The position numbers and the translations under genes were made by a program. This document shows positions 1 to 64,000 of a DNA stretch of 64,000 nucleotides, piece by piece. Numbering within the stretch: position 1 is the first letter of the stretch; each line of letters begins with the position of its first letter. The DNA is from a virus. The stretch lies in IMG/VR virus record IMGVR_UViG_3300020057_001229, positions 24,688 to 88,687 of that record. One strand, given 5' to 3'. The notes under the pieces are model-generated. The model was not told the origin of the DNA. It saw nothing but the letters and a program-made list of their open reading frames with translations, and did not search any database.

Positions 1-2
1 AT

Positions 3-872
3 CTACGCAGTAGAACTAAGAGGGCAGAGTTCCTCCTCACAAACTTCCCCAGCATTGGGACTAGAATTTAAGAGGATCTCGAAGGCTCGCCGCGCTTGGA
101 GCGGTACCACTGAATTCCCAAGGGACTTAATTCTGTCCACTTGATTGGGTACCCCATTAACCACTCGCACCAATTTGGGTTCAATTTCCCACGACAAAAT
201 GGTTGCACCTCCGAGCCAGGATTCAAGATCTTCCCCTCCTCGACGATCTGAACGTAGCGACCTAGACTTAAGCTGGTCGTGTGCCCCGTCTGGGTTTCCC
301 GCCGAATGGAGCCTACCTTCGTCACTACATAGCGATCCTTTGCCCCGAGCACCGCCGCTGCCGTAGCGTCTGTCGTTGTTAAGGTGGGCAAGCATAAACC
401 AACGTTTCCTCGGGTGAGGAGCGCCAACGGCTCCAGCCGATATAACGAGCCACCTACAATCATACCGAAGTTTGGCAATCTCTCCTGTAACTTCAAGTAG
501 TCCGTTTTTGGTAATGTTGGACACGTTTTCCAAGAAGACGAAGCTAGGTCGTAGATCATCAATAAGCCTAACGACTTCGTAGAAAAGACCGCTGCGCTGT
601 CCTGCCAAGCCATGTTGACTTCCATGGCTTGAAATGTCCTGGCATGGAAATCCCCCCGTGATGAGATCAATAGAGGACTCAAAGTGATCTTTTGACAAGG
701 TTCGGACATCTCCCCAGATAGGGGCAAGATCAAGGTAACCGTCGTGCATTCTGGAGAGTAAGACACTCTGGCAAAATTTATTGTTTTCACAATATGCGAT
801 TGTTCTGGCGTAGCCTCTGAGGGAGAGGGACAAGCCCCCAATTCCGCTAAAAAGATCCAAGGCATTTAGCAT
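3..872 (-). CDS. DNA cytosine-C5 methyltransferase
   Basis: Motif I DLFSGIGG, motif IV GGFPCQ, motif VI FLENV, motif VIII HPRKR, motif X RIKSLGNSVVP. Confidence 0.93.
   Translation of the reverse strand: MLNALDLFSGIGGLSLSLRGYARTIAYCENNKFCQSVLLSRMHDGYLDLAPIWGDVRTLSKDHFESSIDLITGGFPCQDISSHGSQHGLAGQRSGLFYEVVRLIDDLRPSFVFLENVSNITKNGLLEVTGEIAKLRYDCRWLVISAGAVGAPHPRKRWFMLAHLNNDRRYGSGGARGKGSLCSDEGRLHSAGNPDGAHDQLKSRSLRSDRRGGEDLESWLGGATILSWEIEPKLVRVVNGVPNQVDRIKSLGNSVVPLQARRAFEILLNSSPNAGEVCEEELCPLSSTA
68..865 (-). CDS. Overlapping alternative-frame ORF, putative second subunit of the methyltransferase carrying motif IX
   Basis: 265-codon open frame nested in the MTase gene with LPTLTTTD and LNPNWCEWLMGYPIKWT (motif IX-like); true start uncertain. 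Confidence 0.5.
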   Translation of the reverse strand: MPWIFLAELGACPSPSEATPEQSHIVKTINFARVSYSPECTTVTLILPLSGEMSEPCQKITLSPLLISSRGDFHARTFQAMEVNMAWQDSAAVFSTKSLGLLMIYDLASSSWKTCPTLPKTDYLKLQERLPNFGMIVGGSLYRLEPLALLTRGNVGLCLPTLTTTDATAAAVLGAKDRYVVTKVGSIRRETQTGHTTSLSLGRYVQIVEEGKILNPGSEVQPFCRGKLNPNWCEWLMGYPIKWTELSPLGIQWYRSKRGEPSRSS

Positions 873-974
873 CTACTTTGTGTTTCCAGTGTTTCCAGTT
901 ATTCACTAACATTAAATCACAGCGTCAACTTGAAATAAAGACATAATGGAAGACACGCAAGACTTCAAAGGACT

Positions 975-1388
975 TCATTTTGAAGAACGACGAGACCTAA
1001 CAATCAACTCGTCGAAGAGCTGCTGCCAGTTGGAGCCGTCCGTCTTCGCTTCGTTCAAGTCCGAGTTCATGATGGTGTGCTCGTAGGGATCGTCAGGATG
1101 CATGAGACCTACGGCGCAGTGACCCATCTCGTGGTAGAGCACTTTCCGCTTCTGCCACTTGTTCCCCGTCCGCCAAAACTCAGCATTGAGAAAGATCTCG
1201 TGCGTCCACATATTGCAATAGGCGTGGGCTTTGCGGCATTGCTGATTCACTACATCGTCAACGTCGGGCATGTCGTCGGAGAGCCTGATGGTGACGGGGG
1301 CTTTAGAGATGAACAGACGAAAGTCCGTCAGCTCCTCAGAGAGGTCTAAGGACAACATCAGCGCTGCTACAAACAACAAAGGAGCCAT
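975..1388 (-). CDS. Putative secreted zinc metallopeptidase
   Basis: Hydrophobic N-terminus; HEMGHCAVGLMH followed by IM (Met-turn-like). Confidence 0.65.
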   Translation of the reverse strand: MAPLLFVAALMLSLDLSEELTDFRLFISKAPVTIRLSDDMPDVDDVVNQQCRKAHAYCNMWTHEIFLNAEFWRTGNKWQKRKVLYHEMGHCAVGLMHPDDPYEHTIMNSDLNEAKTDGSNWQQLFDELIVRSRRSSK

Positions 1389-1426
1389 GCAGAGAATCTG
1401 CGCGGCTCATTGGCTGACCAGCCAGT

Positions 1427-2035
1427 TTAGTCTTCGACAGGCAGCTTCATGAACTCGATGCGGTCAGTGATCCCTAGCTCCCACAGCATGGTGCGGATGT
1501 AGCCGAGGTCTAGCTTGTCGTCACCGAGCTTGTGGCGAATCGCCATAATGTCGGCTTTGTCTTTGTAGCGCATAGAGCCAAGCTTCGTCAGGATCAAGTC
1601 TTCCGCTGAGACGATCTTGACGCTTTGACCTAAAAGGGAAGTTGACTTCGCTCTCTTTAGCATCGACGCCGTAAACGTTGCGTCTTTGTAGCCGATGAAA
1701 TCAACTTCACGCCCGCGATACTCCATCTTGTAGATGACGCGGTTTGGCTTGACGTAGGGCAGCTCTTCCTTCAAGACGAAGCCAAGCTTCTTGAAGTGGT
1801 CAGCGAGCTTGTCTAGGTCTGCGGCAGCTACCACGAAGTCCAAGTCTTCGGTGGCACGCGGCTTAGCGTGGACAGAGATCGCAAGACCACCAGCAAGCAC
1901 TGCGTCCTGAGACGAAAGCTCTTTCAAGACGAGGTTCAAGAACTCGCCAAGCTGCATTCGGTTAGGGGCAGCGAAGATGGCTTCTAGTTCTAAGGCATCG
2001 GCGACGGCTTGTTGTTCTGGTTGTTTGACGGTCAT
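1427..2035 (-). CDS. Nucleotidyltransferase-fold protein (DUF6036/AbiEii-like)
   Basis: GGLA...RATEDLDF and C-terminal K...R.KD.AD motifs. Confidence 0.75.
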   Translation of the reverse strand: MTVKQPEQQAVADALELEAIFAAPNRMQLGEFLNLVLKELSSQDAVLAGGLAISVHAKPRATEDLDFVVAAADLDKLADHFKKLGFVLKEELPYVKPNRVIYKMEYRGREVDFIGYKDATFTASMLKRAKSTSLLGQSVKIVSAEDLILTKLGSMRYKDKADIMAIRHKLGDDKLDLGYIRTMLWELGITDRIEFMKLPVED

Positions 2036-2042
2036 AGATTCC

Positions 2043-2069
2043 CTATCGGCTCATCCCTGAAATTCTTTA
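2043..2069 (-). promoter_or_regulatory. sigma28 (FliA)-like promoter
   Basis: TAAAGAAT-N11-GCCGATAG directly upstream of the nucleotidyltransferase ATG. Confidence 0.65.
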
Positions 2070-2279
2070 GACTATAATCTATAACCCCTAGGTTTGCCTA
2101 CGGGTTTCTACCTACTACTGGGACTTCCCAGAACAAACGTATTGATAGGGGCGCGGAGCCCTCGGGCAGCCACCTCGGGAGGGTCTTATGCGAGTCTGGT
2201 CCTTGGTTATGTTCGTCGTCGCCTGCGTCATGTTCTACCTGACGTTAATCGGCAAGCTGCCCGTCTGATTTCACTCAGC

Positions 2280-3419
2280 CTAAATTTGGACTCGGTGACA
2301 TTGTGTTGACATTATAGGATGTTGCTGAGCGTGAGGCTCAAGAACTTCGTTGTCGCCAGTCTCGAAAGGTGGCGTGGTCGTAGCGACCTTACACTCAAGA
2401 AGAACCCGTTCGAGGTCTTCCTCAGTTTCCAACTTGAAGAACCGATCGCCGGTTATCTTGTAGACCTTATCCCAGTCGATTTCCCGTAGCTGATACCTGC
2501 GTGGGACATCGTTTGGCACAGACATGTAGACGAATTCGGCGATGTCGAACGGCTTCTGAATGTTGGGTACAATAATACCTAGCCAGGCAAATCGTTTGAT
2601 GGTTTTCAGTTTATCAGCGTCTTTCTTTTGAACTTCCTTAAAAGCTTCCATGCCGAAAATTGGTTTGTAATGATGAATACCGTTGTACTCTAACACTATG
2701 TAGTAGTCCCCAACCTTAATTACAGAATCGAATTCCCGCTCTCTGTTTCTATCTTTAACAGCTAGCGCCCCGACGAGCGTTGAAAGAGCGATTGTTGCTA
2801 CAAGCTCTGGTCGAGTAGTGGACCTGTTGCGCTTCATATGCGAGCAAATATCATTTAGAATACCAAGCTTACAAGCGGCGCTATATTTGCCGGGACTACC
2901 TTCTTTGAAGGCTAATCTTGTCTCATATTTCAAGGCTTCAGCTTGAAGTGACTCTAAAGTGTGTTCCTTGTAACGAACAATCATATGCGAGCAAATATCA
3001 GGTATAATACCACGCTTATGAGCGCTATAATATTCGCTGCGGCTACCTTCTTTGAAGGCTGCCATTGTCTCATATTTCAAGGCTTCAGCTTGAAGTGACT
3101 CTAAAGTGTGTACCTTGTGCTGAGCAATCATATGCGAGCAAATATCATTTAGAATACCAAGCCTCCGAGCGGCGCTATATTCGGCGGGACTACCTCCTTG
3201 GAAGGCTGCCCTTGTCTCATATTTCAAGGCTTCAGCTTGAAGCGACTCTAAAGTGTGTTCCTTACGCTGAGCAATCATATGCGAGCAAATATCGTCTAGA
3301 ATACCAAGCCTCCGAGCGGTACTATATTCGGCGGGACTACCTTTCGAGAAGCCTATCCTTGTCTCATATTTCAAGGCTTCAGCTTGAAGTGACTCTAAAG
3401 TGTGTTGTTTATTTGCCAC
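2280..3419 (-). CDS. Repeat-containing putative PD-(D/E)xK (homing-type) endonuclease
   Basis: Four 49-aa N-terminal repeats, then EFD...VLEYNGIHHY...KD..K nuclease-like motif. Confidence 0.65.
   Translation of the reverse strand: MANKQHTLESLQAEALKYETRIGFSKGSPAEYSTARRLGILDDICSHMIAQRKEHTLESLQAEALKYETRAAFQGGSPAEYSAARRLGILNDICSHMIAQHKVHTLESLQAEALKYETMAAFKEGSRSEYYSAHKRGIIPDICSHMIVRYKEHTLESLQAEALKYETRLAFKEGSPGKYSAACKLGILNDICSHMKRNRSTTRPELVATIALSTLVGALAVKDRNREREFDSVIKVGDYYIVLEYNGIHHYKPIFGMEAFKEVQKKDADKLKTIKRFAWLGIIVPNIQKPFDIAEFVYMSVPNDVPRRYQLREIDWDKVYKITGDRFFKLETEEDLERVLLECKVATTTPPFETGDNEVLEPHAQQHPIMSTQCHRVQI
2836..3410 (-). repeat. Four tandem ~147-bp coding repeats
   Basis: HTLESLQAEALKYET...DICSHM x4; 147-nt period (e.g. 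3214 vs 3361). Confidence 0.92.
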
Positions 3420-3566
3420 TAATGCGCTCCATAGGATTTCTTAAAATAATGAAGCGGTGAGAGCTGGTTGTCAAATTTGAAGAACTTGGAACACCAAATT
3501 AAAAGTTTGGTGCCCTCAAAATAAAATCAGGCAACAGTTGCCGTATACTTTTGTATTTTTTGAGAT

Positions 3567-3641
3567 TGGCGACCCTGGCAGGAATCCAACCTGCACGAAG
3601 GCGTTAGAAGCGCCTGATGCTATGCATTACATCACAGAGTC
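3567..3641 (-). tRNA. tRNA-Arg(TCT)
   Basis: Cloverleaf GACTCTG...CAGGGTC-GCCA, anticodon loop CTTCTAA; atypical T-loop TTGGATT. Confidence 0.85.
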
Positions 3642-3693
3642 AATTGTTTGCTGAAGAGAGGGGAGTGCGAACGTAAGATGCAAACGCGGAAGG

Positions 3694-3753
3694 TTACACC
3701 CGCCTGCGTTTTGCCTTAGAGAAAGATCTTGAAGATGTAGAGAGAAAGAACAT
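3694..3753 (-). promoter_or_regulatory. Putative Arg-sensing leader peptide MFFLSTSSRSFSKAKRRRV upstream of tRNA-Arg
   Basis: AGA plus CGC-AGG-CGG just before the stop; the Arg run lies in a hairpin arm; C-rich tract follows. Confidence 0.62.
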
Positions 3754-3807
3754 AGTAGTACCTAGATATTCACGTATACAATTTAGTATATTGTCTTCTG
3801 GAAAAAA

Positions 3808-4263
3808 ATGTCAAAGGGAAATTTCATGGATTATCCAATAGCCACCGTCCGCGAGATCAACGGAGAACTTTTTCTCGACGATCCTACGGCGCTTGCCGTC
3901 ATCAAAGCCACCAGCCGCGCCGCTTGCCGTAAGACGTTTGAGATGCAAAGAGACCGCGTAGAGCACTTCGTCACTCGCACCAGTGCGCTCAACCTTTCGA
4001 CGGAAGATGTTGTCATCGTTTTAGCCAACGCCGATGACCCTAACGGCAAACAGCTCGCCGAAGCCCTCATGCCGAACCACGATTGGCAAGCTTACCGCAA
4101 CCTAGGCGAGCTTCCCTTTGCTCGCGGGCTTGCTGAGAGGGAAGGCATCCAGTGGTTCATAGAGGATATGGAGCCTGACATGGCTTCGGTGCTCAAGAAC
4201 CATGCTGGAGTTGCTGTAGTCGTCGTAGACCACGGCGTCATAGAAGTTCTTTCGCCGTCGTAA
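3808..4263 (+). CDS. Hypothetical phage protein
   Basis: 151-aa ORF with protein-like composition. Confidence 0.7.
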   Translation: MSKGNFMDYPIATVREINGELFLDDPTALAVIKATSRAACRKTFEMQRDRVEHFVTRTSALNLSTEDVVIVLANADDPNGKQLAEALMPNHDWQAYRNLGELPFARGLAEREGIQWFIEDMEPDMASVLKNHAGVAVVVVDHGVIEVLSPS

Positions 4264-4303
4264 GAGTAGTGGTAGGCTTTCTGAAATCCCAAAGGAGCGT
4301 CTA

Positions 4304-4576
4304 ATGACTGACACCCGCGCCGAAGTTGATGCGGCATATGCGGCAATTGCAAAGAGCGAAGCGCGTTTAGCTGAGATTCGTGCAGCTTGTCCTCACACCA
4401 ACTGCCGCATCGGAAACTATTCGTACCGCATCGGCAACGTCCAGCCTGTACGGCTTTGTAGCGATTGCGATCGCGTAGTGGGCGCTCTCTCGTATGAAGA
4501 ATACACCGCTTGGGCAGGGAAAGAGCCTGTGTCAGCAGTAAGCACAACAACAACTAAGGTGTCTTATGGGTCGTAA
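4304..4576 (+). CDS. Small Cys-containing hypothetical protein
   Basis: AGGAG RBS; CPH...CSDC. Confidence 0.65.
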   Translation: MTDTRAEVDAAYAAIAKSEARLAEIRAACPHTNCRIGNYSYRIGNVQPVRLCSDCDRVVGALSYEEYTAWAGKEPVSAVSTTTTKVSYGS

Positions 4577-4835
4577 GCGAGTTGTTCATTTCTCAACTTG
4601 GAACGTTTGCGTCAGCTTCGTCCCTGCGTGCAAGCTAGACTGGTGCTACAACCACGGCTTGTTTGAGGCTCCTCACACCGACGACGAAAGCGAAGTCACT
4701 TGCAAGCGTTGCTTGAAGCAACTTGCGGAGTGGGAGTCGATGGACTTTGAGTTCGTTGACCTCCCAGAGCCACAACCAAACGTAGAACTTCTTTCGTGGC
4801 TTGGGCACCCACCTAAAGACGGTAAAACGGCATGA
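4566..4835 (+). CDS. Hypothetical protein
   Basis: Overlaps neighbours in an operon-like way; VTCKRC motif. Confidence 0.6.
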   Translation: MGRKRVVHFSTWNVCVSFVPACKLDWCYNHGLFEAPHTDDESEVTCKRCLKQLAEWESMDFEFVDLPEPQPNVELLSWLGHPPKDGKTA

Positions 4836-5152
4836 AAATTAATGTTGAGCAAGCAATCGCCTCCCGCAAGCTTTTGGCTGAACGACTACATGAGTTCTTC
4901 AAGGACCAACGTGGGAAAATGATCAGCAAGGCGCTTTTAGACCAAATGTACGGCGAACTCTACGTGTTGATCGAATCGATTAAGCAAGCAGACGTAGGCG
5001 GTATCCCGCTTGAGGCTCCTAAGTTCATGCTAAGGTTCGACGCTTTTAACAAAAGCATGTTAGAAGTGCTTCCTACCAATGAGTCTGCCGTATGGATGAC
5101 AATGCTGTGGGAGACACTAGACGGCGAACCACCACACGAAAGGCAGGCATAA
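4832..5152 (+). CDS. Hypothetical protein
   Basis: ATGA overlap with the previous gene. Confidence 0.65.
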   Translation: MKINVEQAIASRKLLAERLHEFFKDQRGKMISKALLDQMYGELYVLIESIKQADVGGIPLEAPKFMLRFDAFNKSMLEVLPTNESAVWMTMLWETLDGEPPHERQA

Positions 5153-5610
5153 GTTTGGACATGGCGACTTGGACACTCGACACAGCCACATTCAAGATTT
5201 TGGATGATGCTGTGGAAGACACTAGACGGCGAACCAGCTACACCATGCGAAAGGCAAGCCTAAGTTTGGACATGGCGACTTTGACACTCGACACAGCCAC
5301 ATTCAAGATTGTGGAAGAGCTGCGGCAGCTTCTGCTAGAGGGGCAACAACAGTTCAAGTTTGAAATGTTCAACGATCCTAAGTGCTACGGCTTTGATCTT
5401 GAAGTTGAAAGCTTTAAAGCGTCCGTCTATCTGTGGCACGAACTCAGCGCGATTGTCGTAGCTGTCTGCGGAGACGGAAGCGTCAAGAATTCAAAACAAG
5501 AGAAATTTCCGTTGATACACTTCTACGGCAAAGACACCGCCGTCGCAGAGTTCGTGCTCAAGAGTCTCGGTGCGCAGACCAAGTTCTCGCGCTGGAGTGA
5601 CGCTCTTTGA
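5092..5610 (+). CDS. Hypothetical protein; start region duplicated, true start uncertain
   Basis: ORF with a duplicated N-terminal segment. Confidence 0.5.
   Translation: MDDNAVGDTRRRTTTRKAGISLDMATWTLDTATFKILDDAVEDTRRRTSYTMRKASLSLDMATLTLDTATFKIVEELRQLLLEGQQQFKFEMFNDPKCYGFDLEVESFKASVYLWHELSAIVVAVCGDGSVKNSKQEKFPLIHFYGKDTAVAEFVLKSLGAQTKFSRWSDAL
5103..5310 (+). repeat. Imperfect ~105-110 bp tandem duplication
   Basis: TGCTGTGG..GACACTAGACGGCGAACCA and AAGTTTGGACATGGCGACTT.GACACTCGACACAGCCACATTCAAGATT each occur twice. Confidence 0.85.
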
Positions 5611-5674
5611 AAGAGGCAGCTTGAGTTGCCCTAAAAATATATACTTTGCAAATCAACTAGTTACAAGCTTTACT

Positions 5675-5701
5675 TAAAGCTTTAAGATTAAATCCCGAGA
5701 A
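5675..5701 (+). promoter_or_regulatory. sigma28-like promoter
   Basis: TAAAGCTT-N11-CCCGAGAA upstream of the 5744 ORF. Confidence 0.45.
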
Positions 5702-5743
5702 GTCTCCTGTTGGTGCCACGCACCACATCACAAAGGAGACCAG

Positions 5744-6475
5744 ATGCCAATCATCACTCGCAAGCAAGACGGCACCGAAGAGCTGACCTTCGTAGGTATG
5801 GTTCTTCAAGTCCACGGTTACGTCTATATGGGTAACGACTGTGAGAAGGCGTTTGCTACGGTCTGGCTCGAAGCTGAGGGTCGCCCTAAGCGCGTCGGCT
5901 ACAGCTCGCTCCACTACGACTACGGTCAAGACCGCAACTCTGCCGTCATCGACGCCTCCCCAGAGATCAAGACCCTCTTCAACAACTGGTGTGCCGCCGA
6001 AGAGGCGCGCCACGACGCAGAGGAAGCTGCTCGCCGCGAGCGCGAGTTCGGTCGCGGTAAGAAGGTCGTCGTCGCTCGCGGACGCAAGGTCCCTAAAGGC
6101 ACCATCGGTGAAATCTTCTGGATCGGTGACAACGGCTACGGCGAGTCGCTGGGGCTCTTCCTAGCTGACGGCACGAAGGTCTTCACGGCATCGAAGAACT
6201 GCGACATCATTCTTAAGAACGGTGTTGCTGAGCGTGCGGAAGGGGCGGCGTCCACTGAGACAGTCAAAGCTGAGTTCGCCAAAGGCGTCGGCGTCGAACT
6301 GAACGGCGAGCAGGGAACCATCTTCTGGATTGGGCAAGCAAAGAACGGCAGCGGCGTTCGTGTAGGCGTCGAATTTGCGGACGGCGACCGCCGCTTCTAC
6401 GCACAGGAGCAGGTCGCAATTCCAGGTGCGCAAGTGCAGAAGAGCCTTGAGGCAAGCACGCAAGCACACCTCTGA
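5744..6475 (+). CDS. Hypothetical phage protein with repeated beta-rich GxIFWIG modules
   Basis: AAGGAG RBS; strong codon bias; RGRKVPKGTIGEIFWIG and a second GTIFWIG. Confidence 0.8.
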   Translation: MPIITRKQDGTEELTFVGMVLQVHGYVYMGNDCEKAFATVWLEAEGRPKRVGYSSLHYDYGQDRNSAVIDASPEIKTLFNNWCAAEEARHDAEEAARREREFGRGKKVVVARGRKVPKGTIGEIFWIGDNGYGESLGLFLADGTKVFTASKNCDIILKNGVAERAEGAASTETVKAEFAKGVGVELNGEQGTIFWIGQAKNGSGVRVGVEFADGDRRFYAQEQVAIPGAQVQKSLEASTQAHL

Positions 6476-6514
6476 AAAGATCAGATGATGATCAGGCAGT
6501 TACCAGTCTTACTC

Positions 6515-6541
6515 TAAAGTCTTTAACCATTCGTCCGATAG
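6515..6541 (+). promoter_or_regulatory. sigma28-like promoter
   Basis: TAAAGTCT-N11-TCCGATAG upstream of the 6572 ORF. Confidence 0.6.
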
Positions 6542-6571
6542 AAGTCGTAACCACTCACAGAAGGCTTACCA

Positions 6572-6772
6572 ATGAAAATCAAATTGGACCTAGACGATCG
6601 GCTCAAGTTAGAAAAGCTAGCGAAGCTAGAGGGCTTCTCGTCTGCATCTGAGTACGCCTGCTTTCTCTTGGATAGTGCTATGAACTCCCTCTTGGAGAAG
6701 GCTGGTGGTGACGAAGACTACGCCGCTCTACTTGGCGCGGAAGAACTCTTCGGGAAGCAACTCCGTCAATAA
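6572..6772 (+). CDS. Small ribbon-helix-helix-like protein
   Basis: Alternating beta pattern KIKLDL then helices (LEKLAKLEG.S.SEY). Confidence 0.5.
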   Translation: MKIKLDLDDRLKLEKLAKLEGFSSASEYACFLLDSAMNSLLEKAGGDEDYAALLGAEELFGKQLRQ

Positions 6773-6786
6773 AGAGAGGCAAGAAA

Positions 6787-7185
6787 GTGAAGATCAAGCT
6801 TCAGGGGAACCTTCACGTTGCCCAAGAAGTCTTGAACGCCGTACAAGCTTTAGGCGTTCTCGACTCGTCGTTGCTGTGGGTGGAAGCCTACTCTAACGGG
6901 CGTGAGCAGGGCTTTGCGATCTTTCGTGCGACATCGAAAACAATGTCCGCCCGCTACATCATGTTCTCGGAATCTCGCGGCTCAGACCGCATCGTCATCT
7001 ACGACAACGGCGACAAGTCTCCCAACATGCAAGGCAACACGCCGTCTGAAGAGGCGTACAAAAAAGCGACGTACTTCGACTGCGGGCACTACACGCTCGC
7101 TGCCCAACACATCATCGGTCTTCTCGAAGAAGTTCCTACGACACGGCTCCAACGCTGGACGCAGAACCTTTCCCTCTCCGACTAA
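6787..7185 (+). CDS. Hypothetical protein
   Basis: GTG start with GAGG RBS, 132 aa. Confidence 0.65.
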   Translation: MKIKLQGNLHVAQEVLNAVQALGVLDSSLLWVEAYSNGREQGFAIFRATSKTMSARYIMFSESRGSDRIVIYDNGDKSPNMQGNTPSEEAYKKATYFDCGHYTLAAQHIIGLLEEVPTTRLQRWTQNLSLSD

Positions 7186-7219
7186 AAAGTCTAGACAAAA
7201 AGACCGCTACGGTTTAAAG

Positions 7220-7252
7220 GTGCAATACCTTCTCCTTCCATCGCTACCGTAA
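7220..7252 (+). promoter_or_regulatory. Second, diverged Leu/Pro-rich leader peptide (GTG start, MQYLLLPSLP)
   Basis: Homologous to 7674-7727; Leu/Pro content kept despite nucleotide divergence. Confidence 0.5.
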
Positions 7253-7254
7253 AG

Positions 7255-7569
7255 GTGCAGAGCAACCCGTCCCTTTCTATTTTTCAAGGCAGAAAGGGAA
7301 ACGAAGTGAGCACCATCTGGATGAAGCTGTTCAATAAGGTCGAAGAGGTAGCCAAGCCCTTCCTCGTCATTTCTGAAACCGCCACCTCGACCTGGCACTA
7401 CCACTTCCGACTGGTAGGTCCCGAGGGCGCGGCAGCGCTATGCGGCGCGAAACTCGGATGGGACACGACGATGCCGCTCTCGACGTGGGGGCTCAAGGAT
7501 CACATCCCGTCCCGCTACTGCGGAACATGCGAAAAGGAAGCGCGTGCTCGCGGTTTGTGGGCGGGGTGA
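7255..7569 (+). CDS. Hypothetical protein (probable start GTG ~7306)
   Basis: ORF with ALCG...YCGTC motifs, lying between the two leader copies. Confidence 0.6.
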   Translation: MQSNPSLSIFQGRKGNEVSTIWMKLFNKVEEVAKPFLVISETATSTWHYHFRLVGPEGAAALCGAKLGWDTTMPLSTWGLKDHIPSRYCGTCEKEARARGLWAG

Positions 7570-7638
7570 AGCTTAAGCTCTGCGTCTGCGAGAAGACCGC
7601 TGACGACTAAAAAATTCTCATCTACGCCTCGAAAAGTA

Positions 7639-7667
7639 TTGACGAAGAGACCGTACTACGATACGGT
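7639..7667 (+). promoter_or_regulatory. sigma70-like promoter of the tRNA-Pro/Leu operon
   Basis: TTGACG-N17-TACGGT; leader ATG starts 7 nt after the -10 box (leaderless). Confidence 0.6.
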
Positions 7668-7673
7668 TAATTT

Positions 7674-7727
7674 ATGCAATACTTTCTCCCTCCATTGCTA
7701 CCCCTCCTGACCAAGCTCTTACCGTAA
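7674..7727 (+). promoter_or_regulatory. Leu/Pro-sensing leader peptide MQYFLPPLLPLLTKLLP
   Basis: 7 Leu (CTC, TTG, CTA, CTG, TTA) and 4 Pro (all four codons) in 17 codons, upstream of tRNA-Pro and four tRNA-Leu. Confidence 0.78.
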
Positions 7728-7804
7728 AGGTAAAAGCAACACCGGTCCTATCTCCGTCTCTATTTTTCACCAGCTAAGTTTTTGAGGACAATCGTCATGT
7801 TAAA

Positions 7805-7957
7805 ATGACTCCATATCAGTGTTCGTGCTGTGGCTCCAAGACGACGCTCCCAACGTTGGTTTGGTTGCCTGAAAAAGCGCCAGAGATAGTTAAGGTAGAA
7901 TGTTTAAGGTGCGGGTTTGTGTGGTTGAAGCCGAAGGGCTTTAGTATCGTTCGATAA
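7805..7957 (+). CDS. Small zinc-ribbon protein (50 aa)
   Basis: CSCC...CLRC; below the ORF-track cutoff. Confidence 0.55.
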   Translation: MTPYQCSCCGSKTTLPTLVWLPEKAPEIVKVECLRCGFVWLKPKGFSIVR

Positions 7958-7958
7958 T

Positions 7959-8036
7959 CGGGCAGTGGGCTAATTGGTAAGCCGCTTGGTTTGGGACCAA
8001 GACATCATGCGAGTTCAAGTCTCGCCTGCCCGACCA
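7959..8036 (+). tRNA. tRNA-Pro(TGG)
   Basis: CGGGCAG...CTGCCCG-ACCA, loop TTTGGGA, T-loop TTCAAGT. Confidence 0.95.
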
Positions 8037-8076
8037 CTTCCTTAGATTCGTTTGGGAACTCAAAAGGAGATCCCAA

Positions 8077-8442
8077 ATGTCTGACGACATAGAGAAAAAA
8101 AGAAAGTATTGGCGTGATTGGTACTACAGAAAGATGGATCAAGATCCTGAGTGGCGTAAAGCAGAATCAGAGCGGAATAGCGTCAAGCGCAAAGTTAAGA
8201 GGGACTGGTTAGTAGGGCTGAAAAAAAGTATGAAGTGCGCCAGATGTGATTTTTCAGATTTTAGGGCGTTGTGCTTCCATCACTCCGATCCTTCGCAGAA
8301 AAAGGGGGAGATCGCAAATATGATAAAAGAAAACTACGGCAAAGAGCGGATTTTGGAGGAGATGGCTAAGTGTGAAGTTCTGTGTCAGAATTGCCACCAT
8401 ATTGAACACTATGAACAGCGTACACAGTCTAAAGTCGCATAA
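8077..8442 (+). CDS. HNH endonuclease
   Basis: CARC...LCFHHSDP...KCEVLCQNCHHIEH. Confidence 0.85.
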   Translation: MSDDIEKKRKYWRDWYYRKMDQDPEWRKAESERNSVKRKVKRDWLVGLKKSMKCARCDFSDFRALCFHHSDPSQKKGEIANMIKENYGKERILEEMAKCEVLCQNCHHIEHYEQRTQSKVA

Positions 8443-8560
8443 ATATCTTTTGAGTCTCGTGTGGTGGTGAAACTGGTTTACTTAGGATTGGGGGGAGAGA
8501 AGTAGGGCATCTATAGGTTCTATAGGACCATTTTCACCTACTTCTCAAAGGGCTTTTTCA

Positions 8561-8665
8561 ATGGCATATTTCAACGGTTTCGTTAGCGGCGTTCTATTTG
8601 GTCTCGGACTTTTCGTCGCTTCTGTGTTAGTACAGGCATTGTTCCATATGCCTTTGCTTGGGTAA
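8561..8665 (+). CDS. Small membrane peptide (34 aa)
   Basis: MAYFNGFVSGVLFGLGLFVASVLVQALFHMPLLG, one hydrophobic helix. Confidence 0.45.
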   Translation: MAYFNGFVSGVLFGLGLFVASVLVQALFHMPLLG

Positions 8666-8672
8666 ATCTTCC

Positions 8673-8757
8673 GCTGGCATGGTGGAATTGGTAGACACAT
8701 CAGTCTGAGAGGCTGACGGGGAAACTTGTGCAGGTTCGAGTCCTGTTGCCAGCACCA
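8673..8757 (+). tRNA. tRNA-Leu(GAG)
   Basis: GCTGGCA...TGCCAGC-ACCA, loop CTGAGAG, long variable arm. Confidence 0.93.
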
Positions 8758-8775
8758 TGTTTAGAAGAGAGTTCT

Positions 8776-9174
8776 GTGGAAATTAAAGGCACGCTAGCGG
8801 GTTGGTTTGAGACTGGTTCTGAAGGTACCTATTGGACCCTTCAAGATGAGAAACACATCGACGACAAAGGCATGTACTCCTACGAAGGGATGCATGTACT
8901 AAAAAGCGGTATGCAGCTAGTTATCCACTATCCAAAGTCAGATAAAGTCTATTGGGAAGGTCAGCTTGTTCTCGTTCCGGGTTACGATCCGAAACTTTTG
9001 AAAAAGCTAGGGTTGCATTACTACGTAAAAAAGCATCCGTCAGGGCTTAAGCAGCTCTCACTCGGCGGCTACTGGATACATAATTTACCGGTCGGGTTTG
9101 ATTTAGCAATTTGGTACCGGATCTTCTTTCTCGACGAAGGTTGGACCGGGACCTTAACCTTAATTAAGGACTAG
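8776..9174 (+). CDS. Hypothetical phage protein
   Basis: GTG start after the tRNA (the track start at 8728 overlaps the tRNA); FETGSEG motif. Confidence 0.7.
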   Translation: MEIKGTLAGWFETGSEGTYWTLQDEKHIDDKGMYSYEGMHVLKSGMQLVIHYPKSDKVYWEGQLVLVPGYDPKLLKKLGLHYYVKKHPSGLKQLSLGGYWIHNLPVGFDLAIWYRIFFLDEGWTGTLTLIKD

Positions 9175-9177
9175 CTG

Positions 9178-9414
9178 ATGCTACGAATGACGTTAGGTGC
9201 CAAAGCATATCTTGCGGGAAAAGCTCTTACGACGCCGCTGCTCAATGATCCCGTAGGTGATGAAGTGATACGCAGGCTCGACAAAGAGGATAGTGACGAT
9301 CAGTTCGATGCTTACATGATGTCTTTAGGCGACGGTGCTTCGCCCGACGACGTAGAGCTTACAGACGAAGAGTTAGACGAGTTGCGAAGAAGCAGTGAAG
9401 AGTACGAAGACTAA
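9178..9414 (+). CDS. Small acidic hypothetical protein
   Basis: Fills the gap between the CDS and the tRNA. Confidence 0.55.
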   Translation: MLRMTLGAKAYLAGKALTTPLLNDPVGDEVIRRLDKEDSDDQFDAYMMSLGDGASPDDVELTDEELDELRRSSEEYED

Positions 9415-9415
9415 A

Positions 9416-9499
9416 GGACCGATGATGGAATGGTAGACATGTCAGTTTCAAAAGCTGATGCTGTAAGGTGTGAGGGTTCAAGTCCCTCTCGGTCCACCA
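9416..9499 (+). tRNA. tRNA-Leu(CAA)
   Basis: GGACCGA...TCGGTCC-ACCA, loop TTCAAAA, long variable arm. Confidence 0.93.
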
Positions 9500-9503
9500 T
9501 AGC

Positions 9504-9527
9504 GGGGACGTGGTGAAATCGATAGAC
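9504..9527 (+). repeat. 5' fragment of tRNA-Leu(TAG); direct repeat of 9883-9906
   Basis: GGGGACGTGGTGAAATcGaTAGAC, 22/24 identical. Confidence 0.85.
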
Positions 9528-9592
9528 GAAAAGGGCAGACTTACCCATAATGAAAACGACTATTCTAACCACTTCTCATAAAGAAGAGTGCC

Positions 9593-9879
9593 ATGCAACA
9601 GCTCATTAACATGTTTGTTGGGAATCTTCCAAAACGAGTGTCTACCATTCGAGAAGCACAAGAAAGTGGGGACCTAGCAGAGGTTCAAAATTTAGCACAT
9701 CAGATGTTGGGATGTGCTGAAGGTTACGGCTTCCCTCAGTTAGGGCAAGTAGCAAGCAAGCAAGCAAGCTCGAAGCACTAATAAAAGACCATGGCAGCGA
9801 GCATAGCATCGAGTTGATGATTAATGCATTCGATGCCCAATGCCACTGCATTATCATCAGGCATGGTAATAGGCACTGA
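9593..9879 (+). pseudogene. Hpt (histidine phosphotransfer) domain gene frameshifted in an (AGCA)4 tract
   Basis: LAHQMLGCAEGYGFPQL Hpt motif; removing 8 nt restores VASKLEALIKD...RHGNRH*. Confidence 0.78.
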
Positions 9880-9882
9880 AAT

Positions 9883-9967
9883 GGGGACGTGGTGAAATTG
9901 GTAGACACACCGCGCTTAGAATGCGGCGATGAAAGTCATGTCGGTTCAAGTCCGACCGTCCCCACCA
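9883..9967 (+). tRNA. tRNA-Leu(TAG)
   Basis: GGGGACG...CGTCCCC-ACCA, loop CTTAGAA, long variable arm. Confidence 0.95.
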
Positions 9968-9996
9968 CTTTAAGTTAGCAAAACACATATCTCTAA

Positions 9997-10072
9997 GTCC
10001 ACGTAATCCAACGGCAGAGATAGAGCGCTTAAAACGCTTCCAGCGTGGGTTCGAATCCCACCGTGGACACCA
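9997..10072 (+). tRNA. tRNA-Leu(TAA) with short variable loop
   Basis: GTCCACG...CGTGGAC-ACCA, loop CTTAAAA, TTCGAAT; no long variable arm. Confidence 0.88.
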
Positions 10073-10153
10073 ATTTTTTATCCGAAGTATCAAGGCGCTC
10101 CGTTTTAGGCTAGACTCTATACGGAATTGCCCTCTCATACAAAGGTTTTAAAA

Positions 10154-10447
10154 ATGGAAACCAACTTCGCTAAACTTAATGATTTAATTGCCGATCATCT
10201 CATGGACGGCGACGTTGCAAACTATTCTAATGATGCTGCTGACGCTATTCTTATTGTTAAGAAGTTCCGCATGGACTTCATAGCTAATTTGACTGTCACC
10301 GACCATATGACCTTTATCACCTTAACGCATCTTTTAGAAACTAACAGAACTGTCACTATTAAAGAGCACAAGGCTGAAATGAGTGACCCCATCGCTACAG
10401 CCATTTGCAAAGCGTACTTAGCTATCCACGAGATCGAGTACGATTAG
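10154..10447 (+). CDS. Phage ABA-sandwich-like small protein
   Basis: YSND..DA..IV...AICKAYL pattern. Confidence 0.55.
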   Translation: METNFAKLNDLIADHLMDGDVANYSNDAADAILIVKKFRMDFIANLTVTDHMTFITLTHLLETNRTVTIKEHKAEMSDPIATAICKAYLAIHEIEYD

Positions 10448-10502
10448 CACTCCCCGATATGCCAAAGCTATTGTTGACACCTCCCATCATTTCGGACGTG
10501 CT

Positions 10503-10648
10503 GGTGACACGTTCGGTTCCCCCATGTAGGTCTTACAAGCACTGTAAATGCCGTTGCGTTGGTTCGAACCCAACCCTCCCGGTAACGGGGGGTAGCTCAG
10601 TTGGTAGAGCACGAAATTTAGCCCTATAACCTTGAACCGAACTTCACC
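10503..10648 (+). ncRNA. Circularly permuted tRNA-like RNA (YrlA/Y-RNA-like), copy 1
   Basis: Order: anticodon-like CTGTAAA, T arm, acceptor stem closed by GTAA, D arm; enclosed by GTTCGGTTC/GAACCGAAC stem. Confidence 0.82.
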
Positions 10649-10686
10649 CACCGCAAGGTGGGTGTCCTCTTTCTGGAGATATTTAT

Positions 10687-10735
10687 CAAAACCCAGCGTA
10701 AAACCCCCTGCTTTAGCCGTGGGGATATAAGCTGG
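10687..10735 (+). mobile_element. IS200/IS605-type left-end hairpin remnant
   Basis: TTTAT then CAAAACCCAGCGTAAAACCCCCTGCTTTAGCCGTGGGGATATAAGCTGG; no transposase follows. Confidence 0.65.
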
Positions 10736-10869
10736 CATTAAAACTAGTGCTAATATATATCATATTTACCTTAGCTGGTGCTGTAGGTGGTGGCATCGTC
10801 TTCGGCAGCAAAAGGTTAGGCAAGTGCTTAGCCATCGTCGAGTTTCCGTCCCGTCGAAAGTCACGCCGT

Positions 10870-11143
10870 CTTAGGCGTCATTCTGCGGTTGGGCTGTCGC
10901 CACTGTCTCAAAAAACAGCGCGGTTTTTATGCGCGCACGAGCAAGGTGTTTGAGGTGACCGTTTCGAGTCGTAATTGTCTCAATTCGGGCTATCTGCGAT
11001 GGACGGGGTACCGCCATTTCTCGATGATTTTGAACGTCCGCGCAACCCCAATGGCAACAAGAGCAAGTGGCACCCGAGCAAATGTTGACAATATCTCAGT
11101 AATATCTATGTGTTGTCATCCCAACCGTAGAATGACGCCTAAG
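10870..11143. mobile_element. 274-bp MITE-like element
   Basis: 24-bp terminal inverted repeats (23/24) flanked by an 8-bp direct repeat CACGCCGT. Confidence 0.8.
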
Positions 11144-11318
11144 CACGCCGTAGTACACCCGCAGGTAGAGCCTTTTACAAAGCGAGTTCGGGGATCGCTT
11201 CGTTCTTTACGTTCTTTCAGATCTTCGTCGTGAACTTCAAGAAGGATCATTGTCCTTCCATTGAATGGGACGACTAAGAGATGTAAGCTGGAACTTCATA
11301 TTCACAAAGGAGTTCTAG

Positions 11319-11633
11319 ATGTCCGAAGTAAAGAACAATGACCTCGCCTCGCATATTCCCGATAGCAAAATTACCTTCGTCGATTTTTGGGCTCCGTGGT
11401 GCGGACCCTGCAAAGGGCTTACGCCTATCCTTGAAGGCTTAGAAAAAGAAAACCCTGACAAGATGAAGCTCGTCAAGGTCAACATCGAAGACAACCAAGA
11501 GCTGTCTGAAAAGTTTGGTATCCGCACCGTCCCTACGATCATTGTCTACAAAGACGGTCAAGAAAAGCAGCGGATCATCGGCTCAAAACCTAAAAAGTTT
11601 TGGGAAGAGATCCTGACCGCTGATGACTTTTAG
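11319..11633 (+). CDS. trxA: Thioredoxin
   Basis: DFWAPWCGPCK and cis-Pro IRTVPT. Confidence 0.95.
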   Translation: MSEVKNNDLASHIPDSKITFVDFWAPWCGPCKGLTPILEGLEKENPDKMKLVKVNIEDNQELSEKFGIRTVPTIIVYKDGQEKQRIIGSKPKKFWEEILTADDF

Positions 11634-12424
11634 TCGATGTAGTAAGTTCCCTGAAACTCTATGGTCTTATTGAACGGAGCCGACGTTGCAATGGCTACGC
11701 CGGAGACTACGGCGGCAGAGTTATCAATTACCTCTGCGATACGAAGACTTGTACTTGCGTTAGCAATAAAAAGATCGGCTTGAATGGTTGTCGCACCGAG
11801 GTCGATGTTCGAGAGGTACGTTGGAATTGGCGATCTGCCGCCTAAGGTAATAGCAGCATAAGGAGCGCCGTTTATTTGAAATGATACCGATCCACCGGTT
11901 GCAGCCGACCACACTACGAGTCCGTAAAGAAAAACGGCTTTTTCGGTGCGGAGGTAGTAGCCGACTTGGGACACGTAGACTACGCCAGTGTAGGCACCTG
12001 AGCTTCCGGTGATGCTCGGCGTCCAAGTTCCAGACTCTACGACCTCTTCCACCCACCAATGCGCTGGCGTGGTGGGGTTGTCTTGCAGAGCTATCACTTG
12101 AACACGCCCTGCTCTAATCGCTGCCAAGCCTCCTGAGCCACCTGCACTAGTAAGTGACGTGCCGTTGCTAGCTTTGATGTCAAGAACGAAGTTAGAGCGG
12201 TTCACAAACTTGAAGCAGCGCCCTTGCTTGACCGTCTTAGTGTCGGGGTCTGTAGAGGGAAGCGTTACGGCACGGTTTGCCGAGATGTTGAAATAATGGA
12301 TATCGTTTGCTGTCGATAAAAGCGTGATGTCGGAATCCGCTTGAAAAGAAGCTTTGTGACCGAGACCTGTATAGCCATCGGGGAACTGAGCTATGGTGCT
12401 TAACGCCCCAGGTATAATTGCCAT
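11630..12424 (-). CDS. Tail fibre / receptor-binding-like protein (IPG..QFPDG family)
   Basis: Paralog of 56023-56811; ESGTWTP fibre motif. Confidence 0.65.
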   Translation of the reverse strand: MAIIPGALSTIAQFPDGYTGLGHKASFQADSDITLLSTANDIHYFNISANRAVTLPSTDPDTKTVKQGRCFKFVNRSNFVLDIKASNGTSLTSAGGSGGLAAIRAGRVQVIALQDNPTTPAHWWVEEVVESGTWTPSITGSSGAYTGVVYVSQVGYYLRTEKAVFLYGLVVWSAATGGSVSFQINGAPYAAITLGGRSPIPTYLSNIDLGATTIQADLFIANASTSLRIAEVIDNSAAVVSGVAIATSAPFNKTIEFQGTYYID

Positions 12425-12470
12425 TTTAAATACTCCTTATATCATTACGAATACAGTCAATTTTCCAGGC

Positions 12471-13643
12471 TTACAATTCGGCTGAATTGCTTATTACAGT
12501 GGTTATGAGGTACAAAGACGCACCACCCGTCAGTCCGTGTGTGGTTTTCGCTGCTTGAATAAGAATTGCGTCCACCCCAAGGGTGTAGGTACTGAATGTA
12601 AAACCTGTTTGCGACACTCCTTGTAAATTCGCAACAGAGATGTCGGTATCTGCAACGCCGTAGTTTACGACTCCAATCGCTCTCATTGGTGCGAACGAGT
12701 AGGAAAAGTAGATGTTGTTAGACGACTGCTCGACCTGACTGATGCGGCGAGATAACCCTGACCCACCCCATACTTGAAAATAACGCTGACAGAGATCGAA
12801 CTCTGCTTGGATACTTACGCCTGTGCGACTAAACGGCACGGCAGCCGCAGGTACCGTAGAGAAGTCTCCAGGGCAAAGAGACATTTGAGCAATTCGGAAC
12901 GTAGCTCCCGTAGTTGCAGCCCAATCAACGCATCCCGTAGGTCCGTTTGCAGAAGACGCTATCCAACTGTTTGTGGTGCTTGCTTGGAAGTTGGTTCCTA
13001 GACTTAAGTTTATCAAGATGTAGAGACCAAGACTGTTGTCAAATATCCATGTACCTGTCGTGTCAAAGGTCAAATCTATCGCTTTTAGTTCCCAGGTGTT
13101 TGCGGCATTGATTGTAAACTTTGTAAGATAAGCCCGTGTCGAACCGTTGCCGAGACCTAAGCTGTAGTCGCCGGTTATAGACGCCTTTACCCAAAAGCTA
13201 AGCCTTGCAGGACGACCATGTAGCTCTTGGAGGTTGTAGCCTTCGAGCCTGTGTTGGACTTGTGTGAAGCCGCCAACGGCGGTGGCAGCTCCGGTTCCGT
13301 TCGTGAACAGGGCACTGTACACGCTTTGGTAGCCTGACTCGGCTAGTGTCGGTACGTCCGTCGAGCGTGTGGCTGTGGTTGTGTGGGCAGAATCCACAAC
13401 TAAACGAAGACGGTCGGCGGTGTAACCGTTCGTGTTTGAGATAGTGAAAGACGTTCCCCGCTGCCAAAAGTCCATGTTTCCGTTGATTAGCTGATTTCGA
13501 CGGGGAGCTTGTGAGACATAAGTGAAGGCTCCGGTCGAAGTCGTACTTACAAGAGATCCGGCAGGTAAAGTTGTTGCCGTCGTAAGCTGCGTGCCTGAGG
13601 GAAGTTGAGCTGGCGCACCTATCGCTCCGGGTATAATTGCCAT
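12471..13643 (-). CDS. Tail fibre-like protein with carbohydrate-binding-type domain
   Basis: RRNQLINGNMDFWQRG, LSFWVKAS, E..LCQRYFQ, terminal AEL motifs. Confidence 0.75.
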   Translation of the reverse strand: MAIIPGAIGAPAQLPSGTQLTTATTLPAGSLVSTTSTGAFTYVSQAPRRNQLINGNMDFWQRGTSFTISNTNGYTADRLRLVVDSAHTTTATRSTDVPTLAESGYQSVYSALFTNGTGAATAVGGFTQVQHRLEGYNLQELHGRPARLSFWVKASITGDYSLGLGNGSTRAYLTKFTINAANTWELKAIDLTFDTTGTWIFDNSLGLYILINLSLGTNFQASTTNSWIASSANGPTGCVDWAATTGATFRIAQMSLCPGDFSTVPAAAVPFSRTGVSIQAEFDLCQRYFQVWGGSGLSRRISQVEQSSNNIYFSYSFAPMRAIGVVNYGVADTDISVANLQGVSQTGFTFSTYTLGVDAILIQAAKTTHGLTGGASLYLITTVISNSAEL

Positions 13644-13732
13644 CTATGATCCTCGTAGTAAAAAATTTAACCTTTAGAAGCTCTCCAACTCCTGAACGGA
13701 CGCTGGACGCCTAGAATAATAATCTGAGGTAA

Positions 13733-14005
13733 GTGCTCGAAAGATTCGTTGGTATGAAGAAGATTGGACAATTTTTTAATGCTCTTTTCCCGCAAGATAA
13801 AGCGATACACTTCATCGTCGGTCTACTGGCTTTCGCCTTAGGGGCATTTTGGTCGCCGTGGTTAGGCAGCGGACTTTGTGTAGGAGCGGCATTTTTGAAG
13901 GAATATTGCGACAAGTACCTCGAAACAGGACATTTCGAGGTTGCCGACTTTATCTACACCGTAGCAGGTGGTGCGGTAGGTCTTTATCTGACGTTGTGTA
14001 CGTGA
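13733..14005 (+). CDS. Small membrane protein
   Basis: DKAIHF...KE..D...DF..T..GG with hydrophobic helices. Confidence 0.65.
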   Translation: MLERFVGMKKIGQFFNALFPQDKAIHFIVGLLAFALGAFWSPWLGSGLCVGAAFLKEYCDKYLETGHFEVADFIYTVAGGAVGLYLTLCT

Positions 14006-14556
14006 TCCATCCAGTCAGGTTTCAAACGCTCTAAGAGCGTGAGCACATCGTTCCACATAAACCCCACGACAGGATTAGTACGGATGAGCTTAGGGTCTAA
14101 AGCCCCGAACTCTTCGTCGTCGTCTAAAATCACGATGTCGTCCACTTGAAACTTCGGCATAAGGCAAGACTGCTCTGAGACTTTGGTGTTCTCGTCGAGC
14201 CAAGCTTGAACTTCTTCCCCTCTGATGACATTCCGATGCATGTCCCCCCACGGCGTTTTCGTGGACGACGACAGGTACGGCGTTTTGTCAAGTACCCGAT
14301 CTGAATAGAGAAATCCGTTGCTTGTCAGTATTTTCCGCAAAGTACATACATCTCGGTTTGTCCTCCAGCTTGACGATATGACGACGTTGAGGTCTGCAAT
14401 CATCTCGCAGACGAAGTTCAAGTTCGAGATCGCAAGCGGGCAGAAAAAGTCAACGGGCATCCCGAACTCGTCGGAACGTCCTAACCCTCTGAGGTGGTAG
14501 ACATCGCTTTGAGCGGAATTGAGGACGCCATCGAAATCAAGGAAGAGCAGTTTCAT
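13984..14556 (-). CDS. HAD-family phosphatase (Swiss-army-knife RNA-repair-like HAD domain)
   Basis: FLDFDGVLN, VVISSSWR, RGEE, VILDD. Confidence 0.85.
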   Translation of the reverse strand: MKLLFLDFDGVLNSAQSDVYHLRGLGRSDEFGMPVDFFCPLAISNLNFVCEMIADLNVVISSSWRTNRDVCTLRKILTSNGFLYSDRVLDKTPYLSSSTKTPWGDMHRNVIRGEEVQAWLDENTKVSEQSCLMPKFQVDDIVILDDDEEFGALDPKLIRTNPVVGFMWNDVLTLLERLKPDWMDHVHNVR

Positions 14557-14567
14557 AACTTAGTATG

Positions 14568-14981
14568 TTACTTGGCTGCCTTCATTTCCACTATGACTTT
14601 TTTGAGGAAAGCTTCTACGTTGGTCATGTCTACGAAGGCGTAGTCAAACCCAGGCTGCTTGTGGAGGTCGATGACTAAAGGAGCTTGGGGGTCTAAGAAG
14701 TCTTTGTGCTCTTCTGGGATCAAGTAAACGATGGCTGCGCCGTCTGTGTACTCCATTACGTCGTCGATCCAAAGACGAGCTACGAAGTGCCCTGCTTTGG
14801 TGACCTCAAAATACTCACCTTTGAACTTGTCGAAGGTCTTCGCTGTGGCGACGTAGCCGAGCTTCTTGAAGCCGTCGAAGACGGCGTGGTAAAGCGAAGC
14901 TGGCTCCGACTTCGGCAGCTCGTCGGTGCCTTCAGAAGGCTTTGCCGAAACTTGGTATTTGTTGTGGAGCCACTTAAGCAT
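14568..14981 (-). CDS. Hypothetical protein with N-terminal KYQVSA motif
   Basis: GAGGA RBS; shared N-terminal motif. Confidence 0.65.
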   Translation of the reverse strand: MLKWLHNKYQVSAKPSEGTDELPKSEPASLYHAVFDGFKKLGYVATAKTFDKFKGEYFEVTKAGHFVARLWIDDVMEYTDGAAIVYLIPEEHKDFLDPQAPLVIDLHKQPGFDYAFVDMTNVEAFLKKVIVEMKAAK

Positions 14982-15067
14982 TGGAGTCCTCGGATTTTCT
15001 ATTAAAGAATCTCCGAAGGCAGGCAGCTATCCATCTAATTCGGACGGTTAAGAGCCTAAAGCTGCGC

Positions 15068-15580
15068 TTAAGCGGCTTCTTTGACGGATAAGAGTTTCAA
15101 AGCTTTAAGCATCATGGCTATATCTTTGAGATCAACGATGCCTTTATAGATCCACTTCAAACCATCGAATTGAAAAAGAACAGGCACGTCAGCTTCGTCG
15201 TCGAAGTTCTCTTTGTCGGAGTCCTGAAGACGAACGATGAGATCCGGGATCATAGGTGCAAGCGCCTCGGCGACACCTTGCTTCAACGATCTTTCGGTGT
15301 CATCGGTATCGTCGATAAATTTCCCTGACGGAAGTTGGGTCATATATTGGTATGTGAAACCTACATGCAGCGGAATCTTAGCTGGGGTTTCATCAGCATC
15401 GTCATCTACTTCACTATCACGGGCTCTGATATCAGAGGTGTAAGACTTTTTTGGAGGAGCTTTTCTCCAATTCTTGTCCAAATACACAACGATAGAACCG
15501 TAGTCGGCGCGGTGTGATTCGCAGATCTGAATTTGAACTAGGCAGTAAGTGCCTTGCTCCGTTACGAGTTCTTCTGACAT
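15068..15580 (-). CDS. Hypothetical acidic protein
   Basis: GGAGG RBS, 170 aa. Confidence 0.7.
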   Translation of the reverse strand: MSEELVTEQGTYCLVQIQICESHRADYGSIVVYLDKNWRKAPPKKSYTSDIRARDSEVDDDADETPAKIPLHVGFTYQYMTQLPSGKFIDDTDDTERSLKQGVAEALAPMIPDLIVRLQDSDKENFDDEADVPVLFQFDGLKWIYKGIVDLKDIAMMLKALKLLSVKEAA

Positions 15581-15665
15581 TTTTTTGTCCTCCAGCAGAA
15601 AAAACTACCAGAGGTAAGGTGAAACATCAAACTTTAAAGTAAAGCAACCGTAATTTATTTGTCTC

Positions 15666-16331
15666 TTAGTCGGGTATCGCCGCCGAGCTGATGGCGTGTT
15701 CAGTTTTCAAATCTAGCAAACCTATGTAGAGCAAGTACATCACTACAGCATTAAAAATGTGCCACATGAAGTGGGTGCCTAGCGGGAAAGACTTGCAAAG
15801 TGGCAAGTCCAAAGCCCTCAACGTCAAAGAGGCTATAAACAGTACAGTTGCGCCTACGAACTTTTTGGTTGCTACCGAGCCTTTAACCCACACTTGGTAA
15901 GTAGCGATGGCGCTGAGCAGTAGAGTTCCGAAGTAGTAGTTGGAGTTGGCGACTAGGGAGTGATCGACGTAGGTCAAGAAGCCAAAGTTGATAGCGAAGA
16001 AGAGGGCGTAAATTGAAAGAACTATCCAAGGTCCCAACGCCAACGCACTGTAGAAGGCTCCTATAAAGACTATGATCCAAGAAACCAACGGAAAGACATC
16101 AAGCCACCTCCCCCACGGCTCGCCGTAGACGTGCAGTAAAGCACTGCCTAAGCCCGTTACGAAGGTAAAGAAGGTCAAAAGAACTTTCGATAGAGACCAG
16201 TTCTTTGTCTCTAGTATCATGAACAGACCAGCAATCAGGAAGGCGACGTTTGACCATGTATTGAGAGGCTCGTAGAAGACTCTAGTGCCCGTTAAGCGTT
16301 CGCAGTAGGACGTAAGTGTGTTGTAGTCCAT
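15666..16331 (-). CDS. Ceramidase-like (CREST superfamily) membrane hydrolase
   Basis: YCER, EPLNTWSN, GS.LLH, HFMWH, about 7 TM segments. Confidence 0.85.
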   Translation of the reverse strand: MDYNTLTSYCERLTGTRVFYEPLNTWSNVAFLIAGLFMILETKNWSLSKVLLTFFTFVTGLGSALLHVYGEPWGRWLDVFPLVSWIIVFIGAFYSALALGPWIVLSIYALFFAINFGFLTYVDHSLVANSNYYFGTLLLSAIATYQVWVKGSVATKKFVGATVLFIASLTLRALDLPLCKSFPLGTHFMWHIFNAVVMYLLYIGLLDLKTEHAISSAAIPD

Positions 16332-16347
16332 AGGTTCTCCAATCAGG

Positions 16348-17142
16348 TCATCCGCTCGATAGACCCGTCGAAGATGAATCTTGAGCCCTGCGAATGACTG
16401 GAATTTGGGATCTTAAGAAATCCCTGTTTTGGGTAAACACTGGAATATTATTATCAAGCACAAACCCCTCATCTTTAGGGGACTTAACAACCATTCGCCC
16501 CCTTTTCTGATAGATTGGCAGATCGTTCCAGTTGATCCCCTTTGCCATTAGCATGTCGTGCATATTAGAGCAGTTCTTACCTTCTAGCTCTTTATGAGAA
16601 TAAAGGCTTCTAGCCATCATCTGAAGGCTGTTGCGGGAGGCGTCTTGCTGCCGCCAAATGAAGTAGTTTTCTACCTCGATGGGGTCCGCAATTGTGAAGA
16701 CTCTAGAATCGAAAAGAGCTATTTTGAATGTATCTTGAGAGCTTCGGAACCGGTTAGGAGCAAACGGAAAATCGTGGACCGATCCCTCACTTTGGAAACG
16801 GTTGTTAAAAGCCGCCGTAGCTACAGACGCACTTATTGAACAGATCTTCTGTATGTTGCCGTCAAAATAAGCGTCGGTGTTGTCGTTGCCGAAGTCTGTC
16901 ATGAGAACCGAGATTTCGTCGCTTTGTGTATACGAAAAGACCGCTCCGCTTAATGTCGTGCAAAGCAGATCGGCAGCGGCGTCCATGGAGCAAACAAGGC
17001 TGTCATCAATGGGGAAGTTCATTCCCTTCGTGAACGTATGGAAGGCTTTGCCGTCGATCCTGACCACCGTATACGTCCGCCGTGGCAAAAAGTAACGGGT
17101 GCGGTTTTCGTAGTTGCCTTTCATCCGGTCGCCGAGTTCCAT
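16348..17142 (-). CDS. tRNA-His guanylyltransferase Thg1-like protein
   Basis: RIDGKAFH, YTQSDEIS, FDSR, YFIWRQQD. Confidence 0.93.
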   Translation of the reverse strand: MELGDRMKGNYENRTRYFLPRRTYTVVRIDGKAFHTFTKGMNFPIDDSLVCSMDAAADLLCTTLSGAVFSYTQSDEISVLMTDFGNDNTDAYFDGNIQKICSISASVATAAFNNRFQSEGSVHDFPFAPNRFRSSQDTFKIALFDSRVFTIADPIEVENYFIWRQQDASRNSLQMMARSLYSHKELEGKNCSNMHDMLMAKGINWNDLPIYQKRGRMVVKSPKDEGFVLDNNIPVFTQNRDFLRSQIPVIRRAQDSSSTGLSSG

Positions 17143-18011
17143 CGTCGAGGTCGCCTTTCTTTTACTTCGCTTACGTTACCCAAAGACCAGACGAGGTTCT
17201 CATCTATGTGGAGAAGCTGCAAGATATTTACGAGATGGTCTTCCTTCGGCACGTCTTTGTCGGAGTGAATGCAAATGCTGAAAAGCTTCTTGTCTGGAGT
17301 TCTTACCTTTACGGTGCCAAAGTACGGAATGACGTAGTAACCACGGACGCCTTGGAAGCCGACGAACTTTCTAACTACGAAGCGTTTGTAGTCCGCCTCC
17401 GAGATCATGTCCCGCAACGACAGTCGTGCTCTGAGGTCTGCACCGGGAAGCTTGACCTTCTTTGCCTTGCTTTCGTAGAGAGCCCGCATCTTCATTATCA
17501 CATCGTCGTCGTCAAAATATTTGGCGGGCTTGTGCTTGCGGACTAAGCGGTCCTTCAAACTTTTAAGCGGGTTGCGGTAAAACTTGCCGTTTTCAACCAA
17601 AACTACGTAGCGTTCTAGCGACTGCAAAACCGTGTTCATGTTGGGGTGTATGAGGGGAGCAGATTGGGTCTCGTCAAGCTTTTGAAAGCTCGTGATGTAG
17701 CCTTCCTCGATTCCAAAGTTGAGGTCTTCGGACAGGATGCGGAAGCACTGCGTACCTTCGACCATGAATGTGCAAGCCTCGAAAGCTAAGCCAGCGATGC
17801 TCGTAACCGTACCGTCAGCATTTTTGATGTAGTCTTCGTGGACGAACTCGGGGTTGGTGACGTGAAGCTCGATGTCGGTACGACGCAAGATGTCTTCAAG
17901 ACGAAGCCCGATGTCACATGCTGGTTGCATAATAGCTGCTGGTTGTGTACTGGTAGGCATAGACTTTCCCGTGCAAATTTTAGGCTGAATGGTGTACAAT
18001 AGTACATCCAC
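17121..18011 (-). CDS. Hypothetical protein
   Basis: 296-aa ORF upstream of and co-oriented with Thg1. Confidence 0.7.
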   Translation of the reverse strand: MDVLLYTIQPKICTGKSMPTSTQPAAIMQPACDIGLRLEDILRRTDIELHVTNPEFVHEDYIKNADGTVTSIAGLAFEACTFMVEGTQCFRILSEDLNFGIEEGYITSFQKLDETQSAPLIHPNMNTVLQSLERYVVLVENGKFYRNPLKSLKDRLVRKHKPAKYFDDDDVIMKMRALYESKAKKVKLPGADLRARLSLRDMISEADYKRFVVRKFVGFQGVRGYYVIPYFGTVKVRTPDKKLFSICIHSDKDVPKEDHLVNILQLLHIDENLVWSLGNVSEVKERRPRRWNSATG

Positions 18012-18056
18012 GCCTCGAACACTAAGTCAAAGATAAACCAAAGGAGTCGCCAACTT

Positions 18057-18296
18057 ATGCCAATTGCAAAACGACTTTTAGCGAAAGCTGCCGCCCTCAG
18101 TCAGCTCGTAAGCATCGAGGCTGAGAGCCTCTTTAGGATGTTCGAGAGACGCAACTACCGTGAGCAAGAAGTCGAGCGGATTCTTACGTGCTTCAAAGAT
18201 ATGGGAGCTAACCCTGAGAACCTAGAAGGCGAACGCAGGCGTCTATTGGAAGATGATCTCTACTTAGAGTCATGGCAGGAAGCGACATCTGCGTAA
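18057..18296 (+). CDS. Hypothetical protein
   Basis: AAGGAG RBS. Confidence 0.6.
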   Translation: MPIAKRLLAKAAALSQLVSIEAESLFRMFERRNYREQEVERILTCFKDMGANPENLEGERRRLLEDDLYLESWQEATSA

Positions 18297-18372
18297 AAAA
18301 TACGCAAAAGAAAAAAGCGAACGACACCGAAAAAGCTCTTGCACTCTTCGAGTGGTTCACTTAAAACCTTCC

Positions 18373-19022
18373 TTGTCGGAAGCACTGAAGCAAACGTCGC
18401 AAGACAAGCCTGCTTCGGGGACTGAGAAGAGATAAGGCTTTAAATCGTGCTTTCTCAAAATCGAGCCGACACTCGGTTGAGTTAGGGTTTAACTCAATGA
18501 AAAGCATTGGTGACAATGCAAGTCGAACTTGTGACAAGACAAGCCTTAAAATTTGTCAGAGATCAGGTTCAACTAAAAACTCCCTCGAAGATATCAAATT
18601 CGAGGCAAGCCGACTCTTGAACTGTAGAGGTTCAAGGCGTAACTGGAGATAGACAGCTTGCGGCTCTCCATGGGGAGAAAGAGTTTGACATCGTTCAAGC
18701 TCCCGGATCTTGAAAATCCGGACCTCTGAAACCCGTCCAGACATGACGTAAAAATGTACGCTTCTCGCTCAAAGGGTTAAACCTACGAGCAAACTATAAG
18801 GTTCCCTGTAAGGGACGTTAAAGGAGAAGGGCGATGGCGGAGAAAAGTTGGGATTGTAATTCTAGACCGATCATCTGGAATATCTAAACGCCCCCAACAG
18901 AGAGACAACTCTTCAAACAATCGGAACTGCAACAGGGATTAATTATCCCGCCTTCGGCTAAGAGGATTAGTGCTCATCTTAGGGTGAGCCGAGTTAGCCA
19001 GGAGTGTAACGGTCCTAGTTCC
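18373..19022 (+). ncRNA. Large structured non-coding RNA candidate (GOLLD/ROOL-like size class)
   Basis: No credible ORF; more than 12 short hairpins, several with GNRA/UUCG loops; upstream TTGCAC-N17-TAAAAC promoter-like element; boundaries approximate. Confidence 0.68.
18989..19022 (+). repeat. 34-bp direct repeat, copy 1 (att-like)
   Basis: 31/34 identical to 20634-20667. Confidence 0.88.
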
Positions 19023-19029
19023 GCGTCCG

Positions 19030-19067
19030 AGGAAGCCCGCTTAGGTTTACAGACCTAAGCGGGCTTC
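19030..19067. terminator. Strong palindromic hairpin
   Basis: GGAAGCCCGCTTAGGT-TTACAG-ACCTAAGCGGGCTTCC. Confidence 0.55.
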
Positions 19068-19151
19068 CAACATTTAATTTGGCTTGCTTGAGCATCGTGC
19101 TGACACTACTCTCAGGCGTCTGAAGACATATCCGAGTAGAGGGTTGCCGAC

Positions 19152-20642
19152 ATGCTGAAGGCAGTGCTGCGCATAGGAGGTGGTTTAGTCGCCGTGTTCG
19201 GTGTCGTGCTGGTGACGTACACACTTAAGAGGATAGACTCTTACCTCGCGGACACACCCCTGCTTCTAGGCATATCTTCGCTTACGCTGATCGCGTTTTT
19301 CTTCGGCTGGTGGTCCGCCGTCATCTCCGCGCTTGCTTTTATTACCCTCATTAAGCTCTACGTTTCGCCAGAAATCCACACGGTGTCTTTCAGTCTTTTT
19401 GTCGCTCAGACTGCGATCATTGCGGGGCTCATCGAGAAGCTAGGTAACGCACGCCGTAGCTGCTCAGACGAAGCTACCAAATGCCAAGAGACCGAACACG
19501 AGCTTCGAGCCGCAAAAGAGCACGCAGAAAGATCTAACCAGACTAAGGGAGAATTTCTAGCCAACATGAGCCACGAGCTTCGCACTCCTCTCGGTGTCAT
19601 TCTAGGCTACAGCGAAATCATAGCGAACGACACGCCTTCAAAGGAAGAGAAGATAGAATATGCTGACGCTATTAAGCGCAATGGTGAAACGTTAGCCAGA
19701 TTGATAGATGACATACTTGACCTAAGTCTTGCAGAAGCACAAAAGATAAGTATTGAAATACTACCTACATGCCTTAAAGATCTATGTACAGTTTTAGAAA
19801 AAGAGATGACGCCTCTAGCTGTACTAAAAAATATACGATTAAAGGTACACTGCGCCGATGTTCCTAATAACATACGCACTGACCCAATTCGTCTTAGACA
19901 AATACTTAGCAATCTAGTTAACAACGGTATTAAATTCACCCCTTACGGAGGTGAAGTAAGCGTGTATGTGGAAAAATATGAAGAGACGCTATGCTTCGTC
20001 GTTCGGGACAATGGTAAGGGAATTTCTACTGAAGAAGCTAAGAAGCTTTTCAAGCCCTTCTCACAAGCCGACAGCTCTACGACGCGGAAATATGGGGGGA
20101 CAGGCTTAGGCTTAGCGCTTTCTAAAAAGCTTGCTCAAAGCCTTGGCGGGGATGTTTTTTTGCGGGAAAGCGTTCCCGGCAAAGGGAGCACATTCGTTGT
20201 TCAAATCCACTTGACGCCGACATCCTTGCACGAGACCAAGAGCAAGCATAAACATTTTGACGGCGCTCTCGACGGTGTCCGAGTCCTTCTTGCCGACGAT
20301 GCCTTCGATAACAGACTGCTTTTGAAAGCGCTTTTGAAGCCAACGGGTGCGCTGCTTCGACTAGTGGAAGACGGCGAGCAAGCGCTTCAAGCTGTGCAAC
20401 AGCACGACTTTGACGTTGTTTTCTTAGATCTTCAAATGCCTATAATGGACGGCTACGAAGCTTGCCGTGCGCTGAGAAGTCAAGGCTACACAAAACCTAT
20501 CATCGCTTTGACCGCGCACGCTATGCAGGAAGAAAGAACCAAAACGAAGACTGCTGGGTTCGATGCCCATGTCACTAAGCCGGTCAACGTCGGAAACCTC
20601 GTGAGCGCAATTCGTGCCTCGCTCGACGCCAAACCGAGTTAG
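19152..20642 (+). CDS. Membrane hybrid sensor histidine kinase (HisKA-HATPase-REC)
   Basis: FLANMSHELRTPL, NGIKFT, DNGKGI, GGTGLGL, receiver LADD...DLQMP...KP. Confidence 0.96.
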   Translation: MLKAVLRIGGGLVAVFGVVLVTYTLKRIDSYLADTPLLLGISSLTLIAFFFGWWSAVISALAFITLIKLYVSPEIHTVSFSLFVAQTAIIAGLIEKLGNARRSCSDEATKCQETEHELRAAKEHAERSNQTKGEFLANMSHELRTPLGVILGYSEIIANDTPSKEEKIEYADAIKRNGETLARLIDDILDLSLAEAQKISIEILPTCLKDLCTVLEKEMTPLAVLKNIRLKVHCADVPNNIRTDPIRLRQILSNLVNNGIKFTPYGGEVSVYVEKYEETLCFVVRDNGKGISTEEAKKLFKPFSQADSSTTRKYGGTGLGLALSKKLAQSLGGDVFLRESVPGKGSTFVVQIHLTPTSLHETKSKHKHFDGALDGVRVLLADDAFDNRLLLKALLKPTGALLRLVEDGEQALQAVQQHDFDVVFLDLQMPIMDGYEACRALRSQGYTKPIIALTAHAMQEERTKTKTAGFDAHVTKPVNVGNLVSAIRASLDAKPS

Positions 20643-20667
20643 TCAGGAGTGTGACGGTCCTATTTCC
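20634..20667 (+). repeat. 34-bp direct repeat, copy 2 (contains the kinase stop codon)
   Basis: CCGAGTTAGTCAGGAGTGTGACGGTCCTATTTCC. Confidence 0.88.
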
Positions 20668-20698
20668 AACCAGGGGTTCTGGGATAAAATTGAGGTAC

Positions 20699-20726
20699 AA
20701 AAAAAGGAGGCATAGCCTCCTTTTTC
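20699..20726. terminator. Bidirectional intrinsic terminator
   Basis: AAAAAAAGGAGGC-ATA-GCCTCCTTTTT between convergent genes. Confidence 0.8.
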
Positions 20727-20743
20727 TTCGCGCCTCTAATGAC

Positions 20744-21214
20744 TTACTCCGTAAAGAGCATGACGTTGATGCGGCGGTTGAGTTCCTCGAAGAGCAGTTG
20801 CGTCTTAGCGAGATGCAATGCTAGGTCAGCGTAGCGACCAGCGAACGGACGAAGCTGCGTGCGTGTGTGCAGCCACTCAGAGCGAAGCTCGTAGAACGAG
20901 TCGCCGATATCGTAGGTCCCGTAACCATCTTGCGCACCGTTCAGCGCCTTCGAAAGGTAACGACCGTGGCTCTTCACCGACTGCACTTCGTCCGTGAAAT
21001 GGACGATGCGGTTGTTGTTCGAGACAACATTGAAAAGCTTTTGAACTTCGCGATTGAAGTTCTGACTCGCCGTGATGGCGTCTTGGGACGTGAGCTGAAC
21101 GCTTTGGACCGATGATTGGTCCTGCGTACCGGTCTCGGCTACGCCGTAAGCGGCTGGGAGGGCGAGAGCGAACGCAAAGGCAACTTTCAACAACTTCATG
21201 ACAAGAACCTCCAA
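20744..21214 (-). CDS. Putative secreted helical protein
   Basis: Signal peptide MKLLKVAFAFALALPAAYGVA. Confidence 0.7.
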   Translation of the reverse strand: MEVLVMKLLKVAFAFALALPAAYGVAETGTQDQSSVQSVQLTSQDAITASQNFNREVQKLFNVVSNNNRIVHFTDEVQSVKSHGRYLSKALNGAQDGYGTYDIGDSFYELRSEWLHTRTQLRPFAGRYADLALHLAKTQLLFEELNRRINVMLFTE

Positions 21215-21302
21215 AGAAACGTTTAAGGGAGTTCGGGTTTACGCCCGCTACCCCTCACCGTCAATGGAATTTCCCTATACGAGTCTGCCTACTTGCTGAG
21301 CA

Positions 21303-21566
21303 TTATCGCCGTTGAAGACCTTCGATATCTGAAGGTCTCACTAGCGCCGCAACAGCTACGGCGTCTTTGAGGCTCGTCGGCTGACCTGCGAGGACAGCGC
21401 GAAGTTTTTGGCAGTCCATGGCTGCCATGCCACAATCTTGAGCAGACCGTCCCCAACTTACGGCATGGACCGTGTTCGTTTTATGGTCACGAGCGAAGAC
21501 GATGATCTGATCCAAGCCGTAGCTGTCAGCAAGCGCCTTTGCCGCGTCTACAGGTAGATCAGTCAC
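21303..21566 (-). CDS. Hypothetical protein
   Basis: GTGA overlap with the upstream gene. Confidence 0.6.
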   Translation of the reverse strand: MTDLPVDAAKALADSYGLDQIIVFARDHKTNTVHAVSWGRSAQDCGMAAMDCQKLRAVLAGQPTSLKDAVAVAALVRPSDIEGLQRR

Positions 21567-22024
21567 TTTCGGAACCCCACAGTGGCTTCCAAATTGAGAA
21601 TGAAGTTTCCTAAAGGAAAGTATTCAGCATTGACCATGAGGTCGTGCGGACCCTCCCCAGGGAACGCCCCACAACTTACCAAAAACTTGTAGTAGCAGCT
21701 TCTGAAGTCTCCGCTGCCTACGCAGTTCTCTTCAGCTTCGAGCCTGTCTGTGGTCGGCAGGTCGCAGGAGACAGGGTACGCCTTCTCGACGACGCCAACA
21801 AAACGAACAAGGCGAGCGTCTTGAAGGATCAAGGTTGCTAGACGTGGATCGACGGGCTCAGCTCTGAGGTTCGTCGGGAGGCTTGTAGCCAACAAGGTCG
21901 CAAACACCTTCAAATTAGGAAGCATTTTCAATGACCCTACTTGTTTGGTAAATGGTGAGCAACTAGCATTGAAATTTCTCAGGCGTACAGACTGTCCAAG
22001 TGCGGAGGTCTTGGATCTTTTCAA
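21563..22024 (-). CDS. Putative secreted Cys-containing protein (true start probably internal MLPNLK)
   Basis: Signal-like segment, paired cysteines. Confidence 0.55.
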   Translation of the reverse strand: MKRSKTSALGQSVRLRNFNASCSPFTKQVGSLKMLPNLKVFATLLATSLPTNLRAEPVDPRLATLILQDARLVRFVGVVEKAYPVSCDLPTTDRLEAEENCVGSGDFRSCYYKFLVSCGAFPGEGPHDLMVNAEYFPLGNFILNLEATVGFRK

Positions 22025-22424
22025 TAAGAGCTTTGGACTGCTCCCAAGGCACGTAGAAAAGTCCGCTGTTGAAGCGGTTGCTGTAGATCTCTAGCTCTTT
22101 AGGAGCTTTCATCATGAGGTCCATCAAAGCAAGAACGGTTGCGGTGAGGATCTTTGAGGGAGAGTCAACTTGAGCGCCGTAAGCCACTGAGGTCATCAGA
22201 CAGCCGATGAAGTAGCCGCTGTCTTTAACTATGACGGCTCTTCCTAAGAGGTCTGCGCCGTGCTTTTCACAGGAGGCTCTATATTGTTCGTAGCCGACTG
22301 GGAAGCGTTCGCGAAAGGATTTGGCGATACCACTACCCCAGACGCCCTTAGTGTTGCAGGCATGAACAAGAAGGCTACCTGGAGCTGCTTCAAAGAGATC
22401 GTCCGAGGTCTCGACTACCTTCAT
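21963..22424 (-). CDS. Macro-domain protein (Poa1-like ADP-ribose processing)
   Basis: DLF...VHACNTKGVWGSGIA...RFP...NSGLF.VPW. Confidence 0.88.
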   Translation of the reverse strand: MKVVETSDDLFEAAPGSLLVHACNTKGVWGSGIAKSFRERFPVGYEQYRASCEKHGADLLGRAVIVKDSGYFIGCLMTSVAYGAQVDSPSKILTATVLALMDLMMKAPKELEIYSNRFNSGLFYVPWEQSKALIEKIQDLRTWTVCTPEKFQC

Positions 22425-22770
22425 ATGAAATCGAACCTTTCTTCACGCCTCTTTGACTGAGAAGCTTTGCGTTGTGTTTGTGGTAGGCGTGGGGACGACT
22501 TAATTTATACAAGCCTACCGCTAAAAGCAAAGTTAAAACAGTAGAGAATAGTTCGGTATGCAATGGTGGTCGATAGCCTTGCGCAGCAATCTCAAAACAG
22601 ACTAACGCCCGACGAAGCGTCGAGAAGCTAAAGGCTAAAGTGATGAAAAACCAACCTTTGTTGTACTTGAAACCTAACCTCGTATTGAGGGTCACCGACA
22701 TCACGGCGCTGTAGGCTTGAAAGATCAAGGTCAGGAGCGACAAAACTATGAGAACGTGCAAGGTGGTCAC
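22390..22770 (-). CDS. Small membrane protein
   Basis: Three hydrophobic segments; GTG start with AGGAG. Confidence 0.6.
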   Translation of the reverse strand: MTTLHVLIVLSLLTLIFQAYSAVMSVTLNTRLGFKYNKGWFFITLAFSFSTLRRALVCFEIAAQGYRPPLHTELFSTVLTLLLAVGLYKLSRPHAYHKHNAKLLSQRGVKKGSISYEGSRDLGRSL

Positions 22771-22874
22771 GCTGGTACTTCTCCTTTCTTGAGTAGTTTC
22801 ACTTAATCTGCGCCCGTAGAAGACCTACTAGAACGTCAGATTAAATCATAAACTTACGCCTGGAGCGCTCCTCT

Positions 22875-25800
22875 ATGTCCTATTTGAAACGAGTCAACGA
22901 AGTTCTTGCTTGGGGTAACAACTGGTATTTTCACGAGCCTACTGATCCAGATGAAAAGAAGGATCAAACAGACGAGTGGACCAAGGAGCCTTTGCAGTCG
23001 ATTAAACGTCCTTTAGGTAAGTACGCGAAGACGGGCAAGCTCTTCGACGAAGACGCCAACTACACTAGGTGGGACCACGACAAAAACGACAGCGAACGTA
23101 AGGCAATGATGGTCGAAGCTCCTAACTCGGCTGCCGTAGAAGAGGCTCATAAGAAAGCAGCCACTAAGTCTCGTAAGCGTAGTGACCGCTATATCGCTAT
23201 CAAGAAAATCCAAGATCAGAAATTCTTGAAGGACATGGTGCTTGATAGTAGCGTCCACGAAGATCTTCGGTCTGCTGCTGCCACACGCATCAAAGACGAG
23301 AAAGACATCGAAGATCTCTTCCTTAAGCGCGTAGAGGGTGACTCAAGCTTTCCTGTTTCGACGCTTGTAGATTTCTTAAAGAACGAAGCTTTCATCATCA
23401 AGAATTTCGACAAGATCAAGAAGGCAGATGCTCTTCTTCATGTCAACGACGAGAAGCTTTTGACTGAACTACTGCTCGCAAATGCTGACCTCAGAGAGCA
23501 CTCCTCCGACGTTCGTAGAATTCTCGACAAGATCAACGACCAGAAGCTTATCTCCAAACTGGCTTTAGACACTAAGAACGGCGACGACCAACAGTACCGC
23601 GAGTTTCTCGCCGTAAAAAGCGACGACAAGAAAGCCTTAGAGCATCTCGCCGAACTAAAGATCGAGCGTGATCCAGCTCGCCACTACTACCACAGTGAGC
23701 CAGTTAACCATGCTGCGTCAGTAGCCTTGTTTAAGCTCAAAGACAAGAATCTCGCCAAGAAAGCCTTAGACGACTCTAACACTACCTACTTAGAAAAGCA
23801 GGTAGCGCTCTCCGTTCTTGAAGATGAAAACGAGTTCAAGAAAGTTGTCACTGACGCTGTCAAAGACGCCAGAAGGAAAAAAGCTGCCCGCGATAACGAC
23901 AGCGGCAATGACGAAGACGAAAACATCGACGATGCAGGAATCGAATTTGACGATGAAGACAACTTAGACATGCCTTCGTTCAAAACAGGTTATAACCACT
24001 ACAGAGGTGGTGAGCGTAACGAGCTTGTCAATTTTGCTTTGAGCAACATTAAAGACCAAGACTTCCTCAAGAAGGTTCTCCCTACGAGCCCTGACTTTTG
24101 GGATCTGGTTAAAGACCAAAAGTGGAAAGAAGAAATTTTCAAGACGAAAAAGGCAGAAGACGGCTCAGCGCCTGTCGAATATTTGAGCAAAGTAGGCGAC
24201 GAAAAATTCATCATGAAAGAGATTATCGACGCTCTAAAACGTGGCTCTAGCCGTTGGATTATCGACGCCATCAAAGAAGTCCACGATCAACCCTTCTTGA
24301 AAATCCTCTATGGGAAAATGGATCCTAAGAAAGAAGGCAGCTCCCTTCGTAAGGTCATCGTCGAAAACATCACAGACTCTGAATTTCTACTCAAGATCTA
24401 CAAAAGCGACAAGTCTACTGACGTTCGGGAAGCTGCCTTCAAGCACTTAGAAGATCCAGAAGCACTCTTCAAAATGTTGATGAAAGAGCGCAGCAAGAGT
24501 AACCGCCACACACTCATTTGGAAGCTTAGAAAGAACCCTGAGTGGATTGCCAAATATCTAGCTGAAGACTTCGACGACTCAGACACGCACTCTTACGGTA
24601 CTGGTAAATTAGACGCAGCTACAGCCAAAAAGATCTTGAGCGGCGATATCAAAGGTCCCCACATTAGTAGTCTTGATATGAAGAAGTTTACTGAAATTTT
24701 CAAAGACGATCAGCCAACTCTTATCAAGATGCACAACCGCAACGACCGTTTTTCTGGAAGCGCCGTAGACTACATCACCGACGAAGACTTCATTATGGAG
24801 AATGTCGGCGCAGAGAATATGGCTTGGGAAATTGTCGAGAAGCTAAAGAAGCCCGCTAACATTGCCAAGATTGCTATAGAAAATAGAGATTCTACTGTTG
24901 CAATGCGCGCGTTCCACAATCTTAAGAATCCCCCTATCGAAATTTACAACGAGATCGCCGTCAAAGCGAAAGCTGCTGACGTCCGTAAGGCAGCCGTGCC
25001 TTATGTCACCGACGACAAAGTGCTGAAGAACATTCTACTTTTCGACAAAGATATCGGTACCGTCGTACTTCCCCACTTCAAAGGTGACCTCAAGACCTTG
25101 CAAGAAGCTCTTCTTAAGGCAAAAGATCCTGGAGTGCTCAAAGCCCTCGCAGGGCGTATCAAAGACGACGCGACGTTGAAAGCCTTCGTCCTGAAGGCAA
25201 CCAACCCCGAAGTTGGAAGCCTCGCTCTCAAAAGAGTCAAGGACAAAGAATTCCTGAAAACTGTCGCTGAGAAAGGCGTTGAACCGACGTTGGTTCGAAC
25301 TGCTCTTACGACGCTAGCTGAAGACGAAGGCAATAAGGCGTTTCTAAGAACGATCTACTTCGAGCGCGACTGGCAGCCGATCTTCGATAAATCGGGTTGG
25401 AGATCGCCGTTCGGTCCCGAAAACCTCAATACTTTGATCGCTCCCTTTCTTAACGCAGACGATATGAAAAGTATCGTCATGAATCCGTCACTACTCAACA
25501 ACTTCCCTCCTGAAAAGTTGGATCTAGACGAGAAGATTGCTGCCGAGGCTCTGTCGCAAAAGCCAGAGATTGTTAAAGGCTATAACAACAACCAGCTTCA
25601 AGTTCTCTTCGACTTAGCTCCAGAGAAAGCAAAAGCGTTCTTCAGTATGAGTTTAGAGAAAATGCTCTTGTACCCGAGCATTCTCTTCGTGGCTGTGCTC
25701 CATCTTGAGCCTGAAGACCTGAACGAAGAAAACATCAGCAGCGTATACGACTGTATAAAGAAGTCGCCGCTGCAAAACCGTATTCCACAAAAAATCATCG

Positions 25801-26024
25801 ACAAGAGTTACGAGCTTGGTGATGAAGTGCAGAAGGCAGCTCTCGCTAACCGAGCTTCTGAAGGCGTCCTGACTCCAGAGCACAAAGACAAAATTGGACG
25901 TGAGCGCTTTAAGTACCGGTCGCCTACTAACCGTAACAAGCACAACCTTCCGACGAAGATCAAAGAGGCGGTCAAACATCCTAAAGAAGAGTTGTTGCGT
26001 CTTCTCGTTCAACTCGCACGCTGA
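22875..26024 (+). CDS. Large helical-repeat (HEAT-like) protein, possibly virion-internal
   Basis: 1049 aa, recurring VR.AA...I.D..FL repeats; N-terminal EVLA motif. Confidence 0.8.
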   Translation: MSYLKRVNEVLAWGNNWYFHEPTDPDEKKDQTDEWTKEPLQSIKRPLGKYAKTGKLFDEDANYTRWDHDKNDSERKAMMVEAPNSAAVEEAHKKAATKSRKRSDRYIAIKKIQDQKFLKDMVLDSSVHEDLRSAAATRIKDEKDIEDLFLKRVEGDSSFPVSTLVDFLKNEAFIIKNFDKIKKADALLHVNDEKLLTELLLANADLREHSSDVRRILDKINDQKLISKLALDTKNGDDQQYREFLAVKSDDKKALEHLAELKIERDPARHYYHSEPVNHAASVALFKLKDKNLAKKALDDSNTTYLEKQVALSVLEDENEFKKVVTDAVKDARRKKAARDNDSGNDEDENIDDAGIEFDDEDNLDMPSFKTGYNHYRGGERNELVNFALSNIKDQDFLKKVLPTSPDFWDLVKDQKWKEEIFKTKKAEDGSAPVEYLSKVGDEKFIMKEIIDALKRGSSRWIIDAIKEVHDQPFLKILYGKMDPKKEGSSLRKVIVENITDSEFLLKIYKSDKSTDVREAAFKHLEDPEALFKMLMKERSKSNRHTLIWKLRKNPEWIAKYLAEDFDDSDTHSYGTGKLDAATAKKILSGDIKGPHISSLDMKKFTEIFKDDQPTLIKMHNRNDRFSGSAVDYITDEDFIMENVGAENMAWEIVEKLKKPANIAKIAIENRDSTVAMRAFHNLKNPPIEIYNEIAVKAKAADVRKAAVPYVTDDKVLKNILLFDKDIGTVVLPHFKGDLKTLQEALLKAKDPGVLKALAGRIKDDATLKAFVLKATNPEVGSLALKRVKDKEFLKTVAEKGVEPTLVRTALTTLAEDEGNKAFLRTIYFERDWQPIFDKSGWRSPFGPENLNTLIAPFLNADDMKSIVMNPSLLNNFPPEKLDLDEKIAAEALSQKPEIVKGYNNNQLQVLFDLAPEKAKAFFSMSLEKMLLYPSILFVAVLHLEPEDLNEENISSVYDCIKKSPLQNRIPQKIIDKSYELGDEVQKAALANRASEGVLTPEHKDKIGRERFKYRSPTNRNKHNLPTKIKEAVKHPKEELLRLLVQLAR

Positions 26025-26036
26025 AAAGGATCTCAA

Positions 26037-26981
26037 ATGTTTTTCACTATCACGGCTGACCCCATTAAGGTCACAGAAGTAAAGAAGGCTCCAAGCCTTC
26101 CTATCAAGCAGATCCTCCTCGACGAGAAAGGCGATAAGGTCTTAGAGAACATCTCAGACGAAGCAGAAGTCTTTTGGGCAGACGTAAAGAAAGCCTTCCC
26201 AGCTCTCGAAGCGCAGCTCAAAGCGATCTTCGGTGGTAAAGACCGTCTCTCTGTTGGCGATCTCAAAAAGAAGATGGGGACTGTAGAAGACGACGAAGCA
26301 GCTCTCTGGCTCTCGCACGTTGACTACAACGACGCATGGCGTATTCAGCGGGAGCTTCCTGAAAACGGCGACGACGATGAAGAAGGCAACAGGGTCGAGT
26401 ATAAACAGATCGCGATCCAGCTCAACATCGGACCTTCACTTGTGAAAGCTATCGACGCTGACCCCATTGCGCAAAAGTTCTTCGAGGCTTACTCAAAAAT
26501 GACTGAAGGTGATCACCTTCACCCTAACCACACCCAGTCGATTGCTTGGGCGCGTGTCTACACCTTGAAAGACAAATGGATCATCGAAGAGCTTCAAAGC
26601 GATATTTGGGGCGCTAGTCTTAAAGCTAATGAAATTCCAGACGATGCTAAAGCCTACGACATCATCAATAAGATGCCGAAAGAGGAACAGTCTGACCTCG
26701 AACGCTTCTTTCATAAGCACTTCATGGATTGGGACAAGAAGCTCATTGCATCCGTCATCAACATGGCGCGTAAGGCAGGTGTCAAAGACATCTATATGTG
26801 GGACGAGTCGATCAAGCAGAAGGTGACACGCTCCAAAAGCAAGCTCGACAAATACTACAAGATCGTACCGCGTGACTTAGGCTTCAAGAAAGATACGCTC
26901 AACATCGCAAACAAAGATCGTCAGGTGTGGCACCGCATTGTCGCCACCTTCAAAGACAGAATTACAGCGAGTCTCAAATGA
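26037..26981 (+). CDS. Polyvalent-protein-type (GNAT-like) domain protein
   Basis: WAR....IIEELQSD motif. Confidence 0.55.
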   Translation: MFFTITADPIKVTEVKKAPSLPIKQILLDEKGDKVLENISDEAEVFWADVKKAFPALEAQLKAIFGGKDRLSVGDLKKKMGTVEDDEAALWLSHVDYNDAWRIQRELPENGDDDEEGNRVEYKQIAIQLNIGPSLVKAIDADPIAQKFFEAYSKMTEGDHLHPNHTQSIAWARVYTLKDKWIIEELQSDIWGASLKANEIPDDAKAYDIINKMPKEEQSDLERFFHKHFMDWDKKLIASVINMARKAGVKDIYMWDESIKQKVTRSKSKLDKYYKIVPRDLGFKKDTLNIANKDRQVWHRIVATFKDRITASLK

Positions 26982-27454
26982 AAATCGTAAAAGAGAAATA
27001 TCAAATTGTAGCCAAAGATTGGTCTAACGAAACATATTGGGCTTGCTTCGCTTTCGAAGACGAGATCCCCGACGACCTCCACTGCACGCACAAGTTCTTC
27101 GGTGAACAAAGCGACGAAAGCCGGGACAAGATCTTGGAGACGATGGATTCTTACTTCGCCAAGAAACCTTACGAGACCATCCAAGCCAAGTTTGACCACG
27201 AAGAGTTCTTCGGGGCTGATAAAGACGTTCGGGTTCTTCGGCTTGAGGACGGCGCTAGCCTCGATCCGTTTCTTCTCGATCTCCGCAAGAAGCTTGACGC
27301 TTTCGCCGACGACAGCTTCCCCGGCTACAAGCCGCACGTCACGACGGACCTCCCCGTAGTCGAGAAGCCTCTGACACGCTACTGTCTTTGTCAGGGTGAC
27401 AAGATTATCAAGGAGTGGAAAGCAATGGAGAAAAAAGCAGCAGCAGCAGCTTAG
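26978..27454 (+). CDS. 2H phosphoesterase (Acb1/gp57B-like)
   Basis: Two HxT motifs LHCTH and YKPHVT; ATGA-coupled start MKIVKEKYQIVA. Confidence 0.82.
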   Translation: MKIVKEKYQIVAKDWSNETYWACFAFEDEIPDDLHCTHKFFGEQSDESRDKILETMDSYFAKKPYETIQAKFDHEEFFGADKDVRVLRLEDGASLDPFLLDLRKKLDAFADDSFPGYKPHVTTDLPVVEKPLTRYCLCQGDKIIKEWKAMEKKAAAAA

Positions 27455-27456
27455 GG

Positions 27457-27485
27457 TTGACGAGTTCTGTGAGAGCTGCTAGGAT
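27457..27485 (+). promoter_or_regulatory. sigma70-like promoter of the tRNA-Asn/Glu operon
   Basis: TTGACG-N17-TAGGAT. Confidence 0.75.
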
Positions 27486-27507
27486 TTGGGTAATGGGAGT
27501 TCACAAA

Positions 27508-27549
27508 ATGTTCCGTTCCGTAAATAACAATAATGAAGAAACAAGCTAG
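27508..27549 (+). promoter_or_regulatory. Asn(/Glu)-sensing leader peptide MFRSVNNNNEETS
   Basis: GGAG RBS; AAT AAC AAT AAT GAA GAA; alternative in-frame ATG at 27493. Confidence 0.85.
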
Positions 27550-27603
27550 GGTCGAAAGTCCTTTCTGGCTTACGACCCGTTTGGTAACCCAAGCGGGTTT
27601 TTT
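27549..27603 (+). terminator. Attenuator: overlapping antiterminator and intrinsic terminator
   Basis: GGGTCG(27549)/CGACCC(27573) competes with ACCCGTTTGG-TAAC-CCAAGCGGGT-TTTTT. Confidence 0.82.
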
Positions 27604-27620
27604 ATTTGTATCGAATTTAT

Positions 27621-27698
27621 TCCGGTGTGGGGGAAGTTGGTAATCCCGCCTCGCTGTTACCGAGGAGCATGTACGTTCGATCCGTACCACCGGAGCCA
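27621..27698 (+). tRNA. tRNA-Asn(GTT)
   Basis: TCCGGTG...CACCGGA-GCCA, loop CTGTTAC. Confidence 0.93.
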
Positions 27699-27946
27699 AC
27701 TTTTTTAAAGGACACCATGAGAACTTTGAACACGCATCCGAATTGTCCGCCGACTGTCAGCAAAAACTCTGACGGTACCTTTACTGCACACGACATCGGC
27801 GAGATGTTGGATTGGCTTGCGGGAAGTCATGGGGACAGCGGTGTCCTGAAAATGTTGGCTCCAATGAAAGCAGTTGATACAGGTCGAGTCAGTGGTGTTG
27901 AGCCTGATGTTAGCGTTAGTTTAGGAAGTTACGAAGTGTGTGTAGT

Positions 27947-28450
27947 TTAAGCAGTTTCTAGCCTTATTTCTTGGTGTATTTCACGGTGGCAGTTAGCGCA
28001 GACCATAACACATTTGTCTAATTCTTGTTTTGTACGTTCCCAAGATCTAGTGTGTCCTCCTTGAGAGGGATTGAAATCTTTCACGTTAGGGTCGAGATGG
28101 TGAAACTCAAGGGCGCTTACGCATTTACTGTAGCCGCAACGAGCACAGGAGCCTCCTTTATATGCAATAGATAGCTGCTTTAACTCTCGTCTTCTGTTCG
28201 TTACTTTGTCTTTACTGTTACAGTTTATCGAGCAGAAACGTGTTTGGGTTCCAGTTAGAGGTTTTTGGCATACGTGCCATGTGCAATAGTTTCCGTTAGG
28301 TAGAGGGTTGCGTTCGTTTAGTGAGCGGGTATTGTGTAAGCCAAAGGGCGAGCAAGTAAGACAAAATTTGCGGTTACACAAATTTCTTTTTTTACCGTCA
28401 ATTACAGTGTTTATTGAGAAATGTGTGTTGCACTTTAGACAAGTAGGCAT
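27947..28450 (-). CDS. HNH endonuclease with N-terminal zinc fingers
   Basis: YKGGSCARCGY...ALEFHHLDP...ELDKCVMVCANCHREIH. Confidence 0.88.
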   Translation of the reverse strand: MPTCLKCNTHFSINTVIDGKKRNLCNRKFCLTCSPFGLHNTRSLNERNPLPNGNYCTWHVCQKPLTGTQTRFCSINCNSKDKVTNRRRELKQLSIAYKGGSCARCGYSKCVSALEFHHLDPNVKDFNPSQGGHTRSWERTKQELDKCVMVCANCHREIHQEIRLETA

Positions 28451-28515
28451 AAGTGTTTTCCGTAGCTAAGAGTTGGGTAACCAAATGGTGTTACTTAATC
28501 TAAGCGACGGTCATG

Positions 28516-28603
28516 GGGAGAGTAGCCTATCGGCACGAGGCAGCGGCTTGTTAAGCCGCCAGTGGACGTAAGTCCGAAGTGGGTTCGATTCCCACCTCTC
28601 CCT
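28516..28603 (+). tRNA. Atypical tRNA with GTT (Asn) anticodon and long variable arm
   Basis: GGGAGAG/CTCTCCC acceptor, GCGGC-TTGTTAA-GCCGC, GGAC-GTAA-GTCC variable arm, TTCGATT; no encoded CCA. Confidence 0.8.
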
Positions 28604-28629
28604 CTTTTTTTCTATAAGGAATTTTCGAT

Positions 28630-28671
28630 ATGCTGTTTCGACTAGAAGAAGAACAAATTAATTCGGGCTGA
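28630..28671 (+). promoter_or_regulatory. Glu-sensing leader peptide MLFRLEEEQINSG
   Basis: AAGGA RBS; GAA GAA GAA; 3' end TCGGGC is complementary to the terminator 5' arm. Confidence 0.85.
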
Positions 28672-28698
28672 GAGAGTCGGTAACGACAACTCTTTTAT

Positions 28699-28725
28699 GC
28701 CCGATCTTTGGATCGGGCTTTTTTT
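28699..28725 (+). terminator. Attenuator terminator directly before the tRNA-Glu genes
   Basis: GCCCGATC-TTTG-GATCGGGC-TTTTTTT. Confidence 0.88.
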
Positions 28726-28729
28726 ATGT

Positions 28730-28804
28730 GGCGTGCTCGTCTAGTGGTTAGGACGCTTGGTTCTCAGCCAGGAAAGAGGGGTTCAATTCCCCTGCACGCC
28801 TCCA
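28730..28804 (+). tRNA. tRNA-Glu(CTC)
   Basis: GGCGTGC...GCACGCC-TCCA, loop TTCTCAG. Confidence 0.92.
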
Positions 28805-28809
28805 AGTTC

Positions 28810-28883
28810 GGCGCATTCGTCTATTGGTAGGATTTCAGAATTTCAATCTGAAGAAAGGGGTTCAATTCCCCTATGCGTCACCA
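28810..28883 (+). tRNA. tRNA-Glu(TTC)
   Basis: GGCGCAT...ATGCGTC-ACCA, loop ATTTCAA. Confidence 0.92.
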
Positions 28884-28937
28884 CTTTACACATTAAAGAT
28901 TCAGTGTCAGCCCAGCACCCGCAAGGAGCTTTGACGC

Positions 28938-29693
28938 ATGAATCGCACTCTCTCCGGTTGGTTATCTGCTCACGAAGCGATATGTCCTTCGTGGAGAGAG
29001 TTTGTGCATCACGACCTACCCTTCGATCACTTAGCACTTAGAACCTTTGCTCACTACGGCGTCGGACAAGACCTCGGTCTAGATGCTCTCAGCTCCATGA
29101 TCTGCCAAGACATGGGTTACAAAGTAGCAGCCGAGTACAACCTAACTGAAAAAAAGGTACGAGCTTACTACCTCGAACGTCAAGACTACCCCAAGATCTT
29201 TATCAGCGAGCTTCTTTGGAGGGAGTTCACTGAAGATGTCCAAAAGGTTTTAGAACGTGTTTTGTCCCACAATGCACCTGTAAGGCTTGCGCCGTGGCTC
29301 TTCAAAGGAACTAGACCTTGGATCAACGCAAGTAAAGAGGACTACGACGCGGTAGCTAAGGAGTCTAGCTACGGCGCTTGGCTGATTGCTTGGGGTTATG
29401 TCGCCAACCACTTCGCCGTTCACCTCAGCATGGACAAGTCGATAGCTCTCTGCAAAAGTCTCAACTTGTCGATGAATGGTGACGGCAAAGTGCAAGGCTC
29501 TAAGAGTGTAGGTTTAGAACAGTGCTCCACGAAGGCGGATCAAATTGTCCACCCACTCTTCGGAGCCTATCTCGACGGCGGCTTCGTTGAGTTCGTTCAG
29601 CGTTGGCAAGACCCCCAAGATCCATTCAAGCTCTACTCCGGCTTCGTAGAGAAGTCGGCAAGCAAAGTCATGGAGTCTACGGGGGAGCGTTGA
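28938..29693 (+). CDS. DUF1338-family (2-oxoadipate dioxygenase/decarboxylase-like, VOC fold) protein
   Basis: DHLALRT, PKIFISEL, S.YGAW, NHF, LEQ.ST.AD, FVEF..R, GF...A..VMEST. Confidence 0.8.
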   Translation: MNRTLSGWLSAHEAICPSWREFVHHDLPFDHLALRTFAHYGVGQDLGLDALSSMICQDMGYKVAAEYNLTEKKVRAYYLERQDYPKIFISELLWREFTEDVQKVLERVLSHNAPVRLAPWLFKGTRPWINASKEDYDAVAKESSYGAWLIAWGYVANHFAVHLSMDKSIALCKSLNLSMNGDGKVQGSKSVGLEQCSTKADQIVHPLFGAYLDGGFVEFVQRWQDPQDPFKLYSGFVEKSASKVMESTGER

Positions 29694-29821
29694 AAAAAGC
29701 TCCCGGTCGATCTCGTCACATTCCCTGTTTATCTCCTGAGTTACGGTCCAATACTCTAAAAGATCTTCGATCACAATTCCCATAAAAAAGCCCCCCTTGG
29801 TAAAGAGAGGCTTTTAGTAGT

Positions 29822-30190
29822 TTACGGCGGCAGATGTCGAGCGACATCAAAGGTCCGCCACGGACATCCGTGAGCTTTAAACCATGACACTAGCTCCGCA
29901 CGCTCGCTGTCGGACGGCTGCGTAGGAAACCTAGAAGGGGGCATCTTTTTCTCTTCGGCTTCGTGAGCAGCTTTGCGAGCAAACGCTGCGGCGTGCTCCG
30001 TCGTGTCGAGGACGACGTTTGCCTTCGGTTCGGGACCGCTATGACATCTAGCACAGTAGGTGGTCAGAAGCTCTTGAGCCCTTGCGTCAGTAACCGCAGC
30101 AGGTGCAGGAGTGTCGTCGTGGTTAGACCCTTTGTCGTCACCACAGCCAGTCAGAAGCAGTGCAAGAGCAAGGCTTGAACGTAATAGTAT
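29822..30190 (-). CDS. c-type cytochrome lipoprotein with ATA start (missing from the ORF track)
   Basis: Lipobox LLTGC, haem motif CARCH, distal MPP and W; G-rich RBS before ATA. Confidence 0.75.
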   Translation of the reverse strand: MLLRSSLALALLLTGCGDDKGSNHDDTPAPAAVTDARAQELLTTYCARCHSGPEPKANVVLDTTEHAAAFARKAAHEAEEKKMPPSRFPTQPSDSERAELVSWFKAHGCPWRTFDVARHLPP

Positions 30191-30274
30191 GGAAATCCCC
30201 CCAATCTAAATTTATAGACAATCGGTTGATTGTAGAGCCCAAAGGTATGGCTATCAAGCTGTCATAATGGCGGG

Positions 30275-30547
30275 TTAAAAACCGCTCACGAGGACGCCGT
30301 TATTTATGTTGAGGAAGTCGAAGAGTTCTGAGTAGGGATAATACCATTCTCTAGTCCCTTCCACTCGGTACTCTTTTAAGTGCTCGTGGTAGAAACGCTC
30401 GTCTTCGATATCACCGTTGTCGATGCGTAAGACTAAAAGTTGCTGCGGGAGGGTAGCTGCGAGGACGGCTATGCGTTTATCAGCATCTTTACTAAAGCCG
30501 ATTTTAACACGGTGAGGTGCCTCTTTTTCTTGAATCACGTAGACCAT
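30275..30547 (-). CDS. GIY-YIG / T5orf172-like protein
   Basis: VYVIQ...VKIGFS...E..H......REWY. Confidence 0.8.
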   Translation of the reverse strand: MVYVIQEKEAPHRVKIGFSKDADKRIAVLAATLPQQLLVLRIDNGDIEDERFYHEHLKEYRVEGTREWYYPYSELFDFLNINNGVLVSGF

Positions 30548-30691
30548 GACTCAAGTCTATCTGGTATTGAATACCAGTACAACTGGGTTTCTTAATTGTC
30601 GTGTTCGCTATTTTGGTGCCCACACTTGTTACAGGTCTCACCTTTGACTAGAAGTCGGTAAAACCAAACACCGATACCTGCACCAACTATA

Positions 30692-30739
30692 TTGACATCC
30701 TCCCCACGGCTAAAGCAGGGGGTTTTACGCTGAGTTTCG
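30692..30739 (-). mobile_element. 48-bp miniature IS200/IS605-type element
   Basis: TTTAT target, palindrome CCCCCTGCTTTAGCCGTGGGG, ends GAGGATGTCAA; near-identical to 59584-59631. Confidence 0.75.
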
Positions 30740-30844
30740 ATAAAAAAGCCGCTTAAGGCGGCTTCTTTTGTAGAGCTTCTTGCTCTCGACTATTTTGATG
30801 GGCACTCATAGCACTCTGTTGTCGGAGCCTTCCTCGGTTTGTAC

Positions 30845-31201
30845 TTAGGGTGTTTTTCGCAACGGTTCATAGACTCTTTTTCCCATGAAGTAGCTCGGCT
30901 GCAAATCGTCGTAAAACAAGTAGGGCTTGTTGACAACGATGTCAACGTAATCTTGTAACTCTAAAGCCCTCACCACCTTCTCTGCCCACTGACTACCACC
31001 CTGCGACCAAACGACAATTACATACTCATCAAGCTCCTTGTGATCTTTGAGAAGTGCGATGTGGTTCGTTGCTTTGAGAAATCTAGTGCCGTCTACGGTG
31101 ACGATATCTCTTTCAGGAGTGTCGTCTTGGATACGGTCGTACAAGATGAGCGTGTCGTCGATATCAAAAAAAATAGTTGGCTTATCTGGTAGAACATTCA
31201 T
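30845..31201 (-). CDS. HAD-like phosphatase
   Basis: FFDIDDTL, VWSQGG, KP...YDD. Confidence 0.8.
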   Translation of the reverse strand: MNVLPDKPTIFFDIDDTLILYDRIQDDTPERDIVTVDGTRFLKATNHIALLKDHKELDEYVIVVWSQGGSQWAEKVVRALELQDYVDIVVNKPYLFYDDLQPSYFMGKRVYEPLRKTP

Positions 31202-31522
31202 ACTGGTGATTGTAGGGTAACCCCGAGGTTTTTACACCTCGCTTTTCGCCGTAGGGAACAAAAAGAACAAGCCCATCCTAGGCAAGCTGGGAACTCGGTT
31301 TAAAGTGAGGCAATCGTGAAGAAGACAGCCAGTAAGCAAAGCACCACGAGACGTGTCAAGGACATCTATACACCCTCTACAAAATTTGCAGCCCAACCTT
31401 TAGTAAACTTGAAAGATGCTCTTGCAATTAATCTTTGCTAAATAATCCCGTATCAATACATAAGTTTTAACAATGGCTGGTAACATTCCCGCTTATGTGT
31501 AGCCCAGCTAAAGGTTTAGAAA

Positions 31523-32818
31523 ATGATCGACTTACATGCCTTAATCACTGATCAAATAGCCGAATTGAAAGGCAACCAGTTCTTTCATGGTGGTTTCATA
31601 CTCGGCGTGTTGGGTGCGATAGCGGCGATCTTTAGGCAAGTTCCACATAAGATCTGGGGTCTTTTTCTCCGCTACATTCTGACGACGGTGGAGTTTACGA
31701 GTCAGGACGATTTCTATGTATGGTTCAGTCTTTGGTTGAACAAGCAAACGTTCATCAAAGACAAAAACCGTCTACGCATTCAAACCAAAGTGCATCGTGA
31801 CGGCGACCACGGTCCACGCTTTGGGGGAGGAGCCGACCAACAGCGAAAGATCGACGTGATTTACACTTTAGGCAACGGCACCCACATCGTCCGCTTCGGC
31901 TCTCTGTTTATGCGTGCGACGAAAGAGAAAGAGCCGCAGACGCAGGGTTCCGCCCACGGCAATATGGCGGCACGAGACATGTTCGTACTCACCATCTTAA
32001 GCTTCCAACGCCGCAGACTAGAACGACTTATTACGTCTATCAGTGACGAGTTCCAGAAAGAGCACACCAACAAAACCACCATTTTGCACTTCAACGTAGG
32101 CTACGACGAGTGGGTGCCGTTGTCGGTGCAGTCCAAGCGGGACATTTCGTGCGTCGTCCTCAAAGAAGGTCAGATGGAAGAAATTTTAATTGACTACGAA
32201 AACTTTCAAAAGGACAAACCGCTTTATGATTCTTTAGGCATCCCCTACCAAAGGGGTTACCTCTTGCAGGGACCGCCAGGTACAGGCAAGACGAGCTTGA
32301 TCTTTGCCTTTGCGAGCTACTACGACTTAGCCGTATGTACGTTGAGCCTCAGTGACTTCGAATCTGACCGTCAGTTTCAAAAAGCGGTCATGGGTATGCC
32401 GGACAAAGCAGCACTCGTCATCGAAGACATCGACTCGTTCTTCAAAGGTAGAGAAACCGTCTCTGAGAAGCCTGCGTTTTTATCGTTCTCAGGCTTGTTG
32501 AATGCCCTCGGCGGACTCGCCGTCAAAGAGGGTAGGGTTCTCTTCGTTACCACCAACAAGCCTGAAGACATCGACCCTGCGTTGACTAGAGCAGGTCGTC
32601 TAGATAAGAGCTTCCTATTGTCCTACGCCGATGCCTACCAAGTCCGCCGTTTGTTCCTGCAAGTCTTTCCAAATGCCGTAAGCCAAGCAGATTCATTTGC
32701 TGAGACGGTCGCCGAGATGAACCTGTCCCCGGCTAAACTTGTGGACTACCTTTTCACAAACAAAAGCAGTCTCTCGGACACACTCCGACTTACGCATAGG
32801 CTCAGCGCTGGAGGATAA
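31523..32818 (+). CDS. BCS1-like AAA+ ATPase
   Basis: N-terminal TM, GIPYQRGYLLQGPPGTGKTS, IEDID, SGLLNAL, TTN, DPALTRAGR. Confidence 0.9.
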   Translation: MIDLHALITDQIAELKGNQFFHGGFILGVLGAIAAIFRQVPHKIWGLFLRYILTTVEFTSQDDFYVWFSLWLNKQTFIKDKNRLRIQTKVHRDGDHGPRFGGGADQQRKIDVIYTLGNGTHIVRFGSLFMRATKEKEPQTQGSAHGNMAARDMFVLTILSFQRRRLERLITSISDEFQKEHTNKTTILHFNVGYDEWVPLSVQSKRDISCVVLKEGQMEEILIDYENFQKDKPLYDSLGIPYQRGYLLQGPPGTGKTSLIFAFASYYDLAVCTLSLSDFESDRQFQKAVMGMPDKAALVIEDIDSFFKGRETVSEKPAFLSFSGLLNALGGLAVKEGRVLFVTTNKPEDIDPALTRAGRLDKSFLLSYADAYQVRRLFLQVFPNAVSQADSFAETVAEMNLSPAKLVDYLFTNKSSLSDTLRLTHRLSAGG

Positions 32819-32841
32819 CGACAACATCGGCGACACCTACT

Positions 32842-33954
32842 TTAAAGGGCTTCCAGAAGTCTTGAAGCATTGTCGTGACATGTTGTAGCTCGTTCGCTGC
32901 AACTACCGCTATCCGGTTCTGGGAGTCGGGGTGGTTGGTGAGGGAGTAACTTACATGGTACATAATCATGCGTGATGCCCTTGCGCTGAGCTGCGAGTAG
33001 AGCCCGCTTTCGGCGACCTCTCTCGCACTCGAAGTTCCTGTTCAACATATAGTACATTTTACGGTAGTGCTTTTCGCACATCCCCTTACAGTGCCCTAGC
33101 TCTGTACAGTTTTCAACTCTACACTCCGTCTTGTTGTGCCGTTTTACGACAACTTCCTTTCCAAGACGTTGCCGTGTGTAGTGATTCTTACACATAAGCA
33201 GAGCATGTGCAGGCTGCTTGCACTTGAAGACCGAACAGGTTTTGCCGACGTTGTAGTTGGCGATCTTTCTAAGTGGGACGCCACGGTCATCTATGAAGCC
33301 CATCTCCCACTGCTTGTAGTGGCGAACGCAGAAGCATCGTGACTTCGGTCGCATCTTACACCCACGAGCACGGCACTGCTCGTTAGCGCCGTATGTTTTA
33401 CGGTTGCGTCGAAGCTCGCCGCCGTCGTTGTCGATCAAGCCGTAGCGGTGTTCTTGTTGGTAGTGTTTGTGGCACAGTCCCCGGAGGAGGTCACCACCTG
33501 CTGTACAAAGGCGACAGGTTTTCAGTGTGTGGCTTTTACCTTCCCGCTTTTCTCCTAGATGGATCTTGCAGAGCTTCTCGTCAACGCTGCGGTATTGGCA
33601 GTTGAGGACGTAGCAGAAGGCACGACCCTTCTGCCTCGGCTGGCGTATGATTTTCCCTTCGAGGTCACAGTCACCCTTCAAGAACCAATTGTAGTGACGT
33701 TTGCAAAAGCGACCGCCATGTATCAGCGGCTTGTATTCTTTGCAGCCCTCGATAAGACATTTTCTTTTACGCAATTCTTCGTCTAAGACGACGGCGTAAA
33801 TCTCGGTGCGTAAGCCGTCTTCCGTGATGTGGTTTTCCTTGAACTTGCGGTAGTGATAGCCGCAAAACCTTTTGGCGTAGAACGCCTTACCGCAATGTTC
33901 GAAAATGCAAGTCGGCTTTCCAACAGCAACAACAGCCTCAACCAACATCCGCAC
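32842..33954 (-). CDS. Multi-zinc-finger repeat protein
   Basis: Several C-x4-C...C-x2-H(Y) repeats. Confidence 0.7.
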   Translation of the reverse strand: MRMLVEAVVAVGKPTCIFEHCGKAFYAKRFCGYHYRKFKENHITEDGLRTEIYAVVLDEELRKRKCLIEGCKEYKPLIHGGRFCKRHYNWFLKGDCDLEGKIIRQPRQKGRAFCYVLNCQYRSVDEKLCKIHLGEKREGKSHTLKTCRLCTAGGDLLRGLCHKHYQQEHRYGLIDNDGGELRRNRKTYGANEQCRARGCKMRPKSRCFCVRHYKQWEMGFIDDRGVPLRKIANYNVGKTCSVFKCKQPAHALLMCKNHYTRQRLGKEVVVKRHNKTECRVENCTELGHCKGMCEKHYRKMYYMLNRNFECERGRRKRALLAAQRKGITHDYVPCKLLPHQPPRLPEPDSGSCSERATTCHDNASRLLEAL

Positions 33955-34221
33955 GTCTCCATCGCTTCACGTACAAACCAGGATTCCTCCGCTCGAAGGA
34001 AGCAAAGAGCTTCTCTTTCGTGGAGAGAACGGTGCCTAAGTAGCAACCATTTTTTAGGGTGCGATTTGTCCAGCCCGCAGAGCAGCTCCGATCACCGTAG
34101 CGACCGCGAACGCAGTAAATGCATGGTACAAATTTTATATAGTTGGAATTAGCTTCCCGCACTTTATTTTCCGAATCCGCAAAAAGTCTTGAAATTTGAT
34201 TGGCGGATAACTCAAGAGAAG

Positions 34222-34365
34222 AGTGAGTCGGTCCAAGATGCCAATGCGTATTTTCCGTGCTCTACCAACTGAGCTACCTCCCGGTAAAGTCGGGAGGGTT
34301 GGACTTGAACCAACGACAGCGGGCTTTAATAGCGTGTAAGCACTGACTGAGGGGACCGACTCACT
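34222..34365 (-). ncRNA. Circularly permuted tRNA-like RNA (YrlA/Y-RNA-like), copy 2
   Basis: 13-bp terminal stem AGTGAGTCGGTCC/GGACCGACTCACT; T arm, looped acceptor stem, then D arm; TTGCGT-N17-TACCAT promoter upstream. Confidence 0.85.
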
Positions 34366-34408
34366 GGTGTATGGTAGATGAGACTGGATACTGACGCAAG
34401 CGTAAAAT

Positions 34409-34888
34409 TTGAGTGGACATGTTCTTGCAGTCGCCTCGACGACAACCAATCATGGAAGATGTATAAAAAAAGCGCAGGAGGCACCTTTGCGTATTTTAAC
34501 AGTAGACGATAGCCATGACAGTGTAGTCCTTCTAGCGAAGGTGTTAGGCGACCATAACGTCATCTATTGCACGACGGAGCAAGAGATCCATGACGAGCTA
34601 AAAAGGTTTAAACCCGAGTTGATTATTTTTGACTACTTGATACATGAGACGAACGCAATAGAGATTTACGACAGGCTTTCCGAACAAATGGAGCTGCCGA
34701 CCTGCTTTTGCGTCTCGGGCTACTCCCCGAAGAATCTAGGGCTTTGCCTTGCCGCCACGCCGTTCTCGGCTTGGTTTCAGAAGCCTTTTAATTGGCGGGA
34801 TCTCAGGGAGGCGATCACTCGATTGGAACTTGGAGTATTCGCAGAGGGGACTTTTTCAGCTTCTCAATCAGCATCCTCAGCGTTCTGA
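34409..34888 (+). CDS. Single-domain response regulator (REC)
   Basis: ILTVDD, PELIIFD, VSGY, FQKP; true start probably near LRILTV. Confidence 0.8.
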   Translation: MSGHVLAVASTTTNHGRCIKKAQEAPLRILTVDDSHDSVVLLAKVLGDHNVIYCTTEQEIHDELKRFKPELIIFDYLIHETNAIEIYDRLSEQMELPTCFCVSGYSPKNLGLCLAATPFSAWFQKPFNWRDLREAITRLELGVFAEGTFSASQSASSAF

Positions 34889-35513
34889 CTTCTTCTACCA
34901 AAGACGGCACCCAAGAGGCAGCGTTGCGAGCAAATTCGTCTACGGCGTATTGCTCGCTTTTGGTATAGCCGCCGAGGCAAGTTCCGGCGTGTTCGGCAAT
35001 TTCCTGCATATGGACTAAAAACGATTCAGTTAAAAGATGTTGGTTTGTTTTAGTCACCGACGACATACCTTTTGTTTTGCAGGGCTCTGTACTCTTCGTG
35101 ATCTACATGCCCATTTTCTGTCATGTAGCCCCAAGGAAAGCGACTCTTTCCCACAAAGCAAAGACCCCACACTTCGTCCGACAGGAGGCGAAGCTTGTGG
35201 TATTGGGTCGTCGGCATCCAAAAGCATGACAGAAAACTGTTGCACCGCAAGCCGTCGTCGTAAGCACCACGTAAGATCAATCCGACAAAGTTCCAGGGGT
35301 GGTTATGGGGAGGATGTCAACACTTTCTAATAGATGAAGCAGATAGACATCGCCCCAAGGAGTCGATAGCAGTAGCCAACGACGAAAATGTAAGGCACTA
35401 GCATTAGTGCAGATCTCTCTTAGCATTTTCATAAACTGCTTACCAACTTAAGTACCACCCCAATGATCTACTGAAACGGGTATCTTACGGCGTCCAAGCT
35501 GAGGGTTCCCTAA

Positions 35514-35873
35514 TTAGCTCTTTCGCCAATAAAAGTTGGTATCTAAGGCGCTGCCGCTTAGCGTAGTTTGCGTACAAAGCCATTCGTCATCAGCTTCGAT
35601 CATAATTTTAAGAACCATGAGACCGAGTAAAAAAGCGGCAGTAGGCTCGTCTTCAGCGATGTCGTAGACGTAGATGAGGGGTGTGTTCCACTCCTTAGGA
35701 ACAAGGCTGCCTATGGCAAATTTGGTCTCGCCTTTGAGCCGTGCTTGGAGGTGCGAGCAAACTTTTCCGTAGGCACCTGGGGGAAACATCGAAATCCAAC
35801 GATCAAAGTTCCGACCAAAAGGGATAGTTTTAAGCTCGCAAAAGCCCCCGCTTTCGCCTATCGTACTCAACAT
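35514..35873 (-). CDS. Hypothetical protein
   Basis: GGAG RBS, 119 aa. Confidence 0.6.
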   Translation of the reverse strand: MLSTIGESGGFCELKTIPFGRNFDRWISMFPPGAYGKVCSHLQARLKGETKFAIGSLVPKEWNTPLIYVYDIAEDEPTAAFLLGLMVLKIMIEADDEWLCTQTTLSGSALDTNFYWRKS

Positions 35874-35888
35874 TAGCCACTCCGTTTA

Positions 35889-36623
35889 TTGGAACTGAAT
35901 GAGAGCACCGTAGCAAACGGCTATCTTCTTTTCAAGAGCTTAAAACTTTTTATTTATTTATCAGATCAGGTGTTTATGAAAGAGCTGCCTAAAACTAGAG
36001 ACGAGCAAAAGCAAGCCATTTTAGACCTAGCCAAGCTCAAGCTGACCTTCGGGCGGGAGCAGCCTGTTTCCTTCTTTTTCTTCAAAGGTCCCACCTGTCT
36101 AGTTATCAACAATGAGGCAGGCTTTTCACGAAACACCCTTTTATTGCTTGCACAGACGGTTGTACTTTGGTTGAGCCCAGACGAGTACGTAACTGTGTCG
36201 GAAGCTGTCATGACAACTTTTCCAATGGACGAAGATAAAACCCCAGAAGAAATTCAGAAAAATTTCGATGAGAGAGCTAAAGAGGTGCAAGCCAAGTTGG
36301 AGGCAGGTGAAGGCACACGTATAGAATGTCTGCTTTTCGCCGAAGCAACGAAGACTAGTCGCAAGCTTGTGACTTACGAAATAAAACGTACCGGCGAGTT
36401 CGTAGACTTTGTAAAAGCCATCGCACCTACAAGCCCTGAAGTGGAATTGCGCGGAGACTTCTTCTCTCTGTTCGACTACACAGCAGAAGTGAAGGATGGT
36501 CACGACATCAATAAGGTATTTGAGCCCTTATTCGAACAGGGAATTTTGATGACGTTTAAGGACTACTGGAAGCGCTGCCAAGATCTGCTTAAACAAGACA
36601 AACAGGACGTTATTTGGAACTGA
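35889..36623 (+). CDS. Hypothetical protein (probable start MKELPK)
   Basis: Long ORF. Confidence 0.65.
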   Translation: MELNESTVANGYLLFKSLKLFIYLSDQVFMKELPKTRDEQKQAILDLAKLKLTFGREQPVSFFFFKGPTCLVINNEAGFSRNTLLLLAQTVVLWLSPDEYVTVSEAVMTTFPMDEDKTPEEIQKNFDERAKEVQAKLEAGEGTRIECLLFAEATKTSRKLVTYEIKRTGEFVDFVKAIAPTSPEVELRGDFFSLFDYTAEVKDGHDINKVFEPLFEQGILMTFKDYWKRCQDLLKQDKQDVIWN

Positions 36624-37326
36624 TTCCTTTGGGGAGATCAAGTTGGAACGTCACAGGCTTATTGACCATGCGGTAGTCACGATTTACGACTGAGGCATTA
36701 ATCATCTTGATCCCTTCAAGATCCCCACGTCCGTCGAAAACTCCGTAGCCCTCATGGATATGCCCGAAGATGTGAGCTTGCGGCTTCACACGACGGATTG
36801 CGTCTAGAAGCTCGTGGCAGCCGACGTATTCGTGCTTGACGACGCTGCGCTCAGACAGGTCAGGACTACGACGCCAATAGACTCTATCCACTCTGTCGCC
36901 GTAGCCGTGCGGTGGACCATGTGTGATTAAGATGTCGGTATCGTCGGGGATCTGGTCCCAATGGATAAATAAATCACCACGGGGAACATTGAACGCCCAA
37001 TCGCAGAACTCAGGCTGTTGCGGTGCGCCGTAGATCTTGAAGCCGTCAATGATGACTTCGTTTTCTTGGAGGTAGATCAAGCGGTCGGACAGGTGTTCCT
37101 TTATGAACATGTCTCGTTGGTCTTTACGCTCGAACGTCAGCTCGTGGTTACCTGCAATGAAGACGATGTGACGGTAGATGGCGAGCTGCTTTTTGAAATA
37201 ATCAATGGTCGCCATGACCTCTTCACGTCGTCCCTTCCACGTAAAGTCACCTGCATGTAGGAGGAGATCGCCACCAGGAAGTTCAGGAAATTGACAATGG
37301 GTATCGCTGATGGCGGTTACTAACAT
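36610..37326 (-). CDS. Calcineurin-like metallophosphoesterase
   Basis: SDTH, HAGD, GNHE, THGPP, FGHIHE. Confidence 0.93.
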   Translation of the reverse strand: MLVTAISDTHCQFPELPGGDLLLHAGDFTWKGRREEVMATIDYFKKQLAIYRHIVFIAGNHELTFERKDQRDMFIKEHLSDRLIYLQENEVIIDGFKIYGAPQQPEFCDWAFNVPRGDLFIHWDQIPDDTDILITHGPPHGYGDRVDRVYWRRSPDLSERSVVKHEYVGCHELLDAIRRVKPQAHIFGHIHEGYGVFDGRGDLEGIKMINASVVNRDYRMVNKPVTFQLDLPKGISSK

Positions 37327-37337
37327 GGGGTCTCTCT

Positions 37338-37580
37338 TTACGGTTCCTTAGCTGGAATTATTATGGTGTCCACAACGTCGTCGGCTTGCGTGTAGGTTCC
37401 TTCGCCACGAGGACGAACTGATTTAGCTGCCTCAAAAGCAGCCATGAACCAGTGGATGAGTTCTATACGTTGAGGTTCGGAATACTTCTGCCACATCGTT
37501 TGTGCTTTTATGTGCCAGGAGCGGTCAAGTGTCGTGCCGTACTCGGTGCCTAAACGTTCAATCTCTGCTTGAAGACTCAT
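37338..37580 (-). CDS. Hypothetical protein
   Basis: Coupled operon ORF. Confidence 0.55.
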   Translation of the reverse strand: MSLQAEIERLGTEYGTTLDRSWHIKAQTMWQKYSEPQRIELIHWFMAAFEAAKSVRPRGEGTYTQADDVVDTIIIPAKEP

Positions 37581-37897
37581 CGAGTTATCTCTCCTAGTTT
37601 GGTTGTAATTTGTGTTCTGAAGGCATTTGACAGCATAAGTTTTAAGATCTCAGGAGCGCCCTGCAAAACGAACCCACCAAGAACTTCGTGGATGTTCTTT
37701 TCAAGACCGTACTTAGAGCCTCTTGCTGCCGGAACATCAAACTCGCCCGAAGAGGTTTCAAGAGCTTGGTAAATAACCTTTTCATCTCGTTCTAGCTTGT
37801 TGGTGCGTTTGTTTTTAAAATCTACACCCTCTTCGATGACACAACGAATCCAAGCGAGAGCTAGAACTTGTTTTATGAGCATTTCAACCTGAGTCAT
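37577..37897 (-). CDS. Hypothetical protein
   Basis: Coupled operon ORF. Confidence 0.55.
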   Translation of the reverse strand: MTQVEMLIKQVLALAWIRCVIEEGVDFKNKRTNKLERDEKVIYQALETSSGEFDVPAARGSKYGLEKNIHEVLGGFVLQGAPEILKLMLSNAFRTQITTKLGEITR

Positions 37898-37899
37898 TA

Positions 37900-38181
37900 C
37901 TATCTCCCACCGAAGTAGCCGTAGGTTTCATAACTGTCGTCGGAGTCGTGAGCATTGTTGTTTGCGACTACAGGACATTCTTCTTTTAACTGTGGCGGAT
38001 CTTTCACCAACTTTAGCAGATGGAGAAGATACTCACCAGGATCTTCTGCATCACTCACCGCTTTTTCCTTTTCAGGATAAAGGGGATGTCCGCTGGCTTT
38101 TTTAACCAGTTTGATGTCTTCGAAGAGGTTGTCTACAACCGTCTCGTCGGTATCTAAATTGCGTATGATGACTTTGAACAT
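37900..38181 (-). CDS. Hypothetical protein
   Basis: Operon ORF. Confidence 0.55.
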   Translation of the reverse strand: MFKVIIRNLDTDETVVDNLFEDIKLVKKASGHPLYPEKEKAVSDAEDPGEYLLHLLKLVKDPPQLKEECPVVANNNAHDSDDSYETYGYFGGR

Positions 38182-38254
38182 AGGGAGGTAATCTCAGGGC
38201 GCAAAAAAGCCTTCTTGGTTCCCCTACGGCGACAAGAAGGCTTTAATGCAAAGC

Positions 38255-38632
38255 TTAGAACGTAACGATAGCTTTACACTTATCGAGGATAAGTTTTTCG
38301 CCTTCAGCACCGATAGCACCACCCGTACAACCCCATTCGGTTGGAAGAGCAGAAACACCCATACCGACGACAAACTTGCTGACCTGACCGCAGACGAGAT
38401 CGCCGACGAGCCCTTGAGCACCTTCAGCACACATCTTAAGGTCGGTGACTGGCTTGGTTAGTGTTGCTTTGACTGCGGCAACATTGGAACAAGCAAGTGC
38501 TTCAGCTACACCTTGAGCAGCACCGTCAAGAGCACGGACGGCAGTGTCACAGAGGGGATCTGTAACGGCGGTCTTTGTGCAGCCTGAAAGAGCGATGACC
38601 GCAAAAAGCGGTAGAACTAGAAAACGTTTCAT
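38255..38632 (-). CDS. Lipoprotein
   Basis: Lipobox ALSGC; GGAGG RBS; adjacent to the endolysin. Confidence 0.75.
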   Translation of the reverse strand: MKRFLVLPLFAVIALSGCTKTAVTDPLCDTAVRALDGAAQGVAEALACSNVAAVKATLTKPVTDLKMCAEGAQGLVGDLVCGQVSKFVVGMGVSALPTEWGCTGGAIGAEGEKLILDKCKAIVTF

Positions 38633-38703
38633 AAGGAGCCTCCAAAAAGTGAATCATGATTAGTCTGAAGTCTATGGAAAAAACCAGACGAAGGCAAGCC
38701 TTC

Positions 38704-39381
38704 TCACACCTTTTTCTTAGCTGGTGCCTTTTTCTTAGTCTTAGGTTTCGGCGTCAAAGGTGTAACGAGAGGAGCTGGTGCCTTTACTTTTTTAACAGCG
38801 GGCTTTTTCTTTGCTGCTGGCTTCTTAACCGTTGACAGAAGCTCCCAAGCTCCAGCTAAGCCTTTAGCAGCTTTGGCTGCCTTCAGCTCGTGGACGGTTA
38901 CAGCAGTCTTCCATTGGACGTGGGGGTACTCTGGAAAGGAAGTCCAATCACCTGCCCAACTTAACTTGTCTGAAAACTGCGCCTTGATAATTTTCCCAAG
39001 TAGACCGTAGTTACCATTCCAAGTCCACTGATAACCCGGCTTCGCGGCGTCGTTGTCGAAAACGAGGTCTACGGCAAGTCCGTAGTTGTGGAAGCTTAAA
39101 CCGGCGTCGGCGTTTGTTACTTTGATCCCAGGAGTTGTTCGACCTTGAGCGTAGAGCTGAGCTTGACGCTCGTCGGAGCGGTTTGCTTCAAAGGCGTAAA
39201 TTAAAAGACCCTCTTTGTGGCACTCCGTAAGTAGCGCTGCGATTGCGTCAGCGAACGGCTTGTAGACGGAAGGATCTGCCATGTCTCTATTGATAGGGAA
39301 CGCAACAGCAGCAGCTACCACTTCTTCAGAGGGCACTTTTCTTTTTCTGAACGCACCTTTAAACCAATCAAACATAAACAC
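38704..39381 (-). CDS. M15-family peptidase endolysin with basic C-terminal tail
   Basis: RS..RQ..LYAQGRT.PG..VTNA, SFHNYGLAVD, EYPHVQ. Confidence 0.9.
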   Translation of the reverse strand: MFMFDWFKGAFRKRKVPSEEVVAAAVAFPINRDMADPSVYKPFADAIAALLTECHKEGLLIYAFEANRSDERQAQLYAQGRTTPGIKVTNADAGLSFHNYGLAVDLVFDNDAAKPGYQWTWNGNYGLLGKIIKAQFSDKLSWAGDWTSFPEYPHVQWKTAVTVHELKAAKAAKGLAGAWELLSTVKKPAAKKKPAVKKVKAPAPLVTPLTPKPKTKKKAPAKKKV

Positions 39382-39536
39382 CTCCTACATTGAACGTTGA
39401 TAACGTCTAGATGTTCGCAGTTCATGCAAATGTCTAGGCGTCTCTTACTCTCCTCAAGCGAAGCTGGTTTGTAGAAAATCAGATATCTCAGAAAACGAAA
39501 CGGTGCTGAAACGTAACGCCACAACACCGTCAACAT
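39315..39536 (-). CDS. Small Cys-rich protein
   Basis: RRLDIC..C...C..C.C....K......CP..KW. Confidence 0.6.
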   Translation of the reverse strand: MLTVLWRYVSAPFRFLRYLIFYKPASLEESKRRLDICMNCEHLDVINVQCRRCLCLIGLKVRSEKEKCPLKKW

Positions 39537-39540
39537 TTAG

Positions 39541-40566
39541 TCACCCTTTCGACAAAGCATCTACGAAGGCGACGGCATTGAGTCCGCCGAACCCGTAAAT
39601 ATCGTCTCGACCGGCTGCACCGAGATCTTTGGCTGTTCTAAGCAAAGTCTCCATAGCAATCTTTTTGATGTCTTTCCTGTCGAGACCTGGGTGTCTCAAT
39701 TTTAGGAAGGACATGCCGAGCGTCAAAAGACCTGTAACTATAGGTGTCGCCATCGACGTGCCCGAAAGTTTTCTGAACTTGCCTTCAAGGTATGTGCTGT
39801 AACAGCTCACGCCGGGGGCACTGATGTCTACGTAACCACCATAATTTGAGAACTCAGCTTTCGTTTCTCGTTTGTCGAAAGCGGAGACCGCAAGGAGAGG
39901 TTCAAAGGAAGCAGGATAAAATGGGAGGTTTGAATTAGAATTACCGGCAGCCGCACAAATCAAGACACCTTCGGCTGCAAGCTGCTTTACGATACGTTCT
40001 TGAGCTGCCGACTTCTGAAAACTACCTAATGACATATTAACAAGGTTAGCGTCTTTGTCTGCGAGGACATGTTTCAGAGCCGCCGTCGAAGCGTCCGCTG
40101 TCCCTGTTCCCGCATCATCGAGCGTTCTTAACGAATAAAGATCACACTTTGGAGCAATGCCAATCCCTGCACCGCCGATTTTACCGCAAACCCACGTCCC
40201 GTGACCGTTACCGTCTTTAGGGTTTGGCTCCGCTTCGATAAAGGAAAGCATTTTCCCTTTTTGATGGGCGAAGGCAGGGTGCGAATTGTCGATGCCGGTG
40301 TCAATGACGTAGACTTTAACCCCTTGACCACGGATGCCGTACTGAGTCCAAAGGCGTTGAAGCTCCAAATATTCAAAGTCGAAAAGACTATCAGGTGCCG
40401 ACGTTACCGCCGCACCTTCCCAAATAGGCTCCACTCTTTGAATGACTAAATCCTGCTTTAAGCGGGCTAAGTTTTCTAGATGCTCTAAGTGATACTTACG
40501 ATCAAGCTCGGAAGCCTTCTTCGCCGCTTCAGCTACGTCGTTGTTATCCACTTTTTGTGTGGTCAT
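39541..40566 (-). CDS. Subtilisin-like serine protease (S8)
   Basis: IDTG, HGT, AAAGN, GTSMATP. Confidence 0.95.
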   Translation of the reverse strand: MTTQKVDNNDVAEAAKKASELDRKYHLEHLENLARLKQDLVIQRVEPIWEGAAVTSAPDSLFDFEYLELQRLWTQYGIRGQGVKVYVIDTGIDNSHPAFAHQKGKMLSFIEAEPNPKDGNGHGTWVCGKIGGAGIGIAPKCDLYSLRTLDDAGTGTADASTAALKHVLADKDANLVNMSLGSFQKSAAQERIVKQLAAEGVLICAAAGNSNSNLPFYPASFEPLLAVSAFDKRETKAEFSNYGGYVDISAPGVSCYSTYLEGKFRKLSGTSMATPIVTGLLTLGMSFLKLRHPGLDRKDIKKIAMETLLRTAKDLGAAGRDDIYGFGGLNAVAFVDALSKG

Positions 40567-41024
40567 AAACGATCCTTGAAAGGGACTTGGTAGGATTTAG
40601 TTCCTACTACTTTACCTTCTATATTTGTAAAAACAAGCTCTAGCTTGTTCTTCTCTGGTGTTTTTTCTAAGGCGCTTGTTCTGACAAAATCCTCAGCTAA
40701 AAACCAGCCGTAGTATTCGCCGTTGACAGTCAGCTTGTAAGCAACTGCGTTAGGCATCATGCCCTCAGGGCTTAACTTGATGATGCTGTGGGTTGGGTAA
40801 AAAAGGACGAGGAGTACCTTCGACCCTTGGACCTCTCCAGCAGGAGGGTCTACTTTACCGATAGGGGTCTCTTCTTTCTTCTGGATGCAGGCACATGCCG
40901 AAGATAGAAATAGGAGAAGAATAGCAATAGAATGTTTTCTAATCATGTAATTCTCGCTGAGTCGCCGGATTTTCTCCCAAAGAATCTTGACCGTCAGATC
41001 CATTCGTGTAGAATCTACCTTCAA
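40563..41024 (-). CDS. Putative lipoprotein/secreted protein
   Basis: Internal start MIRKH with hydrophobic leader and Cys. Confidence 0.55.
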   Translation of the reverse strand: MKVDSTRMDLTVKILWEKIRRLSENYMIRKHSIAILLLFLSSACACIQKKEETPIGKVDPPAGEVQGSKVLLVLFYPTHSIIKLSPEGMMPNAVAYKLTVNGEYYGWFLAEDFVRTSALEKTPEKNKLELVFTNIEGKVVGTKSYQVPFKDRL

Positions 41025-41038
41025 GCGAAGGAGCCTAA

Positions 41039-41578
41039 ATGACTACAAAAGTTACTGGATACAAACTTCAGGCAAATGCCAAGAGGCTCAAGCTACAGAT
41101 CGAGCTTTTGCGGAAGCAATTTGAAGAGAGTATTTTTCAATTTGATGGTGAAGCTAAGCAAGATCTAGCCACCGTTGGTCAAGCTTTAAAAAAAGCCGAG
41201 ACTGAGCAAGCTCAAGTAAATCATTACCAATCGGCTTATAATCACAACGTCAACGTCGTGGTCCTAGGCACCACTATGACCTTAGACGAAGCCATTAAAA
41301 GGGTCGGTTCCGCAGGACGCCTTCAAAAGCTTTGGACTAAAGCACTTCTTGGCGGCGACGGTTCGGATACGCCGAGGTGGTCAAGGATTTCCAACATGCA
41401 GACGGCTCGTGACAAAGATAAAGAATATGCCCAGCGGTCTATGTCCATAGAAGACTGTCAGCTTGCAGTTGAGCAAGCAAGCCGCTACAACTCGGCTCTT
41501 CGGGAGGCGATCCAAGTCGGCAACGGCAACGAGATCGAACTTGCGGAACAAAGCCTTGTCGGGCTGCTCAAAGATTGA
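41039..41578 (+). CDS. Coiled-coil protein (DIP1984-like pattern, tentative)
   Basis: AAGGAG RBS; helical; MTLDEAI..., EAIQ..N. Confidence 0.65.
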   Translation: MTTKVTGYKLQANAKRLKLQIELLRKQFEESIFQFDGEAKQDLATVGQALKKAETEQAQVNHYQSAYNHNVNVVVLGTTMTLDEAIKRVGSAGRLQKLWTKALLGGDGSDTPRWSRISNMQTARDKDKEYAQRSMSIEDCQLAVEQASRYNSALREAIQVGNGNEIELAEQSLVGLLKD

Positions 41579-41606
41579 ACTCGTCGCTGAGGGAAACCTC
41601 AGTTTC

Positions 41607-41812
41607 GGGGGCAGAGAGAAGTGATATCAAAGCTACAGATTTGGGTTGAGTGTACCTCAGCCGATCTAAAGAAAATGCAGCAGTCCACTTCCTATCCTTA
41701 GGGCTATTTGCGGCGCTCCAATAGAAACCGCTTCCTTCGCCTTAAACTTAGTTGATGATGTTACGTTTTCAGCTCACGCTACTACTTTTTTCACTTCTTC
41801 TCTGCTTACCCC
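41607..41812 (+). ncRNA. Candidate structured RNA closed by a long terminal stem
   Basis: GGGG-GCAGAGAGAAGTGA pairs with TCACTTCTTCTCTGC-TTA-CCCC; internal hairpins; no ORF. Confidence 0.5.
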
Positions 41813-41851
41813 ATCTTAAAAGATTCTCTGCTAACCCAGAGGATCTTTTTT

Positions 41852-42325
41852 ATGTCCAAGCTCCGCCGCAAAATAGAAACTCGTTACGTCATTGCCGAAG
41901 TTTTGCCTGCTGAGATCGACGCCGGTATGCTTGAGACCTTGAAGAAGATTGGCAAGAAAGGGTTAGGCGTCATGATTGGATTAGGCATCATGTCTACGTC
42001 AGCTAACGCCATGCACTTCACGAAGCCTTCACTTGACTCCTACATCAAGACCGTCAATCAGATCTCCGAAGAAGAGGGTGGCGGTTTCAAAGCCGAAGGC
42101 AAGTTGAAGGAGACCAACGGCGTACAAGTCGTAGAGATCAAGTACACCGGAGCTGACGGCAGTGGTAAAATCATCCACTACGTAAAAGATGCAAGGGGTG
42201 GGGAGCACGTAGAAGTTAGAGAGAAGCGGGTAGACGGCGGTGTCGATAGCAACGTTGAATGGATCTCGAAGGTTTTCTACGACGCTATGAAAAAAGACAT
42301 CTTCGACAACATGGGTAAGAACTAA
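41852..42325 (+). CDS. Hypothetical protein with RYVIA motif and hydrophobic segment
   Basis: GAGGA RBS. Confidence 0.65.
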   Translation: MSKLRRKIETRYVIAEVLPAEIDAGMLETLKKIGKKGLGVMIGLGIMSTSANAMHFTKPSLDSYIKTVNQISEEEGGGFKAEGKLKETNGVQVVEIKYTGADGSGKIIHYVKDARGGEHVEVREKRVDGGVDSNVEWISKVFYDAMKKDIFDNMGKN

Positions 42326-42385
42326 ACATGATGCCGGACGTGTGTACCCACGACCTCAAAGTTCTAGAAAAGAGACGGAGAGTTA

Positions 42386-43051
42386 ATGTCGATTAAAGCC
42401 CAAATCTATTCTGCCTACAACGTAGTTACCGCAGACGCCTCACATCCATTCCCGTCCTCCACGCTGAAAGATCCGGTTTACCACGGGACTTCGGTTTCTT
42501 TTAATGAGTTTCAAAAGAAGAAGTCCACACGTTATGTCTTGTTCGATGAAATTCATGTGGACGTACAAGGCTTCTTCTTTGCGGAAGACATACATGAAGC
42601 TAAGAGTTATGTCGGAGGTAAAGGCTGGGTAGTGGAGTGCTACGTAGATCTCAAAAAGCCGCTGTTAGATCCACGTAAACACAAACACCTAGGCGTAGAC
42701 AAACTGCCTGAGGCGTTGGAGAAGGATGTTATTGAAATCCTCTCGGAGGCTATTGAGGGCACAGAAGACGACCGTAAGATCCCTTTGATGCTCACCACTG
42801 TCTATCCCGACAACCCTAAATACGAAGATAACGATTGGATATATGAAATGATCTCCTCCGGGGGTCTCATTTGGGATGTTATGGACAATCCTAAGGTCGT
42901 GAAAAAGATGCAAGCACTTGGTTACGATGGAACCTTTGTGCATGAGCCAGATCAAAAAATAGATCGCTCCATCTTCGTACCTAGCGAGAAGCAAATCAAA
43001 ATGGTGCGCTGGATGGATGTTGGGCACATTGAAGAGGAAGAGGATGATTGA
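42386..43051 (+). CDS. ADP-ribosyltransferase-like (ART-PolyVal) domain protein
   Basis: VYHGT..F..F, GFFFAE, YV.LKKPL, GYDG, QIK. Confidence 0.75.
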   Translation: MSIKAQIYSAYNVVTADASHPFPSSTLKDPVYHGTSVSFNEFQKKKSTRYVLFDEIHVDVQGFFFAEDIHEAKSYVGGKGWVVECYVDLKKPLLDPRKHKHLGVDKLPEALEKDVIEILSEAIEGTEDDRKIPLMLTTVYPDNPKYEDNDWIYEMISSGGLIWDVMDNPKVVKKMQALGYDGTFVHEPDQKIDRSIFVPSEKQIKMVRWMDVGHIEEEEDD

Positions 43052-43114
43052 AAATTTTCAAAAAGAAAACCTCCCCCAACTAATGGTAAAATACTCAAGA
43101 TCTTCGGAGAGTTA

Positions 43115-44209
43115 ATGTCGATTAGATCCCAAATCTATTCTGCCTACAACGTAGTTACCGCAGACTTCAAGACGGTGAAGACTAAGTTTTCTAAGCTTGG
43201 GATCGAAGACGACGTCATCGACAGCTACCTGCAACAGTTCAAAGACTTGAATTCCAAAAACAAGATCAAAGAAGCTTCCAAAAAGAACATAGACTTCTGG
43301 GGCAAAAAGACTTGGAAGGAATTTCAAGAGTTTGTAGACAGTCTCTCAAAAGAGAAAACTAAGAGCGCTGAACGAAAGTCCCTAAAGATGGAGGGAGCTA
43401 AGCTTGTAGCTCAAAACGAAGACTGGAAGGTCTTTAAGATTGAGGACAAGAAAGCATGTGATCTCTACGGGTCTGGTACCAAGTGGTGCATTACAAACCC
43501 CGACGCCAAACAATGGGAGTCTTATAGTGACAAAAACAACTTCTATTTTTTCATTTCTAAGAAGCTAGATGCTTCGAACCCTCACTACAAAATTGCTATG
43601 TCTGTTTCTAGTGAAGGCAAGAAGGAGTATTGGGATGCGGAAGACAGTAAGCTATCTAGCCTTCCTTCCGCGCTTAAATTACCTAAATTTGAGATAGAAA
43701 AGGCGACAGAAAGCATCTTTATTGAAGGTAAAAAATATGACCTACACAACTTGCCTTCAGATCTCAAAGTTAGCGGCAACCTATATCTCTCCGATACTAA
43801 CATCACTGAATTGCCTTCAGGTCTCCAAGTTGGCGGCAGCCTATATCTCTACTATAGTAGCATCAAAAAATTACCTTCAGGTCTAATAGTTGGTGGCGAC
43901 CTAGATCTCAGGGATACTAAGATCACTGAATTGCCTTCAGGTCTCCAAGTTGGCGGCAGCCTATATCTCTACTATAGTAGCATCAAAAAATTACCTTCAG
44001 GTCTAATAGTTGGTGGCGACCTAGATCTCAGGGATACTAAGATCACTGAATTGCCTTCAGGTCTCCAAGTTGGCGGCAACCTATATCTCAACGGTACTCA
44101 GATCACTGAATTACCTTCAGATCTCAAAGTTGTAGGCAACCTATATCTCTATGCTGATATAAAAGTACCATCAGGTATCCAAGTTGGCGGTAGAATAATA
44201 AGACGCTAG
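43115..44209 (+). CDS. PcfJ-like domain plus 20-aa leucine-rich repeats
   Basis: [13 protein letters not shown]; C-terminal ([14 protein letters not shown]) repeats. Confidence 0.75.
43748..44190 (+). repeat. About seven tandem 60-bp coding repeats
   Basis: Near-perfect 120-bp duplication 43801-44040. Confidence 0.9.
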
Positions 44210-45012
44210 ACAGCTACGGGAGCCTTAATAGCTGGATGGTGTTGGTAGTCTTGGATACGAATATCTTCGTACTTGAATTCGAAGATATCTTTGACCTCAG
44301 GATTTAAGTGTAGTGTCGGCAGAGGGTAAGGCTCCCTCTTAAGCTGAAGCTTCACTTGCTCGACATGGTTCACATAGATGTGTGCATCGCCTAAGGTGTG
44401 GACAAACTCCCCTACTTGCAAACCTACAACTTGTGCAATCATGTGTGTAAGCAAAGCGTAGCTCGCAATGTTAAAGGGCACGCCTAAGAAGAGATCTGCG
44501 CTCCGTTGGTAAAGCTGACACGAGAGTTTGTTGTTAGCTACGTAAAATTGAAAGAAGCTGTGGCAAGGTGGTAAAGTCGTAAGCTCAACTTCACCTGGGT
44601 TATAGGCGACGACGAGGTGTCTGCGGCTGTCGGGGTTGGTTTTCAGGCTTTCTACGACGGTAGCTATTTGATCTAGCTTAGTACCGTCCGGCTTCTGCCA
44701 CTCACGCCACTGCTTGCTGTAGTTGCGCCCCGCTGTACCATCTTCGAGCTTCCACGCCGACCAAATCTTGACAGCATCTCTCTCAAGATCGTCGATGCTG
44801 TTGTTCCCAGCTAAGAACCAAAGAAGTTCATGGATCAAAGAATGAACATGTACTTTCTTTGTTGTAACAAGCGGAAAACCTTCTGTGAGGTCAAAGCGCA
44901 TTTGGTAGCCGAAGACGCTGAGAGTCCCTGTGCCAGTGCGGTCAGCTTTCAGCGCACCGTTAGTTAGAACGTGCTTGAGAAGCTCTAAATAATTCTGCAC
45001 TCTTAACTCCAC
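44206..45012 (-). CDS. thyA: Thymidylate synthase
   Basis: [38 protein letters not shown]. Confidence 0.97.
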
Positions 45013-45021
45013 TCCGCGAGG

Positions 45022-45507
45022 TTAACCTCTGTCGGCATCTGACTGTGGGGGCTTTTGCCCGTAGGCTTCTAGTTCGAGTGGAATGCATCTGATAACGAAG
45101 TCGTCCCCTGTTTTCTCCGTGTTTCTAACCGTGAAAACTGTTTCACCACCTTCGGTCTCGTGACCGCTTTCTTCGATAGACTGCAAAGTAACTTTTACGA
45201 CTGACCCAGCTTTGAGACCGCCAAGTTTAGCCGTCAGCTCGTCGTCTTCGTCCGTCAAGCCTTCGAGAAGGTGTGGGAAGAAAAGCGACTTGACTGTGAC
45301 GTAGCCCATAGGCGATTCTGCTGGCTCAAAATGGCTACCCTTAGTGCCGCCGTAATATGGACGAAAGTCTGTCTCTAGCACTTCGCAGTCGTAAGCTGAC
45401 ATGTCCACTTCGACGGCGGCTTGAACGATCTTGTATTTTTGGGCAATCTCGCATCCGACCTTACCGAACTCGGCAAGTCGCATGACTTGTGTGCAAACCT
45501 TTTTCAT
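45022..45507 (-). CDS. Hypothetical protein with KYKIVQA motif
   Basis: Coupled operon ORF. Confidence 0.6.
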   Translation of the reverse strand: MKKVCTQVMRLAEFGKVGCEIAQKYKIVQAAVEVDMSAYDCEVLETDFRPYYGGTKGSHFEPAESPMGYVTVKSLFFPHLLEGLTDEDDELTAKLGGLKAGSVVKVTLQSIEESGHETEGGETVFTVRNTEKTGDDFVIRCIPLELEAYGQKPPQSDADRG

Positions 45508-46574
45508 ACCGACACCTCAATGTCTGGAAACTTTCCACTCTTGTACCAATGTCTCATGTACTTATCGAGAGCTTTGGCGATGTCAGCTTCGTTGTCTTTC
45601 TGCGTCAGAAGACTCGCCTGCTGAAAGGTCAAATACTGCTTGACGAATACTACCACGGAATCACCGTCTGCTCGAACAAGATCTAGCTCCGTCATACCGC
45701 CGAGCTTGTCTTTGGTTGCGAGCTTGTCTTTGCCTTCGTGGAAGGCAGTTTTTTTGCCCATCTCACGCAAGATGAACCCTGTAAACTGCTTCCAAGGGAT
45801 CTCCTTCTGAAGAGTCCAGTCGATGGTGTGAACTAGAACAAACTGATTACTTGCGGCGTGCTTAATAACATCGTCGTACTTTTGGTTGCTAGCACGGCGC
45901 AAGATACCCGCATGAGAGAGGTGAGTCTCAAGTTGGTCGATGAGCTTTTGAGCACTCTCTTCACCTTGGATAATTTGACCTTTGAGCGTCCACCGTGCGT
46001 CGGTGAGCTTCTCAGTGGTCGTATGTGCCCACGGGTTACGACCCTCGTTTTGGCAGGCAATCTCATAGGTGTTAGCGTAGATCATCTCCATAACTTCGTA
46101 CTTGCCAGCGTAGCCATGCGTCTTAGAAAGCTTTAAGATCTCTTTCCAGTCGTCGCTAGCTTTGACAGCGAACCAAATGTCATGGTTTGTGGTTGGGCAA
46201 TGGATAGGCGGCTGGTAACGTTTTGCTGCCGTAACTTCTTCGTCGCCAAAGACAGGCTCGGTATTCTTATCGCCGAAGTCTTCCATCGCCGAAAGGTTAT
46301 GTTGCTCAGCGAACTCCATAAGCTTCGCACGGCGAGCATCTACGTCGAGGTCTAACCATTCCGTTAAGTCAGCTCGTTCGACCTTGCTGACAAACTCGTC
46401 AAGCTCTTTGCCGGGACCGACTACAATGATTGGCTTTCTGTTTTCGAACTTCACCGTGCGTAAGATCGTATCGACAGCGCTTGGGGCGTCGAAGGCAGGG
46501 TCGATCACGCAAAGAAGATCTTTCTTCTCTGCCTTAGGATCAAACAAAAAGAGTTGGTATTTTATTCCGATCAC
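45504..46574 (-). CDS. Hypothetical protein
   Basis: 356-aa ORF, GAGG RBS. Confidence 0.75.
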   Translation of the reverse strand: MIGIKYQLFLFDPKAEKKDLLCVIDPAFDAPSAVDTILRTVKFENRKPIIVVGPGKELDEFVSKVERADLTEWLDLDVDARRAKLMEFAEQHNLSAMEDFGDKNTEPVFGDEEVTAAKRYQPPIHCPTTNHDIWFAVKASDDWKEILKLSKTHGYAGKYEVMEMIYANTYEIACQNEGRNPWAHTTTEKLTDARWTLKGQIIQGEESAQKLIDQLETHLSHAGILRRASNQKYDDVIKHAASNQFVLVHTIDWTLQKEIPWKQFTGFILREMGKKTAFHEGKDKLATKDKLGGMTELDLVRADGDSVVVFVKQYLTFQQASLLTQKDNEADIAKALDKYMRHWYKSGKFPDIEVSV

Positions 46575-46640
46575 GTTTCACCTCTAGGGCACAGGCACCA
46601 TAATGTGTTTTAAAAAACTCGCTATAAGTAAAATTTCTTT

Positions 46641-47231
46641 TCAACACTCAACAACGATTTCATAGCGACTAGTTACGAGAGCTAAAGTATGGGATGGGTT
46701 AAGGCTTGCTTTCGCCTCTTCGGGCTTTTTTTTATTCGGAGGGATCACTACGTTGTGGTCCTTAACCAAATAATCTGCCGCTTTTTTACACCATCTTGCA
46801 TCATCTAAAGCGTTGTGGGCACCCTTCTTATCTTGATCCGGCAAGCGCTTGATACCTAGCTCCTCCATCTTCTGTTTTACGTCCCATGAATACTTAGGGA
46901 AGTGCGACGGAAGATCCGACATTGCTCCGAAAATGATGCACAACACTACATGGTCATAACTTGCCACATAGGCGATGAACCTTGGTAAATCACCACCAAT
47001 AAAATCTAAAAGCTCTTTCTTGATCTCAACTAGAGTCTTGCGGGACTCTTTAGGTCCGAGCTTTGGAAGCACTTCTTTTTTTACGAAGTCGTTGCAGGTC
47101 GATTCGTCGAACTCGCTGCTTTCGGCGTAGAACTCCCTACCGTCGTCCGTTACGATACCTATCGAGATCAACTGAATGACTTCGCCGTTAGCGTTGAACT
47201 CTGTATCGTAATAGAGGTTTAGGGATTTCAT
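46641..47231 (-). CDS. DEDDh 3'-5' exoribonuclease (Rv2179c/RNase AS-like)
   Basis: YDTEF, ISIGIV..DGREFYA, YDHV, HNALDDA. Confidence 0.88.
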   Translation of the reverse strand: MKSLNLYYDTEFNANGEVIQLISIGIVTDDGREFYAESSEFDESTCNDFVKKEVLPKLGPKESRKTLVEIKKELLDFIGGDLPRFIAYVASYDHVVLCIIFGAMSDLPSHFPKYSWDVKQKMEELGIKRLPDQDKKGAHNALDDARWCKKAADYLVKDHNVVIPPNKKKPEEAKASLNPSHTLALVTSRYEIVVEC

Positions 47232-48802
47232 TGCGGTTTGTCCTTTGGCTTAAGCACGAAGTATTTCAAGCGGCTAGAGCCAGAGGTCGGAGAGTAACTC
47301 CTAATTTCGAGGTCCATCGTGCCGTTTAGAAAACTGTCGGATATAGGTAAGTCGAAAGTCATCGGGAGGACGCTTTCAGTTTCAGGCTGATTTGGAATCT
47401 TCTTGTAGAGCTTCAACGGCTGACCACTAGACCATTTGATCTTGTAGTTACCTGCGGTTGTGATGTCGCTCGAAAGATAAGGGGTCAGATCAAAAGCTGG
47501 ATCTGAACTGTAGGAGCTGTCTAAAAAGCCGCCGTCTACTCGTAGGAGGAAACCCCCACCTGTGAACTTAAGAGCCCAAGAGAAAGGCTGCCCGACGACT
47601 TCTTGCTCACTTTCAATGCGGAGGTAGGCTTCTCCAAATTGGAATTTGCTACCACCAAAGCCGCTGACCGTCAGAAGGTCCGCCGTGTTCACTGCGTTTG
47701 TTGGAATGTAGCTGTGTGGCGATTGGTACTGTGAAGCCATTGCACCAAAGAGCGTTACATATTGCTCGTCGGCTTTAGGACTCGTTTGATTCCATAGGAT
47801 TTTTACCGAGCCTGCATCGACGCCGACGTTAAGCCGTAAGACGATGGGACCGCTCAACGTATACACGGGAGAGAGCGCCAAGCCGGTAGCGCTCTTGAGC
47901 TGAATCGTACCTGGAGAATTTGTCCGCGCTGGAATTGCTATTACTTGAAACGTATGAAAAGCAGGCACAACCTCTGTCGATATCGTGACGGGGGCTTGGT
48001 TCGAAAAGTCTACGAAGCCAGGACGTGGGTACCAATGCACTTCTACGTGTGGGATCTTAACGGTATCGTCGGGATTTACCTTCGTCCTTATGAGGTTGTC
48101 GGGATCACTCAAAGTGATATTCCAACCTTGAGGGAAGAGGTCTAGCTGCGACGGCGGTATGTAAGTTAAGGCGAAGTCGGAGTTAGGTAGAACGTTAGTG
48201 TAACCACCTTCGAGACGTGTCGTTGCATTGACTTTGTACGGTGCTGCGTTTACGGCTGACTGAAGGATCTTCGAGTCAAGGGCTCGACCTGCGACACCAC
48301 CTTGATACGAAAGGAGGCTGCCCGAAAGACCTGTTCCGAAGCTGAGGGGATTTGCTTTAGCGAAGTTGAGGTCGAACCAAAACGGCGGCAGATCCGGCTG
48401 TTTCATTTCGTCAGGTTTATACAGTGAGTGAGCAGGATACTCGACAGCATCCGGCTTCTCGATGGTCTCAGTCTTTTGCTCGGCGAGCTTCTCTTCGTTA
48501 CGGTACTCTTGACGGACCTGCTTCAGGCTCGTGTCGAACTTCGTAAGGTCGGGGAAGGTAACCGTCACCGATTCCGGCAACGGATACCATCCCGTAAAGT
48601 AAACTTTAGCTTCGCCGTCTACAATTTGCTCGGCGTCGATGTCGAACTTGGCTTGGAACTGTATCTGTGGAAAGGCATCAACAAGATAACGACCTACTTG
48701 AACCGGTGATTCAGGCAGGCTTAGAAGCGTGTCCGCTTGCTCGGTGAGCAAGCGGACAAGGATCTTTGCTGTATCTTGAATGTATTCGACAGCAACTCGC
48801 AC
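47228..48802 (-). CDS. Putative virion structural protein (beta-rich)
   Basis: 524 aa; LEG..TN.LPNS.F and SYIPT motifs seen in tail/spike proteins. Confidence 0.6.
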   Translation of the reverse strand: MRVAVEYIQDTAKILVRLLTEQADTLLSLPESPVQVGRYLVDAFPQIQFQAKFDIDAEQIVDGEAKVYFTGWYPLPESVTVTFPDLTKFDTSLKQVRQEYRNEEKLAEQKTETIEKPDAVEYPAHSLYKPDEMKQPDLPPFWFDLNFAKANPLSFGTGLSGSLLSYQGGVAGRALDSKILQSAVNAAPYKVNATTRLEGGYTNVLPNSDFALTYIPPSQLDLFPQGWNITLSDPDNLIRTKVNPDDTVKIPHVEVHWYPRPGFVDFSNQAPVTISTEVVPAFHTFQVIAIPARTNSPGTIQLKSATGLALSPVYTLSGPIVLRLNVGVDAGSVKILWNQTSPKADEQYVTLFGAMASQYQSPHSYIPTNAVNTADLLTVSGFGGSKFQFGEAYLRIESEQEVVGQPFSWALKFTGGGFLLRVDGGFLDSSYSSDPAFDLTPYLSSDITTAGNYKIKWSSGQPLKLYKKIPNQPETESVLPMTFDLPISDSFLNGTMDLEIRSYSPTSGSSRLKYFVLKPKDKPQ

Positions 48803-48811
48803 CGTCCATCC

Positions 48812-49588
48812 TTAGTTCTTTTCTGGTACCGTCAAATAGCACGGGACTAACATCAGTTCGGCAATTTTTGCCTTAATTTCTTGTTTGGTGCTAGCGTCCC
48901 ACACACCAGTCGTTTTGTAAACGACATTCATGTGACAATCAATAAGGTAAGCACTTGGAAATCCAGTCGTTCCTAGTTGGTTGGTAAGGACTCTAGAGTC
49001 GTCTTTTAGAACTGGATGGACCGGCGAATGCCTAGAGATCCATTGTTCGTATTGGCGGTCAGTACGGTCAATACCTACGTCGAGAAACTGAACTTGTCCG
49101 TATTGGGCGTATTCCGCTTGCATCGCATGGACGTTCGGAGCGTTGTCGTTGCAGTAAGGGCAGTTGATGAAGTAGTTTTCAACGACGAAGATGCCGTTGA
49201 TGAAGTCAGCCGAACGGTAGATCGTGCCTGAAGCGTTCATATTAGGCAGCTCGAAAGGCTGCACCGTCTGTGCGGATACCTCGGAATGGTCGTCGCAAGC
49301 ACCGTCAGCAGGGCAAGCTTCACCTTCGCATTGGCAATCTTCACACTGACAGTCGTCGCCGCAGCAACCTGCATCACAAGCACCATCAGCACAGTCACAG
49401 TTGTCGCCGCACTGGCAGTCGTCCCCACAAGGGCAATTGTCACCGCAGTCCGTACATGCTCCGCCATCTTCATGGTCGTGGCAGCACGCCTTCGCTTCCT
49501 CTTTCTTATCATCTTTGTCGTCGCCGCAGCCCGTGAAAGCCGTAAGTGCCAACACCGACATCATCGCCATTAGAAATCTTCTCATCAT
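48812..49588 (-). CDS. Lipoprotein with Cys/Asp-rich metallothionein-like segment and TlpA-like thioredoxin domain
   Basis: Lipobox FTGC; CGDxCxC repeats; CPYC, FPSAYLID. Confidence 0.8.
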   Translation of the reverse strand: MMRRFLMAMMSVLALTAFTGCGDDKDDKKEEAKACCHDHEDGGACTDCGDNCPCGDDCQCGDNCDCADGACDAGCCGDDCQCEDCQCEGEACPADGACDDHSEVSAQTVQPFELPNMNASGTIYRSADFINGIFVVENYFINCPYCNDNAPNVHAMQAEYAQYGQVQFLDVGIDRTDRQYEQWISRHSPVHPVLKDDSRVLTNQLGTTGFPSAYLIDCHMNVVYKTTGVWDASTKQEIKAKIAELMLVPCYLTVPEKN

Positions 49589-50076
49589 AACCTCCTCGTT
49601 GTTTCGTCCGTGAAACCTAGATTTTTGAGATCGCTCGCCACTTCTTGCATCTTCTTATGAACACCTTTCAAAACGTCCTGTTTTGAAATGAGTGCATCTA
49701 CTACGGTAAAAAATCTGTTGAGCTGTTCCGACGTAACACTTTCACGTAATGAACCGTCTCGGTAAAGCCTTTGCACGGTTTTCTTTGCTGCGGGGAGGAG
49801 GGATATGAACTGCAAATAAAAACTAATGACGCCAGATGGAGATCTGGTTTGGGCGGTGGAGCTGTGCATGTTTGACAGCTTAAACAGAAGCTTTGTGTCT
49901 TTGCCGTTCTCTTTGAACTCTTCGATGAGATCTTTGATGGCAGCAGCAAGAAAGTCGGCGTTCTCTACAAGACCCTTACCTACTTTTTCAGTAAAGGTTT
50001 TAGTGCCTCGTTTGACGCCCGTCTTAGCTTGGCGTCCCCGTGGGTGAATAGCTTCAACTTTCAAAATATAACTCAT
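49585..50076 (-). CDS. Hypothetical protein
   Basis: Coupled operon ORF. Confidence 0.6.
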   Translation of the reverse strand: MSYILKVEAIHPRGRQAKTGVKRGTKTFTEKVGKGLVENADFLAAAIKDLIEEFKENGKDTKLLFKLSNMHSSTAQTRSPSGVISFYLQFISLLPAAKKTVQRLYRDGSLRESVTSEQLNRFFTVVDALISKQDVLKGVHKKMQEVASDLKNLGFTDETTRRL

Positions 50077-50624
50077 TTTAAGTCGTACCCGTACATCGTC
50101 GCTAGCTCTTTATGCCTGCGGTCGATTACGTCCCAATTAAGATCGTGCCAGAACTGAGTCAGGTATTCATGGAACTGGATGCCGTAGTCAGTGATATAAG
50201 AATGCTCCCAACAGTCGATGACGAGAAGCGGCGTAATGCCCAAAGGAACGTTCTCGTCGTGGCTCTTAATAGGAAAGGCTACGAAGGTCTTAAGAGTATG
50301 ACTCCAACCCCAAACAACCCATCCGTGCGGGCTAGCTGCGTGGGCGAACTCACCGAGCCAGTCCTGAAACGTAGACAGGTCAGATTCACGACGGGCTAAG
50401 ATCTCTTCTAGGAGCGGAGCCTTCGTGTCTTCTTTGGTATCTTCAAGCTGCTCGAACCAAAGCTCGTGGAGCAAAATAGCGTTGTGCAAAAAAGACCTCT
50501 CAAAAGGGGTCTCTTTTTCCTCTTGGTTTTCTTTGAAGTCTTCGAGCTGACCTAAACGGTTCTTGTAATTTTCAAGAAGCGTTAGGTGAGTTTCGGCAGT
50601 CTCTTTAGTGTGTAGTCTCATCAA
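50073..50624 (-). CDS. Fe/Mn superoxide dismutase-like protein
   Basis: H..L..NY, LHELWF, GW, PLLVIDCWEHSY..DY. Confidence 0.82.
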   Translation of the reverse strand: MMRLHTKETAETHLTLLENYKNRLGQLEDFKENQEEKETPFERSFLHNAILLHELWFEQLEDTKEDTKAPLLEEILARRESDLSTFQDWLGEFAHAASPHGWVVWGWSHTLKTFVAFPIKSHDENVPLGITPLLVIDCWEHSYITDYGIQFHEYLTQFWHDLNWDVIDRRHKELATMYGYDLK

Positions 50625-51111
50625 ATCCTCTAGGAGGAGTAAAGTTCGTGTAACAGATGCTTTCGCAGGCGCTTGAGTAGACTCTCCTACAGTTAGTCAG
50701 TGAAACACCTCTGGCAACGTCAAGATTGTTGCTGGAAGTTTTGAAGCCCCCAACACGGTTAGGACCGCCTGTGCGACCGGCTAAACAACTGTATCTGTAC
50801 GGGTTCTCTTCGTAGCACTGAATCACCTCACAGCTTCCATGTTCGTCGTTACACTGGCTCCGTGCGCTGTTCTTGGATGCTTCGAGGGTGTCCCCCCGAC
50901 GCAAGACGGTGGCAGCGTCGATATGGCTCTTAGCAAAGCAGTAAAATCCGCAAACGGCGGTTTCCTCAACCACACCTTGTTTTCCTAATGCGATCTTTGG
51001 ACTAGTTAAAAACATTAAAACAATTGAAAGGGTAATTCTAAAAAACATAATAAAACTCCTCGTATTCTTCACACTGCGAATTATTATTTTTGGACTATGG
51101 TCACATCCCAA
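50605..51111 (-). CDS. Secreted Cys-rich protein, paralog of 61091-61498 (start probably MFFRI)
   Basis: CEV.QC.EE..YR.SC.A...GG....SNN.D.A...CYTN shared. Confidence 0.7.
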   Translation of the reverse strand: MGCDHSPKIIIRSVKNTRSFIMFFRITLSIVLMFLTSPKIALGKQGVVEETAVCGFYCFAKSHIDAATVLRRGDTLEASKNSARSQCNDEHGSCEVIQCYEENPYRYSCLAGRTGGPNRVGGFKTSSNNLDVARGVSLTNCRRVYSSACESICYTNFTPPRGFDETTH

Positions 51112-51315
51112 GTGTCAACATCGGCTGCTGTGTCGCCAGACAGCCCGCCGTTACCGATCATTTCTTCAAGGCTCTTCTTTACCAAGCTCTCTAAGTTGTC
51201 GAGAGACTCACCGAGCAAGTCGTAAACAACTTCAAGAGTGACAACTAGTCTGCGTTTATCGTCGGCACGGACTTCGTATTTCTTGGAAAGTTTATCTAGT
51301 ATCTAGTATCTTCAC
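51084..51315 (-). pseudogene. Small KYEVRA-motif gene frameshifted by a 7-bp duplication
   Basis: GGAG RBS, GTG; removing one GATACTA gives 74-aa MKILDKLSKKYEVRADD... Confidence 0.6.
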
Positions 51316-51324
51316 CGGTTCTCC

Positions 51325-52023
51325 TTAATATGCAGGTAATCCGATACCAAGAAGAGCAGCTAAAGTGGTGCTCATCAACACGGCATGAACTTCATCTTTG
51401 ATGTAAAGGTTGAGAGAGACCGGCTGCTTTGCGTGCCGATGGATCGTAAAGATAGGGTGTAAGGCTTGCGTGACATAGCTCAACGAAACCTTCTCACCGA
51501 CCTCCCCTAGTGGAAAGGTCACTTCACCGGCAGCTCCATCAACTAACGTTGGAACAATCGTATTTGGTTCAACCGCTAGACTTGCATCTTCAAACGGTAC
51601 GCCCAAACTTACGAGACCGCCAACGCCTACGGCGGTTACGGTCATGCGGCGTTCTTGTTCTGGTCCGATGCGAGACAGCAGGCGACCGAAGCGGTCTTCC
51701 GGGACTAGGAAGTCGTCGGTGAGTCGTGTTTCTTTAATGAAGGGGACCACACCGGGGAAGGCAGTCTTCGCGCTCTCGAAGTAGTCGGAACCTATGAGGA
51801 CACCTTTGAGGATGTTTTGCTGCTGAAGCCGTCCGCCGTTCTTTTTTTGTGCTTTGTCCACAACGGCGAGCGAAAGCATGTTGTGGATCTGATCCGCTTT
51901 GAGCGTATCGAGAGCACGCATAAGACCGTTGTTGTTAAGCTCGCTGGTACGGATGACACGAGTTACGTTGAACTTCGTGAACATGCCGGAAGCACTTGCG
52001 ACGGGTATTTGTTTCATTGTCAA
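51325..52023 (-). CDS. Putative virion protein
   Basis: 232-aa ORF in the structural gene run. Confidence 0.6.
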   Translation of the reverse strand: MTMKQIPVASASGMFTKFNVTRVIRTSELNNNGLMRALDTLKADQIHNMLSLAVVDKAQKKNGGRLQQQNILKGVLIGSDYFESAKTAFPGVVPFIKETRLTDDFLVPEDRFGRLLSRIGPEQERRMTVTAVGVGGLVSLGVPFEDASLAVEPNTIVPTLVDGAAGEVTFPLGEVGEKVSLSYVTQALHPIFTIHRHAKQPVSLNLYIKDEVHAVLMSTTLAALLGIGLPAY

Positions 52024-52034
52024 CTTTCCTCAGT

Positions 52035-52727
52035 TCATGCAGGAGGTGTTACAACCTGGCGATATTTTCTATGAAGTTTGCCACCATTGAAGATCGGGGG
52101 ATTACTGTTAAACACAACAAAGGAAGCACCCCAACCCGTAATCATGTTTGGTGTGTCGGCACTCTCCGTCCACTGCACACCTTCCTGCGAGAAAAACCCT
52201 TCGAGATGGATCTCTGGAAATAAATTAGATGAATAATCAATAACTACATAATTAGGACGACCCGCACTGTATGTGTTCGTCTTATTAAGAATCTCAATAA
52301 AGTCATAGAGGTTTCCAATACCTTGAGGCATTCGGATTTTTTGCTGCTGGAGAGGGTCAGTTTCGGTGGCGTTTACCTTGATTAAACCCGTCTGAAACGT
52401 AAAGTTAATGACAGGTTGGTCGATCTTTTGGGTCGCCTGCGAGCCAATACCAATGGAACGCCATTCGTGGTGAACAGCTCCGCCATTGATTTGCTCAATC
52501 GACGTTCTAGTAGCAATACGCCACTGCGTCTCAGAGGGGTTGATCCAAAAGATGATGGGGTTTGCGGGATCTGACAACGTGTGCATACGCATCGGAGCAT
52601 GGTGAGCAGCTTTACCTCGGTAACTTTTATCGTAAGAATAGTTGTTACCTGAAGAGTTAGGGAGACGGTCGGTGTCCCTATTCTGCTGCGCTGCTTTGGT
52701 TACGTTAAGTACATTGTTGTCAGCCAC
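52035..52727 (-). CDS. Putative baseplate/tail-tube-associated protein
   Basis: INPSE...EW...I.F..QTG...GFF pattern of contractile-tail proteins. Confidence 0.55.
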   Translation of the reverse strand: MADNNVLNVTKAAQQNRDTDRLPNSSGNNYSYDKSYRGKAAHHAPMRMHTLSDPANPIIFWINPSETQWRIATRTSIEQINGGAVHHEWRSIGIGSQATQKIDQPVINFTFQTGLIKVNATETDPLQQQKIRMPQGIGNLYDFIEILNKTNTYSAGRPNYVVIDYSSNLFPEIHLEGFFSQEGVQWTESADTPNMITGWGASFVVFNSNPPIFNGGKLHRKYRQVVTPPA

Positions 52728-52754
52728 GCTTTAAAAACCCCACCACTTAAAAGG

Positions 52755-53510
52755 TTATTCGTAGTCCGGCTCGTAGTTAGCACCTGGAGCCTTCGTAGAA
52801 GCCGCAGTTGTAACTGTAACAGGTGCAGCCTTGAACTTACCAGCACTCAAATTTGCCGAAGCAAACTCTTTAGCTTCCTTTGGAAACTGAGCAGCTAGAA
52901 TAAACTCAAGGTCGATTTTGCTAAGCTCTCTTTCGTGAATGGTCAACTCGTGCATGACCGCTTCGCCGTCAAGTTCGCCTACGACCACACGGCTTTCAAG
53001 ACCACGCATTTTCGGGTGAAGCTCGATTTGGTTGTAGTCAATGGAAGGGTTCTGAAGCGAAATGCCCGACATCAGACCTTGGGAGTGAGCTGCTGAGTCG
53101 ATCAAAGCTTGACCGGCTTCGCCCTTCACGGCTCCCTTCGAGAACTCGGAGGTCATCAAACGTTGGTATTCTTTACGTCCACGTTCCGACGACAAGATCG
53201 ACATAGCTTCTTCTTGCGTAAGGACTTTAAGGAGACCTTTACGAATGAAGTTACGAACCTGAAGGCTTTGAGCAAACACCTCACGAGGTACCATGTCGGT
53301 TAGACAATACGGCACGAAGGTACGGTGGAACTCCAAGTTGTAGGGCTTGCCGGAGACGGGATCTTGGATCGTAAGAAGGAGAAGACTTAGTGGCTCCGAG
53401 TTGTTAAGGACCCAAATTGGTTGGTCCCCACGGAGAAGCTCATCGAGGCTGCTGTGGTTGCCGTAAAGCGTTGCGTGCTTGTACAAGCCTGGGTTTGACA
53501 TCTGTTTCAT
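52755..53510 (-). CDS. Hypothetical protein (probably structural/morphogenesis)
   Basis: GGAG RBS, 251 aa. Confidence 0.7.
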   Translation of the reverse strand: MKQMSNPGLYKHATLYGNHSSLDELLRGDQPIWVLNNSEPLSLLLLTIQDPVSGKPYNLEFHRTFVPYCLTDMVPREVFAQSLQVRNFIRKGLLKVLTQEEAMSILSSERGRKEYQRLMTSEFSKGAVKGEAGQALIDSAAHSQGLMSGISLQNPSIDYNQIELHPKMRGLESRVVVGELDGEAVMHELTIHERELSKIDLEFILAAQFPKEAKEFASANLSAGKFKAAPVTVTTAASTKAPGANYEPDYE

Positions 53511-53601
53511 TGATTACTCCTAATAGATGGATAAAAGCTCCCCAACACCGTGTTGAAGAGCGGGGATCTCAAGTTAATCTGTGCTGGAGGAGACTTTTTG
53601 C

Positions 53602-53958
53602 TTAGATGGTGGGAGCTTGTTGCATGAACTTCGTGCAGATTTCGGCTAGCATCATAAGCTTTTCACGGCTCATGCCCTTGAGAAGAATAGGGGAAAACAT
53701 CTCAAAATTCTTGCCGCCATTCATGTTGAGCTTCTTGAAAGCATCGTTGGCTTCTAGGGCTTGTGTCTGCCAACCTGCGACAAACGCATGGAGCGAATGA
53801 GCGAGCGTTTTTAACTCGTCGGCGTTCAACCCGGTTTGAAGCTGCGTTACCCAATTCATCGGGTGAGACGCACCAGGACGAAGGTCAGATGCGTTTGGAC
53901 CGTCCGACGCTTGGACTTTGCGAGCTTCAACAAGTTCTTTGATGGTGAACGTCTTCAT
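53602..53958 (-). CDS. Hypothetical protein with KVQA motif
   Basis: AGGA RBS. Confidence 0.6.
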   Translation of the reverse strand: MKTFTIKELVEARKVQASDGPNASDLRPGASHPMNWVTQLQTGLNADELKTLAHSLHAFVAGWQTQALEANDAFKKLNMNGGKNFEMFSPILLKGMSREKLMMLAEICTKFMQQAPTI

Positions 53959-53961
53959 TGG

Positions 53962-54207
53962 TTAGTCCTTCGTTTCATCTTTTTTGGAACACTTAGCGCA
54001 ATCGCAATCACAGTCTTTTTCTTCGTGGGCTTCGTAGCCACCGTTTCGGGGTTCTACGTTTCCTAAGTCACGAGGCTCAAGGAAGAAGTCTCTAGGATCT
54101 TCGGTGTCTCTCAGAGCTACGACTTGGTACTTGGCAGTAATGCGGTGCTTGATGTTCATAATAAAGAATCTTTCCCCGGTCTTTAGTTCTTTATAGCTCG
54201 GATTCAA
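53962..54207 (-). CDS. Small protein with KYQVVA motif and C-terminal Cys cluster
   Basis: Probable start MNIKHRITAKYQVVA. Confidence 0.55.
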   Translation of the reverse strand: MNPSYKELKTGERFFIMNIKHRITAKYQVVALRDTEDPRDFFLEPRDLGNVEPRNGGYEAHEEKDCDCDCAKCSKKDETKD

Positions 54208-55283
54208 GGTAGAGCGTGGGGTTTGTCACGTTACCTCGGACCATGGCTGCTTCTCCCCCTACTGCACCGGACGCTACGTTGAAGTTGAGCCCTACGATTT
54301 GAGGTCCGGCTTGATCTAGAGTGACGCTGGTTACGGCGAGAGAAGTTCCGTTGGTGTTTAAAACCACGAAATCTCCAGGGGTAGCTGAAAGAGACTGAGG
54401 AGAACTACGCATGGGGACAGGCAGATGTAAAGCCACTCCCGTAATGGTCGCACTGAACATTTTACCTGAGCCGATGTAGCTCTGTGAGCCCGCTTGAGCG
54501 TTCCAATAAGGGTTAAAGCAGTAGCGTTGAGCAAGACTAAGTTCGCCGCCGTAGGTGTCTGCTGCACGGCGGTACGTATTCTGATTGAAATCTGTCGTAA
54601 GCATGATCTGCGAGAGGTAAAAGGTGGCATTTAAGGTCTGAAAAAGCTGAGTTTGGTTTGAGGTGACAATGGCAGAGCTTTGCCAAACGTTAGGAGTAGC
54701 CGGGGTTGCCGTACTTCCCGTGTTCCAAAAGATGACCAAACCCGCTGCGGAGTCGAAGCCGTAACTAGCGTCAACATTGTCGAGCACTACGTCTATCTTC
54801 TTATTTTCCCAAGTATTGGCAGAGTTGATAGTATATTCAACGATGTAGCACCGTGTTGAGGCTAGGTTCGAAAAGGCAATGGTGTATGTGCCCGCAATGG
54901 ACGACTTTACCCAAAAAGACAGACGTACTGGCTTTGAGTGAAATCTTGAGTAGTTGTATCCCTCCATGATTGATGATGCCGTTAGCGCCTTGGTCGGTAC
55001 TGATCGTGCCTAATGACACCCAATGAGAAGATGTAGTAGGACCGCTTTGCGCTGGCAAAAACTGCCCTGACGTTCCTCCGGCGAGAATCCGAACGCTTGT
55101 CCCGTCAGCGGCTTTAAGCGAAAGGTTCGCCGTACCATAGTTGTATATGGAGACAATCGTATTGAGAGTGTACGTAGCCGGAAGTGTGTAGTTTGTGTCA
55201 GTCAAAGGACTGAAAGAAAGTACGTCGGGAGTTCCACCGCTGAACTGAGGCGAGCTTCCAATTGCTTCAGGGATTAAAGCCAT
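54191..55283 (-). pseudogene. Tail fibre-like gene split by an internal deletion and frameshift
   Basis: N-part MALIPEAIGSSPQF...NGIIN joins out of frame to EGYN..LSFWVKSS..; the paralog at 12471 has about 80 extra aa between these motifs. Confidence 0.65.
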
Positions 55284-55741
55284 TACGTGGTCTCCTTTTT
55301 GCGGCTAACCTTTGCAACGAAAGCCGTAGTTTCCTTTGATGTGTCTTCTATGATGCGCTTGAGATGAGGTAATAGGCTTGGAATGCCGAAGTGCAACGGG
55401 GTTGGCAGCGTTTCCAGCGTACACCACACAAATTTAGTGTGTTCCCAATTGATATCTGGTTTAAATTCCTTAGGAACTATGGCGGCGAAGCTGTGGTACT
55501 CAAGCGTCGAGCTGCGGTAGACATTCAAAGGTATGAGCTTCATAGCACTTGTGTAGCCTGCTTCTTCCTGAGCTTCTCTCGCAACAGTGTCTTGAGGTGC
55601 TTCGTCGGGGTCCATCTCACCGCCCCAAGACGACCACGTTCCTGAGTCTTGGCAGTAACGGCTTCGCAAGCCTAAGCAAATCCTGCCAGTATCTTCGGCA
55701 AGGAATATGCAACCGGCTCCACGAAACTTCGTCATAGACAA
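55283..55741 (-). CDS. Nudix hydrolase
   Basis: GG.MDPDE.PQDTVAREAQEEAG Nudix box. Confidence 0.88.
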   Translation of the reverse strand: MSMTKFRGAGCIFLAEDTGRICLGLRSRYCQDSGTWSSWGGEMDPDEAPQDTVAREAQEEAGYTSAMKLIPLNVYRSSTLEYHSFAAIVPKEFKPDINWEHTKFVWCTLETLPTPLHFGIPSLLPHLKRIIEDTSKETTAFVAKVSRKKETT

Positions 55742-55792
55742 TTCCCTTAACTGGTCTAGAATTTAAAGCTCAGGTTTTTAATCTTAAAGGAG

Positions 55793-56026
55793 GTGACTTT
55801 GAAGAAGATTTTTGTGTTCAATAAGGACGAAAATTACGAGGCGTTGCTTTACGAAAGTGGACCGAGCCTCTATACGGCAGCTAAAGACTTCGCCGACGTA
55901 TTGAGAAACTACGTCAAGTACGACAATACGTTGTCAGGCGAGCAAAGGCACTTCGCTGAACTTCTCAAGGAAAAGTTTTACGAACACTACGGCGACGTTT
56001 TGCAGCGGATTGAAGACGAAGGTTAA
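55793..56026 (+). CDS. Hypothetical protein
   Basis: GGAGG RBS. Confidence 0.55.
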   Translation: MTLKKIFVFNKDENYEALLYESGPSLYTAAKDFADVLRNYVKYDNTLSGEQRHFAELLKEKFYEHYGDVLQRIEDEG

Positions 56027-56811
56027 GCAGGCTCGTAAAAGCCTTCAGCCGCTATCGTTCTGTCTACCGCACCGCTGTTGTCAGAAGCTAGTGCGTCGAA
56101 ACCTGCGGCGTTGTTTTGCGCTCCGGCGATGATGAAATATGTCGTCGTGCTTTTAATTTCACCAGCGCAATGGGTTTTGCTCGTGCCGTAGTTGATGTTT
56201 GAAGGTGCGACGTGAGCCCAATACCTTGCACCCGACTTAACGGTACGGGGAAGACCCTCTACCCTAAGAGCACCTGCGGGAGCACCTGTTGTGTTGTTCC
56301 AGCGGACTGACATCGCAAAAAAGATACTGTTATTGATTCGTTCCCAACGTCCGAACTGTTCGATGTAGGTGACCGTTGTAAAGGTCGTGGTGCCCATAAT
56401 AGTAGGAGTAAACGAACCACGCTCCACTACATATTCAACCCACCAATGGGTGGCTAATGTTGGCGAATCTTGCAAAGCTCTTATGATAACCCCACCGGTT
56501 TTAATCGTAGCCAGTAAGTTACAGTTGTTAGTAGCGTTTAGGACTTGACCGCCGCTCGCTGCTAGAATCAGATCAGATGTTCCCCTGTTTACAAAGGAGA
56601 ACATTTGACCTGCTTTAACCGTTTTTCCGTCGTTATCGGTGGAGGGCAACGTGATCGTCCGGTTTGTGGCGACGTTGTAGTACAAGACGCCGTTCTCAGT
56701 TGAGAGGAGCGTGGCGTCGGCATCAGCCTTAAAGGTGGCTTTTTGGCTCGCACCCGTGAATCCATCTGGAAACTGAGATGGTGAGCCGGTCAAACCTGGA
56801 ATGAAACTCAT
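56023..56811 (-). CDS. Tail fibre / receptor-binding-like protein (IPG..QFPDG family)
   Basis: Paralog of 11630-12424 with a divergent C-terminus. Confidence 0.7.
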   Translation of the reverse strand: MSFIPGLTGSPSQFPDGFTGASQKATFKADADATLLSTENGVLYYNVATNRTITLPSTDNDGKTVKAGQMFSFVNRGTSDLILAASGGQVLNATNNCNLLATIKTGGVIIRALQDSPTLATHWWVEYVVERGSFTPTIMGTTTFTTVTYIEQFGRWERINNSIFFAMSVRWNNTTGAPAGALRVEGLPRTVKSGARYWAHVAPSNINYGTSKTHCAGEIKSTTTYFIIAGAQNNAAGFDALASDNSGAVDRTIAAEGFYEPA

Positions 56812-56834
56812 AAGGGGGAGCCTCTATTTGTGCG

Positions 56835-56975
56835 TCAATCACATAGTTGAAAATACAAATGTGTAGACAGCATCGTTTTGTTAGTATCACCAACGAAACC
56901 TGGGATAACACCTAAACCAGTAAAACCATCGGGGAATTGAGCAGCAGAGTTTGAAGCACCAGGAATGAATGACAT
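56835..56975 (-). pseudogene. Truncated IPG..QFPDG-family gene (46 aa)
   Basis: MSFIPGASNSAAQFPDGFTGLG..., GAGGGG RBS, early stop. Confidence 0.65.
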
Positions 56976-57043
56976 TATATCCCCTCAGAGTTGATATTAC
57001 TAGGTAATTTTAAATCTCTTCATGGCAAGTTTCGCCCACTACA

Positions 57044-59407
57044 TTATAGATAGTAGAGTCCCATTACTTGGAAATCTGTTGATCCTGTGGCAATTGACTG
57101 AAAATAAACAACTCCGCTTGTGACGTTACCTGTAGCATCGAAAAGTGACGATGACTGTGCAGTGGACGGGTATAAAACTGTTGCCGTCCCAAATACCATG
57201 TCAGTGCCGTTTGTTTGATTCACCGGGTATGTAAATTGGAAGTTTGTTACCGTCGTCGCTGCGGTCACGGATAAGCCGAGCACCCTAAACGAGAACGAAA
57301 CCTTATTGTTTAAGATCTCATATTTACCAACACTAACAACAGCCGTACCTGTCAGGTTTGTCAAGGTTGAGATAGTAGGAGTCCACACACCTTCTACGTA
57401 TCTAGTTAAAACCGAGCCGCTATTCAACATAATACCAGCAAAGCCGTTGGTATTAGTGAAGGTGTTAGGCTGGTCCAAGACAGGGCTCTTCACCAACGAG
57501 TCAACGATTGTGCCGTCACCCGAAAGCGTACCCGCACCTGTGACTCCACCTGCGGCAACAAGCGTACCTCCTGAGGAGACGTTGTAGGTTTGACCACTTG
57601 GAATATCTAGTTGTGGGTGCCATGCGGTGTTACCGGGCTGTACCGTATAAGTTAGAGCGTCAAGCGTGTTTTTTGTTACGACCGAAGGGCTGTTAGGAAC
57701 TACAACCGCAGAGTCGCCGCAAGTAGCGATGATCCGACCACGGTTTGAGGCACTAAATGTGTAGCTGCTTAAGTCAAAGATCAACTGTGAGCTAGTAGCT
57801 GAGAAAATACCTTGGGTATTCTGCGGCTCAAACTCGTTGGTGGCAACTTCGTAAAGGAACGTATAGTTCGTAGGAATATCGGAAAGCTGATGCGTCACAG
57901 GGCTTGTCGGAGATGCCGAGAAGTAGCCTGAGTCGTAGCGTTTTACCGATACGGCAGTGCCGCTGATACCGTCGTCTTTAAGCGTCAGCTCAATTTGCTC
58001 CGTAGGGAGATAATTGCTGAAGTCGGCGAAAAGAGCGTTGGTGTCGCTTTTGTTAAAGATCCAACCATCAGCTAAAGGACCTGCCGTCGCCGTTCTATAA
58101 AGAGATCCGCTCCAGTCTTGGCTCTCAGAGAGAGTGTTGGTGTTGTGGTCGATCCGAGTTGTGTAAAGCTTTCTGAGATCTAGCGTGGTCGCACTTCCGC
58201 TTAGGAAGAAATACGGTCCAACTTGACCGGTCAAAAAGCCGCTGCCATTGCTACCAATTGTAAAGCGACGGTTGCCGGAGGTAGCAGGGAAAAGGTTACC
58301 TGCTGCTACGTGAGTAATTTCAAGAGATCCATCGACAAATAGGTCGAAAGTATTCGAAGAAGCTGTGTACCTTAGCGCAAAGAAATGCCAGGTGTTGTCA
58401 ACAAAACTAGGAGTGTAGGTGGTAGACGTTTGTGCCGAACCGTCAGTAGAGCTGAAAATAGAAATGCTTCCGGTTGTCTCAACCCGTACTTGGAACGAAC
58501 GTTCGCTTACGTCAAATCTCCACTGACCGAAAAGTGACATCGTAGTTGCGGGAGTCCAGTCTGGAAGGCGGAACCATCCACCGCAAGCGAAGTCGGTATC
58601 ACCTGGGTTAAAAAGAGCCGCTGTGCTTCTTAGATCCTGCGAAGAGGCAGTTGTAAAGCTCGGAGCATTAGAGCCGCCGAAGATAGTTTGTCCGGTTAAA
58701 GGGGTAGCGTTTGTGTTCGTGAAGTCTCTGGCGTTAGCTGAGCCGTCAGTGATAGATCCGGCAAAATTCCACCACGAGATGTTTGCCGCCGAAAGAGCAG
58801 AGGAGAACGAGGTGCTTGCGAAGTTATGACCGGCTGCGCTTTGACCCGCAGTGCCTACGTCGCCGACCTCTCTTCGTGAGAGCCTGTAGACTACGGGACT
58901 GATCGTAGCAGGTGCCGTATCGTGGCTTCTGATCGAGTAAGGCGTGACTACGGCAGCCGTCCAAGTCGCACCCACGGTGCGGATCGAAGCAAGGGCTAGG
59001 TAGCGACCACGGTTTACGTTTTCCGGCAAAGTCGTGAGGACTTTGAAACTCGTCGCCGTAACCGGGAATACCTTTCGACCGGTGTCGGTCTGAGTAATCG
59101 CCGAGTCAGCCGAGAGGGTTGCTAGGTCAATATAAAGGTAGTAGTTGGTCGTCGCAGCAGGTGAGGCACCTAAGGCGGTCGTCAAGCTTACCGTAAGGTT
59201 AGCGTTGGAGCCGAAGGTAGCCGACGTTGACCCCGAGCCGGAGTAAGTCGCTATCTCCCGCTGCTCGCTTAGTTGGCGGTATCCACCCACTACAGTAGCG
59301 TTCGGGTTGGTGATACTCAGAATCGTAAAACCAGTCAGTTCGTTGATGTCTGCCGCTGTACGCTTTAGACGATTGGCGGAGTTGAAACTTAAAATTTTAT
59401 CTGGCAT
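57044..59407 (-). CDS. Long tail fibre/spike protein with LamG (concanavalin-like) domain
   Basis: 787 aa S/T-rich; DFACGGWFR, NTWHFFALRY, LFVDG, EGVWTP. Confidence 0.8.
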   Translation of the reverse strand: MPDKILSFNSANRLKRTAADINELTGFTILSITNPNATVVGGYRQLSEQREIATYSGSGSTSATFGSNANLTVSLTTALGASPAATTNYYLYIDLATLSADSAITQTDTGRKVFPVTATSFKVLTTLPENVNRGRYLALASIRTVGATWTAAVVTPYSIRSHDTAPATISPVVYRLSRREVGDVGTAGQSAAGHNFASTSFSSALSAANISWWNFAGSITDGSANARDFTNTNATPLTGQTIFGGSNAPSFTTASSQDLRSTAALFNPGDTDFACGGWFRLPDWTPATTMSLFGQWRFDVSERSFQVRVETTGSISIFSSTDGSAQTSTTYTPSFVDNTWHFFALRYTASSNTFDLFVDGSLEITHVAAGNLFPATSGNRRFTIGSNGSGFLTGQVGPYFFLSGSATTLDLRKLYTTRIDHNTNTLSESQDWSGSLYRTATAGPLADGWIFNKSDTNALFADFSNYLPTEQIELTLKDDGISGTAVSVKRYDSGYFSASPTSPVTHQLSDIPTNYTFLYEVATNEFEPQNTQGIFSATSSQLIFDLSSYTFSASNRGRIIATCGDSAVVVPNSPSVVTKNTLDALTYTVQPGNTAWHPQLDIPSGQTYNVSSGGTLVAAGGVTGAGTLSGDGTIVDSLVKSPVLDQPNTFTNTNGFAGIMLNSGSVLTRYVEGVWTPTISTLTNLTGTAVVSVGKYEILNNKVSFSFRVLGLSVTAATTVTNFQFTYPVNQTNGTDMVFGTATVLYPSTAQSSSLFDATGNVTSGVVYFQSIATGSTDFQVMGLYYL

Positions 59408-59583
59408 GGTTTTCCCTACTAACTAGAAGTGTTCGTAACAAAATCTTGCCTTTGGCATGTAATCTCAAAAGCTCAAGGAGCAAGGGATGTGCTGCCGGGG
59501 TCTGCTAGCACAATTGACCTTCGTTTCATGCTCAAATAATCTGCGAGTTGAATTGAAAGAAGCATGATTCAGAAATAGGGGTA

Positions 59584-59631
59584 TTGACATCCTCCCCACG
59601 GCTAAAGCAGGGGGTTTTACGCTGGGTCTTG
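59584..59631 (-). mobile_element. 48-bp miniature IS200/IS605-type element
   Basis: Near-identical to 30692-30739; sits in the U-tract of the capsid gene terminator. Confidence 0.75.
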
Positions 59632-59633
59632 AT

Positions 59634-59669
59634 AAAAAAAGAGGCAGGTTTCCCTGCCTCTTCTCTTTT
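59634..59669 (-). terminator. Intrinsic terminator after the major capsid gene
   Basis: AGAGGCAGG/CCTGCCTCT stem plus T-run on the minus strand. Confidence 0.8.
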
Positions 59670-59682
59670 AAGCTCAGTAAGC

Positions 59683-60792
59683 TTAGGCGATGCGCTGACC
59701 ACGGACAACAGCGCGGCTGTTGACGATGGCGTGAGCAACTTGCGACTCAAAGAACCAGCCGCGTGTCGGCTGACCGATGACGGCACCAACGGTGCTCTCA
59801 ACGGTGAGTGGCTTGCGCTCCATGAGCACGCCGAGGGCTTTCGGGGTACCAAGGAAGTAAACTTCGCCTGGGTTAAGAACTTGGAGGTTTTCTTCACGGA
59901 AACCGTCCGTAAGAAGCTGGATACCGAAGAAGGAACCGAGGTTACCTTCCATGATGATCTGATGCTTCGATACTGGATCGTAATAACTTGCGAACTCAGA
60001 GTCCGTAAGGAAGTCGTTCCAGAGGTCAACGGAGAGCAAACAGTGAGCTACAGGGATCGTCCAACGAGCGATCTGTGTACGCATCGCTTGGAACACCGAA
60101 GGGGTGAAAGCGTTGAAGAACACGAGTTCGTTGTAGGTTGCCGCTGCGGCGTCAAGAAGAACCTTGGTACGCTTGTCTTCTTCACGAAGAACTTGCTCAA
60201 GACCGTCATTGTACTTGTGCTCAAGAAGGTCGGTGTCCGCCATCTCAAGTTCCAAGTTGTCAATCACGATGCGTGCAAGAATGTAAGCGTCTGGCGGATG
60301 CACGTAGCTCTGACGAACCGACGTAGCAACGACCGTTGGGTTGGTGTTGGCGATGTAGTACGCGATCACGTCTTTTTTACGGACGGCGATACGAGCAATG
60401 TCACCACGCTTCAAAGGTTTGAAGCCGAGAATCTTACGTGTGAAGCCTTCGCGACCAAGTGCTTCGTAGATCTCTTCAGCTACGGTTTCGCCGAGAGCTG
60501 CCCACTTTTGTCCACTCTTGTCTTCAAGAGCTTCGACGAGAGTGTTGTGACGCTCTGCGGTGATTTCACGGCGAGCTTCGAGTGACAACACTTCGTCGTC
60601 ATTACGAGCGATTTCGCCGCTGCGGATGCCGTCTGCAAGAACGGCGATGTTACGGATAAGGTCAGCTTTGTCGTTAGCGTTGATGTCACCGCTAGCTCCG
60701 ACAAGGCGTTCCGAGCGTCCCTTTGCACGGTATTCCGTGGCTGGGAGCTTCTGACGGAAAGATGCCGTCACTCTGCCTTTGTTGATACGCAT
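59683..60792 (-). CDS. Major capsid protein (HK97-like fold, jumbo-phage type)
   Basis: 369 aa, strong codon bias; REGFTRK.L, EED, G.LG..FG..L.TD, C-terminal RGWFFE...AIVN.RAV. Confidence 0.75.
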   Translation of the reverse strand: MRINKGRVTASFRQKLPATEYRAKGRSERLVGASGDINANDKADLIRNIAVLADGIRSGEIARNDDEVLSLEARREITAERHNTLVEALEDKSGQKWAALGETVAEEIYEALGREGFTRKILGFKPLKRGDIARIAVRKKDVIAYYIANTNPTVVATSVRQSYVHPPDAYILARIVIDNLELEMADTDLLEHKYNDGLEQVLREEDKRTKVLLDAAAATYNELVFFNAFTPSVFQAMRTQIARWTIPVAHCLLSVDLWNDFLTDSEFASYYDPVSKHQIIMEGNLGSFFGIQLLTDGFREENLQVLNPGEVYFLGTPKALGVLMERKPLTVESTVGAVIGQPTRGWFFESQVAHAIVNSRAVVRGQRIA

Positions 60793-61090
60793 TTAGAACT
60801 CCTAGATGTGTTTTTATAGAAACCCGAACGTCGAAGACGACTTGTCTTCAACTTAGTTTTTGTCCGCTTCTCGCTGGGGTAGGTGTTTTTCAACCTTAAT
60901 TATTTGGGTTTCAAAGCCATCTAGGATTTGATTTTTAATTAGCGAGTGGAGAAGCATCCAACTCAAGAGAACTGATATAATTACTTTACGCACATAATCT
61001 TATTACGAAGAATTTTTTTGGAGGAATGTCGGGAGGGTATGAAAAAAGCGACCAGTTGGTCGCCTTTATTAGAAGAGAAGAACCGATACT

Positions 61091-61498
61091 TCAGTCTACG
61101 GGAACCGCCACATTTACACGGGGAGAGTTCGTGTAGCAAAGCCATGAACACGCACCCAAGCCGTTATTTCGCTCGCAGTCGTAGACAACACGACGAGCCG
61201 CTTGGTCAACATTGTTGCTTTGGATTCGATAGCCACCGGGTCTCAGCTCGTTGTATCCTCGGCGGGCAGCATGACAGCTAAAGCGGTAGAGCGACTCTTC
61301 CCAACATTGGACTACTTCGCAGCGAGCGTAACGGTCAGAGCAAGCAATGCGAGCTTTGCCCTTCGCTTCTTCTACGGTTACACCTGAACGGTTAAACACT
61401 TCGCTGCTATAAGGTGACCGAGCCGAACACCAAAAGACACTTTGAGCTTCGGCTATTGTAGCAATGAACATCCCTACGATAAGAACTGCTAATTTCAT
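61091..61498 (-). CDS. Secreted Cys-rich protein, paralog of 50605-51111
   Basis: Signal peptide ending AEA; shared Cys pattern. Confidence 0.75.
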   Translation of the reverse strand: MKLAVLIVGMFIATIAEAQSVFWCSARSPYSSEVFNRSGVTVEEAKGKARIACSDRYARCEVVQCWEESLYRFSCHAARRGYNELRPGGYRIQSNNVDQAARRVVYDCERNNGLGACSWLCYTNSPRVNVAVPVD

Positions 61499-61533
61499 AC
61501 TGCACCCCTTTCAAAGTTTATAATTGAGTCCGA

Positions 61534-63468
61534 TCAACGGCACGTCGAACAAGAACCCAAATCTTCTTCATCTTCTTCAGCCATAGCTTTCTCAGCAAGT
61601 GACTTAGCAAGAATGGACTGATCCGTAAGAGATAGTGTTTTGCTTTTGTCTTGAGCGTTCTGTAAACGCTTGACGTAGCGAGCTTTGATAGCTTCTTTGT
61701 TCTCTTCGATCTTGGTTAAGGGGTAGTCCTTTATCCAAGTGTAGCCAGCCTTTTCAAAAGACTTGGCGTGTTCAAAAAGATCTGGGTGCTTTTCAAGTAG
61801 CCCTACCCACTCTACCCGACGCTGGAAATAGCAGTTACCTGTCGCCAAAACCTTACCTTTACTGCGGATGAGGAAAGCACTAGTTGGGACCGTAACGCAG
61901 TAAACGTTGCCTTCGAACAGCACTCGTCCGTGGTGGTTACGCTCAGATACCATCGTGTAGTTTTTCGAGGTCTGAATATTCACGGCATGGACGGGCTTAT
62001 GCTCTTCACCTGACTTCTTCACGCCGTTACTACGGCTAAAGCGGGAGCCTATGTAACCCGTTACGTGTGCAGCAGCTTGAATTACTTCTGCGTTGTTCAA
62101 AGAGGTCGTCAAATAGGTGTAGCTACCCTCTTTGGTCACGTTTTGACTGTCCCAATATTTCAACTCGTCTAAGAGCACTTCCCTACAACGGCTAGAAAGA
62201 CCTAGCACGTCCTGCGTCCATTCTTTGTTTTGAATGTCGAAATAGCTATGTTCGTTCCAATAGCCGAGATCCACCGAGAGCCGAGCTTTAGCGGTCGGAC
62301 CTGGCTTAAGGGCTCGAAGCTCGACGTTCGCTCTGTCGGCTAGGTCAAGCAACCTGTCTATCTTGCGCTGCTTGGAAAAACTCAAATAAGCCCTCCGACC
62401 CGAAATCCAGCCGTCTGCTTGGATGGCTACCGCTAGACGAATAAGATCTTCGTTGAACTCTCGTCCGTCGTTGTTTTCGAGACGACCGCTGACAGGCGTG
62501 AAGAACTGAAGCGGCAACTCTTCCGCCGTAGAAAATTCCCACGGTCCTGCGAGCTTTCTTTTGTTTTTCTGAATCCAACGGTGGTCAGGTGTCGTAATGA
62601 GATCCACAAGACGACTGCGGACATGGATCATTTCCCCAGAGTATGAAAGCTTATGAAGCTTAGAAGGTACTACAAAACTTACAGTCTCCTTTGCAGGATC
62701 GTACTGAAGTACCTCACCTTTACCATCATATTGGTCAAATCGTACCCAGCCATGGTTGCGTACAAAGACTTCTACGTCGCCTTGAACACAGTAGGTGCAA
62801 CCTGACCGGGTACGCCACTCGTAGTAGCTAGGAAGCCCAATTTCGTCCCCTACAAGCTTGAAGACGGCAGCTAGGTCCATACCCTCGTCGGCGAGCGGCA
62901 TGACTGTAAAAACCTTCAGGGCGTATTGTCCGCACGGCACATACCCAGTCCGAGTAGGCTCGTCCGCCCTTATCCCCACAAGGTTGAAGACCACATCGTG
63001 GGTCGCAGCTAGACCGTCCATGTAGTCACGGAAAGGAACGATTTTTGACATGCGGGTGCAGTAGCGCGAGCGCGGAGAGGGCAAGAAACCGTTGAATTTG
63101 ATCTTGATGATGTCCTCTAAGGGACCTAATTTACTCATCAAATGAGTGATTTTGCGACCGAAGAAGGTCTCTAGTTTGGCGAGGTATTCGTAGGTCTCAG
63201 GGAGTTCGGAACCGGTGTCAGCGAAGACGAAATGCACGCTTTCTAGCAGTTCTGGGTAGACATTTTTGAATAAAAGACCTACAGCGGTGCTGTCTTTCCC
63301 TGCGGAAAGACCGATGACGATGGCGACTTTCTTATTTTCAGCGAGGGCTTCATTGATGAGACGACGCCAAGAAGGAATATGCTCCTGGGTAAGTGGCGAT
63401 ACCGTGGTGGGGTCCGCCTGAGGTAGTTGACTGGTCATTTGTCGATAATAGGCTTTCTCCCCAGGCAC
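61534..63468 (-). CDS. PAPS-reductase-family (PP-loop) protein containing an intein
   Basis: SAGKDS, ADTGSE.PETY, RYCT..K, GIRADE; after splicing RSGCTY|CYFQR. Confidence 0.9.
   Translation of the reverse strand: MPGEKAYYRQMTSQLPQADPTTVSPLTQEHIPSWRRLINEALAENKKVAIVIGLSAGKDSTAVGLLFKNVYPELLESVHFVFADTGSELPETYEYLAKLETFFGRKITHLMSKLGPLEDIIKIKFNGFLPSPRSRYCTRMSKIVPFRDYMDGLAATHDVVFNLVGIRADEPTRTGYVPCGQYALKVFTVMPLADEGMDLAAVFKLVGDEIGLPSYYEWRTRSGCTYCVQGDVEVFVRNHGWVRFDQYDGKGEVLQYDPAKETVSFVVPSKLHKLSYSGEMIHVRSRLVDLITTPDHRWIQKNKRKLAGPWEFSTAEELPLQFFTPVSGRLENNDGREFNEDLIRLAVAIQADGWISGRRAYLSFSKQRKIDRLLDLADRANVELRALKPGPTAKARLSVDLGYWNEHSYFDIQNKEWTQDVLGLSSRCREVLLDELKYWDSQNVTKEGSYTYLTTSLNNAEVIQAAAHVTGYIGSRFSRSNGVKKSGEEHKPVHAVNIQTSKNYTMVSERNHHGRVLFEGNVYCVTVPTSAFLIRSKGKVLATGNCYFQRRVEWVGLLEKHPDLFEHAKSFEKAGYTWIKDYPLTKIEENKEAIKARYVKRLQNAQDKSKTLSLTDQSILAKSLAEKAMAEEDEEDLGSCSTCR
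61834..62790 (-). mobile_element. Intein (319 aa) with LAGLIDADG-like endonuclease
   Basis: Starts CVQGD, TPDHR block B, IQADG and LKYWD blocks, VYCVTVP block F, ends TGN before Cys. Confidence 0.9.
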
Positions 63469-63494
63469 TTAGGGCAGCTAAGAGTTCTTTTTAC

Positions 63495-63521
63495 TAAAGT
63501 TTTTCCGAGTTTGGACGATAA
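63495..63521 (+). promoter_or_regulatory. sigma28-like promoter
   Basis: TAAAGTTT-N11-GACGATAA upstream of the basic protein. Confidence 0.65.
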
Positions 63522-63553
63522 GAAAGAGTAACAACTAACAGGAGCTACTGCCA

Positions 63554-64000
63554 ATGAAAAAAGCAAGCACCAGCAAAAAAGCCGCAGCTAAGTCGTCCAC
63601 CGCCAAGTTTCGTCGCCGTCCGATGAAAGACTGGCATGATGTCGCCATGCTTAAGGGCGAAAGAAACCGAGGTATCTCTGTAGCTGAGCTGATGAAAAAA
63701 TACGGGATCAAGTCAGCGACCACCGTCTACAGCATCATCAAGGGCACGCTTCAACCCAATGTGGGAGCTGCGACTTACGACGAGAAAAACCGTAAGTGGA
63801 AGTTTGGCGCTGCGAAGCCGACCGAGAAGAAAGCTAAAGCGCTGAAAGCCAAAACAAAGAAAGCGCCTAAAGCCAAGAAAGCACCGAAGGCTGCCGCTGC
63901 TCCTAAGAAGAAGAAGAAGAAGAAGAAGTCCACCGCCAAGCGCAACCGGAAGGTGAAGACTTTGAGCAAAGCTGTTGATGCCCACGCGAAAGCTGCTTGA
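63554..64000 (+). CDS. Highly basic histone H1-like / HTH DNA-binding protein
   Basis: AGGAG RBS; HTH-like SVAELMKKYGIKSATTVYSII; KKAPKA repeats. Confidence 0.75.
   Translation: MKKASTSKKAAAKSSTAKFRRRPMKDWHDVAMLKGERNRGISVAELMKKYGIKSATTVYSIIKGTLQPNVGAATYDEKNRKWKFGAAKPTEKKAKALKAKTKKAPKAKKAPKAAAAPKKKKKKKKSTAKRNRKVKTLSKAVDAHAKAA

Follow-up and report, generated by a model that had tools for sequence, protein, structure and literature searches.

The window analysed here, a stretch of 64,000 nucleotides, was taken from a virus record that consists of one contig of 88,687 bp with a G+C content of 48%, of which it covers bases 24688-88687. Among the genes of the record are those for a major head protein of phages (PHROG 2522, E 6e-59) and for HNH endonucleases. 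As capsid relatives displaying 68-82% identity were found on contigs of up to 351 kb, it probably represents a fragment of a very large phage; nearly identical DNA was present in microbial-mat metagenomes. The closest capsid relatives are P0002 (82%), P0003 (79%) and P0008 (77%, encoded on a contig of 229,622 bp), and the capsid protein of the window itself recurs on a contig of 111,610 bp. The whole record carries 15 tRNA genes distributed over six groups, ten of these genes being located inside the window. Of the 62 long ORFs of this genome, 37 were preceded by a Shine-Dalgarno (SD) core, the corresponding share for random positions being 13%; SD-led initiation is in use.

The locus of interest (Table 1) extends on the plus strand from a tRNA with a long variable arm, through a short SD-led ORF and an intrinsic terminator, to two tRNA-Glu genes and orf251. 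The sequence-only reading had proposed that an AAGGA ribosome-binding site and a 13-residue leader with three GAA codons belonged to an attenuator. Both elements were recovered where it had placed them, to within one base: its feature start, 28615, falls one base 5' of AAGGA (28616), and all its remaining coordinates were correct. That the leader is translated is inferred. All three regulatory codons are GAA, so that GAG, the codon of tRNA-Glu(CTC), is not sampled. GAA constitutes 55% of the Glu codons; codon usage gave no hint.

The terminator, described earlier as ending with its T7 tract 4 nt before tRNA-Glu(CTC), was confirmed, also by a terminator scan. The pairing that had been noticed between TCGGGC, the last two sense codons of the leader, and the terminator 5' arm held as well, but it is merely the foot of a larger hairpin of 17 bp. 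The 5' arm of this antiterminator is composed of codons 12 and 13, the stop codon and eight further nt. Its inner stem is capped by GUAA and its 3' arm ends in GCCCGA, i.e. in the terminator 5' arm.

Table 1. Features of the Glu unit, of its surroundings and of the two units with a similar layout; positions refer to the window unless indicated otherwise
Feature	Position	Strand	Remarks
Asn promoter-like site TTGACG-17-TAGGAT	27457-27485	+	nearest upstream promoter candidate on the strand
Asn leader ORF MFRSVNNNNEETS + TAG	27508-27549	+	13 codons, or 18 if counted from the in-frame ATG at 27493
Asn antiterminator GGGTCG/CGACCC	27549-27578	+	starts at last base of stop codon
Asn terminator, then T run	27574-27599	+	GACCC common to antiterminator
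tRNA-Asn(GTT)	27621-27698	+	ARAGORN; no match to Rfam tRNA model at E<=1
HNH endonuclease gene	27947-28450	-	between Asn and Glu units; PHROG 2255, E 1.3e-41
Upstream tRNA	28516-28604	+	89 nt, long variable arm, anticodon GTT; ARAGORN; Rfam tRNA 52.6 bits
T7 run	28605-28611	+	after upstream 89-nt tRNA
Shine-Dalgarno AAGGA	28616-28620	+	9-nt spacer to ATG
Glu leader ORF MLFRLEEEQINSG + TGA	28630-28671	+	13 codons; ATG 28630-28632, TGA 28669-28671
Regulatory codons GAA GAA GAA	28645-28653	+	codons 6-8, read by tRNA-Glu(UUC)
TCGGGC	28663-28668	+	last two sense codons of Glu leader
Glu antiterminator	28663-28704	+	17-bp hairpin; -22.3 kcal/mol, z -5.75
Middle hairpin, then U-rich tract	28670-28694	+	-9.3 kcal/mol; coexists with terminator
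Glu intrinsic terminator	28699-28725	+	8-bp stem (6 G-C), loop TTTG, T7; terminator scan; -14.6 kcal/mol
Terminator 5' arm GCCCGATC	28699-28706	+	
Terminator 3' arm GATCGGGC	28711-28718	+	
Terminator T7	28719-28725	+	
tRNA-Glu(CTC)	28730-28804	+	first putatively gated gene, 4 nt past T run; Rfam, ARAGORN
tRNA-Glu(TTC)	28810-28883	+	second putatively gated gene, cognate to leader GAA codons; Rfam, ARAGORN
orf251	28938-29693	+	HGLS (PF07063) domain; 54 nt past tRNA-Glu(TTC)
Ser/Thr unit, leader MKNFVSTTSSCSTSSTTEGG	10535-10668 of genome, outside window	-	

Alternative folds of the Glu leader RNA

The antiterminator, folded as a segment of 46 nt, was far more stable than shuffled versions of it (mean -8.95 kcal/mol), none of 200 shuffles reaching its energy. 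It was the minimum free energy (MFE) structure of transcripts ending at 28706, 28710 and 28714. Once 28718 had been made, the middle hairpin together with the terminator won, at -23.9 kcal/mol and then at -25.1 kcal/mol with the U tract. The antiterminator and terminator states are mutually exclusive; according to the model they are of nearly equal energy, the antiterminator having a head start. Since at full length the terminator state has an advantage of 2.8 kcal/mol, read-through would depend on the order of folding, which was not shown. A role of the middle hairpin as pause hairpin is inference only.

The ribosome was modelled by masking a footprint from P-12 to P+15, a general value and not a measurement. 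With any of the GAA codons in the A site, the masked region extended to 28663 at most and the antiterminator arm remained accessible. With the ribosome at the stop codon, 28654-28681 was masked, by which both the antiterminator and the middle hairpin were lost and the terminator alone remained. The free, untranslated leader RNA folded into the antiterminator, so that read-through is the predicted default in the absence of ribosomes. Pairing of the trp 1:2 type, by which the antiterminator would be sequestered in an untranslated leader, was not encountered in these folds; it is a trait of the trp type, and whether it defines the class is a matter of our judgement. The SD-led ORF, the run of cognate codons, the terminator, the exclusive antiterminator and the masking geometry which a ribosome-mediated attenuator requires at the sequence level were all present, the change in read-through being inferred.

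The function regarded here as likely is that of a ribosome-mediated leader-peptide attenuator, by which the speed of GAA decoding gates the two phage tRNA-Glu genes and probably orf251 too. The leader of 13 codons would be transcribed by a polymerase arriving from upstream. With ample Glu-tRNA(UUC), the ribosome would reach TGA and cover approximately 28654-28681, i.e. the whole antiterminator 5' arm; the antiterminator being blocked, the 8-bp terminator would form and transcription would stop in the T7 tract, 4 nt 5' of tRNA-Glu(CTC). If GAA is decoded slowly, the ribosome would wait at codons 6-8 with its front edge at about 28657-28663. The antiterminator (28663-28704) could then form once GCCCGA has been made, ahead of the terminator 3' arm, and the polymerase would enter the tRNA genes. 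New tRNA-Glu(UUC) would speed up leader translation again, which would close a negative feedback loop. Coupling, pausing and the switch itself are inferred, and conditional read-through was not shown for the Glu unit, nor for the Asn or Ser/Thr units described below, in the absence of expression data.

Natural variation was provided by metagenome run X5, which stems from a different study and in which the Glu unit was represented by one contig of 212 nt (depth 4.2) covering 28651-28868. Of its 24 substitutions and eight gaps, none lies 5' of 28698. Within the terminator, T28705>G was accompanied by A28712>C, turning a T-A pair into a G-C pair; all four loop bases were changed and the T run was shorter by one T. 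The bulged antiterminator base T28698 was replaced by C. GCCCGA, TCGGGC and the leader were unchanged. As far as a sequence comparison allows, the compensatory change supports selection on the terminator hairpin. The X5 DNA upstream of 28698 was almost identical throughout and is therefore not informative on constraint at the leader codons. Runs X3, X4 and X6 displayed no difference from the window in leader or terminator; they are of the same sample kind and year as the likely source and hence not independent.

Origin of transcription across the Glu unit

As the leader ORF begins 26 nt past a tRNA and uses an SD, transcription must come from upstream; its SD starts only 12 nt past the 89-nt tRNA, with which the leader is therefore probably co-transcribed. 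A consensus scan of the plus strand between 26500 and 30000 returned one promoter-like site, that of the Asn unit, and none from 27486 to 30000; in particular, no such site was detected by the scan between the Glu terminator and the tRNA or overlapping the leader or terminator. The pattern TTGACN-16..18-TANNNT matched the genome 12 times, about eight matches being expected by chance. Four of the 12 were situated directly 5' of the Met, Arg, Pro/Leu and Asn units and none 5' of the Glu leader. The promoter-like site of tRNA-Met lies directly in front of the gene, without a leader. Two other candidates for a promoter close to the Glu unit were rejected, both failing the consensus scan: TATAAG (28613-28618) has G at its sixth position, and TTGGGT-17-TAATCT (28473-28501) has a weak first hexamer and its A28497 is G in X5.

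The Asn and Glu units had been supposed to act in series. This remains the simplest reading and a plausible one, but co-transcription of the two units is only inferred, no transcript having been seen. From the Asn promoter, the Glu unit would be reached after about 1.1 kb, through the antisense HNH gene, and the T7 run that follows the 89-nt tRNA might stop some polymerases before the Glu leader. One X5 contig joins 27914 to 28455 and skips 540 nt corresponding to this HNH gene. The gene is thus absent in X5, and the Asn unit is followed there without interruption by a small ORF, the odd tRNA and the Glu unit.

Further leader units, chance expectation and related phages

The Asn leader, the first of the two, displays four Asn codons and two GAA codons. 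Its likeness to the Glu leader was borne out: both comprise 13 codons, their codon runs start at codon 6 and their stop codons precede the terminator arm by 24 or 27 nt. A collinear alignment of the two units gave 56 identical columns out of 136, too few to call them duplicates.

The layout of the Glu unit is repeated in the Asn unit and in a Ser/Thr unit located outside the window, the last codons and stop forming the antiterminator 5' arm. In all three units, SD, ATG and in-frame stop are positioned exactly at the antiterminator foot. In the Ser/Thr unit, which has a strong terminator, the terminator 5' arm pairs with the last codons of the leader if a modelled ribosome occupies the Ser/Thr run, but not if it occupies the stop. 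Leaders rich in Pro/Leu and in Arg were also found 5' of the Pro/Leu and Arg tRNAs; for these two, no intrinsic terminator was detected.

A variant of the Asn unit was visible in X5, one contig of which no longer follows the window 5' of 27542. Read in frame with the reference, the 30 loose letters form ten sense codons and no stop; if the window letters that follow are included, there are three Asn and two Glu codons (four and two in the reference). Several of the changes are synonymous, and a one-base insertion is located in the antiterminator loop. The visible sequence of this variant did not include its start codon.

Chance expectation was evaluated on 739 distinct small ORFs (ATG start, 8-30 codons, both strands of the 88,687-bp genome), of which 75 displayed runs of at least three identical residues. 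Such runs consisted of Glu in two ORFs, of Asn in one and of Arg in 18. One Glu-run ORF, the Asn-run ORF and one Arg-run ORF end 58, 71 and 52 nt, respectively, upstream of a cognate tRNA. Three homo-run ORFs ending within 100 nt 5' of a cognate tRNA compare with an expectation of 0.068 (Poisson P = 5e-5) if uniform placement is assumed. The terminators stood out as well: among 20 terminator-like sites, those of the Glu and Asn units ranked first and second by the energy that base pairing of the 5' arm to upstream sequence would yield (-13.0 and -10.4 kcal/mol, as compared with -5.7 kcal/mol at the next site).

Composition was less distinctive for the Glu leader. Cognate codons amounted to 11 of 19 in the Ser/Thr leader, 11 of 16 in Pro/Leu, six of 12 in Asn (Asn plus Glu), three of 12 in Glu and four of 18 in Arg; by this measure alone the Glu leader is modest (binomial p = 0.009). 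Cross-matches between leaders and tRNAs were small except for the Arg leader, in which Ser/Thr codons outnumber Arg codons. The operon-level tRNA sets used for this comparison were defined after the data had been seen.

Related phages were screened for similar leaders. None of the three tRNAs of record G001 (236 kb, major capsid protein 70% identical) was preceded by a cognate leader, and although G001 has homologues of the two genes that precede the Asn unit, no cassette follows these. Of 14 further records (capsid identity 35-47%), the tRNA-rich parts were considered; they represent 14 of the 26 records with tRNA matches among 35 searched. In these, five, one and one cognate-rich upstream ORFs were obtained at p<1e-2, p<1e-3 and p<1e-4, against 4.9, 1.1 and 0.3 with permuted tRNA blocks, so that no enrichment was seen (395 ORFs, 155 block starts, G000 included). 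A control set of 15 tRNA-rich stretches from 14 related phage records, with 258 tRNAs according to ARAGORN, contained one cognate-run small ORF within 150 nt 5' of a tRNA, against four distinct ones in the present record. One of these four, a Ser-run ORF 5' of tRNA-Ser(GGA), may be due to chance. The sole control match (in G016) was rejected as a leader, being the end of a gene of 66 codons that is conserved in two records. The leader-attenuator design, missing from the 15 related phage records screened, is not a family trait. As the screens considered only ORFs that start with ATG, or with ATG/GTG/TTG, and have a length of 7-45 or 8-30 codons at a distance of up to 450 or 150 nt, leaders of another design could have escaped.

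Wider searches were equally poor in related loci. With 27400-29600 as query, blastn against the phage records returned only tRNA-Glu and HNH fragments; tblastn with the neighbouring protein of 1049 residues gave no match, and a back-translated pattern of the Glu leader had no match in viral contigs. Loci related to orf251 and to its 55% relative P0090 were not found in viral contigs. A metagenome scan with the orf251 family alignment yielded 80 loci of 33-39% identity, apparently bacterial, with two tRNAs among them and without the contig of P0090. A scan of genome contigs with the capsid alignment yielded one 3-kb contig.

It is conceivable that the terminator is constitutive and closes the upstream tRNA unit, the ORF having arisen by chance and the Glu tRNAs being supplied by leaky termination or by a phage-type promoter that was not recognised. 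Large phages often carry promoters invisible to sigma-70 scans, and no expression data exist; the low share of Glu in the leader (three of 12 codons) and the absence of the design from related phages point in the same direction. This arrangement was nevertheless considered improbable. The gap between T run and tRNA measures just 4 nt, and neither leader nor terminator is overlapped by a promoter-like site; two of the 739 small ORFs carry a Glu run, the leader being one of them; the antiterminator, with its z-score of -5.75, ranks first of the 20 terminator-like sites; and the layout with matching codons is repeated at the Asn and Ser/Thr units.

Target of the proposed gate and comparison with known systems

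No promoter-like site was found between tRNA-Glu(TTC) and orf251, which is therefore probably gated too. If the gate covers orf251, the tRNAs may be neither its sole nor its main target. The unit could then be a classical amino-acid attenuator with orf251 as real target, in which a shortage of glutamate induces the enzyme and the tRNAs are passengers. Such a role would suit the short distance to the gene and its PF07063 domain (HGLS-family 2-oxoadipate dioxygenase/decarboxylase), with a product pathway towards 2-oxoglutarate and glutamate; the family is, presumably, linked to 2-hydroxyglutarate and 2-oxoglutarate. The Pfam match is however restricted to residues 130-203, the terminator directly abuts a tRNA, and the four other leaders match the tRNAs behind them and not any enzyme, which argues for tRNAs as the common target. 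Only a slim chance was accordingly given to orf251 as the real target.

A switch independent of translation, with the GAA run or the hairpins binding a protein or, in a T-box-like manner, the tRNA itself, was considered very unlikely. Pairing of the codon run with an anticodon is possible in principle, and in the MFE structure of the free RNA the GAA run pairs with the U tract. Yet no T-box or other cis-regulatory Rfam family was detected at E<=1 between 27300 and 29000, the antiterminator is devoid of a UGG bulge, and an SD, an ATG and an in-frame stop are found exactly at the antiterminator foot in three units. Similarly, tRNA clusters undergo heavy processing and the hairpins sit between tRNAs, but a role in guiding RNase cleavage or protecting the 3' ends of upstream tRNA transcripts can hardly be upheld, as it leaves the T7 tract, the codon match and the mutually exclusive folds of three units unexplained.

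Leader-peptide attenuation is the textbook control of amino-acid operons. The class is described in two reports (PMC1183508, PMC3082878). In these attenuators, a short SD-led ORF carries regulatory codons and the position of the ribosome decides between terminator and antiterminator. An attenuator at the Glu unit would follow the logic of ORF, codon run, terminator and antiterminator of trpL, hisL, pheL, leuL, thrL and ilvL, and the Asn leader (with Asn and Glu codons), the Ser/Thr leader and the Pro/Leu leader resemble the multivalent thrL/ilvL type. The differences are of three kinds. Enterobacterial attenuators gate biosynthetic enzymes whereas the Glu unit would gate tRNAs, so that its signal would feed back on decoding capacity itself. 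In trp, 1:2 pairing enforces termination in the absence of translation; the Glu unit lacks it and its untranslated leader is predicted to read through. Finally, the Glu element is phage-borne and, unlike enterobacterial attenuators, without sequence or Rfam match to leader families, no Rfam amino-acid leader (His, Leu, Thr, Trp, Phe) being detected at E<=1 in 27300-29000.

Attenuation by cognate codons is known for the translation apparatus from the pheM leader of E. coli pheST (phenylalanyl-tRNA synthetase), the target of which is a synthetase protein and not, as proposed here, a tRNA. T-boxes likewise couple tRNA status to the choice between terminator and antiterminator upstream of translation-related genes; they bind uncharged tRNA directly and need no translation, while the Glu element carries an ORF. 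A full-text literature search, the scope of which did not include supplementary files, revealed no description of attenuation of tRNA genes. The Glu unit would represent a known mechanism, leader-peptide attenuation, acting on a new class of targets. Such control would let the speed of codon decoding feed back directly on tRNA supply, and phage tRNA arrays would be regulated on demand rather than act as constitutive helpers against codon bias. Each leader would also name the codons of concern to the phage, offering a testable handle on tRNA choice, and the elements could serve synthetic biology as compact codon-specific sensors.

According to one study, phage tRNAs expressed from strong promoters replace host tRNAs depleted by defence and thereby rescue the phage, and their level of expression matters (PMC11555353). 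That study deals with promoter strength only and makes no mention of attenuation, in contrast to the conditional supply proposed for the Glu unit. A further, tentative extension, rather doubtful at present, is that the leaders act as codon-specific decoding meters, each tRNA block remaining silent until ribosomes falter at the codons that it serves. Gates would then be nested, a first one for Asn plus Glu opening the operon and a second one for Glu alone opening the Glu tRNAs, and the loss of particular host tRNAs would be both detected and repaired. If so, tRNA loss caused by anticodon-nuclease defences or host shut-off would be sensed, and the supply of phage tRNAs would constitute a homeostatic counter-defence on demand instead of a constitutive aid to codon usage. 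The Glu locus offers a clean case for such questions, with one amino acid, 100 nt, two tRNAs and a second gate that is inferred to be internal to the operon.

The HNH gene and the tRNA genes around the Asn and Glu units

Coordinates of the features considered here are collected in the table. Between the Asn unit and the Glu unit, each a leader ORF with a terminator followed by its tRNA genes, the gene encoding an HNH endonuclease is an insertion polymorphism. One contig of X5, a sequencing run from a different metagenome study, joined position 27914 directly to 28455 and thereby skipped 540 nt; this joint also left the small ORF 27717-27950 with a different C-terminus.

The two units were also separated by a second tRNA bearing an Asn anticodon; its score against the tRNA model of Rfam was 52.6 bits, and it lacked an encoded CCA. 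It is designated Asn by its GTT anticodon only, and the amino acid with which it is charged is not established. The tRNA-Asn(GTT) of the Asn unit itself was absent from the matches to the Rfam tRNA model at E<=1.

Features of the phage record and of a related phage (window numbering, except G000:C1, numbering of the whole record containing the window, and L163, a stretch of related phage record G016)
Feature	Position	Strand	Remarks
Region with Arg-containing leader	3567-3753	minus	upstream of its tRNAs
Region with Pro/Leu-rich leader	7674-7960		upstream of its tRNAs
tRNA-Asn(GTT)	27621-27698		ARAGORN; fair cloverleaf, encoded CCA
HNH endonuclease gene	27915-28454	minus	within window
tRNA, anticodon GTT (Asn)	28516-28604		89 nt; long variable arm (class II body)
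orf251	28938-29693		about 250 residues; HGLS (2-oxoadipate dioxygenase/decarboxylase) domain
Ser/Thr-rich leader MKNFVSTTSSCSTSSTTEGG	G000:C1:10535-10668	minus	with terminator/antiterminator; outside window
tRNA-Met	G000:C1:15729-15840	minus	promoter-like TTGACT-16-TAGATT directly 5'; outside window
Conserved ~66-codon gene	L163 8483-8682		counterpart in G003

Purine runs and start codons of the leaders

In the free-RNA MFE structures of both units, the GAAGAA purine run of the leader (28645-28653 in the Glu unit, 27535-27541 in the Asn unit) was paired with the U tract of the terminator (28719-28725 in the Glu unit). This predicted pairing may be a by-product of composition; alternatively, it may be one reason for the GAA codons of the Asn leader.

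An ATG was located 6-7 nt past a candidate -10 hexamer in both the Asn unit (ATG at 27493, region 27480-27510) and the Pro/Leu unit (ATG at about 7674, region 7639-7680), and leaderless mRNAs may therefore be the templates for translation of these leaders. In the Asn unit there was, in addition, a second in-frame ATG with a GGGAG SD.

Leaders of other tRNA groups

The Ser/Thr-rich leader displayed a terminator and antiterminator arranged as in the Glu unit and was followed by a protein gene, then by three tRNA-Ser and one tRNA-Thr. No intrinsic terminator was found between leader and tRNAs in the Pro/Leu and Arg regions, and C-rich tracts lay 3' of both leaders, so that these units would need a Rho-dependent or other mechanism. 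Codons of the Arg leader were more often Ser/Thr than Arg. The tRNA-Met had no leader and was the sole tRNA group without a test ORF.

Other protein genes

In two related phage records (G016 and G003), the gap between tRNA-Arg(CCT) and tRNA-Glu(TTC) was filled by the conserved ~66-codon gene; the Glu-rich leader suggested there by crude screens was this gene and was rejected. The family of orf251, the gene behind the Glu tRNAs, was widespread in metagenome contigs, with 488 loci confirmed in one scan; identities ranged from 33 to 39% among the 80 of these loci that were listed. The phage record also encoded a hybrid histidine kinase with HisKA, HATPase_c and receiver domains (19152-20642).
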